Positions 1 to 55,089 of a DNA stretch of 55,089 bases are shown piece by piece. The notes under the pieces are model-generated. The model was not told where the DNA came from and made no database searches. It was given only the letters and a program-made list of their open reading frames with translations. The DNA lies in the IMG/VR virus record IMGVR_UViG_3300021091_000023; one strand, written 5' to 3'. Each line of letters starts with the position of its first letter. Position 1 is the stretch's first letter. Position numbers and translations under genes: made by a program. Source of the DNA: an uncultured virus (IMG/VR IMGVR_UViG_3300021091_000023) (taxonomy: Duplodnaviria; Heunggongvirae; Uroviricota; Caudoviricetes).

Positions 1-1110
1 GGTGACGGCACATATAATACAGAAAAAAAAATATTTAGCATATATGATTTGAAATTTACTCCTGCTAGTATACAAACAGGGACTTATGGTAATTTTAAAA
101 GAATTATAACAATAACAAACAGTGCTGAAACACAATCAAGGTATTATATTAGATTACATAAAATTCTAACTAATCAAGATGAAACTTTTTTAACTAAAAT
201 GGCTTTTGAAAATAATCCGTTTCCTGTTAAGAAAAAATTAGAACTATCTGGACTGACACCCAATAACTTACAAAGAGTTTCAGTAAAAGACGGTAGACAA
301 TCTTACGGGTTTTCAATAAATAAAGACATTGATATTGATAATATTATTGATAATAACGGTAAACCAATTACCGAACTATTTGTAACTATTGTAAATAAAG
401 GATATGGTGGTTGGTTCAATAATCCAGCATTAGGTGCGAATAGCGCAATTGATATTGGATGGGAGTTTAATATAACAAAAAACCAAAATAACCCTTGGTG
501 GACACATAGCTCAACAATTAATAAAGACAGCATTCCTTTTTCATTTTACCAAAAAAATAATTATACTTTTTTTTATAATAAGACTTTAAATGTTGGTGAT
601 GTGTTGAAAGGTAGTTTTTGTGAATATAATGATATTGAACAAAAAGAATATGTTTTGTCAGACTTGTTTCATAAATATTCTTTCAATTATTTATTGTTTT
701 CTAATAGTCAAATTAATCAAAACATACAAATAGGTGGAGGATTTTTGAGCAATATAAATTTGAGTGGGTTATTATCAGATCCAGAATTACCACAAGGTTA
801 TTTATATAAACCACACTACTCAATACCGATAAAGTCTTTTAGTGATTATATAGAAACTGTACCAATTAATCAAATTAGTGACGTTCCATTTTACGCCTAC
901 TATTCAAATGACAGTCAGCAATTATTATGGAGAGATATATATGAATTTGGTTTTGTTGATAGTGACGGAATAGGACTCAATTACCCATTTATAAATAACG
1001 CACATTACCCATTTAAAGAAATATTATTTATGCAATACCCAATAAATAGAGATATTAATGGATTGACGGGATCGATAATAAACCAACCAACAACAGATAA
1101 CTGTGAATAA
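1..1110 (+). CDS. putative virion structural protein (5' truncated)
   Basis: Frame is open from base 1. Stop overlaps the next start (GTGA). Lies in the structural module; no recognisable catalytic motif. Confidence 0.6.
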   Translation, partial: GDGTYNTEKKIFSIYDLKFTPASIQTGTYGNFKRIITITNSAETQSRYYIRLHKILTNQDETFLTKMAFENNPFPVKKKLELSGLTPNNLQRVSVKDGRQSYGFSINKDIDIDNIIDNNGKPITELFVTIVNKGYGGWFNNPALGANSAIDIGWEFNITKNQNNPWWTHSSTINKDSIPFSFYQKNNYTFFYNKTLNVGDVLKGSFCEYNDIEQKEYVLSDLFHKYSFNYLLFSNSQINQNIQIGGGFLSNINLSGLLSDPELPQGYLYKPHYSIPIKSFSDYIETVPINQISDVPFYAYYSNDSQQLLWRDIYEFGFVDSDGIGLNYPFINNAHYPFKEILFMQYPINRDINGLTGSIINQPTTDNCE

Positions 1111-1936
1111 TAACTATTTTAGAAAAATACAAACAGTAAATGAACAATTTATCAATATCCCTATTGAGTTAACATTCGATATGGAAGGTAGAGAAGATTT
1201 AATAAGTCAATGGGATAATCAAGTCATAGAAGAAGTATTAAATCCAATTAATGATTTCGAAATAACAAAATTTGCACACAAAGAGTATTCTGATAATAAT
1301 ATATTAAAAACAGCAATAAACTACGAGTTTTATTTTTTTGATTATCTTATTGATTTAACGGCATCCACAATAACAAACTGGAATACCGATTATGAAAACG
1401 CATCTTTTACTGATAGTGAAATATATTATTTTGCAAATTCATTTAAAGGTAGTTTTTTCAAACTAGATTTTTATGATAATAACATAAGTGAAACACAAAC
1501 AATTTTATTAAGTGTAATTATACCGACACAACAAGGACTAAAAGAGACTGGAACTATCGGACCACCACTTAACCAAACACAAGTTGAGGTTAAAAAACCA
1601 AAATTTGTTTTAGACTATTCTGGTGCTGATAAAGAAGGTTTTTATATATATTGGTTAAAAGATAGGGGATATATTGATATAAACGAATTCTATGTAAGTG
1701 CTAAATTTTTTAACGCAAAAAAAGGTCAGTTCGTTAGATTATTAAACACACCACAATCATCTTTTGTTGGTAATAATAGATTTAATATAGATAAAACAGA
1801 GTATTTTTATTATAAGTACGAATTAAATTATTCAACAAATCAATACGAAGTCTATACTTACGATAATAATATCGGAAATACTCAAAGAGTCGGGACCACA
1901 ACACCCATAACTTGGTATGAATACGCAAACCCATAA
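1103..1936 (+). CDS. putative structural protein
   Basis: 277 aa ORF, translationally coupled on both sides. Confidence 0.6.
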   Translation: MNNNYFRKIQTVNEQFINIPIELTFDMEGREDLISQWDNQVIEEVLNPINDFEITKFAHKEYSDNNILKTAINYEFYFFDYLIDLTASTITNWNTDYENASFTDSEIYYFANSFKGSFFKLDFYDNNISETQTILLSVIIPTQQGLKETGTIGPPLNQTQVEVKKPKFVLDYSGADKEGFYIYWLKDRGYIDINEFYVSAKFFNAKKGQFVRLLNTPQSSFVGNNRFNIDKTEYFYYKYELNYSTNQYEVYTYDNNIGNTQRVGTTTPITWYEYANP

Positions 1937-3018
1937 TGGAATCAGAAAGAATAAATATAATTATATCACCTGAAGTTTTAAAAAAGGATTTGTTTACTTT
2001 AAATTATGATGGTGAATCATTTGGGTCATATTCTAGAATGTCACAAGTTTTAAGTAGTGGCGAGAACGGTAGTTCAATACTTACAGGACTAACGATACCA
2101 ATTTTATTTACTGAAACGTTTAATGATTTAGGTTTTTACGATGAATTTGACGGGTTTATTGATCAACAAGACACAATAAATAATTTTTTTATATCAGGAA
2201 ACCCAACATCACCTTACCAAGTTGTTATATATAATAGTGCCGGTTTCACAAATAATAATTATTTGGCTCTGTCTAACTATAATATTGAATGGGGTGACGG
2301 ATCGAGTGCAAGCACAGTAAACATAAAACAAAATATACAAGTACATTATTATACACCAACACCTCAAACATACACTATCAAAATGACTCAAAATAATATT
2401 TGGGGAACTACTGAGGTGATAAAATATGTTACACTACCATTTACCGGAGTTACTGTAGATAATGTTTTAGGTAATGTAACATTTACACAACAAGGTGGTA
2501 AGTGGTCAGGAATACCTTTGAATTATAACTATATTTTTACAGGAGATAGTAATAATAATGTCTCATCTCATTATTCAAGTGGCTATACACAAGTTCCTTT
2601 TATTGTCTCAGGATTTACAAACTCTAAACTAAATAGTCTTAGAAGATGGGGACCTAACCCATTTACCGTTGGTTATTTTATGAATGTTGGGAAAAATAAT
2701 ATAGGTTATGTTGAAGAAATAACCACCGATTATACAGCATACACAATTAATGATATAAGTTATTTTGATTTTAAAAATAAAACAACAATATATTTTGTTA
2801 ATTCTTCAGGGTTTACTTCTTTAGATTTAATAGCTTCGGGATTAACTAAAAATGAATTATTACTTGACTTTGTTGCAGATCCAGAAATCAGATCTGATGT
2901 TTATGTTGAAAGAGGTAAATATTCAGGTTTTGAACAACTACAAAGACTTGGTGAGGTTGACAACATTGGAGACTTAACAAGGTATGGTTATGGATTTTTC
3001 AAAATAAAAACAACATAA
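1936..3018 (+). CDS. putative structural protein with PKD-like beta motif
   Basis: YNIEWGDGS...HYY...YTI resembles a PKD/Ig-like motif; TAATG coupling. Confidence 0.6.
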   Translation: MESERINIIISPEVLKKDLFTLNYDGESFGSYSRMSQVLSSGENGSSILTGLTIPILFTETFNDLGFYDEFDGFIDQQDTINNFFISGNPTSPYQVVIYNSAGFTNNNYLALSNYNIEWGDGSSASTVNIKQNIQVHYYTPTPQTYTIKMTQNNIWGTTEVIKYVTLPFTGVTVDNVLGNVTFTQQGGKWSGIPLNYNYIFTGDSNNNVSSHYSSGYTQVPFIVSGFTNSKLNSLRRWGPNPFTVGYFMNVGKNNIGYVEEITTDYTAYTINDISYFDFKNKTTIYFVNSSGFTSLDLIASGLTKNELLLDFVADPEIRSDVYVERGKYSGFEQLQRLGEVDNIGDLTRYGYGFFKIKTT

Positions 3019-3034
3019 AAAACTCAATAAACTC

Positions 3035-3046
3035 TATTTATAAATA
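3035..3046 (+). promoter_or_regulatory. putative late promoter (TATTTAT overlapping TATAAATA)
   Basis: TATTTATAAATA just upstream of ATG 3053; the motif recurs before many virion genes. Confidence 0.55.
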
Positions 3047-3052
3047 AAAAAC

Positions 3053-3961
3053 ATGGCACTAGGTTCATATGGTATAGTAAGACCCGCAGACGTTTCACCA
3101 CAAGACGTTGAAATAATTTTGAATTACACTCCATCAAGAGACGTAACTAATGAATTCGTATTAAAAAAATTAGATACTGCAAGTATTTTTACACCTTATT
3201 TTCATAATTCAGATACTGGCGGAAATGCTAATGTTGAGATACTTGGAGGCCTTTACAATTTAAAATTACCCGCAAATGAATTTAACAAAATAGGTGTTTA
3301 CACTCTATATATCAGACCTGCAGAAATAAGGATGAGAATTGAGGATTGTGGAGTTTTATCTGCATTACCAACAGTAAAGGGTATTGTTTTAAACTTAAAT
3401 AATGTCCCACAAGAATTTAGAAATAAATTTACAAATCAAGGTTTAGTTGGGTATAGAGTAGAATATTTAAATTCAGACGGAACAAAAATACCTAATTTTT
3501 ATAGAATTATAACATCTTCATTTTTTTGTGAACCAGTAATAACAGACCAAGTTAACACATCACAAAAAGTTATTAGATATAAATACTTAGAAAATGTTAG
3601 TGATTTACTTTTTTGTACATTATCACCATCATCGTCACCAACAAATAAACCAAACGCAACTCCATTTATAGGTCAACCAAACCAAAGGATAATAATAACA
3701 AATACATTTTTCAATCCAATAACGTTGGATATACAAATGTCAGAACATGATATAGATACTTTAGCGATAGCTCTTTATGGTAATCAAACTAAGAGTATGG
3801 ATGACGGTATATATACTTTATATGATAGTGCAAACAACATTTACAAACAATATAACCTATTTGAGGTTAGAGATAATTTTAACGAGTTACTATACGAAGT
3901 AAGACAAGATAGAGGAACAAATATAGACTTTAGTAAAAACTTTACAAATATTATTAGTTAA
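3053..3961 (+). CDS. putative baseplate/structural protein
   Basis: 302 aa, follows the late motif, coupled to the next gene. Confidence 0.55.
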   Translation: MALGSYGIVRPADVSPQDVEIILNYTPSRDVTNEFVLKKLDTASIFTPYFHNSDTGGNANVEILGGLYNLKLPANEFNKIGVYTLYIRPAEIRMRIEDCGVLSALPTVKGIVLNLNNVPQEFRNKFTNQGLVGYRVEYLNSDGTKIPNFYRIITSSFFCEPVITDQVNTSQKVIRYKYLENVSDLLFCTLSPSSSPTNKPNATPFIGQPNQRIIITNTFFNPITLDIQMSEHDIDTLAIALYGNQTKSMDDGIYTLYDSANNIYKQYNLFEVRDNFNELLYEVRQDRGTNIDFSKNFTNIIS

Positions 3962-6948
3962 TGGCAAAAACTAAATTTATATGTCCACCGCAAGCCGCAG
4001 TAGGTACGAGCACTTTTTCTGATGATTTAGTCGGGTTGCAGCTTGTTGCGGGTGGTGGTTTAACTTTAGGTAATTTTCAATTTACAACAGCAGTAAGTGG
4101 AAGAAATAACAGAAGCTTTACGACAGGTGTTTTTTCTGAACCATTTAATTTAGAAAATATTAATATACCCACAATAGAACAGGCTAAATTAATAGTTCAA
4201 AAAAACTTTAGTGTATTTCCTAATTTTGACTTATCGCAAATTACTAGTTTTTCACTTTACGGTTCTTTGCAAAAAAGATTGGCCAGCTCAATAACTAAAA
4301 TAATTAATTACTTTCCTGCTGGTATACAAATTAATTCACAAAATTTAATTTTACAAACAGGAAATACGGCATTCAATATTACATATAACGAAATTGAAGA
4401 TGAAACTACCTTTGATTCTGATATCACATTTTTTAATAATCCATTTGATATAGATTATTCAGAAAATGCTAATATTAATATTTCAAATAGACCAATAGCT
4501 GTATCTAAATATAGAAATATTACTGACAATTTTTCTGATTTTTCACTTTATGTTGGTAATTTAAATAATGAATATAATGTTGTCGATTTTGAACCATCAC
4601 AAACTTTAACAGGTGGCACAGTCACATTAACGGTTAAGGGTAAACCATTCACTTCAACAACAACCACAACAACAATTTTAGTAAAACCAAACAATTTAAC
4701 AACAGAAAAAATATTCAAGGACGATTTTGATGAGGTTGAGGATTTTTTATTAAATAGAAAAATAAATCCAGCATATACCACAGTGTTTAAATACCCAGAT
4801 TATGATTCAGATGGTAATTATGTAATGTTCACTAAAGAAATAACTTGGAAATTGGATGGTTTTTGGAATTTAGATATAAGAACAAGTAAGTTTGATGATT
4901 ACTTACAAATTATTAATGAAGTTGCTGAAAATTTAGATGAATATAAAACTAATTTAATTAGTAGATTTTTAATATCGGGTTCATTAAAAGAATTTGATAC
5001 TGCAGATCAAAAAATAGAAAAGGTTCTACAACTATATGGTAGAAGTTTCGACGAAGTTAAAAAATTCATAGACTCATTAACATATATCACCTCTGTAAAT
5101 TATATAGTTGGTAACGACATACCGTCACAATTATTAGTAAATTTGGCACAAACATTAGGGTTTAACAAAAACATGTCACCAATCACTAATGATAGTTTAC
5201 TTGAAAGTATTTTTTCAACTACTAATCAAATAATTTATCCTGGACAAACAAAACAACAAACACCAACAGAATTAAATTATCAATATTATAGAAATTTGAT
5301 TTTGAATGCTGGTGAACTTTTTAGAACAAAAGGAACAAGAAAATCTATTGAATATATATTGAGAATGGTTGGTGCTCCTGAAGCACTTATTGAGTTTAAT
5401 GAATACATTTATATTGCAGATCAAAAAATATCAGTAGATGATTTTTATGAAAAATATGTAGAATTTTCAGGAGGAACTCAGTTCATATCACAACCATCAT
5501 ACTTAACAACTAATCTTTTTAAAATACAAGGGGTACAATATACGGGATTTTCTACCACAGGAACTTTAAGACAAACAAATTTAGATTTGATATATTACCC
5601 AATAAATTTAAAAAACGGTTATCCCGAAACACCAGTTTATACCGATGATTATTTTTTCCAAAAAGGAGCCGGATGGTTTGAAGTTACACCCGATCATAGA
5701 TCAACTGAGTTTATTGATACCAATCTTTCTAATTTTAATGTTACACCACCAATAATAAAAACATCTTTGAAACCATTTACCTACGGAGAGGAATACTTAG
5801 ATAGGTTTAGAAAATTCCCATTTATGGATTTTGGATATAATTTAACAAAAACAATAGATAATAAAAAATCTTGGGTTTCTACAGAAAACGGAATTAGAAG
5901 TAACAATCAAGAATTGTCACAAACAAGATATTACATTGAAGACGAAAAATTAAGTCTGAACGTCAAAAATATGGAAGTCTATTTGAATATGGGACAAGGT
6001 ATAACATACGATATATGGGAAATGTCCGCAAGGTTCGGTTACCCGATACCAAATTCGGGATTGACTGCACCTTACCCTAGTCTTGGATTAAATGATTGGA
6101 CAGTCATAAACCCAAAACCAAACAAAAAAACTTTTGCAGAGTTCGCTCAAACCTTTTATAATAATTTAATTAATGTAAGAAATAGACAAACAATTTCTGA
6201 TGGAAAAACAGGAGGTTATCCGACATTACAATCAATTTTTTGGAAATATTTGCAAACTGAAAACACAGTAAACATACCAACCAATAAATTCACACATCAA
6301 AAAATGATCGATTTTACTTTAGGTATTGGTGATTATTGGGTTAGATTATTGGAACAATTTGTTCCTGCGACAACCATTTGGAATGCAGGACAAAAAATGG
6401 ACAACTCAATTTTTCACAGACAAAAATTTGTTTGGAGAAGACAAAGAAGTTGTGAGTTAATACCTTTGGCTTGTATACCATGTGAGTATATTGGACAACC
6501 ATTTAATTATGATTGTATAGATCAAACAACGCAGTGTACACTACCGGTTTTCGATCCCGCAACAGTGCTTAATACAAAAGTAAATGATATAATTTCTTCA
6601 CAAGGTTACCTACCAAATCAATGTAATAGTAATACCACAATATCTACATGGGGAGTTATTGTTTCTTTGAAAGATATTATAACACAAAATGAAACTGAGT
6701 TAATTAATAGTGATTTTTTTGTTGGATACGGTCAAAACGCAACTGATCCAATAACAGGTTTACCTTTGAGTTATCCTAACATTTTAAATTATATAGATAA
6801 TGAAATGGAGTATTTATATCAAAGCGGATTAAATTATTATTTCATTGGAGGGAACTTAATTATAAGTAACTCTTCATGTTATGATAATTTTACAAATAAA
6901 CAACTAATTTTAAAAATTAGTTTGGACGTTCAAATTAATTGTGGGTAA
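3961..6948 (+). CDS. putative baseplate wedge protein
   Basis: [11 protein letters not shown]...[19 protein letters not shown] matches the KGT-containing motif of P2 gpI / baseplate wedge-like proteins. Confidence 0.6.
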
Positions 6949-9701
6949 TGGCTTGTATTTCAGGGTATACTGATGAGATTTATTTTAGTTATTTTGATTG
7001 TTGCGGAAACATACAATCAGGTATTGGACCTTTATATCAATCTGTTTGTGCGGATCAGGCTCTTTCAGGTTCTTCGGTTGGTGTTTATTTAGACCCTTCA
7101 CTTGTTTGTACTGAGGATTGTGACACAGGACCATTAAGTTATAACTTTACAACAAGTGGTAATTGTGGTAATGTTTCTGCCGGAACAATAACTTTAAATG
7201 TTTATGGTGGATTTGGTCCATATACTGTTGATAATATTGTACCAGGTTCTTTATCCTCACAAACGTTTAATTCACAAGCAACATACACCGGACTAACAGG
7301 AGGTACGTATGTTTTTAGAATTAATGATAGTCAAGGAATACAAAATAATGAAATTTACTTCAATGCGATAATTTCAGAATGTTTTGAAGCAACAATAAGT
7401 GATGTCAATGGAACTAATTGTGGTTTAAGTGACGGGCAATTTACCGTAAACTCTACATCAAATAGTTCGCCATTTAAATTAATATTAAATAAAAATGGGT
7501 TATTTTCACAATATATTGAAACGGGATCATTACCATATCAGTTTACTGGTTTAGATTATGGTATATATGATGTAACTGTTTATGACTTTGGGTTTACTAC
7601 CGCAAAAACAGAAAATGTTGTTCTAAGTGCAAGCACAGAAATAGATTATGGTTTTTGGGTTGTAAATGCCGCGAACTGTGTGACAAATGGAGGTAAAGCC
7701 GCAGTCACAGGAACAACAGGTGTTGGTCCCTATAGTTATTTATGGTCTGATGGACAAACTACTCAATTGGCAACAGGATTGACTCAAGGAGTATACAGTG
7801 TACAAGTAACTGATTTTTATGGATGTGTTACAGAAAAAGACGTTTTGATAGGTCAGGCACAACCTTTAGGTATTGGGTTATTAACAAGCGTTAATCCATC
7901 TTGTAATGGTTATGATGGGTCAATCACAATTAATTTAACAGGAGGAACCGCACCATTTTTCTATTCTGCAAATACAGGAACCGTTGGTTATACTTTATCA
8001 AATTCTTTTACTTTAAATAACTTATCTAGTGGGTCTTACAATTTATTTATCAGAGACGCTAATTTCTGTCCATTAAATGCTTCTGTTTTTTTAACCGCAC
8101 AAAACGGTATATATAATGTCGCAAATACTGTAACAAATTCAATTTGTAATCAAAATTCAGGTTCAATATACACAACATTTAATGGACCATACGCGAATAG
8201 TTTTCTTTTAGGATTAACAGGACAAACAACTAATGAGGTTAGAAATATAAGCACCGCAAATCAAAATTATACATTTCAAAATTTACCAAACGATACTTAT
8301 ACATTGGTAATATCAGCACAAAATGGTACGTGTACTTATACTGATACAGTAACTGTAAATTCGCAAGAAAAATTTAATGTTAATATTTCAACAACAGGAG
8401 CCACTTGTGGTTCAGCTAGTGGTAATGTATTAGTAAATGTAGGTACGGGTTATACTAATTGGCAAACGGTAGGGTTATTAGATTATGTTTTAAGTAATGG
8501 TCAACAAGTTTATGATATTAGTTTAACATCGTTTACTTATAATAACTTGTCTGTTGGTCCATATACATTAACTGTGACAGATGAGGAAAACTGCTCAGTT
8601 ACAAAAACGTTTAACATAACTCAAGGCGGGTATTTAAACAGTTCTTTATTATCAAATGATTGTCAATTTGGAAATGATGGTAATGCGACTGTTTTAATAT
8701 TCGATGGAGAACCAACATTCACATATGATTGGTCACCAAATATACCTGTAGGACAATCAGGATCCACTATTAGTGGGATGTCAGGAGGAACATATTATGT
8801 GACAGTTACGGATAGTAGTGGGTGCACAAATTACCACACTTTTTACATTGATTGTACAAGCACTTTGGTTACTGGTTCAACAACATATAATCTTTGTAGT
8901 TCTAACTTTGTGACAACATCTGGAACAAAAAGAGGTATTAGTGAAATGATTAGTGAAGGTTATTTAGATTTAACATCAGGGTATACCAACTGTATTTTAA
9001 ATTCGGCGGATCTAACATGTTCTATAACAATCAACAATAGTGCGTTTACTCAAACATTTATCGTTACAAACGACGCAACATGGCAACAAACTATAGAGTC
9101 TATTTTATCAACAATTCCACAAGTCGGTTACTACTCAGTAGATTTATTAAATAACAAAATAACAATAAAGACTAATTGTGTAAATGGTTTGGTTGATCCC
9201 ATAGGTAACGGTAATTTTATTTTAGAATTAGATATAGTTTTTGACATTTCTTGCCAAGACATTATACCTACACCAACACCTACACCAACACCAAGTCCTA
9301 CACCAACACCAAGCCCAACACCAACACCAAGTCCTACACCAACACCAAGTCCTACACCAACACCAAGTCCTACACCGACTCCTACTCCTACACCTACATT
9401 TGCATCTATTCAATGGTTTGGATCTTACAATAGATACCCAAGTGCACTGTCGTTTGGTGCTTGCACAGAATCAAACTGTAGTGTAATTTACTATACAACA
9501 GGAAGTTCCATTAATAACGGTGATGTTATCTATACCAATCCGGCATTAACAATAAACGCAGGCTCGACAGCACAAAATTATCCACCATCACAAGGAGGCT
9601 ATGGGTTTATGTATTTAGATACCACATGCCCACCAACAGGTACTAGAAATGTGTTTAGACTTAATAATTTAGGAGTAGTGTCAAGTAAATTTATTTGTTA
9701 A
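6948..9701 (+). CDS. SprB-repeat fibre/adhesin-like virion protein with Pro/Thr linker
   Basis: Repeats such as [39 protein letters not shown] 6948 is coupled by TAATG. PT/SP linker near the C-terminus. Confidence 0.75.
9266..9397 (+). repeat. coding Pro/Thr/Ser tandem repeat (6- and 18-bp units)
   Basis: ccaagtcctacaccaaca-type units encoding [12 protein letters not shown]. Confidence 0.95.
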
Positions 9702-9702
9702 C

Positions 9703-9990
9703 ATGCCATACTCAATAGATATAACATCACTAACAGGAGGTATTGCACCGATAAATATTTATGCTTGTGACGAATACGGAAATAATTGCACATTATTAGG
9801 CACATCACCTGGAATTTACGTATTACCAACATTGTTACAGACCGCTACTACCATTATGGTTAAATCGGTTGATAGCACGGGTTGTATTTACTTCAAAATT
9901 ATTTCTTGTGCTCCTGAAGATGAATATTTTATCCTTACAGAATTGGGTGATTTTTTAACAACAGAAGGTGGGGACGCGTTAGTTTTGTAG
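9703..9990 (+). CDS. small Cys-containing Ig-like structural module
   Basis: Paralogous to the N-terminus of 10009 and to 15478; C-terminal ILTELGDFLTTE motif. Confidence 0.65.
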   Translation: MPYSIDITSLTGGIAPINIYACDEYGNNCTLLGTSPGIYVLPTLLQTATTIMVKSVDSTGCIYFKIISCAPEDEYFILTELGDFLTTEGGDALVL

Positions 9991-9992
9991 TA

Positions 9993-10004
9993 ATAAATAT
10001 TTAT
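9993..10004 (+). promoter_or_regulatory. putative late promoter TATTTAT
   Basis: Palindromic ATAAATATTTAT ending 4 nt before ATG 10009. Confidence 0.45.
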
Positions 10005-10008
10005 TATT

Positions 10009-11718
10009 ATGATAATTAATATAACAGGAGATACTGGTGGTGTTGAACCATATGACGTTTTTTTATGTGAACAAACCAACTATAGTTGTTTTTATATATC
10101 GGGACTAACATCAATCCCAGGAACAGTTGAAATAAATAGCCAATATTATTTTCCAAATGAATATTTGTTATATTTGAAAATTGTTGACACAATTGGTTGT
10201 GTCAAATTATTCCCTTTAGATTGTGGTCAATCAAAATTTGAATCAACTTGGGATACAAAAAATCTTGGTGTTTCAGCGGCAAACCAAATACAACTTCCTT
10301 TGGAGTCTTCTGGAGCATATAACTTCTTTATTGAATGGGGTGATGGAAATTATGATACAATTACAGTTTGGAATGATCCTGCAACATTACATACATACAC
10401 AACACCTGGACTATACACAATAAAGATTTATGGACAAATAGAAGGTTTTAGATTTAATTATGTTGGTGATAGAGAAAAAATATTAAGTATTCAATCTTGG
10501 GGTTCTGATTTTAGATTGGGTAATAATGGTGGATATTTTTACGGTTGCACAAATTTAGATTTAAGTTCAGTTTCAGATATTTTAGATTTGACAGGAACTT
10601 TATCTTTGTCTTCTGCTTTTAGTGATTGTGCGTCTCTTACAACGGTCAACAATATGAATTTGTGGGATACATCTTCTGTTACAAATATGAGTTTAATGTT
10701 TTTGTATGCAACATCATTTAATCAACCAATTGGAACTTGGGATACATCTTCCGTTACAGATATGCTTGGTATGTTTTTTAATGCAACATCATTCAATCAA
10801 CCAATTGGAACTTGGAATACATCTTCTGTTACAAATATGCGTCAAATGTTTGAAGATGCAACATCATTCAATCAACCAATTGGAACTTGGAATACATCTT
10901 CTGTTACAGATATGAGTTTAATGTTTTTTAATGCAACATCATTTAATCAACCAATTGGAACTTGGAATACATCTTCCGTTACAGATATGCTTGGTATGTT
11001 TGCTAATGCAACATCATTTAATCAACCAATTGGAACTTGGAATACATCTTCCGTTACAGATATGCTTGGTATGTTTTTTAATGCAACATCATACAATCAA
11101 CCAATTGGAACTTGGGATACATCTTCTGTTTCAAATATGGGTACTATGTTTAATGGTGCAACATCATTTAACCAACCAATTGGAACTTGGAATACATCTT
11201 CTGTTATAAATATGGGTGCTATGTTTTTAAATGCAACATCATTTAATCAACCAATTGGAACTTGGAATACATCTTCTGTTACAAATATGATTGAAATGTT
11301 TCTAGACGCAACATCATTTAATCAACCAATTGGAACTTGGAATACATCTTCTGTTACATTTATGGATAATATGTTTAATGGTGCAACATCATTTAACCAA
11401 CCAATTGGAACTTGGAATACATCTTCTGTTACAGATATGAATAATATGTTTCAAAATGCAACATCATTTGACCAAGATTTGGGTTCTTGGGATGTTACAT
11501 CATTAACATCCGCAGCAAATATGTTTTTAGGTGTTACACTATCAACACCAAACTATAATTCACTACTTATTGGTTGGGCATCATATGGTGGTGCTTTACA
11601 ATCTAACGTTCCTTTTCACGGAGGCGGTTCTATTTATACAATAGCAATAGCTGGTGCTTCGAGAAATTATTTAACAGGAACAAAATTATGGACAATCACC
11701 GACGGAGGTGGAATTTAA
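10009..11718 (+). CDS. DUF285/BspA-like (PARCEL) repeat protein with PKD-like domain, putative receptor-binding protein
   Basis: 11 x 25-aa [25 protein letters not shown] repeats, preceded by FFIEWGDG, ending in WTITDGG. Confidence 0.85.
10663..11487 (+). repeat. 75-bp coding tandem repeat, 11 units
   Basis: Nearly invariant gcaacatcatttaatcaaccaattggaacttggaatacatcttctgtt block alternating with variable codons. Confidence 0.95.
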
Positions 11719-11766
11719 TCATTTATTTATTAATATCATTTTTTATTTTTAAATTAAAAATATTAA

Positions 11767-13008
11767 ATGAATACAATATTTATTCAAATCGCGTCATATA
11801 GAGATCCGGAACTTTTACCAACAATAAGATCTTGCTTAGAAAACGCCAAATACCCACAAAATTTGACATTCGGTATTGCAAGACAATTTCACCCAAATGA
11901 TAAATTTGATAATCTTACTGAATATGAAATCGATGATAGATTCACCATATTAAATATACCGCACCGAGAATCAAAAGGTGTTTGTTGGGCACGTAATCAA
12001 GTACAACAATTATATAAAGGAGAAGAGTATACCCTACAAATTGATTCTCATATGAGGTTTGAAAAATATTGGGATGAAACTTTAATTGATATGATAAAAC
12101 AATTACAAGAATTAGGAATACCAAAACCTTTATTAACGGGGTATGTTTCATCATATAATCCAAATAATGATCCACATGGAAGAGTAAGAGTGCCTTGGAG
12201 AATGGCGTTTGATAAATTTATACCTGAAGGTGCTGTCTTTTTTTTACCTGAAGCAATCCCTGATTGGCAAAATATAGACCTACCAATACCATCAAGATTT
12301 TATTCTGCACATTTTTGTTTCACATTAGGACAATTTTCAAAAGAAGTACAACACAATCCTGATTTTTATTTCCATGGAGAAGAAATATCAATTACAGTTA
12401 GAGCGTTTACGCAAGGATATGATTTATTTCATCCACATAGAGTTGTTTTATGGCATGAATACACAAGAAATGGTAGAGTTAAACAGTGGGATGATGATAA
12501 AGAATGGTGGAAGTTAAATGAAAACGCACATTTATTGAATAGAAAACTATTTGGTATGGATGGTGAAACACAAGAAGGACATTATGGAAAATATGGTTTA
12601 GGTAACGTAAGAACTTTAAGAGATTATGAAAAATATGCTGGACTATTATTTGAAAAAAGAGCAGTACAAGAGTACACATTAAATAAAAATTACCCACCAA
12701 ACCCTGAGTACGATACAGAAAAAGAATGGTTAGAAAGTTTTACAAGAAATTTTGATTATTGTATTAATTTAGATGTCGATGAACTTAAAGAACCTGACTA
12801 TGATTTTTGGGCGGTAACTTTTCACAATCAAACAGGAAGTGAAATACATAGAAAAGATTGTACGGAAGATGAAATAAAAAATTATCTAAATAACGGTTTT
12901 GTAAATATATGTAGAAATTTTTTAGTGACAGAAACACCAAAATCATGGTCTGTTTGGGTACATTCTAAAACAAAAGAATGGATAAAACAATATACGGGTA
13001 ATGTATGA
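11767..13008 (+). CDS. GT60-like (Skp1/Gnt1-type) polypeptide N-acetylglucosaminyltransferase
   Basis: TIFIQIASYRDPE, SKGVCWAR, LQIDSHMRF (DxH), FHGEEI and LWHEY motifs typical of the GlcNAc-transferase family. Confidence 0.8.
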   Translation: MNTIFIQIASYRDPELLPTIRSCLENAKYPQNLTFGIARQFHPNDKFDNLTEYEIDDRFTILNIPHRESKGVCWARNQVQQLYKGEEYTLQIDSHMRFEKYWDETLIDMIKQLQELGIPKPLLTGYVSSYNPNNDPHGRVRVPWRMAFDKFIPEGAVFFLPEAIPDWQNIDLPIPSRFYSAHFCFTLGQFSKEVQHNPDFYFHGEEISITVRAFTQGYDLFHPHRVVLWHEYTRNGRVKQWDDDKEWWKLNENAHLLNRKLFGMDGETQEGHYGKYGLGNVRTLRDYEKYAGLLFEKRAVQEYTLNKNYPPNPEYDTEKEWLESFTRNFDYCINLDVDELKEPDYDFWAVTFHNQTGSEIHRKDCTEDEIKNYLNNGFVNICRNFLVTETPKSWSVWVHSKTKEWIKQYTGNV

Positions 13009-13787
13009 TAAAAAGGTCAGTGATTGTAACCGCTTTATTTGATATCGGAAGAGATAAATGGAATAATTATAATCAATCATATAATACTTATTTATTTTGG
13101 ATGGATAATATTTTGAATGTCGATTCTGATTTTATTATTTATACTGAACAAAAGTTTTTAGATAGGATAATAGAAAGTAGAAAAAAAATAGATAAAGATT
13201 TATCTAGAACTAAAATAATTATACAAAATTTTGAAGATCTTAATTCTTATAAAAAATTCCATCGAAAAATAGTAAACTTAATGTCATCAGAAGAGTTTAA
13301 AAAAAAAATACACTTCCAAGTTCCAGAAATGTTGTATGCAGAATATAATACTATAATATTTAACAAGTTTTATTTTATTAAAAATGCAATAGAAGAAAGT
13401 GATTATGATTTTTATGTTTGGTGTGATGCTGGATTATTGAGAGACAATAGTAAACAAGGTAAAATTTTTCCAAAAATTGAAAAATTAGAAGAAGATTATT
13501 TAAATAAAATAACGTTTTTCAGTCACGATACAAATTTTAAAATAACAAACAGAGAATTACATTTACTATCACAATATAGGTATATACACGGAGGTTGTTT
13601 TTTCGTTCCAAAAAAATCGAACATTAATTTTTTAATAAATTATTTTGAAACCTTATTACAAAAATATTTTGATTTTGGATACGTTGGTAGCGAAGAAAAG
13701 TATTTTGATTTTTGTTATGAAGACAATAAAGATGAATTTAACATAGTTAAATCAGATTGGAGGCAATATTTTGAACTATTCGGATAA
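13005..13787 (+). CDS. HtrL/YibB (WlaTC)-like glycosyltransferase
   Basis: IVTALFDIGR, KFYFIKNAI, WCDAG, IHGGCF and GSEE motifs; ATGA overlap with the upstream GT. Confidence 0.7.
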   Translation: MIKRSVIVTALFDIGRDKWNNYNQSYNTYLFWMDNILNVDSDFIIYTEQKFLDRIIESRKKIDKDLSRTKIIIQNFEDLNSYKKFHRKIVNLMSSEEFKKKIHFQVPEMLYAEYNTIIFNKFYFIKNAIEESDYDFYVWCDAGLLRDNSKQGKIFPKIEKLEEDYLNKITFFSHDTNFKITNRELHLLSQYRYIHGGCFFVPKKSNINFLINYFETLLQKYFDFGYVGSEEKYFDFCYEDNKDEFNIVKSDWRQYFELFG

Positions 13788-13816
13788 AATACACTTCAAT
13801 AAAATGAACTTGTGAT

Positions 13817-13823
13817 TATTTAT
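13817..13823 (+). promoter_or_regulatory. putative late promoter TATTTAT
   Basis: Intergenic motif upstream of ATG 13844. Confidence 0.5.
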
Positions 13824-13843
13824 ATAATAAAGTCTAATTTTTA

Positions 13844-15472
13844 ATGGCAAATTTAAGATTCGAGGGTTGTTGTTATGAAGGTTATCAATATGTAACTGAT
13901 GATGCTACTTGGAACGCAACTGGAGCAACAACCGCATTAACCACAACATATCATTTTTCGGGTGATGCGGTTGTTCCTGATGGTTGTTATACTATTGTAT
14001 CCGCATTTACTTCTGGTTTTAGTGCAACTACTTTCACAACATATAACGGAGTATATACAATACAGTCCGATTGCTCAACAATTTTATGTGATACAGGTCA
14101 TTGTTGTAGTAATGAAATATGTGTTAATATTTCTTTTGACAGTTATTCTGGCTTCAATGGTAACTATATTGTTTCAGGTAACTTTAATAGTTATCCTTTT
14201 TGGACAGGCGGTACAAGTGGATCAACTATCTATTTCAATAACACTAATTGGTGCCTTTCAACAGGACTGACATCTACTTGTGTTTTTTTTGGCAATAATC
14301 CTACTTTCGATTTATGTCCCGATTTTGATATTACCGTCGCAACAAGTGGCACTTGTGTACCAACACCAACACCATACGACCCATGTTCAATATTAGATTT
14401 TGATGTTCTAACTCTCTGTGATATACCAACACCAACACCTACAGCGTCACCAACACCCACGCCTACCCCAACACCCACCCCAACACCTACAATTGGTCCT
14501 TGTGCAACATACACCGTTGGCATATCTTTTAGCGGGTATACCCCACCACCTACACCAACTCCAACACCATCACCTACTCCTACGCCAATAATATATCCAT
14601 ATAATATAAATTCTGGAGTTACTTATGTTATTGATAGTGGAAATTTTGTCTGTGTTAATAGTAAAATACTTGAAGATTGTAATAGCAATGACATTTATAG
14701 TGTATTAGGTCCTTTGTTATTCTCTGGTAATACAATAATCACTGGAACAACATTCTTTGCATTCATTAATGGAGAATACAAATGTTTGAAATACATTGAA
14801 GACGATAATGGTAGTCCAATTGATTATTTAAGTGACATATTTTCAACAGCAAGTACTTGTTCAACCTGTGTTCTTGTTACACCAACACCTACACCAACGC
14901 CTACACCGAGCCCAACACCGACACCTACACCTAGTCCAACACCTGCACCTACATACCCTATTAATACTAACTTTGTTTTCACATCATGCACAAATAATAC
15001 AATGATAATACAATACAGTATACCTCCTTATAACATATCTAACGGTTCTATCTTAAAAGATTTGTCAGGTAATTGTTATTCATATGTTGGGTATTTCACT
15101 AACTATACACCACCTTCGGGATATATGTGGTCAGTGATTGAAACTTTTACAGGAACAAGCGCAACAACATACACGAATTGCTTGACTTGTCTTACACCAA
15201 CACCAACACCTGGACCTTCATATAAGGTTTGGTCAGGAAAGGGTGAATTTACAGTATCTTGTCCTACTTGTGATTTAGTAAATGGTGGTAGTGATATAAC
15301 TTTCTACACGTCTTCAGGCGTGACATCAATAAATGAAAATGTTTATGTTTATGAAGATAGTTCTTTAACTATACCTTTGTTTACATCATATATAAAATAT
15401 TCGAATAAAATTTACTCAGTCAACCAACAAGGAAAACTTACAGAATTTTGTTCAGTAAATGGAAATTGTTAA
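13844..15472 (+). CDS. Cys-rich, mucin-like virion protein with several Pro/Thr linkers
   Basis: Five PTPT tracts separate small CxxC-bounded domains. Confidence 0.7.
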
Positions 15473-15477
15473 AAAAT

Positions 15478-15693
15478 ATGGCAACATTAGTATCATTAAC
15501 AGCAACAACAGGGACTCTTCCATTAGATATTTGGATTTGTGATTCGTGTTTGAGCACTGCGACTTGTGTTTATTACGACACAACAAATGCTTTACCATAT
15601 TCTTTTACATTACCTGAAGAATATGAAAATAACGCAGTTTATGCGATAAGAGTTATTGACAATAATAGTTGTGAATACTGTATAGAAAATTAA
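15478..15693 (+). CDS. small Cys-containing Ig-like structural module
   Basis: ATG 15478 follows the upstream stop; paralog of 9703 and of the 10009 N-terminus. Confidence 0.65.
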   Translation: MATLVSLTATTGTLPLDIWICDSCLSTATCVYYDTTNALPYSFTLPEEYENNAVYAIRVIDNNSCEYCIEN

Positions 15694-15697
15694 TATT

Positions 15698-17320
15698 ATG
15701 TCAATTTATAGTGGTAACAGTTGTAATATAATAACATTATTTCCAATGAGCGTTCAATGTTCGGTTGTAAATGCTTATTCACCTGAAACAAATGATGGAG
15801 GGGTTTATTTAATTATTACTGGGGGAACTCCACCGTATAGTATTTCTTGGACAAACGGATCGCAAAGTCAAAACTTAATCGGTGTTGGTGCGGGTGAATA
15901 CACCGCAACAGTAACCGATTATTATAACGATTTTAGTGCTACAACAACTTGTATAGTGGGAACCAATAGTTTTTATTTAGAAGAGTTTTTCAGTTGTGTG
16001 GAACCCACAAATAAATTATATTATTTAGCCAATTTAAATTTTTTATACCCAACAGGCGATACGTTTACAATTACATCACAATCGGGATGTTGGGTAAGTA
16101 ATGGTTTAACACTATATTCAGGTCAAAGTTATTACAATTATAGTGCAACCACAACATCAGGACCATTTGAAGACTGTACTGAATGTTTACCTATTACTCC
16201 TGAGTTTGAAAATACTTCAGGTTTATGTTTGAATACCGTTGGTTTTACTATTGTCGGATTTCAAGTAACTTCACAATTAACCCAATATCAATTCTTTTCT
16301 GCGGGAACATATAACGGATACCCAAGTTGGACATCATCAACACCTAGTCAAAAAATTTATTTCAATTCTGCAACTAATAATTGGAACGTATCTGGATGGA
16401 CATTAACCGGCGTTCCGGTACTTGGACAACAAATTTCACCACCAATAGGCATATGGACGGTAAACGGAGGTAATAGAACTGTAAACGTAACACAAGGTAA
16501 TTGTGGGACAAACATAATAGCAAACATACAAAAAACAAACCCAACTTGTAATTTATCAACAGATGGTACAATAATAGTAAATAACGTTGCTGGAGGAACT
16601 TCACCATACACATATTCACTCAATAATATAACGTATCAAAACTCTAATATTTTTAATAACCTATCAACAGGTAATTACACAATTTATGTTAAAGACGTTA
16701 TTGGGAATATCTCAACATTTGGTGCGGTCTTAACACCTCAACAATCAACAACAACATACCAAGTAGATTTAAGTTTTGTTCCAAGTAGTCCAACATCAAT
16801 AAGTACGACAAATAGTGTTCAAAAAACCGCTAATTGGGTTATTAGTGTTACTCCACCGTTACCGACTAACAGAGTGGTTAATATGACTATTTATAACACT
16901 ACATCTATGTCTGCGGGGACCGCAAGTAACGGATCACCAACTTTAACATATTCTAACGTTACTGGAACTACTGGAACTGCACAATTTTTAACTTCTAACA
17001 TACAAACAACAACAAATAGTTATCCAAATATAGTTGCTTGTCACCCTAATTTTTATACCACAGGTATAACAAGAACATACACCGTTAGTATTTCAGGTAC
17101 AGGGACTGTTACAGGTACAATTTTTCAAAAAGTACAAGTGGTAAATTCGGGGCAAGGTTGTGTTACAAAAGGAACAATTGGTGATACTATTTCTATCGGA
17201 AATATCGTGTTATTAAATCAACAAACTTGCGAAACTATAAGTAACAATGTGACACCGATAACAGTTTCGGTAAATAAAGAAGGTAGTTTAGCATTTTCAC
17301 AAAATAATCAAACAGGATAA
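15698..17320 (+). CDS. SprB-repeat-containing virion protein
   Basis: ITGGTPPYSISWTNG...GEYTATVTD and AGGTSPYTYSL...GNYTIYVKD repeats. Confidence 0.7.
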   Translation: MSIYSGNSCNIITLFPMSVQCSVVNAYSPETNDGGVYLIITGGTPPYSISWTNGSQSQNLIGVGAGEYTATVTDYYNDFSATTTCIVGTNSFYLEEFFSCVEPTNKLYYLANLNFLYPTGDTFTITSQSGCWVSNGLTLYSGQSYYNYSATTTSGPFEDCTECLPITPEFENTSGLCLNTVGFTIVGFQVTSQLTQYQFFSAGTYNGYPSWTSSTPSQKIYFNSATNNWNVSGWTLTGVPVLGQQISPPIGIWTVNGGNRTVNVTQGNCGTNIIANIQKTNPTCNLSTDGTIIVNNVAGGTSPYTYSLNNITYQNSNIFNNLSTGNYTIYVKDVIGNISTFGAVLTPQQSTTTYQVDLSFVPSSPTSISTTNSVQKTANWVISVTPPLPTNRVVNMTIYNTTSMSAGTASNGSPTLTYSNVTGTTGTAQFLTSNIQTTTNSYPNIVACHPNFYTTGITRTYTVSISGTGTVTGTIFQKVQVVNSGQGCVTKGTIGDTISIGNIVLLNQQTCETISNNVTPITVSVNKEGSLAFSQNNQTG

Positions 17321-17327
17321 TATTTAT
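17321..17327 (+). promoter_or_regulatory. putative late promoter TATTTAT
   Basis: Occupies the 13-nt gap before ATG 17334. Confidence 0.5.
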
Positions 17328-17333
17328 TAAAAT

Positions 17334-19523
17334 ATGTCATATATAATTAAAGATACTAGCGGAATATTAAATACATTATTAACTGATGCTGCGAGAAAAA
17401 AAATCTCACAAGGTAAATTTAACATCGCATATTTTCAAGTGGGCGACAGCGAAGTTAGTTATAATACAATAAGTGGTCAAAATTACAATAACTTAAATGT
17501 ATTAATGCCACAATATAATGCGGATAATAATACCCCAATACCTGAATTTAATAGGTTGAACGTTAAATACCCATTCTTTGTTGATTCAACTTCAGGTAGT
17601 ACTTTTGGTATTCCTTTCGATTCGTCGTATGTTGATAATATTTATAATTCTGCAGCACCAAGAGGTTTTTTCACAGGAAACACATTATACACAACATCGG
17701 CGTATACTATTAACCCCAATTTTATTATAAATAATAGTGATTTAATGTCTGGCGATACTATTATAGTTTCTGCAAATACAATTGATGCATCGGCATCAGG
17801 AACAGTAACTACAGGTATGTTTGTAACTTTATTTACAAATAACAGCATTAATCCATTAAGTGGTAATTCACCTTCATTTACGTATGTTGTTATTGGTGTC
17901 ACGGGAAATACGTCATCCGCGAGTACGGTGACGATTCAATTAGACAGACAAGTACCTGATTTTTTATCTATGGGATACACTGGCACATCATCAATTGTTT
18001 TTTATCCGGCAAACATGACACAACTTTATGATTCAGTTACTCCTGAACCATTTTGGGCAACTAATGTTTTTAATTTTGAAACAAATTGTGATGTTTCACA
18101 AACAGATGTCAAAGTTTGGAATATGAATATTCCTTGGACTGAATCACCAGCAGGATTATTTGATACAATTAATCAAGATTATAATAATTATTCAGCAGCA
18201 ACTTATGTCGGAACTAAGGAATATTTAGGATATGGAACTAATAATGGACAATTAGATACTGGTTCTGTGTATTTTAACAACTCTTTAAGTGAAAAGATCA
18301 ATTTTAGTCCATCTGATCAAAAGGCAATCGCAATAGTTCATTATACTAATCAATCAATTGATAATTTTTATGGTGAAAAATTCGCACAACAAGAATATGA
18401 TCCATCAAATCCAGGCAATACGGGACAAGCAAGAAACTTTAAAATAGGTTTACCTTGGTTGATGTACCATAAAAATACGACAGGAACAATCGGTGAATAT
18501 TTTTACACAGACCCAACCGGATTTACACCGGATTTGTTTCAAACATTTTATATAAAATCAAAAAGAAGTGCGGATTTTAATAAACCAGGAATCAGATACT
18601 ACAATTTATGGGACACATACGTAACCCCAACAGGTTACCCAAATAGGGTAGGTAAAGTTTTTCCTGATTTAAAAATGGTGGTTTTTGATGATGATGAAAT
18701 AGTTGCAGCAATGAGTAATAAATCTAATAGATCTTGGACATTGCCGGCACCAAAAGTAGGTCAAATAATACCAAACGCGTGTGATGGTGTTTTAGGTCAA
18801 GATGAAGGTGCGGTTAGTGCAGGAACAGAATCAATATTTGTTACTTATAGGTTTAATAATTCGGCATTTACAAATTCATTACACTGTAATTACTATACTA
18901 AATTAACACCAACACAAGTAGATCCAACACAATCAACATATAATATTTTCTTGAAATTTGGAAACGAATTCAAATTTTTAAATTCAGAAAACACAACAAT
19001 ACCATCAGGATATACCGCAAATGAAATGAAAGTATTGGCTCAGATTGTATCAACCGGAACAACTAGACCACAACCCGATGAATGGAGAGAAATTGATGTT
19101 ATGTCCCAATTATCTGCAAGTACAACAAACGGGTTTTTAACGGTTAGTGGACTTACAGGAACAACAATACAGATTACAAAAGATATGTATGACAATGCTC
19201 CAACATATGACCTTTATGACTACATCAACATACCGACACTTAATCAAACGGGGACGACTTTCAATTTTGGAGGAGAATACTATTTTTATGGTACTTTACA
19301 AACAGACATTCAGGCAACAATTTATGTTATGAATTATCTTTGTAATTTAGGACAAACACAGTTTTTAACTTCTTCTAACCCTACTTGGGACGGAACAACA
19401 AAACCATTTATAACCGAAGTTGCTCTTTACAATGAAGATAGAGAACTTATGGTTATTTCTAAGGTACAATCCCCACAAAAAAGACAAGGAATCCAACAGT
19501 ACCCCGTTAAATTAGATTTTTAA
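17334..19523 (+). CDS. putative tail/baseplate structural protein (tail-collar-fibre-like termini)
   Basis: N-terminal LTDAARKKISQG..IAYFQVGD and C-terminal ITEVALYNEDRELMVISK resemble tail-fibre attachment domains. Confidence 0.55.
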   Translation: MSYIIKDTSGILNTLLTDAARKKISQGKFNIAYFQVGDSEVSYNTISGQNYNNLNVLMPQYNADNNTPIPEFNRLNVKYPFFVDSTSGSTFGIPFDSSYVDNIYNSAAPRGFFTGNTLYTTSAYTINPNFIINNSDLMSGDTIIVSANTIDASASGTVTTGMFVTLFTNNSINPLSGNSPSFTYVVIGVTGNTSSASTVTIQLDRQVPDFLSMGYTGTSSIVFYPANMTQLYDSVTPEPFWATNVFNFETNCDVSQTDVKVWNMNIPWTESPAGLFDTINQDYNNYSAATYVGTKEYLGYGTNNGQLDTGSVYFNNSLSEKINFSPSDQKAIAIVHYTNQSIDNFYGEKFAQQEYDPSNPGNTGQARNFKIGLPWLMYHKNTTGTIGEYFYTDPTGFTPDLFQTFYIKSKRSADFNKPGIRYYNLWDTYVTPTGYPNRVGKVFPDLKMVVFDDDEIVAAMSNKSNRSWTLPAPKVGQIIPNACDGVLGQDEGAVSAGTESIFVTYRFNNSAFTNSLHCNYYTKLTPTQVDPTQSTYNIFLKFGNEFKFLNSENTTIPSGYTANEMKVLAQIVSTGTTRPQPDEWREIDVMSQLSASTTNGFLTVSGLTGTTIQITKDMYDNAPTYDLYDYINIPTLNQTGTTFNFGGEYYFYGTLQTDIQATIYVMNYLCNLGQTQFLTSSNPTWDGTTKPFITEVALYNEDRELMVISKVQSPQKRQGIQQYPVKLDF

Positions 19524-19529
19524 AAATTT

Positions 19530-20132
19530 ATGGCAAAAACAGATTTAAAAAACTCACCAAAAGTCTTGGGTTTAGATGTATCAACTCGTACAATAGGTTG
19601 GTCAATATTTGATATTAAATCACAAGAATTATTAGAACTAACACATTTTTCACCAGTTATAAAACCAAAACCCGAAGATAAAATTGAGGAATTGATTTTA
19701 AAGGTGAGAGCGTTTGAAGAAAAATTAGAGGGTTATAGAAATCTAGGAATTACAAAAGTAGTCATTGAAGAACCTTTATTAAATTCAAATAATATATGGA
19801 CAGTAGGAACCTTATTAAGGTATAATTCAATGATTACAAAATCAATATATGATATTTTAGGAATTGTTCCATCATTTATATCAACATATAACTCAAGAAA
19901 ATTTGCATGGCCCGACTTTGTTCAACAAAATGATAAAGGAAAACATGTATTATTTGGAGGACTACCAAAAGACATTGATAAAAAAGAATTAATTTGGAAA
20001 AAGGTTTCAGATAAGGAACCACAAATTACTTGGTTATATACCAAAAATAATACTCTGAAAAAAGAGTGCTATGACATGGCCGATTCATATACTTGTGTAT
20101 TAGGATATATGAAACAAGAAAATATTTGGTAA
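19530..20132 (+). CDS. ruvC: RuvC-like Holliday junction resolvase
   Basis: VLGLDVS..IGW, VVIEE and C-terminal DMADS acidic catalytic motifs. Confidence 0.8.
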   Translation: MAKTDLKNSPKVLGLDVSTRTIGWSIFDIKSQELLELTHFSPVIKPKPEDKIEELILKVRAFEEKLEGYRNLGITKVVIEEPLLNSNNIWTVGTLLRYNSMITKSIYDILGIVPSFISTYNSRKFAWPDFVQQNDKGKHVLFGGLPKDIDKKELIWKKVSDKEPQITWLYTKNNTLKKECYDMADSYTCVLGYMKQENIW

Positions 20133-20157
20133 AATTTGTTTTTTTTTATTTTATTAA

Positions 20158-20169
20158 TATTTATAAATA
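20158..20169 (+). promoter_or_regulatory. putative late promoter (TATTTATAAATA)
   Basis: Same 12-mer as at 3035, upstream of ATG 20182. Confidence 0.55.
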
Positions 20170-20181
20170 AATTAATAGTCT

Positions 20182-21831
20182 ATGAAAAAATTTTTAATTT
20201 CAGAATCAGAAAAAAGAAGAATATTAAACATGCATAATAATTACCGAAATAGACACGAGTCTTGGGTAATTAACGAAGGTTTCAGCGCAAGTCCAGGTGA
20301 TGGTTATGGTGGAGATGTAGAAGCATGTAAAAAAGATTTACCTTACAACGTTGCTGTCAAAACAGGACAAATAAGTTCTTATGCTCAATGGAAACAATTG
20401 AGACAAGATTGGGGTTCTGACGGTTCAATTGCTCAAAATATTAAAATGAGAGACGACATGTGTAATGGGTGGAGATCGGGAGATTCAAATGAAGGTGTTG
20501 ATGGTGATATGGAAATGGATAATGTTAATGGTGACATGGTGGCAGTTAAAAAATCTGAAATAATGAAACTATTAAATGACATAGAAAATGATGATATGTA
20601 TTCGTATGCCGAAGAAGAAGACAAACAAACAATATCGGATGCTAAAAATAAAATCAATACTATAACTTCTGAAAACGTTTGTAGTCAAGAAAATCTAACA
20701 TACTACGATCAAAGTATTAATGAATTAAATGAGAAGAAAGAAAAACCTAATACAAAAACATATGCTCCGAATATATCAAAAAATATGGGAGAAATTGCAA
20801 ATAAATTAGAAGAAATTAAACTTTTTTGTTCATCACAAAAAGAAAATGAATCATCAAGTCCTGAAAATTCAGAAATTGAATATGAAGATGTTGATTTAGG
20901 TGGTAATTCAGAGGAACAAGGAAATTCGGCAATGGAAGACATATTAGTTTCAAAAAAACAAGAAATTAAAGATTTAATTGAAGAAATTGAAAATGATGGA
21001 ATGTATTCAGCTGCCGATCCGGATGATCAAAAACTTGTTGAAGAATCTAAAAACAAAATTGAAACCATAACTTTGGAAAATGTTTGTAGTTCAGAAAACT
21101 TAACGTATTATAATGACAGTATTGCAAAATTAAACGAAACTAGAAAAAAACAAAAAATCAAAATGTTCGCCCCTAACATTGGAAACAACATGGGTAAACT
21201 AGTTGAAAAACTTGAGGAAATAAAAACATTTTGTTCTACTCAAATGACTGAGTCATACATTTCAAGAATAGTAAGAAGAGTTCTTAGAGAACAATATGAA
21301 GAAGAAAAAATGCAAACATTACCGGTGCAAGAAATACCTAGTAATTTACCCAACACTATAAATTCAGATATTGAGGATTTATATAAAAAAAGAGATGAAT
21401 TGAGTCAAGAATTTATTACGTTGGAACGTTCAAGTGGTAGATTAATGGGTAGATTGAAAAACAAAGTAGGTGATAAAATGGGTGAGTTAGAGGATAGTGC
21501 AAAAGAAGAAATTGAAAGAATTAGAGTAAACATATTAATGAAACTTGACGATATTAAAAGAAAATTCCAATACCTAAGATTAGTGGCTAGAAAAAGAAAA
21601 GAGGAAAAGAATAAAAAACAAGATATAGAAAGGTTAGAAAAAGACATTGAAAAATTAGAAAAAAGTATAGATCAAATTAAAAATAAAAAAGTGGTAACCG
21701 CTATAGATTTACAAAACTTAAAAAATATTCTATCAATCAGTGGTATGTATATGACTATGATCGGAAGTATAATCGCAAGATTTATATATATGGCTAAAGA
21801 AGATCAACCAAAACCTTCGTGGAACCAATAG
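20182..21831 (+). CDS. putative internal head protein with a duplicated ~100-aa domain and coiled coil
   Basis: N-terminal ISESEKRRIL tag, two copies of KK.EI..L...IEND.MY...ENVCS.ENLTYY, internal MTESYISRIVRRVLREQ. Confidence 0.6.
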   Translation: MKKFLISESEKRRILNMHNNYRNRHESWVINEGFSASPGDGYGGDVEACKKDLPYNVAVKTGQISSYAQWKQLRQDWGSDGSIAQNIKMRDDMCNGWRSGDSNEGVDGDMEMDNVNGDMVAVKKSEIMKLLNDIENDDMYSYAEEEDKQTISDAKNKINTITSENVCSQENLTYYDQSINELNEKKEKPNTKTYAPNISKNMGEIANKLEEIKLFCSSQKENESSSPENSEIEYEDVDLGGNSEEQGNSAMEDILVSKKQEIKDLIEEIENDGMYSAADPDDQKLVEESKNKIETITLENVCSSENLTYYNDSIAKLNETRKKQKIKMFAPNIGNNMGKLVEKLEEIKTFCSTQMTESYISRIVRRVLREQYEEEKMQTLPVQEIPSNLPNTINSDIEDLYKKRDELSQEFITLERSSGRLMGRLKNKVGDKMGELEDSAKEEIERIRVNILMKLDDIKRKFQYLRLVARKRKEEKNKKQDIERLEKDIEKLEKSIDQIKNKKVVTAIDLQNLKNILSISGMYMTMIGSIIARFIYMAKEDQPKPSWNQ

Positions 21832-21855
21832 ATAATAATATAAATAAGATAACAT

Positions 21856-21882
21856 AACCCACCCCATAAAGGTGGGTTTTTT
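21856..21882 (+). terminator. intrinsic terminator
   Basis: aacccacc-ccataaa-ggtgggtt followed by a T run. Confidence 0.85.
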
Positions 21883-21906
21883 GTTTTGTAAATATTTATA
21901 TAATGT

Positions 21907-22428
21907 ATGTGTAAAGTATGTATAATTTGTAAAATTGAAAAACCATTAACAGAATTTCATAAACATAAAAGAAGAAAAGATGGTTATAGGGAACAGTGCA
22001 AAATATGTAGATCTAATAATTTTAAAGAAAATTACGAAGATATAAAAATAGAACATAGGAAAAGGGCCAAAACTTTTAGAGAAAATAATAAAGATTATTT
22101 AAAAGAATTTTATAAAAACTATTATAAAAAAAACAAACATGTCCATTCTTGGAGGACTTTACTTTATCGGACAATAAAACATTTAAAGATTTAAAAAAAA
22201 AATCACACAATAAATATTTTGGGGTATAGTGCGGAAGATCTTAAACAACATTTAGAAAAAAACTTTAAAGAAGGGATGTCTTGGGAAAACTACGGTTTAT
22301 GGCATATAGACCATATAAAACCAATATCTTCATTTGATAAAGAAGAAGACCCAAAAATAATTAATTCATTAAAAAATTTACAACCTTTGTGGGCATCAGA
22401 AAATTACATAAAAAGTAATAAGTTTTGA
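21907..22428 (+). pseudogene. HNH/endonuclease VII-like homing endonuclease interrupted by an in-frame TAA
   Basis: The Zn-finger part (CIIC..CKIC) and the GMSWENYG.WHIDH..P...NLQPLW..EN part are in the same frame, separated only by TAA at 22192-22194. Confidence 0.8.
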
Positions 22429-22459
22429 TTATTTATATTTTTTTACTATCTTTTAATTA

Positions 22460-23377
22460 ATGGATTTTGATATATTAAAAGATATTTTAGATGGGTTTTT
22501 AGGTGAATCCCATAGGTACGATGAATATAGTGGTCAAATCGCCTACGATTGTCCTGTTTGTTCACACGAAATAAAAGGATTAGATAGGGGGGATGGTAAA
22601 GGTAATTTAGAAGTTTCATTAGAAAAAAATGTTTACCATTGTTGGTCTTGTGGTGACACACACGACACTCATGGACATTTAGGTAGACTTATCGAACAAT
22701 TTGGTTCAAAAAAGGACAAAAAAACATATAACCTAATAAGACCAGATAAGGTTGAAAAAAAACAAAAAGAATACAAAAAACTAAAACTACCAAAAGAATA
22801 TAAAAGATTTGAGGAAATACACCCAATTCATTTACCAAGAAAAGAAGCTTGGAACTACCTTAAAAAAAGAGGAATCACTCAAGAAACCATAGACAAATAT
22901 AAAATTGGACTTTGTGTTGAAGGAGAATATGCGGGTCGTATTATTGTTCCATCATTTAATAAAAAAGGTGAATTAAACTTTTTTGTATCAAGGTCTTGGA
23001 ACTCAAAGGCAAAATTAAAATACAAAAATCCTGAAGCGGCAAAAGACTTTCTTATTTTTAACGAAAGTTTAATTGATTGGAAAAAAGACATATATCTTGT
23101 TGAAGGAGTATTTGATTCATTCTTTTTAGATAATTCAATAGCACTTCTTGGAAAATATGTTAACGACAACTTATGGGAAAAATTATACGAGAAGGCAAAA
23201 AAAGATATTATAGTTTGTTTAGATGGTGATGCTTTCACAGATGCTAAAAACATATATGACAAATTAAACGGAGGAAAACTTTATGGTAGAATTAAACTAA
23301 TGAAACTACCAAAAGATAAAGACGTTTGCGACCTAAGAGGTCAAATAAACGAATACATTGTAGAAGAAAAAGAATGA
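22460..23377 (+). CDS. dnaG: DNA primase
   Basis: CPVC...CWSC zinc finger, YLKKRGI, RIIVP, TOPRIM VEGVFD and DGD. Confidence 0.9.
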   Translation: MDFDILKDILDGFLGESHRYDEYSGQIAYDCPVCSHEIKGLDRGDGKGNLEVSLEKNVYHCWSCGDTHDTHGHLGRLIEQFGSKKDKKTYNLIRPDKVEKKQKEYKKLKLPKEYKRFEEIHPIHLPRKEAWNYLKKRGITQETIDKYKIGLCVEGEYAGRIIVPSFNKKGELNFFVSRSWNSKAKLKYKNPEAAKDFLIFNESLIDWKKDIYLVEGVFDSFFLDNSIALLGKYVNDNLWEKLYEKAKKDIIVCLDGDAFTDAKNIYDKLNGGKLYGRIKLMKLPKDKDVCDLRGQINEYIVEEKE

Positions 23378-24240
23378 ATTTAAAAGAAATTGCAGAAGAC
23401 ATAAGAAATGTCTTATCAATAAGACGAAATGAGTTAAATTTAACTTTTAAGGAAGATGGTCACGAATATACCATGTCTGATATTGATGGAAAAATAAGAA
23501 AAGATTTTCCATCCGTTTCAAAAGTAATGAAGTTATTTTATGATGATTTTCCTACTGAAGAGGCAGCAAGAAATAAGGCAAAAGGTGACCCTTATGTTAT
23601 GCAAACACTTCTTGCAGAATGGGCTGAAGAAGGTAAAATATCTACAAACATGGGAAGTAGAGTTCACTACGAATTGGAGATAGAAACAATTAAAAGACAC
23701 AACTTAAATAAGGTGGTTAGACAACCACTTTATGAGTGCGATATGAATATGATTATGAAAGGTGATCGTATGATTAAAGCTGGGTATAGATTTTTAAAAT
23801 TAATGGAAGAAAGAGGTGCGGTATTAATTGACACAGAAATTGTGTTAGGTGATCCTGAACTTGGATACGTAGGTCAAGGAGATACTTGTTGGTTGATTTT
23901 AAATAAAGAAAAAACTAATTTTGGGTTTATAATAACCGATTATAAAACAAACAAAAAGAAAAACATGGAAACCAATGACTACACAAAGCCTATGAGAGAA
24001 CCTTTTAAACATTTACCTAATAACGCACTTGGTCACTATAACACACAATTACCTCTTTATGGTAAGTTATTATTAAAAATGTTAAAAGGGACTGAATATG
24101 AAAACATTCCGTTATTGGGTTGTGTAATTGTTCACTTAACAGATGAACAAGAATTTACAGAATATCGAGTAGAAAGAAAAGTTATTGATACCATTTTAAA
24201 CATGGATATTAAAGAACGTTTGACAACATTAAAAAATTAA
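23374..24240 (+). CDS. PD-(D/E)xK (Cas4/RecB-like) exonuclease
   Basis: PSVS, GSRVH, E..., GQGD, DYKT and QLPLY motifs; start ATG 23374 by ATGA overlap. Confidence 0.8.
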   Translation: MNLKEIAEDIRNVLSIRRNELNLTFKEDGHEYTMSDIDGKIRKDFPSVSKVMKLFYDDFPTEEAARNKAKGDPYVMQTLLAEWAEEGKISTNMGSRVHYELEIETIKRHNLNKVVRQPLYECDMNMIMKGDRMIKAGYRFLKLMEERGAVLIDTEIVLGDPELGYVGQGDTCWLILNKEKTNFGFIITDYKTNKKKNMETNDYTKPMREPFKHLPNNALGHYNTQLPLYGKLLLKMLKGTEYENIPLLGCVIVHLTDEQEFTEYRVERKVIDTILNMDIKERLTTLKN

Positions 24241-24250
24241 ACTATAATGT
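24219..24250 (+). promoter_or_regulatory. sigma70-type promoter
   Basis: TTGACA (24220)-17 nt-TATAAT (24243), a perfect consensus. Confidence 0.75.
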
Positions 24251-24253
24251 AAT

Positions 24254-24343
24254 ATGAAAAAAGAAATAACAATCGCATGGTGGTATAATACCACATGGGA
24301 CAAAGAAGTAGGAAAAATAAACGTAAAATATATTATAAAATGA
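24254..24343 (+). CDS. 29-aa small protein (not in ORF track)
   Basis: MKKEITIAWWYNTTWDKEVGKINVKYIIK, directly after the promoter, with ATGA overlap to the next gene. Confidence 0.55.
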   Translation: MKKEITIAWWYNTTWDKEVGKINVKYIIK

Positions 24344-24558
24344 TGGATGATATCCTAAAACCAAAAATAAATTTAAGAGAACAACCAACTATTGAATGTG
24401 AAAAATGTAAATCAGTATACTTTAAAGAAGTCACAATACTAAAAAAAGTATCAAAGATATTAACAGGTAGCCCTGAAGACACAATTGTACCATTTCCTAC
24501 ATATATGTGTAATGAATGTGAAAATGTAAATGAGGACTTTAAATTATTTTATAAGTAA
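24340..24558 (+). CDS. zinc-ribbon protein
   Basis: CEKC...CNEC; likely start 24340 (ATGA overlap). Confidence 0.7.
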   Translation: MMDDILKPKINLREQPTIECEKCKSVYFKEVTILKKVSKILTGSPEDTIVPFPTYMCNECENVNEDFKLFYK

Positions 24559-24704
24559 TGGAAATAGGTAAAATGACTATAAGTGAAGCATATCCACATC
24601 TTAGAAGTATTGCACTTGCTTATGGGTTAAAATTAAATAAAGCAAAAGATTTTAAATTCGCAAGAATTATTTTAGTAAATCTTTATAATCGTGAATTAGT
24701 ATGA
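24558..24704 (+). CDS. 48-aa small protein (not in ORF track)
   Basis: MEIGKMTISEAYPHLRSIALAYGL...; TAATG and ATGA coupling fill the gap exactly. Confidence 0.7.
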   Translation: MEIGKMTISEAYPHLRSIALAYGLKLNKAKDFKFARIILVNLYNRELV

Positions 24705-24937
24705 CACATAAAGAATTTTATATTTGGTTAGAAGGTTATTTAGAAGGAAATCGTGATGATAAATTTGTCGACCCAAGACCTATTGCTAAGAAAATGGAAG
24801 AAGTAAAAGATATTGATCCATTTTTTTCAAACCCAAAAATAAACGTACCAAGATTTGAACCAATACCAGTACCATCAAATCCATTTAAAGATGATGGATA
24901 TGATGATTTAGGAAGACCACCAAAAATTGTAATGTAA
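24701..24937 (+). CDS. hypothetical protein
   Basis: MTHKEFYIWLEGYLE N-terminus, Pro-rich tail. Confidence 0.7.
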   Translation: MTHKEFYIWLEGYLEGNRDDKFVDPRPIAKKMEEVKDIDPFFSNPKINVPRFEPIPVPSNPFKDDGYDDLGRPPKIVM

Positions 24938-24961
24938 AAGGTGGTTTTTTATTTACTGATA

Positions 24962-24968
24962 TATTTAT
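24962..24968 (+). promoter_or_regulatory. putative late promoter TATTTAT
   Basis: Intergenic, upstream of the tagged gene at 24987. Confidence 0.55.
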
Positions 24969-24986
24969 TAATAAAATATAAAAATT

Positions 24987-25658
24987 ATGAAAAGAATTAT
25001 AAGATTAACTGAATCAGATCTTGCAAGAATTGTAAAAAGGGTTATTAATGAACAAGATAATAATCCATTGGCATTTGCCACCGATCCTAATCACATGGAT
25101 TATGCTGGATTTAATAAATCAAGTGAACCCGATGAACCATTTCCAAATAAGATTACTTTAAAAGTTAAAAAATCAGGACAATCAGAAAAAACATACGATA
25201 TGAAAATCGGTGATAATAATAATACTGATACTTATGTTATTTGGACACCACCTGAAACAGTGGAAGACATTTTACCTGAAGACCTAATTACTATGTCTTT
25301 TGAAGTACCATTTGAAATAGAATCATTAAGAGAGGATAAATGGGAACCTAATGACGAAACCCAAGTTAGATATGTGGATCTTAAAAAATCAGGAGGTAAA
25401 ACAACCGTTAATTTAACAGTTGATTACAAAGGTCACACTTTGCGTTTAGAAGGTGCGACTAATCAAGTTAATACTAAAGTACCTTATACTTCACCTGAAG
25501 ATAATAAATTCGAACATAAACGAGTTAATCCGTCAGATAAAAAAAAATATTTACAAGCAATATTCGAAGGGGATAAAAGAAAAATATACATTAAAATATC
25601 ATTCAAAAAACCAGAAGTGGTACAAGAATCCTACAAAAGAAGATATAGAAGATATTAA
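24987..25658 (+). CDS. putative internal virion protein with N-terminal LTESDL tag
   Basis: MKRIIRLTESDLARIVKRVINEQ; has its own promoter motif and terminator. Confidence 0.65.
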   Translation: MKRIIRLTESDLARIVKRVINEQDNNPLAFATDPNHMDYAGFNKSSEPDEPFPNKITLKVKKSGQSEKTYDMKIGDNNNTDTYVIWTPPETVEDILPEDLITMSFEVPFEIESLREDKWEPNDETQVRYVDLKKSGGKTTVNLTVDYKGHTLRLEGATNQVNTKVPYTSPEDNKFEHKRVNPSDKKKYLQAIFEGDKRKIYIKISFKKPEVVQESYKRRYRRY

Positions 25659-25664
25659 TTTATT

Positions 25665-25692
25665 AAACCCATCCCAAAAAGGTGGGTTTTTT
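25665..25692 (+). terminator. intrinsic terminator
   Basis: aaacccatc-ccaaaaa-ggtgggttt plus T run; near copy of the 21856 terminator. Confidence 0.85.
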
Positions 25693-25697
25693 GTTGA

Positions 25698-25728
25698 TTG
25701 ACATTTTAATCAAATTTGACTATATTTA
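25698..25728 (+). promoter_or_regulatory. early/middle promoter
   Basis: TTGACA-17 nt-TATATT(TA) before ATG 25733. Confidence 0.6.
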
Positions 25729-25732
25729 GTCT

Positions 25733-26512
25733 ATGATTAAAAAACTTCTACACTTTTCCGATTTACATATCCGATTATTTAAAGACCACGATCTTTATAG
25801 GTCAATACTTGAAGATGCAATCAATCAGTGGAGAAAAATTGAACCTGATAGAATTGTGTTCACCGGTGACCTTGTTCATTCAAAAAATCAAATGACACCT
25901 GAACTTATTGAAATGGTAAGTTGGATATTAAAAGAATGTTCATATATCGCAAAAACAATTATCATTCCTGGAAATCACGACTTTTTGGTGAATAATATTG
26001 ATAGGTTAGACGCATTATCTCCGATTATCGACTCATTAAATAACAATAACATTGTTTATTACAAAGATAGAGGTGTATATGAAGATGAAAATGTTAGTTG
26101 GTGTGTCTATTCACAGTATCAAGGTAATATTCCACCTGACATATCAACGGCAAAAGGAATTAAAGTTGGTTTATTTCATGGTCCAATACAAGGAATGACA
26201 ACCGATTTAGGTTATGACTTTGGAGACCATGCGTACGACACAGAAAAGTTTGATGGATTAGAAATTGTTTTATGTGGTGATATTCATAAAAGACAAGAGT
26301 TTAAGTTTAAAACAGGTAAAGGTTATATGATTGGTTCACCAATACAACAAAACATCGGAGAGAGTATCAGAAACCACGGTTTCGGAACTTATGATTTCGG
26401 AACTAAAGAATATACTTATACTGACCTTGAAAACCCTAAACCATTTTTAAAGTTTTCAATAAAATCATTCTCAGATATTGAAAGTGGTGTTGAAAAACTT
26501 GTTAACATATGA
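25733..26512 (+). CDS. sbcD: SbcD/Mre11 (gp47-like) metallophosphoesterase nuclease
   Basis: SDLH, GDLVH, GNHD, FHG, GDIH motifs. Confidence 0.88.
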   Translation: MIKKLLHFSDLHIRLFKDHDLYRSILEDAINQWRKIEPDRIVFTGDLVHSKNQMTPELIEMVSWILKECSYIAKTIIIPGNHDFLVNNIDRLDALSPIIDSLNNNNIVYYKDRGVYEDENVSWCVYSQYQGNIPPDISTAKGIKVGLFHGPIQGMTTDLGYDFGDHAYDTEKFDGLEIVLCGDIHKRQEFKFKTGKGYMIGSPIQQNIGESIRNHGFGTYDFGTKEYTYTDLENPKPFLKFSIKSFSDIESGVEKLVNI

Positions 26513-27072
26513 AAAAATACAAAATACTATATGTTGATCCGCCATGGAAGTTTAACAATAAAAACACCGGTGGAAATATGAAAAGTGGTGCCGACAGTCA
26601 TTACCCAACCATGTCAATTAATGAATTATCAAAACTTGACATTTCTTCACTTTGTGATGATGATTGTGTTTTATTTATGTGGTGGGTTGCTTCACAACCG
26701 GCAGAAGCACTAAAGTTGGTTGAAAGTTGGGGATTTACATTAAAAACAATGACTGGGTTTAATTGGGTTAAACAAACATCAAAAGGAAATCCATTTTTTG
26801 GTATGGGATTTTGGACAAGACAGGGGTCTGAAATGTGTTTAATAGCAACAAAAGGAAAACCAAAAAGAATTGATGCCGGTGTTCGTTCAGTTATAATGGC
26901 TGAAAATGAAAAACACTCAAAAAAACCAGACATTTTTAGAAAAGAAATAGTTAAACTTATGGGGGATTTACCAAGAGTTGAATTATTTGCAAGAGAGACA
27001 AGTAAAGGTTGGGATGTATGGGGAAATGAAGTTGAAAGTGATATTGAAATAACAAATGGAACTGAAAGATAA
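26509..27072 (+). CDS. MT-A70 family N6-adenine methyltransferase
   Basis: DPPW, HYPTM, LFMW, HSKKP, ELFAR, GWDVWGNE. Confidence 0.92.
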   Translation: MKKYKILYVDPPWKFNNKNTGGNMKSGADSHYPTMSINELSKLDISSLCDDDCVLFMWWVASQPAEALKLVESWGFTLKTMTGFNWVKQTSKGNPFFGMGFWTRQGSEMCLIATKGKPKRIDAGVRSVIMAENEKHSKKPDIFRKEIVKLMGDLPRVELFARETSKGWDVWGNEVESDIEITNGTER

Positions 27073-27670
27073 AAAAATAATGCAGGCAGTGTCTGCATAT
27101 TGTAAACTTAATAATATTGAAGATATTGATGGGTTTATTGAAAAATGTTTTCAGTCCGGATTTAATATTGAGAAGTACGGACTTTTAGGAAAACCACTTA
27201 ATGAGGGTGAAAAAGACTTAAAAATAAGTGTTGTTGAAGAAAAACAGTTAATAAAGGAAGTTATTGTTGAGAAAAGGGTTGAAGTGCCTGTTGAAGTGAT
27301 AAAGGAAGTTGAAAAGGTTGTTGAAGTAGTAAAAGAGGTCCCTATAGAAAAGATTGTCACAAAAATAGAATATATTAGTGACAAAGAAAATGAAAATAAC
27401 CTTAATGAAACTATAACTAAAAAAGATGAAGAAATATCTAAACTTAGTCAAACTTTAGATGAACTTAGACGTAATTTAGACATTAGTGTGGACGACAACA
27501 AGGTAAAAATGTTACATCAAACAATACAAAACCTCAACACTGAAATAAGAGAATTGAAAAAGAAAAATGAAGAATTAAATAAAAAATTGTTAGAACAACC
27601 AAAACAAGTTGGCGATATTCCCGCCAAGTTTCATGGAAGTTCTAACCTAAACGATAACTTATATAAATAA
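27056..27670 (+). CDS. coiled-coil protein with VEVPVEVIKEVEK repeats
   Basis: Val/Glu/Lys/Pro repeat followed by a heptad region. Confidence 0.7.
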   Translation: MELKDKKIMQAVSAYCKLNNIEDIDGFIEKCFQSGFNIEKYGLLGKPLNEGEKDLKISVVEEKQLIKEVIVEKRVEVPVEVIKEVEKVVEVVKEVPIEKIVTKIEYISDKENENNLNETITKKDEEISKLSQTLDELRRNLDISVDDNKVKMLHQTIQNLNTEIRELKKKNEELNKKLLEQPKQVGDIPAKFHGSSNLNDNLYK

Positions 27671-27672
27671 TT

Positions 27673-28023
27673 ATGGAAATTTTAGTATGGTTTATTCTTA
27701 GTTATGGGCTAATGAATATTATGGTCTACGGATCAATCTTTCAAGGATTAAGAGACTTTTTTGCGAAGTGGGGAAGTAATAAAAATTTACCTTTAAGTTT
27801 TTTAGGTGAATTTATTTCAGGGATATTATCTTGTCCTATGTGCTTTTCAACATGGGGAGGTTTTGTTTTATCCTTGTTGATATTCTCACCAACAAATGTT
27901 ATGTTTAATACATCTGAATGGTATTCGTGGTTTTTTGACGGTATTTTATCATCAGGTGCTGTTTGGGGAATAAATGCAATAGTTGAATGGTTTGAAGAAA
28001 ATAGACCAAGTAATAACAAGTAA
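27673..28023 (+). CDS. membrane protein with CPMC motif (DUF1360-like)
   Basis: Hydrophobic helices, IFQGLR...LSCPMCFSTWGG. Confidence 0.6.
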   Translation: MEILVWFILSYGLMNIMVYGSIFQGLRDFFAKWGSNKNLPLSFLGEFISGILSCPMCFSTWGGFVLSLLIFSPTNVMFNTSEWYSWFFDGILSSGAVWGINAIVEWFEENRPSNNK

Positions 28024-28035
28024 TAATAACTAATA

Positions 28036-28290
28036 ATGGGAAAAGCGGCAAAGGCTCATAGAGCAAAAGTGGCGAAAAGAAACGCCAATCTGAAAGTACA
28101 AGAAAAAAGAATGCAAAAACTTTGGCAAGAAGCATTTGAAGAACAAATGGAAAAAATGAAAGAACAATTTGCGTCGATGTCAGGAGACACAATGTCAGGA
28201 TTAACAGGATTATTACAAGATGAGGAAAACATACAAGAAGAAACAAAACAAGAAGGATCCGAATCAACAGAACCTGTTTCAGGAGAGTAA
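28036..28290 (+). CDS. hypothetical protein (basic N-terminus, acidic C-terminus)
   Basis: MGKAAKAHRAKVAKRN...; A-rich start context. Confidence 0.7.
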   Translation: MGKAAKAHRAKVAKRNANLKVQEKRMQKLWQEAFEEQMEKMKEQFASMSGDTMSGLTGLLQDEENIQEETKQEGSESTEPVSGE

Positions 28291-28309
28291 ACCATTTAAT
28301 TACAATATA

Positions 28310-30643
28310 ATGACAAAAGATTTAGACTTTTCAAAGTTTGATAATCCATCTATTCAAGTTGTTTGGGAAGATGATAATGAAAATTTTACACAAGATAAGA
28401 TTAAAAGTGTTAAACATTACTTCCAAAAAAAGTATAACACAACTAATGTTAATGTTGTAACAAAGGCTAAAATACAAAAAGAAGAAGGTGAACAAACAGT
28501 AGATGTTTCCGTGAATATCATGGACACAAACTACCAAATTGAATTACTTAGACAGTTTCTTACAAGTAAAAATTACGACAAACATTTGGACGCAATTTTA
28601 AACCATAATAAGATGGTTGAAAATAAAATGCAAGAAACTGAAACAGAAACTGCCGTATTTAAAAAATGGTTTATTAAAAATATTGAATTTTCAAACTTCC
28701 TTTCCTATGGTGAAAACCAAAAAGTGGATTTTGAAAAAACAGGAGGTTTAACAGTTATTGAATCAAACCCACCAAACTTTGGAGGAAAAACAGTATTGTC
28801 TGTTGATTTACTTTTGTTTTTATTCTTTAATGAAACAACAAAAACAACAAAGGCTGAAGAAATCTTTAACAGATTTACAGACAAAGATAAAGTAACTGTA
28901 AAAGGTGAAATTATTATTGATGGTGAAGAATATATCATCATAAGAAATATTGAAAGAAAAATATCTAAAAAAGGTGAATGGAATGTTAAAACCGAATTAG
29001 ACTTCTTTAAAAAACTTGCGGATGGAACACTTCAAAACTTTACAGGAGAACAAAGAAGAGAAACTGAAAAATTCATCAAAGAATCTATCGGAACAAAAGA
29101 AGATTTCTTGATGACAATTCTCACAACAGCAACAAACCTTGAAGAGTTAATTGATTCAAAACCAACCGCCAGAGGTCAAGTCCTTTCAAGATTTATGGGT
29201 CTTGATTTTTTAAGAAGAAAAGAAGATTTTGCAAAATCAATTTATTCTGACTTTTCAAAATCAATGTTATCTAACATTTATAACACTGAACAATTAAAAA
29301 CAGATAACGAAAACAGTGAAATTAAAATTACTGAATTGAAAACAAATATTGAGACATACACCACTGAACTAAAAACAACAGAAGAAAATATTGTAAAAGG
29401 TAAGGAGTATCGTGATGATATGTTAAGAAAAAAACATACAGACATTGATGTTGAATTAAGTAGGTTAAACCCAAGTCAAGTTAAACAAGAAATTGAAGGA
29501 CACGAGTTTCAAATTGAACAAACAATAACAAAACTTAATGAATTAAATGTTGTTGAACCAAAAGAATTCTATAAAGAAGATGAACACGACAAAGTAAAAG
29601 AAGAATATAATGTTGCGTTTGAAGAAAAGGTTCAGTTAGATACAAAAATATCTGAGATTGAAAAATTAAAATCTGAAGTTAAAGGTGGGATCAAATGTGA
29701 ACACTGCGGAATTGACTTGATGAATGCTAGTATTACACAACAAAAAATATCAGAACTTGATGGTTATATTAGGCAAAAAGAGGAAAAAGAAGGGTTAATG
29801 ACTGTTTTAACAGGCAAAGAAAAGGATTTTGTTGATATTAAAAGACAATTTGATGAGTACGAAAAAAACAAACTTATTAAAGAAAAACACGAAGCAACAA
29901 TTGAAAACTACCAGTTAAAAATAGAAGGACTTCAAACAAAACTTACTGAATATGACAAGATGCTTGATAAGATTAAAGCAAATGAACATATTGATTCTAT
30001 GTTAATAAAGGCTAATTTGAGACTTGAAGAACTTGATAGACAAAAAACGCAAAAACAAAATCAGATCAATAGTGATGAGTATTCAATCAAAACCTTAGAA
30101 GAAAAAATTAAAACAAACTTAAATAACATCATTAAAATTGCTGAAGAACAAGAAAAAGAAAAAATACATAAAATATACTTGGAGGCTTATGGTAAAAACG
30201 GTATTTCTAAAATCATAATGAAAACAATGATACCACTTATCAACTCAGAATTACAAAGATTGATGGAAGAAAGTGCTTATTTTAAACTTCAAATTCAAAT
30301 AAACGATAAAAATGAAGTTGAGTTTAATATGATTGATAATGGTACAGGTGTTGAAAAACTAATGTCATCAGGTAGTGGGTATGAAAGAACAATCGCGTCA
30401 CTTGCATTAAGATCGGTATTAAGTAAGATATGTAGTCTTCCTCGGCCAAATATAATAGTTTTCGATGAGGTGTTTGGAAAAATATCAAATGAAAATTTAG
30501 ATATGGTACACAATTTCTTTACCGCTATTAAAGACTTTTTTCCGACAATATTAATTATAAGTCACTCGAGTATTGTGAATACTTGGGGAGACAATACAAT
30601 TAAAATTTCAAAAGAAGATAATATTTCAAAAGTTTTTCAGTAA
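28310..30643 (+). CDS. sbcC: SbcC/Rad50 (gp46-like) ATPase
   Basis: NFLSYG, NFGGKT Walker A, long coiled coil with CEHC zinc hook, SGSGYE signature, IIVFDE Walker B, IISH. Probable start ATG 28310. Confidence 0.9.
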   Translation: MTKDLDFSKFDNPSIQVVWEDDNENFTQDKIKSVKHYFQKKYNTTNVNVVTKAKIQKEEGEQTVDVSVNIMDTNYQIELLRQFLTSKNYDKHLDAILNHNKMVENKMQETETETAVFKKWFIKNIEFSNFLSYGENQKVDFEKTGGLTVIESNPPNFGGKTVLSVDLLLFLFFNETTKTTKAEEIFNRFTDKDKVTVKGEIIIDGEEYIIIRNIERKISKKGEWNVKTELDFFKKLADGTLQNFTGEQRRETEKFIKESIGTKEDFLMTILTTATNLEELIDSKPTARGQVLSRFMGLDFLRRKEDFAKSIYSDFSKSMLSNIYNTEQLKTDNENSEIKITELKTNIETYTTELKTTEENIVKGKEYRDDMLRKKHTDIDVELSRLNPSQVKQEIEGHEFQIEQTITKLNELNVVEPKEFYKEDEHDKVKEEYNVAFEEKVQLDTKISEIEKLKSEVKGGIKCEHCGIDLMNASITQQKISELDGYIRQKEEKEGLMTVLTGKEKDFVDIKRQFDEYEKNKLIKEKHEATIENYQLKIEGLQTKLTEYDKMLDKIKANEHIDSMLIKANLRLEELDRQKTQKQNQINSDEYSIKTLEEKIKTNLNNIIKIAEEQEKEKIHKIYLEAYGKNGISKIIMKTMIPLINSELQRLMEESAYFKLQIQINDKNEVEFNMIDNGTGVEKLMSSGSGYERTIASLALRSVLSKICSLPRPNIIVFDEVFGKISNENLDMVHNFFTAIKDFFPTILIISHSSIVNTWGDNTIKISKEDNISKVFQ

Positions 30644-30671
30644 AAAGTGAAACTATATTAAATATTGTTCG

Positions 30672-30679
30672 TATATTTG
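30672..30679 (+). promoter_or_regulatory. Bacteroidota-type -7 element
   Basis: TATATTTG upstream of ATG 30695. Confidence 0.4.
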
Positions 30680-30694
30680 AAAAAATACATTTTT

Positions 30695-31210
30695 ATGGAA
30701 AGACAAAAGCATGGGTTCTTATATGAAGAAAAAATTAAAAATAAGTTTGAATTAGAAGAGAGAGAATATACAGATAAATGGGACTTAAATGATAAAAATG
30801 GTATAAAATGGGTTATAAAAACATTTAAAAAAGACTCTGAATTACCTTTATCTGACATATTTATTAATAATGGTAGAGACGAAGATTTTATAATCCAAAT
30901 AGGTATATGGGAAAAAGAAAAAACAAACATTATTGAAGAATTTAATATATTTGTCGATTTGAAAAAATGGAAAAAACAATTCGAGTTCAAACACTACGAA
31001 AAATTAAAAAATTGGATAACTAACGAAGTAAAAAATACTTATGAGTATGATGAAAAGTGGGAAAAAGAAGTTACCGATTGGAAAAAAATTTGGGGTGAAG
31101 AAAGGATAGTCCAACCTAGATTTAAAAGGGATCATAAAAAACAAAGAAGAATACAAAGCGCGGTTAGCTATAAAAATTTGCATATTTTTTTAAAAAGTGT
31201 CAAAAAATAA
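30695..31210 (+). CDS. putative restriction-like endonuclease
   Basis: RQKHGFLYEE...KWD...IKT resembles a PD-(D/E)xK core; overlaps a methyltransferase gene. Confidence 0.45.
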   Translation: MERQKHGFLYEEKIKNKFELEEREYTDKWDLNDKNGIKWVIKTFKKDSELPLSDIFINNGRDEDFIIQIGIWEKEKTNIIEEFNIFVDLKKWKKQFEFKHYEKLKNWITNEVKNTYEYDEKWEKEVTDWKKIWGEERIVQPRFKRDHKKQRRIQSAVSYKNLHIFLKSVKK

Positions 31211-31967
31211 ATACGGTTTAGATCAATTTTATACAAAAAATCACGTAGTTGATGAATGTTTAAAATATATTAATTTAGAAGAATACGATTACGTTATAGA
31301 ACCTTCGGCGGGTGAAGGTGCGTTCTTCAAAAAAATAAAAAATAAAAATAAAATCGCCTTCGACATTGACCCAAAATCGGAAAATATTGTAAGAGCCGAT
31401 TTTTTAAAAATACCAATAGATGAGTATCTAAATAAGAAAGTTATAACTATTGGTAATCCTCCTTTTGGTAATAATTCATCACTTGCTTTAAAATTTATTA
31501 AAAAGGCGTCTTATTTTTCCGATACAATCGCGTTTATTTTACCAAAGGGATTTAAAAAAAGATCTATGATTGACAAAATACCTTTAAATTTTGAAATAAA
31601 AAAAATAATAGATATCGATAGTAATTCATTTACATATAATAATGAAGATTATGACGTACCTTGTGTTTGGGTTATTTTAAAAAAAACAAACAAACTTAGA
31701 AAAAAAGAAATAAAACTTAAACCTAAGAAATTTATTTTTACCAAAAAAGAAAATGCAAATATTGCAATTAGAAGAGTTGGTGTAAATGCTGGAAAAGTTT
31801 TTATGGACACAAATGTGTCAGAACAGTCACATTATTTTTTAAGTTTTGAAAACCCAATACATGCTTTTGAAAAAATAAAAGATATAGAATTTAGTAATAA
31901 CGACACCACCGGCCCTAGAAGTATACCTAAAAATGAATTAATAACAAAAATAGAAGAAATACTATAA
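31197..31967 (+). CDS. N6-adenine DNA methyltransferase (gamma class)
   Basis: DQFYT, IEPSAGEGAF, GNPPFG, AFILP. Confidence 0.88.
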   Translation: MSKNKYGLDQFYTKNHVVDECLKYINLEEYDYVIEPSAGEGAFFKKIKNKNKIAFDIDPKSENIVRADFLKIPIDEYLNKKVITIGNPPFGNNSSLALKFIKKASYFSDTIAFILPKGFKKRSMIDKIPLNFEIKKIIDIDSNSFTYNNEDYDVPCVWVILKKTNKLRKKEIKLKPKKFIFTKKENANIAIRRVGVNAGKVFMDTNVSEQSHYFLSFENPIHAFEKIKDIEFSNNDTTGPRSIPKNELITKIEEIL

Positions 31968-31996
31968 TTAATGTTAGAACTATCAAAAAAAATATA

Positions 31997-32004
31997 TAAC
32001 TTTG
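31997..32004 (+). promoter_or_regulatory. Bacteroidota-type -7 element
   Basis: TAACTTTG upstream of ATG 32028. Confidence 0.4.
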
Positions 32005-32027
32005 TATTATATATAAAAAGTAAATTA

Positions 32028-32609
32028 ATGAGAAAGAAACAACCAAAACAAGATCCCGATTATATGTTATTTATTTTCGGAGATTTTGATGAACAAGAAA
32101 ACTTGGCAACAAATTTGTCGTCTCAGTTATTGACCGTTGTTAGTTCACCATTTTTAAAATTCACATACGGTGAGTATGGTGTTGTTTTTCATTTTAGAAG
32201 TAATGAAGTTTTTTCTGATCTTAAAGAGTATGTGGATATGGCCATGTCAGAAATTACAGAACAATACTTCTTAATGGAAGTAACTGAAAAAGTTGACATA
32301 AAAATGCCAAGAAAATTAAAGAAAGATTTTTTGAATATTGACGAAGAAGAAAAAAAGAAAGACACAAAAACAGAAGAAATCAATGTAGAAGCAAAAAGAA
32401 AAGAAAGAAGAGAAGAATTAAGAAATTTTACGTTTGAGTTTCTGATGCCAGCAGACTTTAATCAAATGGTTCAAAAAAACGAACCTGAGTATTTACCAAC
32501 GGTGGACGAAATATTAGACAAAATAACAGAGAAAGGAATTGATTCATTAACAGAGACAGAAAAAGAGATTTTAGACAACTATGGGAAAAGAAAAGATGGA
32601 GGACGTTAA
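32028..32609 (+). CDS. hypothetical protein with C-terminal DUF6576-like motif
   Basis: VDEILDKITEKGIDSLTETEKEIL; likely start 32028. Confidence 0.65.
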   Translation: MRKKQPKQDPDYMLFIFGDFDEQENLATNLSSQLLTVVSSPFLKFTYGEYGVVFHFRSNEVFSDLKEYVDMAMSEITEQYFLMEVTEKVDIKMPRKLKKDFLNIDEEEKKKDTKTEEINVEAKRKERREELRNFTFEFLMPADFNQMVQKNEPEYLPTVDEILDKITEKGIDSLTETEKEILDNYGKRKDGGR

Positions 32610-33396
32610 ATCGTCAAACCCTTTGAATCAGGATGAGATTCAAATTTATTTAAAAGACATTAGAAAACTGAAGATTATGACACCTGACAGAGAGAAGTTC
32701 TTAGCCGAACGTATAACATCAAATGATTGTACGGAAATAGAAAAAGAACAAATCCAAAAAGAAATGTTGGAAGGTAATTTACGATTTGTAATTACAGTAG
32801 CAAAACAATATCAAAATCAAGGTATTGATTTATCAGACCTAATTGCAGAAGGAAACTTTGGTCTTATGAAGGCAATTAAAAACTTTGATTGGAGTAAAAA
32901 CAATCGTTTTATATCATATGCTGTTTGGTGGATTAAACAGTCAATTTTACAATCACTTAATGAAAATTCAAGAACAATAAGACTTCCAGTTAATGTTGTT
33001 CAAGACATGCAAAAAGAAAAAAAAGAAAACGAGAAAACAAATAACGATCTTTCCCAAAAGTTTGCAACACTACCAAGAATGATTGATTTGGATATGCATA
33101 TCAATGAAGACGGTGACACATTAATAGACATTATTAAAAATGAAAATGTTGAATCACCAGATGAAATATTTTCAACAAAAGATTTATTGAAAGAAAAAAT
33201 GATGAAAATAATGGGAGTTTTAGATAAAAGAGAAAGAGTTATTGTTGAAGATTATTATGGAATTACAGGAACACCAAGAACATTAGAAGACATCGGATCT
33301 GATTTTAGTTTAACAAAAGAAAGGGTTAGACAAATTAAAGAGAAGGCTCTTCGTAAACTTAGAAACGAATGTTCAGATTTATTTGAATATTTATGA
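32581..33396 (+). CDS. rpoD: RNA polymerase sigma factor, Bacteroidota RpoD-like
   Basis: YLKDI, NLRFVITVAKQYQNQG, DLIAEGN.GL, FISYAVWWIKQSI, RTIRLP, TLEDIG...LTKERVRQIKEKALRKLR; lacks region 1.1. Confidence 0.93.
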   Translation: MGKEKMEDVKSSNPLNQDEIQIYLKDIRKLKIMTPDREKFLAERITSNDCTEIEKEQIQKEMLEGNLRFVITVAKQYQNQGIDLSDLIAEGNFGLMKAIKNFDWSKNNRFISYAVWWIKQSILQSLNENSRTIRLPVNVVQDMQKEKKENEKTNNDLSQKFATLPRMIDLDMHINEDGDTLIDIIKNENVESPDEIFSTKDLLKEKMMKIMGVLDKRERVIVEDYYGITGTPRTLEDIGSDFSLTKERVRQIKEKALRKLRNECSDLFEYL

Positions 33397-33403
33397 TAAA
33401 AAG

Positions 33404-33435
33404 TTTGGCAGATTAAAAAAAAGATTATATCTTTG
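33404..33435 (+). promoter_or_regulatory. Bacteroidota consensus promoter
   Basis: TTTG (33404)-20 nt-TATCTTTG (33428). Confidence 0.75.
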
Positions 33436-33440
33436 TAAAA

Positions 33441-33563
33441 CAATCAGGGTAAAAGTCACTAATGAGCTCTAAGTGATTGGTTAAGTAGAAGTGGTTTAGG
33501 AAAAAACAAGCCTAAGTCGATAGGAAGATGGAAGACGATTCAGATACTAAGGTCTTATCCTAC
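33441..33563 (+). ncRNA. candidate small structured RNA
   Basis: Follows a consensus promoter, has no sizeable ORF, and has stems agtcact/agtgatt, ttagg/cctaa and tagga..aagac/gtctt..tccta. Confidence 0.45.
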
Positions 33564-33947
33564 TTAATCAACCCAAATTGTTAATTGTGGTCTACCCTCC
33601 CTTTCTTTTCTTATTACCGTTTTAGTTTTTAACACGAAATTATAAGGATCCTCTTTAATTAGTATTATGGGGATAAATAAATTACCACGTCTACTCCTAA
33701 CAATAAATTCGTCCTGATGGTTTAATTCACCCAAAACAATTTTAGTTGTAATTTCATCAACGGCCAAACCTAAAAGTAAATTAATATCACCTCTACTGAC
33801 ATTTCTTTCCATTTGTCTATTTTGAGTATGACCACCACTATCTAACCTAACTTCAAATGTTATATAAATTTGAGATTTTAATGTTGCTATTTTTTTCTCA
33901 AGCAATAAGTGTTTTAATATAGTCTCTCTTAATAATGATCTTTCCAT
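33564..33947 (-). CDS. tagged protein with DUF4258/RelE-like C-terminal domain
   Basis: HTQNRQMERNVSRGDI...KTV resembles the DUF4258 pattern; N-terminal LLRETILKHLLLE; TACTTAT upstream on the minus strand. Confidence 0.5.
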   Translation of the reverse strand: MERSLLRETILKHLLLEKKIATLKSQIYITFEVRLDSGGHTQNRQMERNVSRGDINLLLGLAVDEITTKIVLGELNHQDEFIVRSRRGNLFIPIILIKEDPYNFVLKTKTVIRKEREGRPQLTIWVD

Positions 33948-33987
33948 AACCTTTATTATAAGTATTTATTAATTATTGTTTATTATT

Positions 33988-35157
33988 ATGAAAGATAAAT
34001 TTTTACCTTGGTTTCTATCATTTTGTGCTCTTGGGTTATCAGGAACTGCTGCGTATTATAGTGTTGTTGGTTTGGCTGTTGTATTTGTTGGAGTAGCTAT
34101 TCCTGTCATCATTATGGGGGCCTTTTTAGAAATATCAAAAATTGCAATTGCAACTTATTTACACGACAAGTGGAAAGAAACCTATGGTGTATTAAAAATT
34201 TATATGACAATTGCCCTTGTAACACTATCTATTATTACTTCATTAGGGATATATGGGTTATTAAGTACTGGTTTTCAAGAAAATATTGCAAAACTTGAAA
34301 TAGGAGAAAAACAAGTTAAAAACGTTGAGGTAAAAAAGAAAAGATTCGAAGAAATAAAAGTTGAATTAACAAAAGAAAAGACAACTTTAGATAGTGATAT
34401 CACAAAACTAAGAGACGGACTATCAAATAACACAACAACACAAACAGTCGATAGAAGGACAGGTCAGTTAATAACAAGAGCAAATAATGCAAATAGAAAG
34501 TCATTTGAAGGACAATTAAAAGAGGCACAAACAAGAAGAGATACTATTTCAAAAAGAATTGATGGGTATAACGATAGTATTACAAAATTGGATGTTCAGA
34601 TTCTTGATATGGAATCGAAAGATGTTGGTGGAGGAGAACTTGGAACTATTAAATATTTAAGTGAGTTATTAGGTTGGGATATTAAAAAAACTGCAAACTT
34701 TTTTATTTTAATTTTAATTTTTGTTTTTGACCCTTTAGCTATTACACTTGTCATTGCGACAAATCAGGCTTTTAAAAACAAAAGAAAAAAAGATGATACC
34801 ACACAAGTACCGACTAAGTACCGACCAAGTACCGACCAAGTAGAACGAGAGTATGAAGTAGAGTATAAAACACAAGATCCTGTCATAATAGAAAAAATAA
34901 TTGAAGTTCCCGTGGAGGTTATTAAGGAGGTTGAAAAAATAGTTGAGGTCCCTGTTTATATTGAAAAAAACGACACACCAAATGAAGATTTTTTTGAAAG
35001 AGAAGACTTAATAGAATTTCAACTCAATGAACCAATTAAAGAAGACATAAAAATAGAAAATGAAATAAAAATAGTTGAGCACACAATACCAAATCAACCT
35101 AAACGTCTTTCATACACTAATAGAAATGGTGAATCTTTCAGAATCAATAGAATTTAA
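33988..35157 (+). CDS. multi-pass membrane protein with periplasmic coiled coil
   Basis: Three N-terminal TM helices, coiled coil, a further TM (FVFDPLAI), EVPVEVIKEVEK tract; TATTTAT at 33963. Confidence 0.75.
   Translation: MKDKFLPWFLSFCALGLSGTAAYYSVVGLAVVFVGVAIPVIIMGAFLEISKIAIATYLHDKWKETYGVLKIYMTIALVTLSIITSLGIYGLLSTGFQENIAKLEIGEKQVKNVEVKKKRFEEIKVELTKEKTTLDSDITKLRDGLSNNTTTQTVDRRTGQLITRANNANRKSFEGQLKEAQTRRDTISKRIDGYNDSITKLDVQILDMESKDVGGGELGTIKYLSELLGWDIKKTANFFILILIFVFDPLAITLVIATNQAFKNKRKKDDTTQVPTKYRPSTDQVEREYEVEYKTQDPVIIEKIIEVPVEVIKEVEKIVEVPVYIEKNDTPNEDFFEREDLIEFQLNEPIKEDIKIENEIKIVEHTIPNQPKRLSYTNRNGESFRINRI
34804..34842 (+). repeat. 11-bp tandem repeat x3.5 within CDS
   Basis: caagtaccgac taagtaccgac caagtaccgac caagta. 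Confidence 0.9.
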
Positions 35158-35725
35158 AGTATTAGGCTCAAATAAAGAAAAAAAACAAATAATAATCACC
35201 GAAACCAAAAGGGATTATAAAAAATATATAAATTCTTTAAAATACAGGTACAATAAAAAAAACCCATACCTCCCAAACTATGTTTTAACAAAAACCGGTG
35301 AAACCTATCAAATAATGAAACCTGAAAACTATTCAAATTTTATGAATAATGAACAAATTGATAAAAAATCAATAATCATTGCTTTAGAAAATTATGGTTG
35401 GTTGAAAAGAAAAGCACTTGATAATACGTATGTAAACTGGATTGGTGATATTTATAAAGAAGAGGTGTTTGAGAAAAACTGGAGGAACGAAATTTTTTGG
35501 GACAAGTATGGTATAAAACAAATTGAAGGATTATCTAAACTTTTGATTGAGTTATGTAAAAATTTTAAAATACCATTTTCTTGTGTTGAAAATAACGTAA
35601 AACAGGATGGGATTGAAAAATTTAATGGAATAGTATCGAAAAGTAATTTTGACTTTATTCACAAAGATGTAAACCCCTCTTTTGATTTTAAACTTTTAAA
35701 AAACAAATTACAAAATGACAAATAG
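35126..35725 (+). CDS. degenerate N-acetylmuramoyl-L-alanine amidase-like protein
   Basis: Amidase_2-like spacing (QIIITET, NYVLTKTGETYQ, SIIIALEN, QIEGL..L...LC, GIVSKS..KDV.P), but the Zn-binding His residues are absent. Confidence 0.55.
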   Translation: MVNLSESIEFKVLGSNKEKKQIIITETKRDYKKYINSLKYRYNKKNPYLPNYVLTKTGETYQIMKPENYSNFMNNEQIDKKSIIIALENYGWLKRKALDNTYVNWIGDIYKEEVFEKNWRNEIFWDKYGIKQIEGLSKLLIELCKNFKIPFSCVENNVKQDGIEKFNGIVSKSNFDFIHKDVNPSFDFKLLKNKLQNDK

Positions 35726-36254
35726 TTACGATGAAATAAAATTATTACTTAAAAGGTCAAAGATGTTGACAGAACAAATTGGTCCTATAAATTTAGCAAA
35801 AAGTATTGAAGACAATATCTCAGACACCGAAACAGATCAAAAGGGTGAAACTGACTCAATAAAAAAAGATAAAACTAAAACATATAGAATATCGGGGGGA
35901 TTAATAAGCTTACACGGTAAAGATAAAAAAACATTAGAATTAACATCAGAAGAAAAAACATCATACCAAGAAACAATGGATGAGTTTGTTGCTGACGTAT
36001 CAGACCTATCTGACTTTGGTGTTTTAAATGTATACGAAAACGAAGTACAGTGGAGTGGAAAAGTTATTGATTTTGATCTTGAATTCTTCTTTTCAATCGG
36101 TGAGGAAAATGGTGTTTATATTAATGGTGATATGATTAAATTAGATGAAAATTTAACCGAATTAATTAATAAGTTAACCTCATATTATGAAAAATTTAAA
36201 ACAAAATGGGCTAAAGTTTTATCTACAAGAAAAAAAACACAAGTGAAACAATGA
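35715..36254 (+). CDS. hypothetical (possible head-related) protein
   Basis: 179 aa, coupled, N-terminal EIKLLLKRSKMLTE. Confidence 0.65.
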   Translation: MTNSYDEIKLLLKRSKMLTEQIGPINLAKSIEDNISDTETDQKGETDSIKKDKTKTYRISGGLISLHGKDKKTLELTSEEKTSYQETMDEFVADVSDLSDFGVLNVYENEVQWSGKVIDFDLEFFFSIGEENGVYINGDMIKLDENLTELINKLTSYYEKFKTKWAKVLSTRKKTQVKQ

Positions 36255-36604
36255 AAAACTTTATAAAAACATATTTCAAAGAAATTTTACTAGTGGCATT
36301 AATTTGTGTTTTAATTTTTTTATCAGTTAAAATATTAACACCAGCACCTGACAAAAGTGAATTGTTGAAATATAAATTACAACAATTAGATATAAAAATA
36401 AATGATTTAAAACAAAAACAAAAACAATTAGATGACTCAATTTCCTTCTATAAAAAAGACATAGAAAGAATTGATGAAAATATAGAAAATATCAGATCTC
36501 AAAAAACAGTTATTAATAATTTTTATGATAAAAAAGATATCGATATTAAAGGATGGACAAATAAACAAATTGATAGCTCATTAAGAAAAAGATACAAATT
36601 TTAA
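36251..36604 (+). CDS. N-terminal TM coiled-coil protein (i-spanin-like)
   Basis: Single TM helix followed by heptads. Confidence 0.5.
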   Translation: MKNFIKTYFKEILLVALICVLIFLSVKILTPAPDKSELLKYKLQQLDIKINDLKQKQKQLDDSISFYKKDIERIDENIENIRSQKTVINNFYDKKDIDIKGWTNKQIDSSLRKRYKF

Positions 36605-36607
36605 TTT

Positions 36608-37021
36608 ATGAAAAAACTTATACTTTTTATTTTATTTTTAATTCCTTTTACGATTTTATCTCAAAAAGAAGTAAAAAAGGACACCACACAGATTTGTCTC
36701 CCAACAGAAATTGTAAGACAAATTGTTTCAGATTTAAACGAGTTAGATAAGTTACGCGATTTGAAAAAATTAACTGATTTTGAAGTTTCCGAACTAGAAA
36801 AAAAAGTACTTAAACAAGATTCAATTATTTCAAAATTAGAACAGAAAGATGTTAACAACCAAATAATAGTTTTCAGGGTTGAAGAAAAATATAAACTTGT
36901 CGAAAACGATAATAAAGATTTAAGACAAAAGTTAAAATGGGCCGGAATAAAATCTAACATAATAGAAATTTTTTCAGGAGCATTGATGGCATCATTTGTA
37001 TACATTCAATTATTTAAATAA
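36608..37021 (+). CDS. secreted coiled-coil protein with C-terminal hydrophobic segment (spanin partner-like)
   Basis: Signal peptide MKKLILFILFLIPFTILSQ, coiled coil, hydrophobic tail. Confidence 0.5.
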   Translation: MKKLILFILFLIPFTILSQKEVKKDTTQICLPTEIVRQIVSDLNELDKLRDLKKLTDFEVSELEKKVLKQDSIISKLEQKDVNNQIIVFRVEEKYKLVENDNKDLRQKLKWAGIKSNIIEIFSGALMASFVYIQLFK

Positions 37022-37497
37022 TGTTAAGTAAAGAAAAATTATATAAATTTCTTTTTGAAAAAGAAACTAAAGAGGCTACAGGATCTGGTTCTGCTGGCGG
37101 TTTTTCGGGCCCTGCATTTTCAATGTGGTCTGAAGACGACGAGGCTAAGTCAGAATATAAAAGAATGGAAGGGGAGTTCAAAGAAGCGACATCATCATCT
37201 TCGGTAGGGCCATACGATGCTAATAGTTTTGAAAATATCAATATGAGGGGCAACACAACTAAAGGTAGAGGTAGATCTTGGAAACAAACACAAATAAAAG
37301 GAGGGTCTTTTGTTGACATTAACCCTAAATGTAAGTCTTTTCCATATTGCAACCAAGGAAATACGGGTGCTGTTATATATAAAAAAAGTTTAAAGAAAGA
37401 ATCACCGTTGAGTGAAGCAATATATAACGTTTCAATCATGACTGGTTTAAGTGAAAATCAAATAAAAAAAATAATATTATCTAAGTTTAAAGGATAA
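37021..37497 (+). CDS. hypothetical (possible prohead-associated) protein
   Basis: Two EAT-S/G-rich repeats, CKSFPYCNQG motif. Confidence 0.65.
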   Translation: MLSKEKLYKFLFEKETKEATGSGSAGGFSGPAFSMWSEDDEAKSEYKRMEGEFKEATSSSSVGPYDANSFENINMRGNTTKGRGRSWKQTQIKGGSFVDINPKCKSFPYCNQGNTGAVIYKKSLKKESPLSEAIYNVSIMTGLSENQIKKIILSKFKG

Positions 37498-37524
37498 TTT
37501 ATAATCTATAAGATATTTATTGTT

Positions 37525-38649
37525 ATGAATAGAAAAATTTATGATATAATAAGTAAAGTTTTATCTGAAGGATCAGGTGGAATGTGCTCAGAGTGTGGCA
37601 ATTACTCAATGAATGAGGGAGAATGTTCAGAATGTGGATATAATGAAGGAGAATTCAAAGAATCACTGAAAGGTAATCAAAGAAGAATTGATTTGAACAA
37701 AAATAATAAAATCGATTCAGACGACTTCAAAAGACTTAGAATGAGAAAAAAACACAAAAAAAATGAAAATGAAGAGTGTTATGAATGTGGCGATTCTAAA
37801 ACAATGTATGAAATTGAAGTTGAAGAAAGTCCCGAATTTAATTATGCCGCAATGAAAGCAAGGGAATCCGGTAAAAAAAGTTTTAAATTAGGTGGTAAAA
37901 CTTTTCCTGTTGAAGAAGATGTTTATGAGATTAATATGAATGAATCTACGGGAGAAACAATAAAATTAAGAGAAAGTGAAATAGTCGACATTATTGAAAC
38001 AATAGTTAAAGAAGAAAAAAAGAAAAAGACTAAAGTAAACAACGCAACTAAAAGTGCACAATCAAGATCTAAAAAAGAAAATGATGATTACATAAGTAGT
38101 GTTGTTAAAAAAATGAAAGACTATTTGAAAGTCGGATCTAAAGGTGATTTTGAAATGGAACCAAAACATTTTCCTAAAGGAAATGGTGAATTGGCAAAAA
38201 TGGACAAAATGGCTTATACTTTGTCGGATACCGCTCATGAGTATATTGATAATTTTACAGGTGCTGGTTTAGAAAATTTAGATTATGATGAAATACACCC
38301 TAATGAAAAATGGGTTGATATGAATATGATGGGTGATTCTAAAACGGGTAATAATCCTGGATGGGCGAACGCGGTCGAAACCCCAGTTAATAAAAATAGA
38401 AACCAAATTAGAAAAGACAATTTATTAGCCAAAGTCAAAAGAATGGCTTATCAAAAAGACGATCAACCTGTTAAAATAGATAGAACAGGTTCTGATTATG
38501 GGGATGATAGTAACAAATTAACTAAAATGTTAAAAACAGCTTCTAAAAAATCTAAAACAACTAATGAGTCTACAGTAAAAAACACTGAAGTTTTAAATGA
38601 AATTTCTCAAATGAAAAATTTGATTAATTATAATAAAAATACTCAATAA
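37525..38649 (+). CDS. putative prohead core/scaffold-like protein
   Basis: TATTTAT at 37514, CxECG repeats, EF-hand-like DLNKNNKIDSDD, many xE candidate cleavage sites, C-terminal NEISQMKNLINY. Confidence 0.55.
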   Translation: MNRKIYDIISKVLSEGSGGMCSECGNYSMNEGECSECGYNEGEFKESLKGNQRRIDLNKNNKIDSDDFKRLRMRKKHKKNENEECYECGDSKTMYEIEVEESPEFNYAAMKARESGKKSFKLGGKTFPVEEDVYEINMNESTGETIKLRESEIVDIIETIVKEEKKKKTKVNNATKSAQSRSKKENDDYISSVVKKMKDYLKVGSKGDFEMEPKHFPKGNGELAKMDKMAYTLSDTAHEYIDNFTGAGLENLDYDEIHPNEKWVDMNMMGDSKTGNNPGWANAVETPVNKNRNQIRKDNLLAKVKRMAYQKDDQPVKIDRTGSDYGDDSNKLTKMLKTASKKSKTTNESTVKNTEVLNEISQMKNLINYNKNTQ

Positions 38650-38686
38650 ATATTCAATTTTTAAGTGACTCATACTATTTTTCATT

Positions 38687-39193
38687 ATGGATAATAATAG
38701 TATGGGTCGTTTTTTTGATTGGTTGGCTAAACCAATGAATCTTGACGATATTAATGCTTGGTATTTGGCAAATAATATCACTCTAGAACTTACAGAACTT
38801 TTTAGAGATTTTTGCATGTCTTTTTTAAATTTATTAAATGAGACATATTTGGGTGAGGATGAGTTTACATCCCTTGAAACAAAGGTCGGAATGTCTTCAG
38901 AACAAAAAAAACAACATTTTAAATGGTGTTGGGACAAAACAATAGAAAACTTTAAAAAAGAAGAAATTTATTTTATTTTTACAGAAGAAGATTCCTCTTT
39001 TTTTGAAACATTTTTTTTTGACGTTTTTTATTCCCAAAGCATGTCAGAACATAAAAAATCGGTAAACAGTTTTTTCGAGCAAATTTTTGATTATAAATAC
39101 CAAAAAACAAAATCAGATATAGAAATCTTTACTGATTTATATAAATTATTAGAAAGGTCATTAAAAGTTGATGAAACATATTTACAAAACTAG
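38687..39193 (+). CDS. hypothetical protein
   Basis: 168-aa ORF with typical codon usage. Confidence 0.7.
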   Translation: MDNNSMGRFFDWLAKPMNLDDINAWYLANNITLELTELFRDFCMSFLNLLNETYLGEDEFTSLETKVGMSSEQKKQHFKWCWDKTIENFKKEEIYFIFTEEDSSFFETFFFDVFYSQSMSEHKKSVNSFFEQIFDYKYQKTKSDIEIFTDLYKLLERSLKVDETYLQN

Positions 39194-39236
39194 ATAAAAT
39201 AATATATTATATTTAATAAAAAATAAAAAATAAAAA

Positions 39237-39422
39237 ATGGAAACTTTAGAACAAATCAAAACATTAGTTGAAACATTATCAACTGAAACAACAAAATTTT
39301 ATACTAAAAACAACCAATCTGCAGGTACAAGAGCGAGAAAAACAGCACAAGAATTAAAAGATTTAATGCAAGTTTTAAGAAAAGAAATTTTAACACATAC
39401 AAAAGAAAGTAAAAATGCTTAA
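39237..39422 (+). CDS. histone H1-like Hc1 family protein
   Basis: KF..KNNQSAGTRARK...ELK.L...LRK matches the short Bacteroidota/phage Hc1-like proteins. Confidence 0.75.
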   Translation: METLEQIKTLVETLSTETTKFYTKNNQSAGTRARKTAQELKDLMQVLRKEILTHTKESKNA

Positions 39423-39606
39423 TATACTTTTACCCATATTAACTTTTATATTTACATTTTCAATAATTTGGGTTATAAAAACAACATTTATGTTTTTTAG
39501 TGCATTACTTTCTACCCCACCCAAACCTTTTGAAATAAGTAAATTAGAAGTTTTAATACACGGACTTTTAATTTCTTACATCATAACCTTTTCAATATAT
39601 ATTTAA
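39415..39606 (+). CDS. small two-TM membrane protein
   Basis: Two hydrophobic segments. Confidence 0.65.
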   Translation: MLNILLPILTFIFTFSIIWVIKTTFMFFSALLSTPPKPFEISKLEVLIHGLLISYIITFSIYI

Positions 39607-39607
39607 A

Positions 39608-40042
39608 ATGATATTCAGTAATTTTTTTAATAAGACAAATAAATATTTAAAATCTGTAAGAATTTTAAAAAATTATGTTAGTGTGGATATGTCATTCCCA
39701 ACAACATGGAAGATGATAAATAATAGACCAAACGAGGTTGAGATTTTACAAAATGAAACAAATGAAGGGACAATACTTACTTCTTTTGTTTGTGTTAATG
39801 AAAAAGAATATATTGATTTATTAGAAAAGTCATTGGATGCTTTTATTAAAACAAATATAGAAAGAGAAGAAAAAGAAAGACTCTTTAAAAGTAAAGTACA
39901 AGAATTGAAAAATATCTTTGATAAAGAAAAATTAGAAAATTTAAAAAGTTTAAAATTTGATATTGAAGAATTAACAAAATACTTAGAAAACGATGAATCA
40001 AAAGATGTTGAGCAAACTACAGAAACAGCTCAAAATGTTTGA
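39608..40042 (+). CDS. hypothetical protein
   Basis: Coupled ORF with a coiled-coil C-terminus. Confidence 0.7.
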   Translation: MIFSNFFNKTNKYLKSVRILKNYVSVDMSFPTTWKMINNRPNEVEILQNETNEGTILTSFVCVNEKEYIDLLEKSLDAFIKTNIEREEKERLFKSKVQELKNIFDKEKLENLKSLKFDIEELTKYLENDESKDVEQTTETAQNV

Positions 40043-40202
40043 AGAAGAAGAACTTAATTCTAACAAGTTTGCAGAAGAATATAAAAAGAAATTATCTGAA
40101 GAGATAAAAAAGCTTAAACCTGAAGAGATAAAAAACACTGAAATGGTTGAACGTAAATATACTATATGGGAAAGGCTATTGAGAACTTTAGGGAAGAATT
40201 AG
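39993..40202 (+). CDS. hypothetical protein
   Basis: Short overlapping ORF in the operon; exact start uncertain. Confidence 0.55.
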   Translation: MNQKMLSKLQKQLKMFEEEELNSNKFAEEYKKKLSEEIKKLKPEEIKNTEMVERKYTIWERLLRTLGKN

Positions 40203-40387
40203 CAAAACTAGCTCAGGCTGTTGAGACCTTGGAAAGTACATTCATTGGTGAATCTGAACAAAAAATATTAATCGAGTTAGAAGAATCAAAATACGAGAGT
40301 TTAATGATTAATTTAAATAACTTTTCAAATGATAAAGAATGTATTATATCTTTGGGAAATACTAGTTTTATCTTTTCGAAAAAGTAG
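40166..40387 (+). CDS. hypothetical protein
   Basis: 73 aa, converges on the minus-strand gene. Confidence 0.6.
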   Translation: MGKAIENFREELAKLAQAVETLESTFIGESEQKILIELEESKYESLMINLNNFSNDKECIISLGNTSFIFSKK

Positions 40388-41012
40388 TTTTTAAACGGTA
40401 TAATCTTTTTTTCTCAAACCCCTTTTTACTTAAAACATCGTAAATCCATTTTCTCTGTGCGTTTGAAACATCTTTTACAAAGATGGCATCAGACCTTTTA
40501 TTTTGGTAAAAGTGCTCTTCTAAAATGTCAATAAATCTATGAGATTCATTACAATCTTTTAATGAGAAAATAACAACATCCTCATCTATCTGTACACATA
40601 TTTTGTTGTTTAAACTGAATATATTTTTGAGGTCTTTAGTTTTACAATATTCGTTAATAAAATCATGAACCCCTATTTTTTTTGATTTTTGCCAATCATA
40701 AATCAATTCTTCAACCTTAAACCTTGATATTTTAGTAAAAACATAATCAGGGTTTTCTAAATTTACAGTGATATTACGGCCTAAATTATCGGTTAAAAAT
40801 AAAGACTCTTGAATTTTTTTTTGATTTGTTATCAAACCTAATTCGTAATTTGTTTCTTCTGAGTTCTCTACAATTTTTTCAAATACAATTTTATCATTTT
40901 CTTTTAATAATGAATTATATTTTTCTATAGCCCTTTTTTCAGTATTATAACATTTGATAATTTTTCTTTTTTTCTTATTCTTAAACAAGACTATTATAAA
41001 TTTACTTTTCAT
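40368..41012 (-). CDS. hypothetical protein
   Basis: 214-aa minus-strand ORF with a clear switch in A/T skew. Confidence 0.75.
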   Translation of the reverse strand: MKSKFIIVLFKNKKKRKIIKCYNTEKRAIEKYNSLLKENDKIVFEKIVENSEETNYELGLITNQKKIQESLFLTDNLGRNITVNLENPDYVFTKISRFKVEELIYDWQKSKKIGVHDFINEYCKTKDLKNIFSLNNKICVQIDEDVVIFSLKDCNESHRFIDILEEHFYQNKRSDAIFVKDVSNAQRKWIYDVLSKKGFEKKRLYRLKTTFSKR

Positions 41013-41988
41013 GAAGAACTATTACGAAATTTTAGGTGTGGGTGAAGAAGCCACACAAGACGATATTAAAAAATCTTATAGAAAATTAAGTAAACAATAT
41101 CATCCAGATGTAAACCCTGAAGGTGAAGAAAAATTTAAAGACATTTCAGAAGCATATGATAATATTGGAGAACCTAAAAAAAGAGAAGAATACGATATAA
41201 GACGTAAAAATCCATTTAGTCATATGGGGTCTGGTGGATTTGACATACATAGTATGTTTGAACAAATGATGGGACAACAAAGAAGACAACCAAAAGCACC
41301 TGATAAAATTGTCGAAGTGGTATTGACTCCCGTTGAGTCTTTTTTTGGTGTAAAAAAAGATATTGAATTTGAAAGTTTTGAAAAATGTGATCCATGTAAT
41401 GGTAGTGGTGGAGAAAGAAACACATGTAACGTTTGTAATGGATCGGGTGTGGTCATACAAGTTTTAGGGACTGGCCTTTTCAGACAACAAATACAAATGA
41501 CATGTGGCCAGTGCAAGGGACATGGATTTACAATTTCAATAAAATGCACAACATGTAATGCCACAGGTACAAATAAAAAAAATCAAAAGTATAACGTAAC
41601 AATTCCTAAAAATATTGATGACGGTGACTTTTTAAGATTAAAAGAAAAAGGAGATTATCACCCTAATATAAGATTGAAAGGTGATGTTATTTTAAAAGTA
41701 ACCATGAATAATTCTGGCGATTATGAAAAGATTGGCATGGATTTGGTATTAAAAAAGAAACTTGACGCATATGACTTTTTTACTTCTGATACTGTTTCAA
41801 TAGAACACCCTGAAGGTGAATTGAAAATAAAACTACCGGATAATGTCGACACAGAAAAACCTTTAAGAATACCTAATAAAGGGTTTAATAATCAGCACCA
41901 AAAAGGTAATTTCTTTATTAAACTTTCAGTAAAAAAAGATCAAGAAACTAGAGAAAAATTAAAAAATATTTTAAAAGAAGTTAATTAA
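41011..41988 (+). CDS. dnaJ: DnaJ chaperone
   Basis: NYYEILGV, HPD, G/F region, four CxxCxGxG-type repeats, C-terminal domain. Confidence 0.93.
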   Translation: MKNYYEILGVGEEATQDDIKKSYRKLSKQYHPDVNPEGEEKFKDISEAYDNIGEPKKREEYDIRRKNPFSHMGSGGFDIHSMFEQMMGQQRRQPKAPDKIVEVVLTPVESFFGVKKDIEFESFEKCDPCNGSGGERNTCNVCNGSGVVIQVLGTGLFRQQIQMTCGQCKGHGFTISIKCTTCNATGTNKKNQKYNVTIPKNIDDGDFLRLKEKGDYHPNIRLKGDVILKVTMNNSGDYEKIGMDLVLKKKLDAYDFFTSDTVSIEHPEGELKIKLPDNVDTEKPLRIPNKGFNNQHQKGNFFIKLSVKKDQETREKLKNILKEVN

Positions 41989-42162
41989 ATTCTCAATAAT
42001 TTTATATGTCCCATAAATTGATGAAAAAAGAATATAAAACGATAAAAGTAATAACCATTTTTGTGTATTAGATAAAGGATCTTTACAACTTTTACAACCA
42101 TTAACTTGTGTTGATTCTTTTTTTAAGTCTTTAATTTCTGAGTCATTAATTTTAAATTCCAT
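41971..42162 (-). CDS. small membrane protein with GCKSCK motif
   Basis: CxxC then a TM helix; TACTTAT upstream on the minus strand (42184-42190). Confidence 0.65.
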   Translation of the reverse strand: MEFKINDSEIKDLKKESTQVNGCKSCKDPLSNTQKWLLLLSFYILFSSIYGTYKIIENLINFF

Positions 42163-42197
42163 AATATTTTGTTTTTATTAATCATAAGTATTTCAAA

Positions 42198-42227
42198 TTG
42201 ACTTTTAAATAAAAAAAATTATTTTTG
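42198..42227 (+). promoter_or_regulatory. Bacteroidota-type promoter
   Basis: TTG-19 nt-TATTTTTG before the dam-like gene. Confidence 0.6.
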
Positions 42228-42239
42228 TAATAAAAAATC

Positions 42240-43079
42240 ATGTTAAGTTATATTGGAGGTAAAAGTAAGATTGGAAAGTGGATAGTCCCTTTCTATGATA
42301 AAGATATGGAAGTCTATTTAGAGACTTTTGGGGGGATGTTTTGGTGTTTTTATAACATGGACCTAAAACAATACCCTAACCTAAAGAAAGTTGTTTATAA
42401 CGACTTTAATCCCTTAAACTACAATCTATTCAAGTGTGTACAGAACCCATCTGAATTGTTAAAAGCAATCAATTCAATTGACTGTCAAAAACAAGGTGTT
42501 GATCTAACACCTGAAATTTATAAAGAACAATTTATCAGGTTTCAGGATGAAATTTTTAATCAAGGTTTCAGCGTAGAACCTGGCGATTATGAAGTTGCGG
42601 CCAAATACGTTTATATTTTAACACAAGTATTCAGTGGATCAAAACCCGAGACCTCAAATTTTATTGACCTTAAAGGGAAATATAAATCAAAATATTTAAC
42701 ATTCAGAGATAAATTAAGTAAACCTGATTGGGTTGAGCATTTTTTAAAAATCACTGATGTTGAAAACATGGATTTCGCCGATGTTATACAAAAGTATGAC
42801 TCACCATCAACACACATTTATTTAGATCCACCATATTGGAAAACTGAAAACTATTATTCAAACCACGATTTTGATAGAGACGATCATGAAAGATTGGCTA
42901 AGACATTACATAATGTTCATAGTAAATTTAGCCTATCTTATTATGATTTCCCGTTATTATCCGAATGGTTTCCTGAAAATGAGTATCGTTGGGTTAAAAA
43001 AGAGTTTGCAAAAGCAGCGTCCGCAAAGAAAGGAGAAAAACAAAATATGGGAGAAGAGTTATTAATCATGAATTACTAA
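42240..43079 (+). CDS. dam: D12-class (Dam-like) N6-adenine DNA methyltransferase
   Basis: YIGGKS, ETFGG, YND, YLDPPY, LSY, ELLIMNY. Confidence 0.9.
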   Translation: MLSYIGGKSKIGKWIVPFYDKDMEVYLETFGGMFWCFYNMDLKQYPNLKKVVYNDFNPLNYNLFKCVQNPSELLKAINSIDCQKQGVDLTPEIYKEQFIRFQDEIFNQGFSVEPGDYEVAAKYVYILTQVFSGSKPETSNFIDLKGKYKSKYLTFRDKLSKPDWVEHFLKITDVENMDFADVIQKYDSPSTHIYLDPPYWKTENYYSNHDFDRDDHERLAKTLHNVHSKFSLSYYDFPLLSEWFPENEYRWVKKEFAKAASAKKGEKQNMGEELLIMNY

Positions 43080-43125
43080 AATATTTTTCTTATATTTGTG
43101 ATATTTATTAATAAAAACTTTAATT

Positions 43126-44499
43126 ATGGCTATTAGATTTACGAGTATTTTAAGAGATTTAATTGTTGAGGGCTCAAGATTCCAAGTACTATTTGACAAA
43201 TATGTAAAACCAAATAAGGAAAAAAGAAAAGGTATGATGACCTTTGAGACTTTGTTTGCTATTATTGCGGCTGACCCTACATCAAGAATTCCTGAAGGAC
43301 TGGATATTGACAACGCGAAACCACAAGATATGGAAAAAGTAAAAATTGGAAAATACACCCAATGGTTACTTAGAAACTTCACAACACCAAATATTGATTT
43401 AAGTAGTGGTGTTACAGACCCTAATAGTCCTGCAGTTAAACAAGCAATTAAAGAATACCAAGAATTGTTTTTAGAAGACCTTTATAAAGTTACAGGTGAC
43501 TTAATGAAGTATGAAAGATTTAAAAATAGATTACCACAAGAGTATAGAGATATTAATAAATTAACACCTGAAACACTTTACGATCAAGTAAAAGATTTCA
43601 GTTTAGAAAAAACTAAAGCAACCGCAGAAGAAAAGAAAGAGGCATCAACAACTTACGAACACCCAGGAGCAGAAGAAGTTAAGAGATTTAGTAATTGGAC
43701 TGTTGTTAAAATTTCAAACACAGGTCAGTTAGGTAAAGACGCAGCATGTTTTTATGGTGGTTATTATTTAGAACCACAAAAAGGTGAAACAAGATGGTGT
43801 ACATCATCACCTGGTCTTACTTGGTTTGATAGATATATTAAAGATGGACCTTTATATGTTGTTATTCCTAATTCACCAACTAAATTTACAGGAAGTATGG
43901 ATATTGGTGAAAAAACAGGGCTTCCAGCATTGAGATACCAATTTCACTTCCCATCTAATCAATACATGGACCCGGCGGATAGAAATGTTGATTTAGTTCA
44001 ATTTTTAAGTAAACAAGAAGAAGGTCTTAAAGAATACTTTAAACCTGAGTTCATGAAAGGTCTTTCACAAAATAATGGTGAAAAAGTTTCTGTTAATTAC
44101 CCAGGAGACTCAGCATCTAAATTTATAGCACTGTATGGTTTTGATGAGTTCTTTGACACGTTACCTGAAAACATTAAAAGATTAGAATTCACACATAAAG
44201 GAGGAGAATCATTCAACTTAAACTTACCTGAAAGAATTGGTGACTTCAAACAGTTAAGTGCATTACACCTTGTTGGTTGTGTATCTAAAATACCTGATAG
44301 TATTTGTAATTTGAAAGATTTGAAATTCTTATCATTACCCGATAATCCAAACCTTCAACCATTACCTGCTTGTTTAGCGGACTTACCAAAACTATCAATT
44401 ATTAATATTAAAAACAGTAAAACTGACGGCACTATTCCTGACGCATTAAGACAAAGAGCAGAAAGAGACGGAAACTTCTTTATTTTCGATACAAAGTAA
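43126..44499 (+). CDS. tagged protein with central WCTS domain and C-terminal leucine-rich repeats
   Basis: TATTTAT at 43102; LPERIGDFKQLSALHL / IPDSICNLKDLKFLSL / LPACLADLPKLSIINI LRRs. Confidence 0.75.
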   Translation: MAIRFTSILRDLIVEGSRFQVLFDKYVKPNKEKRKGMMTFETLFAIIAADPTSRIPEGLDIDNAKPQDMEKVKIGKYTQWLLRNFTTPNIDLSSGVTDPNSPAVKQAIKEYQELFLEDLYKVTGDLMKYERFKNRLPQEYRDINKLTPETLYDQVKDFSLEKTKATAEEKKEASTTYEHPGAEEVKRFSNWTVVKISNTGQLGKDAACFYGGYYLEPQKGETRWCTSSPGLTWFDRYIKDGPLYVVIPNSPTKFTGSMDIGEKTGLPALRYQFHFPSNQYMDPADRNVDLVQFLSKQEEGLKEYFKPEFMKGLSQNNGEKVSVNYPGDSASKFIALYGFDEFFDTLPENIKRLEFTHKGGESFNLNLPERIGDFKQLSALHLVGCVSKIPDSICNLKDLKFLSLPDNPNLQPLPACLADLPKLSIINIKNSKTDGTIPDALRQRAERDGNFFIFDTK

Positions 44500-44550
44500 A
44501 AAGTTTCAAATAAATTTCTTATCTTTGTTTATTGATAAAAAAATAAAGTT

Positions 44551-44832
44551 ATGGGAAATTTAGATGTTGAAATATATATGACAAACTTTAAGGGTTTTTT
44601 CGATAAAAACCCCGAACAGTTAAAACAACTCATAGGGAATATTAATTCCAATGAATTTTTTGACGGAGTTAGAAAAATAGTCGAGGAAAATTCAGAAGAT
44701 GAAGAAAAAGCGCTCGAACCAACAAGAAAACAACTTATAGATTTAATTTTAAAACTCAACGGTGATAAAACTGCGGTAGATAAAATACTACCATATATGC
44801 AACACCACATGGGTTTAATATGTATGAATTAG
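44551..44832 (+). CDS. hypothetical protein
   Basis: 93 aa; TATCTTTG at 44520 upstream. Confidence 0.7.
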   Translation: MGNLDVEIYMTNFKGFFDKNPEQLKQLIGNINSNEFFDGVRKIVEENSEDEEKALEPTRKQLIDLILKLNGDKTAVDKILPYMQHHMGLICMN

Positions 44833-44853
44833 TAACCTTTTAATTTTTAGTTT

Positions 44854-46536
44854 ATGTCAGATATGACAGTCCTTTTTAAAGATGAGATCAAAGATTATGA
44901 AACTTATTTTTATGAAAATTTTAATGTTTTAGATGCTGAGAAAGATCCATTTGAATCACGATATATAAATAGAAATTATAACAATAAATCTTATGTTGGT
45001 AATTTTACCAGTAAATCAGGTAAAGAATCTGTATTAAGAGGAGAAGAAGTTTATTTAAAAAACTACTCCAATTTATTAACTAGTTGTTATTTAAATAGAC
45101 ATTTATATGTTATTGAAGAAAATGAAGATAAAATCGCGTTAAAAGTATTCACTTACAGAAACTATAGAGAAGTTGGAAAAAGATATTTTAAAACAAGAAA
45201 AACAATAACTTATTTAACATTCAACTTCAAAAGAAAACTATTTTATAGTGGTGAAGCTCAATTCAAAAGAAAACAAAAAATAGGTTTTATTAATAAAATT
45301 AATATCACAAATCTTCATAATACAAGGATTTTTCCTGTGTTGTCTTATTACAAACATGGGAATATTGTTGCAGACAATTTATTTAATATTTTCTTAAATA
45401 GAATTATTGAAAAATTAGGACTTAATATCGAATTAAATAAAAAACCAAAAGAGAAGTATTATGAAATTATTCTTCAAAATGGGAAAATTAAATACCCAAA
45501 CGCATTTTTAAAGTTTTCTGAAATGTTTGCACCATTTAAAGATGTTAGAAAATATGATGCTAACTTGGTTACATGGTTAATGAAAAAAAACAATTTAAAA
45601 GGTAGAAAAATAAAATCATTACTTAATATGTATAATAATATTGACCTTAATAGTTTATATCAACTATATAATATTTTAGGGCAAGATTTATTTAATAAAA
45701 TTAAAGATGAGGTTTTTATAACTGAAAAAATTGATTCATATTATAACCCAATTCGTGAAGAAATACCGGCAGGTCTTTTTTTAACAAAAAAAGAAAAAGA
45801 AAATATTGTTTTACTTTTAAATGAAACAAAATCAGAAAATTTTATGAATTTGTTAAGTGACCATTTAAGATTTAAAATTAAATTGGAACATTTTGGTGAA
45901 AACGTTAAATTATTGGCCAAAAATAGACATGAATTTAACCATGAACACTCAGAATGGGCAACACTTATTGATTCATACAGTAAAGGACATGTTACAAGAT
46001 TTTATGGTGAAGATTCGGTTTTGGTTGAAGACCCAATATATACCCATGATAATACATATTTCCCAATACTTTTTAAAACCACAGAACAATATCAAGGAGA
46101 ATCAATTCACCAGCACAACTGTGTAAGAACATACTCTGAAAAACCGTATTGTTTTATTGTTTCATTAAGAAAAGGAGATAAAGATGACACAGAAAGAGCA
46201 ACAATAGAATACCAATTCACAAGAGACGGTTTAAAAAGAGTGCAAACTTTAGGTAAATATAACATGCCACTAACGGATGAATGGATCATTCCTCTAGATG
46301 AGTTAGATAAAAGGATTGATTATCTTTTTAGAAAAGAATTTATAAAATTACCTATCATGGTAAGAGAATTTAAAAACGGTAAAACAATGAGGAGTTTTGC
46401 AAAATTTAAAGAATTTGATAAAACAAAACCTGTTTATGACATTTACCCGATATGGGTTAATGAAGTAAATGAAAAAGGAATCATAGATATTAACGATTAT
46501 AATTATTTTGAAGAACTATTTATAGATCTACCTTAA
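44854..46536 (+). CDS. PcfJ-like domain protein
   Basis: ESIHQHNCVRTY...IVSLR...RATIEY...VQTLGKYN. Confidence 0.75.
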   Translation: MSDMTVLFKDEIKDYETYFYENFNVLDAEKDPFESRYINRNYNNKSYVGNFTSKSGKESVLRGEEVYLKNYSNLLTSCYLNRHLYVIEENEDKIALKVFTYRNYREVGKRYFKTRKTITYLTFNFKRKLFYSGEAQFKRKQKIGFINKINITNLHNTRIFPVLSYYKHGNIVADNLFNIFLNRIIEKLGLNIELNKKPKEKYYEIILQNGKIKYPNAFLKFSEMFAPFKDVRKYDANLVTWLMKKNNLKGRKIKSLLNMYNNIDLNSLYQLYNILGQDLFNKIKDEVFITEKIDSYYNPIREEIPAGLFLTKKEKENIVLLLNETKSENFMNLLSDHLRFKIKLEHFGENVKLLAKNRHEFNHEHSEWATLIDSYSKGHVTRFYGEDSVLVEDPIYTHDNTYFPILFKTTEQYQGESIHQHNCVRTYSEKPYCFIVSLRKGDKDDTERATIEYQFTRDGLKRVQTLGKYNMPLTDEWIIPLDELDKRIDYLFRKEFIKLPIMVREFKNGKTMRSFAKFKEFDKTKPVYDIYPIWVNEVNEKGIIDINDYNYFEELFIDLP

Positions 46537-46538
46537 AC

Positions 46539-46877
46539 ATGGAAAATAAAGACATTATTCCGGATCATATTATCGAACTCTACAAAGTAAAACATAATTA
46601 TTATCCATCAATACTGAAAACGAAAAATATTACAAATCAAGGGTTGACAAAGCTTATTGAAAATAATAGTATTGAATGGTTGGATAGTGAGTTTGACGGA
46701 AAAAAACAAAATTATCTGCAGGGTGCGATAAATTTTGGTAAAACCAATATTTTGTTATTTTTTAAAAAAATGCAACACGAAAATATTTTTACTATTAAAA
46801 TTTTATACTCATTTAATGATATTAATAATGTAAATTTATTGCTCGTAGGGTTAAATAAATATTTTACAATAGATTGA
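46539..46877 (+). CDS. hypothetical protein
   Basis: 112-aa ORF in the operon. Confidence 0.65.
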   Translation: MENKDIIPDHIIELYKVKHNYYPSILKTKNITNQGLTKLIENNSIEWLDSEFDGKKQNYLQGAINFGKTNILLFFKKMQHENIFTIKILYSFNDINNVNLLLVGLNKYFTID

Positions 46878-46878
46878 A

Positions 46879-47163
46879 ATGAAAGTAACGGTATTATACA
46901 CAATGAAGGGTTGTCCTTTTTGTACAATGATTAAAGAAGAATTAGAAAAAAATAATATTCCTTTTTTAGAAAGAGATATTTATGATTATCACGAAGAATA
47001 TGAAGAGTTTACAAAAGTGACTGAAAATGAATACGTACCGGCTTTAATGTTACTGACTTTGGATGATAAAGATAATGCAAGCGATGTTCATCTTTTGGCA
47101 CCTGATAGAGATTTTCAGGACATATATGAAGGGGTTGAGATAGTAAAGAGATATGTTCTATAA
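46879..47163 (+). CDS. glutaredoxin
   Basis: LYTMKGCPFC and YVP motifs. Confidence 0.88.
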   Translation: MKVTVLYTMKGCPFCTMIKEELEKNNIPFLERDIYDYHEEYEEFTKVTENEYVPALMLLTLDDKDNASDVHLLAPDRDFQDIYEGVEIVKRYVL

Positions 47164-48024
47164 AAACATTAAATCCCTTGTACCGATATAATTTTCCCAA
47201 CATGGACTGTATTTCATATCAGTCAAATAAGATAATAAATCGAATTCAGATAAGTCAAATTCTTCTTTTATTTCTGATAACTCAAAACTAAAATTATCTA
47301 AAATTAAACTCTCAAGTTTTTCACTATTAATTGTTGTTTTATTAGTAACCGAAAGATTTATATTTTGAGAATCAATATCTTCGTAATTATTTTCAGATGA
47401 TACTAAAAGGTTCAATTTATTCGAAAACCCCCTACTCAACAAGTTAAATGAAATTTTATTTAATAAGAAATGATAATATTTTTCATCATTATTTGATAGA
47501 CCATAAATTAAATCTGAAAAGTATATATTGTTAGAAAAGTCATCTTTTATACAATTATATCCATTAAACTTAGAAGAAATATACTCATGATTGTACTCTA
47601 CAACGTTTTCAAAATCATAAAATAAATTTTTATCATGAACCTTTAAATTTAAATAGTAACCTTCTTTTTGTAATTCATTACAAATTACCCTTAACTCACT
47701 TTCTACCCTTTTTGATTTTTTGTCGTAATTAATATTGATATTTAACTTACCATCAATTTTTTTGTTATAAATTATAGTATCAATCACTCTGACCGATTTT
47801 ACTAAATTTTCATCATAACCTTGATATAAGTCTGATAAAATGTTTGAAATATTAACTATATTTTCTGACGATGTAAAACCTCTGACAATAAAAAAACTCC
47901 TGACGTTTATAACTATTATTTCTGTTATGGCATCAGGAGATAGTTCATTTATTTCTTTTACAATAAGGTCTGCGAAAATATTACATAGGTTTTTACCCGA
48001 TAAAAAACTTGAAACTTCAATCAT
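47158..48024 (-). CDS. degenerate S-adenosylmethionine synthetase (MetK)-like protein
   Basis: N- and C-terminal segments follow the MetK pattern by eye, but GHPDK, GAGDQG and GGGAFSGKD are absent. Confidence 0.55.
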   Translation of the reverse strand: MIEVSSFLSGKNLCNIFADLIVKEINELSPDAITEIIVINVRSFFIVRGFTSSENIVNISNILSDLYQGYDENLVKSVRVIDTIIYNKKIDGKLNININYDKKSKRVESELRVICNELQKEGYYLNLKVHDKNLFYDFENVVEYNHEYISSKFNGYNCIKDDFSNNIYFSDLIYGLSNNDEKYYHFLLNKISFNLLSRGFSNKLNLLVSSENNYEDIDSQNINLSVTNKTTINSEKLESLILDNFSFELSEIKEEFDLSEFDLLSYLTDMKYSPCWENYIGTRDLMFL

Positions 48025-48089
48025 ATTTTTATTTTAATTTTTTATTTTTAATTAATGTTATAAAAAATTAAAATATGACTAAATAGTTA

Positions 48090-48224
48090 TTACTTTTTGT
48101 TGTAATACTTTTCTACGATTTTTTGTACTGCCGCCTTAACATTATTATTGTTAGACTGTTGTTGTGTCTGAACAGGTTGTTGAGCCTGTTGACCGTTGTT
48201 TTTGTTTTTACAACCACATCCCAT
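48090..48224 (-). CDS. 44-aa MGCGCK small protein (not in ORF track)
   Basis: MGCGCKNKNNGQQAQQPVQTQQQSNNNNVKAAVQKIVEKYYNKK; TATTTAT on the minus strand at 48255-48261. Confidence 0.75.
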   Translation of the reverse strand: MGCGCKNKNNGQQAQQPVQTQQQSNNNNVKAAVQKIVEKYYNKK

Positions 48225-48309
48225 GACTAAATTTTTTAGAGGTTTATTTTATATATAAATATTTATAAAGTATGTTTATTCATTTGTCAATATAAACTAT
48301 TTATAAAAT

Positions 48310-49491
48310 ATGAGTTTAAATTCCATAATAAGAAAGATAATCAAAGAAGAAACCGAAGAGTGGGTTGACGTTAGTCCTGAAGAGTATAAAGAACTTTTGG
48401 CTTATGTTAATGGTGATGGTTCATTTATTAAAAGACTTCCTGACTATAAGGGTAAAAAAATTAGAATCACCGGTGATTTAGTTTTTGGAAATAAAGAAGG
48501 CGTCAAAAATATTGATAGTATTGATTATATTGAAGGAAATTTAGATATCGGATATACAAAAATTCCATTTTTTGATAAAAATAAAGTAAGAGGAAGAATG
48601 GATTATTGGGGTTCTGAAATGCAAAGAATAGAAAAACAAAAAATATACGAAGAAAGAATTGCATATCAAAACGAATTAAGAGAAGAAGGTGCTTGGAATG
48701 TTGAAAATGATGATAAAGAATCAAATGAAACAGAAGCCATTTTTATGTACTTAGAAGAAAGAGGAGTACCAACAGAAGATGAAGATAAGTATTTTTTAGT
48801 TAAAGAAAAATACAAACACTATGGCGATTCAAGTGTTTATTTGTGGTTGGGTGGAAAAGTTTTTGAAAGTGAATATGTTGTTTATGAAGGTGATGAAATA
48901 TATGAAGCAGCAAAAGAAAAACTTGAATCACTAATTGAAGAACTTGGTTTTGATGCATTCAGAGAACACGTTTGGGAAAACCATATTGATGAAAGATACG
49001 TAAGAGACTACCTTTATGAAGATTATAGTGAATATATTAGACAAACTCCAGAAGATTGGAATATAAATAAAGAATTAACGGAACAACAAAAACAATATTT
49101 AGAAATACACCAAGCAAGTATTGATAGATTAAATCAAAAACTTGAACAAGGTGGATTAACTGATGAAGAACAAGAAGAAATTGAAAACGACATTTACGAC
49201 TACGAACAATTAATGGAAGACATTAAAGAAAATCCAGAAGGTGATTATAATGAGCAAGAAATTGAAGACACAATAGAAGGAATGGTCGATGATAATATGG
49301 ACGATATATTTAGTATATTAAAAGATAGAGGGTTTTCTGATCAAAACCTTTTAGATTTTGTTGATGTTGAAGCGGCTATTGATTACGTAATTAGATCTGA
49401 TGGATATGGGGAAACTTTAAATGGTTATGACGGAACAGAAGACTCATATAACATCAACGGAGAGGAATATTATGTTATGAGAAATAACTAA
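48310..49491 (+). CDS. acidic tagged protein, putative internal virion protein
   Basis: TATTTAT at 48298, LNSIIRKIIKEE tag, short I.G.L repeats, very acidic C-terminal half. Confidence 0.7.
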   Translation: MSLNSIIRKIIKEETEEWVDVSPEEYKELLAYVNGDGSFIKRLPDYKGKKIRITGDLVFGNKEGVKNIDSIDYIEGNLDIGYTKIPFFDKNKVRGRMDYWGSEMQRIEKQKIYEERIAYQNELREEGAWNVENDDKESNETEAIFMYLEERGVPTEDEDKYFLVKEKYKHYGDSSVYLWLGGKVFESEYVVYEGDEIYEAAKEKLESLIEELGFDAFREHVWENHIDERYVRDYLYEDYSEYIRQTPEDWNINKELTEQQKQYLEIHQASIDRLNQKLEQGGLTDEEQEEIENDIYDYEQLMEDIKENPEGDYNEQEIEDTIEGMVDDNMDDIFSILKDRGFSDQNLLDFVDVEAAIDYVIRSDGYGETLNGYDGTEDSYNINGEEYYVMRNN

Positions 49492-49541
49492 TCATTTACA
49501 CTAATCAAAAAAACATCTATTTTTTACCTAAAAACATTTTA

Positions 49542-50291
49542 ATGAAAACTGACTGGTTATTTCAAGAACCTATTGATTTAGAACACAAACAATTAACCCT
49601 TTTAGGTTATTTACAAAAATTAGATAAAAACTTAAATAGTTTTAAACTATACCCCCAGTTTCAAGAAATATCATTACACCTTGCAAGTATTAACCTTTTA
49701 ATTGAAAAGGGTCAAATCTTAACACTTAATAGAACATTAAAGGATCCTGATGATGAAATATTAATTTCAGATTTAATACCGGTTGATTGTCCATTATTAA
49801 CAAAAGAAGAAATACTTGAAGTTTATCATGTTTGTAAATATTCATCAACAAAACTTACTGATTACTTTAATCATGCAAAAGCAATTTGGGACATTGTAAA
49901 TGATACTGTTTCAATAGATCCTGTACAAAACCCAAAAAATATTGAACCAAAACAAGGTCTTTTCTTTTTAGACTATAAAGACAAAACATACCTATATGAG
50001 TTTATTATAAAACCAATTAAAAAAGGAAACATTGAAACAAAATGTCACATTAAAAAAATATGTGAATGCCCAAAAGGAGACTTTGACGAAAAATTAAAAG
50101 AAGTAAAAAGACCACTTATTAAAGATTTACAAGACCCAAAGGTGCATAGTAAATTAATTGTTTTTAATGTTAATCAAAATAATAACTACCCTTTAAAAGA
50201 AACATTACTTCCAATCGCAAAAAGAAAAATAATGAACTACATGATACAATCAAAAATTATCAAACACAAAAATTTGACAAATAAAATATAG
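49542..50291 (+). CDS. hypothetical protein
   Basis: 249-aa ORF; TTTACA-17-TATTTT upstream. Confidence 0.75.
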   Translation: MKTDWLFQEPIDLEHKQLTLLGYLQKLDKNLNSFKLYPQFQEISLHLASINLLIEKGQILTLNRTLKDPDDEILISDLIPVDCPLLTKEEILEVYHVCKYSSTKLTDYFNHAKAIWDIVNDTVSIDPVQNPKNIEPKQGLFFLDYKDKTYLYEFIIKPIKKGNIETKCHIKKICECPKGDFDEKLKEVKRPLIKDLQDPKVHSKLIVFNVNQNNNYPLKETLLPIAKRKIMNYMIQSKIIKHKNLTNKI

Positions 50292-50304
50292 TTTGATATT
50301 ATTG
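50273..50304 (+). promoter_or_regulatory. early promoter (hybrid consensus)
   Basis: TTTGACA, then TATTATTG 17 nt after TTGACA. Confidence 0.65.
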
Positions 50305-50317
50305 AAATAAAAAAGTC

Positions 50318-50512
50318 ATGGTAGTAAAACAAAGATCATTAAACGAGTTAAGACAAGAAAAAGAGTTCGGATACAAACATCCGGTAACTAAAAACAAATC
50401 AATTGATGTTGACCCAAAACACATTATTGAGTTGATGAAAAAATACCCTAACGATGCTGATTTAGGTAAACAAGTAAGAAGTTATTTAATTGAACTTGGA
50501 ATTTATGAGTAA
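50318..50512 (+). CDS. hypothetical protein
   Basis: YPNDADLGKQVR motif. Confidence 0.7.
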   Translation: MVVKQRSLNELRQEKEFGYKHPVTKNKSIDVDPKHIIELMKKYPNDADLGKQVRSYLIELGIYE

Positions 50513-50726
50513 AGAACAAGTAAATCACCCTGAACATTATGGAGGAGAGACAAACCCGTATGAAGCAATTAAAGTGATAGATGCTTGGGATCTTGGGTTT
50601 AGTTTAGGAAATACCGTAAAATATATTTCAAGAGCCGGTAAAAAAGAAAAAGATAAAGAGTTGCAAGACCTAAAAAAGGCGTTGTGGTATTTACAACACC
50701 ATATTGATACATTAGAGAAAAAATGA
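50505..50726 (+). CDS. DUF3310 family protein (T7 gp1.7-like)
   Basis: VNHPEHY, EAIKVI, LGNTVKYISRAGKK, DLKKALWYL. Confidence 0.88.
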   Translation: MSKEQVNHPEHYGGETNPYEAIKVIDAWDLGFSLGNTVKYISRAGKKEKDKELQDLKKALWYLQHHIDTLEKK

Positions 50727-51373
50727 AATATTTTTACTTTTTATTAATACTACTTTTAACTTCTTGTGTTGAAATAATTGAAGATTTGAAAATCAATTCA
50801 GATGGGTCAGGAACATTTAAGTATTCAATTAACCTTAGCCAAAGTAAAACCAAAACTACAGCAATACTTGCTCTTGATAGTTTATATGGAGAAAAAATTC
50901 CTAAAATATCTGAAATTAAAGAAAAAATTAGTTTATTTAAAAAAAAACTAAAAGAGCAAGAAGGTATTACTAATGTAGTTATCACAGAAGACTATGAAAA
51001 CTATATAATAAAGTTACAGTGTGATTTTGAAAATATTGAATGTTTAGAAAAAGCCTTGAAAAATTCTTTATCTAAAATAAATAACAATGAAGATTACAAT
51101 TATGATTGGTTATCATACAAAAATAAAACACTAATTAGAAAAACACCGATTTTCAATTTAGAAGATATTAGAAGATTTGGAAACAAAGAAATATATAAAT
51201 TGAAAGAAGGAAACTATACGTCAATAACAAGATTTGCATCTAAAATTGATACTTTCGAAAACCTTCAATCAGTAAAATCTAAAAGTAACACGGCTCTCAT
51301 GATAAAAGTTAGTCCCGATATGTTATTGATAAACCAAAACTTATTAGATAATAAAATTAAATTAGAAAAATGA
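50723..51373 (+). CDS. lipoprotein
   Basis: Signal MKYFYFLLILLLTS-C lipobox followed by IN.DGSG. Confidence 0.75.
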   Translation: MKYFYFLLILLLTSCVEIIEDLKINSDGSGTFKYSINLSQSKTKTTAILALDSLYGEKIPKISEIKEKISLFKKKLKEQEGITNVVITEDYENYIIKLQCDFENIECLEKALKNSLSKINNNEDYNYDWLSYKNKTLIRKTPIFNLEDIRRFGNKEIYKLKEGNYTSITRFASKIDTFENLQSVKSKSNTALMIKVSPDMLLINQNLLDNKIKLEK

Positions 51374-52218
51374 TAGAAACAGGAAAGATTATAAATGGTG
51401 ATTGTATTGAGGTAATGAAAACATTACCTGAAGGATCCATTGATTTGATAGTTACTAGTTGTCCGTATGGTGTAGGTATTACCTATGATGTTTACGAAGA
51501 TGATGTTGAGTTTGAGGACTATAAAATATTCAGTAAAAATTGGTTAACTGAAGCATATAACGTATTAAAAGACGATGGTCGTATCGCATTAAACATCCCT
51601 TATGAAATTAACAGGCAAAAAAAGGGTGGTCGTATCTTTTTTGTTTCAGAGATGTGGCAAATTATGAAAGAAATTGGTTATGGGTTCTTTGGTATTGTTG
51701 ATTTGGAAGAACAATCACCACATAGAAGTAAAACCACCGCATGGGGTTCATGGATGTCACCATCGTCACCTTACATATATAACCCAAAAGAATGTGTTAT
51801 TTTAGCTTATAAAAAACACCATATTAAAAAAGTAAAAGGAGAACCACAGTGGAAAGGAACACCAACTGAAATAGAACAAGAAGATGGTACTATTAAGAAA
51901 AAAGTCGTATACGAGGAACAAGATAAAAAAGAATTCATGGAACTTGTATTTGGTCAGTGGAATTACTTTGCCGACACTAAGTCACTCACCAAGGCAACGT
52001 TTTCAATGGACATACCAACAAAGGCTATTAAAATATTGTCATATAAGAACGATATAGTTTTGGATCCGTTTGTTGGTAGTGGTACTAGTTTAGTAGCTGC
52101 TGAAGTGTTAGGAAGAAGATGGTTAGGGATAGAATTATCACCAAATTACACGGAAATTGCAAGAACAAGGGTAAAATACTTTAAAAAGTTAGAAGAAGTA
52201 AAAGAAGACCAACAGTAA
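51370..52218 (+). CDS. N4-cytosine/N6-adenine DNA methyltransferase (beta class)
   Basis: GDCIEVM, DLIVTSCPY, VLDPFVGSGT, GIELS. Confidence 0.88.
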   Translation: MIETGKIINGDCIEVMKTLPEGSIDLIVTSCPYGVGITYDVYEDDVEFEDYKIFSKNWLTEAYNVLKDDGRIALNIPYEINRQKKGGRIFFVSEMWQIMKEIGYGFFGIVDLEEQSPHRSKTTAWGSWMSPSSPYIYNPKECVILAYKKHHIKKVKGEPQWKGTPTEIEQEDGTIKKKVVYEEQDKKEFMELVFGQWNYFADTKSLTKATFSMDIPTKAIKILSYKNDIVLDPFVGSGTSLVAAEVLGRRWLGIELSPNYTEIARTRVKYFKKLEEVKEDQQ

Positions 52219-52231
52219 GGTTGGTTTTTTT
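52206..52231 (+). terminator. intrinsic terminator
   Basis: agaccaac-agtaag-gttggttt plus T run, spanning the stop codon. Confidence 0.7.
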
Positions 52232-52254
52232 GTTTTGTTTCATATTTATTTAGT

Positions 52255-54396
52255 ATGAAAAGACTAATTAAAGAATCAGGAATTAGGGATATTAATAAAC
52301 TAGCAAAAAGATACAAAAAAGCTAAAATTTATTTTCACCAAGATTTAGACGGCGTAACAACAGCCTTAGCAATGAAAAACTACCTCGAACAACATGGGAT
52401 AAGAGTTATTGACGCTGAAGTAATTCAATATGGTAATAAAGAATTTGCAATTAAAAAACCTGAAGGTGAGGGTGATGTGATGCCAGTATTAGTTGATTTT
52501 GCACACGGTAAACCGATGTTTGTTATACATACAGACCACCACGACAGTCAAGCGGGGGTTGAAAGTGACACCGCAACAAGTTTTAGGCACGCAAGATCTA
52601 ACGTGGAAACAATATCTCAAATATTATCACCAAAAGAAATTTTCACAGCAGAAGATATATTATTGATATCAACGGTTGATTCTGCAAATTTTGTAGCAAA
52701 TAAAATAACACCTGAAATGGTGATGAACTATCTTTTCAAATACGACAAAAACGAAACATTAAAAAGAAATAAAATGTTAATGGGACTTGTCGTTAATAAA
52801 CTACTTTTAGCGTATAAAGGTAAACCTAATTTTTTGGAAGATATTGTTTTAAACGCAAAACCATCCCTTTTAAGTATTTTGAATTTCATAAAAAAAGTAG
52901 CATTAGAAAAGGGGTATGCGAGCCCTGAAATATTAACAAAAAACACCGAAGATTATGTACAAAGTAGAAAAGATTCGGGTGTTGAGGTAACAGGTAATAT
53001 TCTATCACAATATGGTTTTGGATCAACAATGAAACCAGGTGCTTACGATAGATATACACCATTTAGAAACAATCCTGACGCTGATTTCCTTGTCACAGGA
53101 ATGCCTTTTGGTACAGTTCAAGCATCATGTAACCCCTTCAAAGAAAGTAGGGCACTTAAAGGCATAAATTTAGGTGAGATAAAAGATCAAGTTTTATTAG
53201 ATTTCAAACCGGAGTTAGAAAAACAAATACTACCATTTAGAACTATCAAAAGAATTGCAGAAAAAGAAGCGACAAAAGAATCTGTAGGATTCACATCAAG
53301 AGATATGATGGCGCTTTATGGATCGATGCCATCATACAATCCCGAAACACAATCAATTAACGGATACGATTTTTTGGTTGCAAATTCAGGAGGACACAAA
53401 TGTATCACAAATATTTCAGGAATTAATTTTATGTATAGTGGTTATGACAAACCATACACCAAAGATTTACCAAAAGAGGCAATTCCTATTGCGTTCTACG
53501 AAGGTCAAAATTCATTCATAAAAGATATAAAACAAAAACTTTTAAGATTTAGAAAATTATCTGAAAAACAAATTCAAGCAGCAATCAGTGGAATGAAAAG
53601 AGAGGGTGTTGATACTGAGTCATTAATGAATCAAAAACAAGAAAGAGGTTATTTAGATTTAGTAAAGGAGATTAAAGATCGTTTTGTTGACATTTTAAAT
53701 GAAAAAATGAATTCAGAAAATACAAATATTCGAGAATCTAAAGAAGAAAGTAAAAAATATTATGTTGATAAAAGTAAATTAGGTGGTAAGGGGGTATTTG
53801 CAAAAAAAGATTTAAAAAAGGGAGAAACGATAGGACTATTACACACAATTAAAAAAATGCATATTGACTACGAATTCACAGAATTAGGTAAAATGCACAA
53901 TCATAAAGACGAACCTAATTGTCATAATGAAAGAATTAATAATAAAAGATACTTGGTTGCATCAAAAAATATCAAAAAAGGTGAAGAACTAACAACAGAT
54001 TATAGACTACAACCGGACTTAGAACAACCACAAGATTGGTTCAAAGGTTTAAAAGAACAACACGAAAAAATGTGGCCACAAAAAGATGGTTACAGGACGT
54101 ATAGTCCATTTAAAGATTTAGAATATATCATAGTCGATGGTAATGGTATTGATTGCGACAATATTGTTTATGATCTCATATTAATTGGTGATAATGGTAG
54201 TTTAAGGTTTTGCAAAAAAAATACTGGTTCATATTTTTTACCGGGAGCCAATAAAGTTGTTGAAATACCTTTAAAAGATGGTGAAGATGGTGATATGTTT
54301 TTAGAAGACAAAAAAATGTTTATTAATTGGTTACATAATAAATTAAGAAAAATTGATAAAGATAGTGAAATAAGAGAAAAAATATTGCACTTTTGA
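52255..54396 (+). CDS. DHH phosphoesterase - SET domain fusion protein
   Basis: FHQDLDG, LVDF, TDHH and GGH; then GKGVFAKKDLKKGE, HNHKDEPNC, IKKGEELTTDY. TATTTAT at 52243. Confidence 0.85.
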   Translation: MKRLIKESGIRDINKLAKRYKKAKIYFHQDLDGVTTALAMKNYLEQHGIRVIDAEVIQYGNKEFAIKKPEGEGDVMPVLVDFAHGKPMFVIHTDHHDSQAGVESDTATSFRHARSNVETISQILSPKEIFTAEDILLISTVDSANFVANKITPEMVMNYLFKYDKNETLKRNKMLMGLVVNKLLLAYKGKPNFLEDIVLNAKPSLLSILNFIKKVALEKGYASPEILTKNTEDYVQSRKDSGVEVTGNILSQYGFGSTMKPGAYDRYTPFRNNPDADFLVTGMPFGTVQASCNPFKESRALKGINLGEIKDQVLLDFKPELEKQILPFRTIKRIAEKEATKESVGFTSRDMMALYGSMPSYNPETQSINGYDFLVANSGGHKCITNISGINFMYSGYDKPYTKDLPKEAIPIAFYEGQNSFIKDIKQKLLRFRKLSEKQIQAAISGMKREGVDTESLMNQKQERGYLDLVKEIKDRFVDILNEKMNSENTNIRESKEESKKYYVDKSKLGGKGVFAKKDLKKGETIGLLHTIKKMHIDYEFTELGKMHNHKDEPNCHNERINNKRYLVASKNIKKGEELTTDYRLQPDLEQPQDWFKGLKEQHEKMWPQKDGYRTYSPFKDLEYIIVDGNGIDCDNIVYDLILIGDNGSLRFCKKNTGSYFLPGANKVVEIPLKDGEDGDMFLEDKKMFINWLHNKLRKIDKDSEIREKILHF

Positions 54397-54457
54397 TTAA
54401 CAATGATATATTTATAAAATACCTCTGACAAAATTCATTATTTTTTAAGAAAAAAAA

Positions 54458-54488
54458 TTGACATTTTATAATAAATGTTTTAGATTTG
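54458..54488 (+). promoter_or_regulatory. early promoter (hybrid consensus)
   Basis: TTGACA-17 nt-TAGATTTG, equivalent to TTG-20-TAnnTTTG; followed by hairpin attagga-aacg-tcctaat (54496-54513). Confidence 0.7.
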
Positions 54489-54536
54489 TAAAACAATTAG
54501 GAAACGTCCTAATGATAATTTGAAAAATTGAAAAAA

Positions 54537-54680
54537 ATGAGTGAAGATCAACAAATTGTAAACGAAATTTACGCTTACATTAATGACAAAGGTCAGAGAC
54601 TATTTACACCTAATTATCAGTTCGCTGAAATTATGGCAAATAAATACGGAACCAATAAGGTGTACGTAGAAAAAAACTAA
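54537..54680 (+). CDS. 47-aa small protein (not in ORF track)
   Basis: MSEDQQIVNEIYAYINDKGQRLFTPNYQFAEIMANKYGTNKVYVEKN, with an A-rich start after the promoter. Confidence 0.7.
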   Translation: MSEDQQIVNEIYAYINDKGQRLFTPNYQFAEIMANKYGTNKVYVEKN

Positions 54681-54699
54681 AAAAAAGTCCACAAGGTAC

Positions 54700-54730
54700 T
54701 TGTCTAATTGAAAAAAAAGACTTAACTTTG
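54700..54730 (+). promoter_or_regulatory. Bacteroidota consensus promoter
   Basis: TTG-20 nt-TAACTTTG. Confidence 0.7.
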
Positions 54731-54736
54731 TAAAAG

Positions 54737-55089
54737 ATTTGAAACTGAAGGGGATGAAAGATACTCGTTGTCGAATCACAAAACGTTCTTTGAAAAACTA
54801 AAACCGACTGAAATGGTCGTCACAATTAAAAAAAAGCGAATTAACACCTCCCTTTCTTTAAGTGTGAAACTAAATTAAGTCATTGGGCCGTGTATGGTCC
54901 ATTAAAATAAACCACGAAAGTGGGATAAAGTGAACCTGAAGTGTAACGGGTTTGCGTCTTGGTGAGTCTTCGGATTTGTCGAGGTCGAGTACACAAGCGG
55001 GATACCGTTTAACCTTTAGTACCGAGGGCAACGCTGTAGGGAAAGTGGTTCGACGAACTGGCAATGTGGGTTGTCAGTTTGAGGTGGGA
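54737..55089 (+). ncRNA. large structured ncRNA, 3' truncated (family unassigned)
   Basis: GC rise, no plus-strand ORF, and serial hairpins rich in G-U pairs with GAAA and cUUCGg tetraloops. Confidence 0.75.

What the first reader, a model, noticed from the sequence alone, without database searches (positions are those of the whole stretch)
54737..55089. Large structured ncRNA starting at its own promoter
Stems read directly: gggccg/tggtcc (54885-54900), ccac-GAAA-gtgg (54912-54923), aacctg/cgggtt (54933-54952), a 12-bp tcttggtgagtc-TTCG-gatttgtcgagg (54957-54984), aagcgg-gata-ccgttt (54995-55010) and aactggcaat-gtgg-gttgtcagtt (55056-55079). The many G-U pairs fix the plus strand. It does not look like tRNA or rRNA. 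It may be a GOLLD/ROOL-class giant phage RNA or a new class; I cannot assign the family.
Basis: partly seen in the sequence, partly recalled or inferred. Interest (0 to 1): 0.75.

Follow-up and report, generated by a model that had tools for sequence, protein, structure and literature searches.

The report
Front end of phage GOLLD RNA
The stretch is the first quarter of a GOLLD RNA, a known roughly 800-base non-coding RNA of phages that self-assembles into hollow cages, cut off here by the end of the sequence, so it is real but ordinary.

Summary
The RNA is real and is a lake-type GOLLD, cut by the window end. Rfam misses it here because its model covers only the 3' half, expected at about 55290-55700. 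Relatives supply that half: 20 of 20 loci tested score 275-328 bits (cut-off 150), including 8 of 8 near relatives. By eye, 54884-55089 lines up with nucleotides ~4-203 of cryo-EM-solved env-38 GOLLD, cage-contact residues included. The conserved RNA starts near 54884, not 54737. The 150 bases before it are a variable leader with a Bacteroidota-type promoter and a boxA-like box also found in 40 of 98 Bacteroidota rRNA leaders, suggesting rRNA-style antitermination (inferred). The scan has already reported GOLLD, and GOLLD behind a boxA leader, on other genomes. Likeliest role: an abundant cage acting on the translation machinery during infection (about 0.4, untested). New member of a known family; low interest.

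The parts
54700..54730 (+). Bacteroidota-type promoter: TTG at 54700 and -7 box TAnnTTTG at 54723-54730; start expected near 54736-54737 (spacing recalled, not mapped)
   Evidence: a TAnnTTTG lies upstream of the box in 60 of 61 distinct leaders by pattern (the 61st, L002, shows it by eye); -7 consensus from PMC7641319 passages
54785..54796 (+). boxA-like element GTTCTTTGAAAA
   Evidence: 60 of 61 distinct GOLLD leaders; exact 9-mer in 40 of 98 Bacteroidota 16S leaders, 0 of 98 in each of two controls; resembles E. coli and B. subtilis boxA as given in PMC13753749
54737..54883 (+). variable 5' leader, weakly structured; one 4-bp hairpin 54805-54808/54816-54819
   Evidence: z -0.14; consensus of 21 leaders of this clade gives only 4 pairs, -2.2 kcal/mol; length varies by more than 100 bases among relatives
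54884..55089 (+). 5' (cap) domain of GOLLD RNA, first ~205 of ~815 nt; runs off the window end
   Evidence: up to 98% identical to loci with a full Rfam GOLLD 3' half; element-by-element match to env-38 nt ~4-203 by eye; covariation
   Evidence: hairpin 91% paired; pseudoknot 6 pairs 99.3% paired, two pairs with double changes in 8 and 25 of 71 sequences
54912..54923 (+). GAAA-tetraloop hairpin (stem 2); 54917-54918 correspond to env-38 A34/A35, donors of intermolecular bridge B1
   Evidence: 100% paired, 3 of 4 pairs covary; loop invariant in 71 of 71; bridge residues from PMC12286853 suppl. Table 2
   Evidence: 95-100% paired with many double changes; columns 102-115 filled in 14 of 71 sequences
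54998..55001 (+). 5' strand of a long-range helix whose partner lies about 20 bases past the window end
   Evidence: complementary in 41 of 43 distinct pairs by pattern (other 2 by eye), with three compensated variants
55006..55055 (+). long helix 55006-55014/55047-55055 with apical hairpin 55022-55040; 55026 and 55032 correspond to env-38 G140 and C146 of bridge B2.
   Evidence: 98.1% and 100% paired; both bridge positions invariant; note 55036-55050 was the search pattern, so it is fixed by selection
55056..55089 (+). hairpin 55056-55079 (stem 6) and the first half of the next hairpin, whose GGAA loop (55087-) carries env-38 A203/A204 of bridge B3
   Evidence: 99.3% and 100% paired
54540..54680 (+). 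46-aa ORF of no known family directly upstream of the promoter; travels with many of these GOLLD genes
   Evidence: no Pfam hit; homologue within 900 bases upstream in 40 of 60 distinct loci

Best explanation
54884-55089 is the first quarter of a ~815-nt lake-type GOLLD RNA in a large freshwater phage, probably of Bacteroidota. Step 1 (motifs shown, use inferred): host-type RNA polymerase starts near 54737 at a TAnnTTTG promoter. Step 2 (inferred, ~0.65): the boxA-like box at 54785 loads the host NusB/S10 antitermination complex, as on rRNA operons, so that a long untranslated RNA is finished. Step 3 (inferred, ~0.7): the variable 150-nt leader is trimmed or left unstructured; the conserved RNA begins near 54884 and in relatives ends at a hairpin plus U tract. 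Step 4 (secondary structure shown by covariation; assembly inferred from env-38, ~0.8): the 5' domain seen here forms the cap of an RNA-only homo-oligomeric cage, most likely a 14-mer like env-38. Step 5 (not shown, ~0.4, my commitment on function): the abundant, stable cage belongs to the phage's translation-support kit (tRNAs, tmRNA, bS21) and binds or shelters ribosomes or tRNAs during lytic growth. The confidence below is for identity as GOLLD.
For: Rfam GOLLD, full model, 275-328 bits (cut-off 150) on the same strand about 252 bases after the shared motif in 12 of 12 loci and 8 of 8 near relatives (9 found, 1 ends too early), which are syntenic with the window over kilobases and up to 98% identical over 54884-55089. 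Match to env-38 by eye, with bridge residues B1, B2 and part of B3 in place. 60-pair structure 98.0% paired, 36 pairs with double changes, 0 of 500 shuffles as high, slid controls 34-42%. Whole RNA 792-817 nt in 52 of 55 distinct loci (3 lacked the end anchor). tRNA or tmRNA within the fetched flanks in 10 of 12 and 5 of 8 loci; bS21 in 3 of 4 related records. RNA-library contigs of three studies cover only 54680/54831-55089 of 53600-55089 (a hint only).
Against: The 3' half is not in the window and the window's own assembly is not held; the nearest record has no matching stretch, so this genome's own 3' half was never seen. Rfam gives nothing in the window. The homologue set was selected by an exact 15-mer and holds many close relatives, which inflates conservation and shuffle controls. 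The boxA 9-mer is not enriched genome-wide (27 matches against 22 for the reversed control in 5 records), and the 642-kb phage LR756502 has no exact box before its GOLLD. The nearest relative searched (a fragment) had no bS21. No start site, binding, assembly or function was measured; read data are contigs, from runs chosen because they hold this stretch, and may include DNA.
Confidence: 0.96

Rival explanations
1. Same RNA, other job: the cage is a decoy or sponge that absorbs host anti-phage nucleases or RNA-sensing defence proteins, rather than acting on ribosomes or tRNAs.
For: Stand-alone, probably highly expressed gene; multivalent stable cage (PMC12286853 sections read); sits among tRNA/tmRNA genes, which phages are thought to carry against RNA-cleaving defences (recalled).
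Against: No test here. Kretsch et al. cite ribosome pull-down for GOLLD and tRNAs inside the linker, which fit the translation reading better.
Confidence: 0.25
2. The mature RNA starts at the promoter (54737) and the leader is a working 5' part of it.
For: RNA-library contigs reach into the leader (from 54831 in two runs, 54680 in one); within this clade the leader is 75-95% conserved and has a small covarying hairpin.
Against: Leader folds at chance level; box-to-RNA distance 39-150 bases across relatives; the env-38 construct that forms the cage starts at the equivalent of ~54884; in run X18 the contig over the leader has depth 30 against 114-840 for single contigs in the body (contig depth is a poor measure).
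Confidence: 0.15
3. This genome's copy is truncated or decayed; only the 5' piece is left.
For: The 3' half is not seen for this genome.
Against: All conserved helices are intact and changes are compensated; 8 of 8 near relatives are complete; a contig of a DNA run holding 97% of the stretch's words matches 55021-55089 without a difference and runs on past the end (record 7). A break inside a conserved RNA shared by co-occurring phages is what assemblers produce (inference).
Confidence: 0.03
4. A new, separate RNA class that merely lies upstream of GOLLD.
For: No Rfam family matches the window stretch even at E up to 10 except AT-rich chance hits.
Against: It matches the 5' end of the solved env-38 GOLLD; a covarying helix ties it to sequence downstream; constant ~800-nt span.
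Confidence: 0.01

Closest known systems
GOLLD RNA, env-38 type (Rfam RF02032; cryo-EM 14-mer cage, Kretsch et al. 2025, PMC12286853)
   Same: Same order of 5' elements (hairpin with pseudoknot loop, GAAA hairpin, two hairpins, long helix with apical triloop, hairpin, GGAA hairpin), same bridge residues B1/B2/B3, same ~800-nt span and 3' domain in relatives, phage and tRNA-region context.
   Different: Stem sequences differ; the long helix is shorter in its distal part than in env-38 (by eye); this copy has its own promoter and a 150-nt leader, whereas env-38 is described as lying downstream of a tRNA-Met; only the first quarter is in the window.
Streptococcus agalactiae GOLLD (700 nt, dodecamer; review PMC12990946, passages)
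   Same: Shares the conserved 3' domain family and cage-forming behaviour.
   Different: Lacks P9, P11a-c and P21b and parts of P7 and P10 per the review; the copy here is of the longer lake type, so a 14-mer is the better guess.
rRNA operon leader with boxA (NusB/S10 antitermination; PMC13753749, passages)
   Same: Promoter, then a short box of the same sequence as in 40 of 98 Bacteroidota 16S leaders, then 40-150 bases to a long stable RNA; the same arrangement precedes tRNAs in two related phages.
   Different: Drives a phage non-coding RNA; NusB binding shown for E. coli and B. subtilis boxes, not for this one; not present as an exact match before every GOLLD.
ROOL RNA (Rfam)
   Same: Large ornate phage/prophage RNA near tRNAs that forms cages.
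   Different: No ROOL match in the window or in 20 related loci; unrelated sequence and structure per PMC12286853.

Membership tests
GOLLD RNA | Conserved 3' domain scoring above the Rfam RF02032 cut-off, in this genome | not testable with these tools
   Expected at ~55290-55700, past the window end; own assembly not held, nearest record lacks the region.
GOLLD RNA | Conserved 3' domain at the fixed distance in homologous loci | tested here: met
   12 of 12 and 8 of 8 near relatives, 275-328 bits against a cut-off of 150; 20 of about 113 homologous loci were sent.
GOLLD RNA | 5' domain homologous to that of a structurally solved GOLLD | tested here: met
   Compared by eye with env-38 in PMC12286853 suppl. 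Table 4, no score computed; covariation of the same helices and pseudoknot.
GOLLD RNA | Length about 700-830 nt | tested here: met
   792-817 nt in 52 of 55 distinct relatives; not measurable for the window itself.
GOLLD RNA | Residues of the intermolecular bridges conserved | tested here: met
   B1 donors (54917-54918), B2 (55026, 55032) invariant in 71 of 71; B3 loop begins at the window end. B4-B10 lie outside the window and were not checked.
GOLLD RNA | Phage or prophage location, often near tRNA genes | tested here: met
   Window genes are phage-like and homologues are in viral contigs; tRNA/tmRNA near 10 of 12 and 5 of 8 loci; none inside the window.
GOLLD RNA | Expressed as an abundant RNA | tested here: inconclusive
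   Contigs of 3 of 3 RNA runs laid cover the RNA part but not the upstream gene; contigs only, from relatives, runs chosen for holding the stretch.
GOLLD RNA | Self-assembly into a 10- to 14-mer cage | not testable with these tools
   Needs mass photometry or cryo-EM.
ROOL, RNase P, tmRNA, group I/II intron, tRNA, rRNA | Match to the family's Rfam model at this position | tested here: not met
   None in the window or at the homologous position in 20 loci; tmRNA occurs only as a separate neighbouring gene.
rRNA-type boxA antitermination leader | Box sequence shared with host rRNA leaders, downstream of a promoter | tested here: met
   60 of 61 phage leaders; 40 of 98 host leaders exact, controls 0 of 98.
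rRNA-type boxA antitermination leader | NusB/S10 binding and read-through of terminators | not testable with these tools
   Needs binding and reporter assays.

The most novel reading that the evidence does not exclude
These phages make GOLLD as a pseudo-rRNA: the boxA leader recruits the host's rRNA antitermination and co-transcriptional folding machinery, so that at high output GOLLD both gets folded like rRNA and draws Nus factors and processing enzymes away from host ribosome synthesis; in this clade the leader also carries a near copy of the host 16S 3' tail (54842-54856) that could act on Shine-Dalgarno-bearing host messages such as rpsU. The first half (Nus loading) is likely; the competition and the anti-SD action are speculation. 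The scan has noted the boxA leader before.
Probability: 0.12. Interest if true: 0.6.

Novelty: new member of a known kind. Interest (0 to 1): 0.15.

Why it matters
As a sequence it adds one more, incomplete, member to a family with hundreds of known members (806 non-redundant in PMC12286853). Two things are of use. Rfam's model misses the 5' half of lake-type GOLLD, so windows cut like this one look like a new RNA. And the conserved promoter-plus-boxA leader gives a testable handle on how GOLLD is made (like rRNA), which I did not find in print in the searches (open-access library only), though other reports of this scan already describe it. GOLLD's function remains open and this window does not make it more testable than published members.

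Tried and rejected
Rfam on the window at gathering and at E up to 10: nothing real. Own assembly not held; nearest record G001 has only a 21-base match. Related-locus search with the 46-aa ORF could not run (too short). A 2.1-kb alignment of all loci timed out. 16 of the 120 pattern hits were unrelated and were dropped. A conserved hairpin around the CACCTCC motif in the leader was suggested by single folds but not by the consensus of 21 leaders; the motif is in 17 of 61 leaders only. Leader identities are unreliable for distant loci (alignments collapsed) and are used only within the clade. Genome-wide enrichment of the boxA 9-mer: none. A metagenome scan for the window's last 43 bases gave 6 loci, which I did not analyse further; several repeat contigs already held by length, and none was shown to be this genome. 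Lack of RNA-contig cover over 53600-54650 is not taken as proof that the gene is silent. Morgado et al. 2020 is not held; Weinberg et al. 2009 was not seen. No complex or protein-structure job was sent, as no protein binding is claimed.

Full report
Observation. All six stems are at the stated coordinates. GC content rises from 17-31% upstream to 41% at 54800-54999. 54880-55089 folds at z -3.0 on the + strand and z +0.78 on the - strand; from 54740 the z-score is only -1.32, and the leader alone is at chance. No ORF of note covers the stretch. Rfam and ARAGORN find nothing in the window.

Setting. The window is AT-rich and phage-like, with DNA methylase, sigma-70, DnaJ, primase-like and SbcC-like genes. 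Its assembly is not held. Fourteen lake-water DNA runs hold 90-97% of the stretch's words, five flagged as possible source. BLAST against deposited phages hits two unannotated 635- and 642-kb phages. A Bacteroidota host is inferred from the promoter type and from bS21 in 3 of 4 related records, which recalls the 293-331-kb bS21 phages with predicted Bacteroidetes hosts (PMC9723584, passages; GOLLD is not mentioned there). Whether this phage belongs to those clades was not tested.

Identity. Rfam on 10 of these plus the two deposited phages gave a full-length GOLLD match in 12 of 12, 275-328 bits against a cut-off of 150. A second pattern gave 9 near relatives; the 8 with enough downstream DNA all carry GOLLD at 314-323 bits, share kilobases of upstream genes with the window at 77-89%, and reach 98% identity over 54884-55089 (median of 55 distinct loci 81%). 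The model begins about 252 bases after the 15-mer, i.e. near 55290, outside the window: this is why the window has no hit. From first hairpin to 3' end the RNA is 792-817 nt in 52 of 55 loci, most ending in a hairpin plus U tract. The env-38 GOLLD sequence in supplementary Table 4 of Kretsch et al. 2025 (PMC12286853) was compared by eye only, so no alignment score exists: its nucleotides ~4-203 follow 54884-55089 element by element, and the residues of intermolecular bridges B1 (A34, A35), B2 (G140, C146) and B3 (A203) fall on 54917-54918, 55026/55032 and 55089, the first four invariant in 71 of 71 sequences.

Structure. On 70 distinct homologues plus the window (from 105 loci long enough) RNAalifold predicts 55 pairs, 31 with changes on both sides. 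Revisions: a pseudoknot between 54890-54895 and 54989-54994 (99.3%); a helix 55006-55014/55047-55055 with an apical hairpin; and pairing of 54998-55001 with a strand just past the window end (41 of 43 distinct cases by pattern, 2 more by eye). Caveats: the set was chosen by an exact motif that fixes 55036-55050, many sequences are close kin, and the revised structure was derived from this alignment.

Leader. A TAnnTTTG box (the -7 consensus of Flavobacterium and Bacteroides, PMC7641319, passages) lies at 54723-54730 with TTG 23 bases before; GTTCTTTGA follows at 54785. Both are found in 60 of 61 distinct leaders, while the distance from the box to the RNA varies from 39 to 150 bases, so the conserved RNA starts near 54884. 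In 98 of 121 loci of Bacteroidota-type 16S genes with at least 300 upstream bases, 40 have the exact 9-mer, against 0 and 0 in two controls; 49 have a relaxed box within 120 bases of a TAnnTTTG. In two related phages the same promoter and box precede tRNA genes (L146, L158). It resembles the boxA consensus of E. coli and B. subtilis, shown to bind NusB (PMC13753749, passages); the label boxA for the Bacteroidota box is my inference. Against: the 8-mer promoter motif is common (108 in the window), the box is not enriched genome-wide (27 against 22 control matches) and LR756502 has no exact box before its GOLLD.

Expression. Contigs of three RNA runs from three studies lie only on 54680-55089 (9, 6 and 6 of 30 bins), a DNA run on all 30. 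In X18 the contig across the leader has depth 30, those in the body 114-840 among the listed longer pieces. These are contigs of relatives, from runs picked for holding the stretch, without strand or ends: a hint, no more.

Mechanism. See Best explanation. Shown here: identity by homology, covarying structure, conserved leader motifs. From the literature: env-38 forms a D7 14-mer with the 5' domain as cap, stable at low concentration; function unknown; expression rises during lysis; ribosome pull-down and tRNAs in the linker are cited (PMC12286853 sections 7, 8, 9, 19, 23 and supplementary file 1 read; file 2 is a scan and one spreadsheet too large, so their content is unseen; review PMC12990946, passages). 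Inferred: Nus loading, leader trimming, cage formation by this copy, role on the translation machinery (about 0.4; decoy about 0.25).

Novelty. GOLLD is a described family. A search for GOLLD listed 30 of 34 papers (listing only); GOLLD with boxA gave 4 unrelated plant papers, GOLLD with antitermination 4 listings not read for this point; some searches gave listings only, apart from the papers named above. Subscription papers, including the original description, are outside the library. I had the boxA reading before consulting the scan's notes (stated), which report GOLLD and the boxA leader on other genomes. Verdict: real, new member of a known kind, interest 0.15.

Noticed in passing
window 52255-54396 (+): 713-aa ORF with a weak DHH-family N-terminal match and a SET domain at residues 534-583 (E 6e-11). 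Similarity to near relatives stops at ~53700 and resumes at ~54380, and the relative L127 has a 579-aa version with another tail, so the SET part looks like a swapped-in module.
   Followed up: partly
window 54540-54680 (+): 46-aa ORF of no Pfam family, with its own TAnnTTTG box at 54481, found upstream of GOLLD in 40 of 60 distinct loci.
   Followed up: partly
window 54842-54856 (+): Leader motif matching the 3' tail of Bacteroidota 16S rRNA (anti-Shine-Dalgarno region; seen in 3 of 5 genomes searched) with one extra C; present in 17 of 61 leaders, one clade; no conserved hairpin around it.
   Followed up: partly
L053, L087, L089, L112: GOLLD variants with extra hairpins inserted between the first hairpin and the GAAA hairpin; L087 is the single row that breaks the pseudoknot in the alignment, because trimming cut off its true first hairpin.
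   Followed up: no
L002 3773-4190, L010 368-762, L025 5543-5937, L081 5597-5998: Phage tmRNA genes within 3 kb of GOLLD in 4 of 12 loci.
   Followed up: no
L146 ~1500, L148 ~1500, L158 ~1500, L160 ~1500: The same box, with or without the promoter, directly before or after phage tRNA genes: a general stable-RNA signal in these phages.
   Followed up: partly
L005, L008, L037, L038, L047, L052 leaders: Two tandem copies of the promoter in front of GOLLD, as in rRNA operons (by eye).
   Followed up: no
window 10009-11718 (+): 569-aa protein with about ten near-identical 25-residue repeats; not searched.
   Followed up: no
window 32581-33396 and 40954-41988 (+): Phage-borne sigma-70-family factor and full DnaJ; the sigma factor could be what reads the GOLLD promoter.
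   Followed up: no
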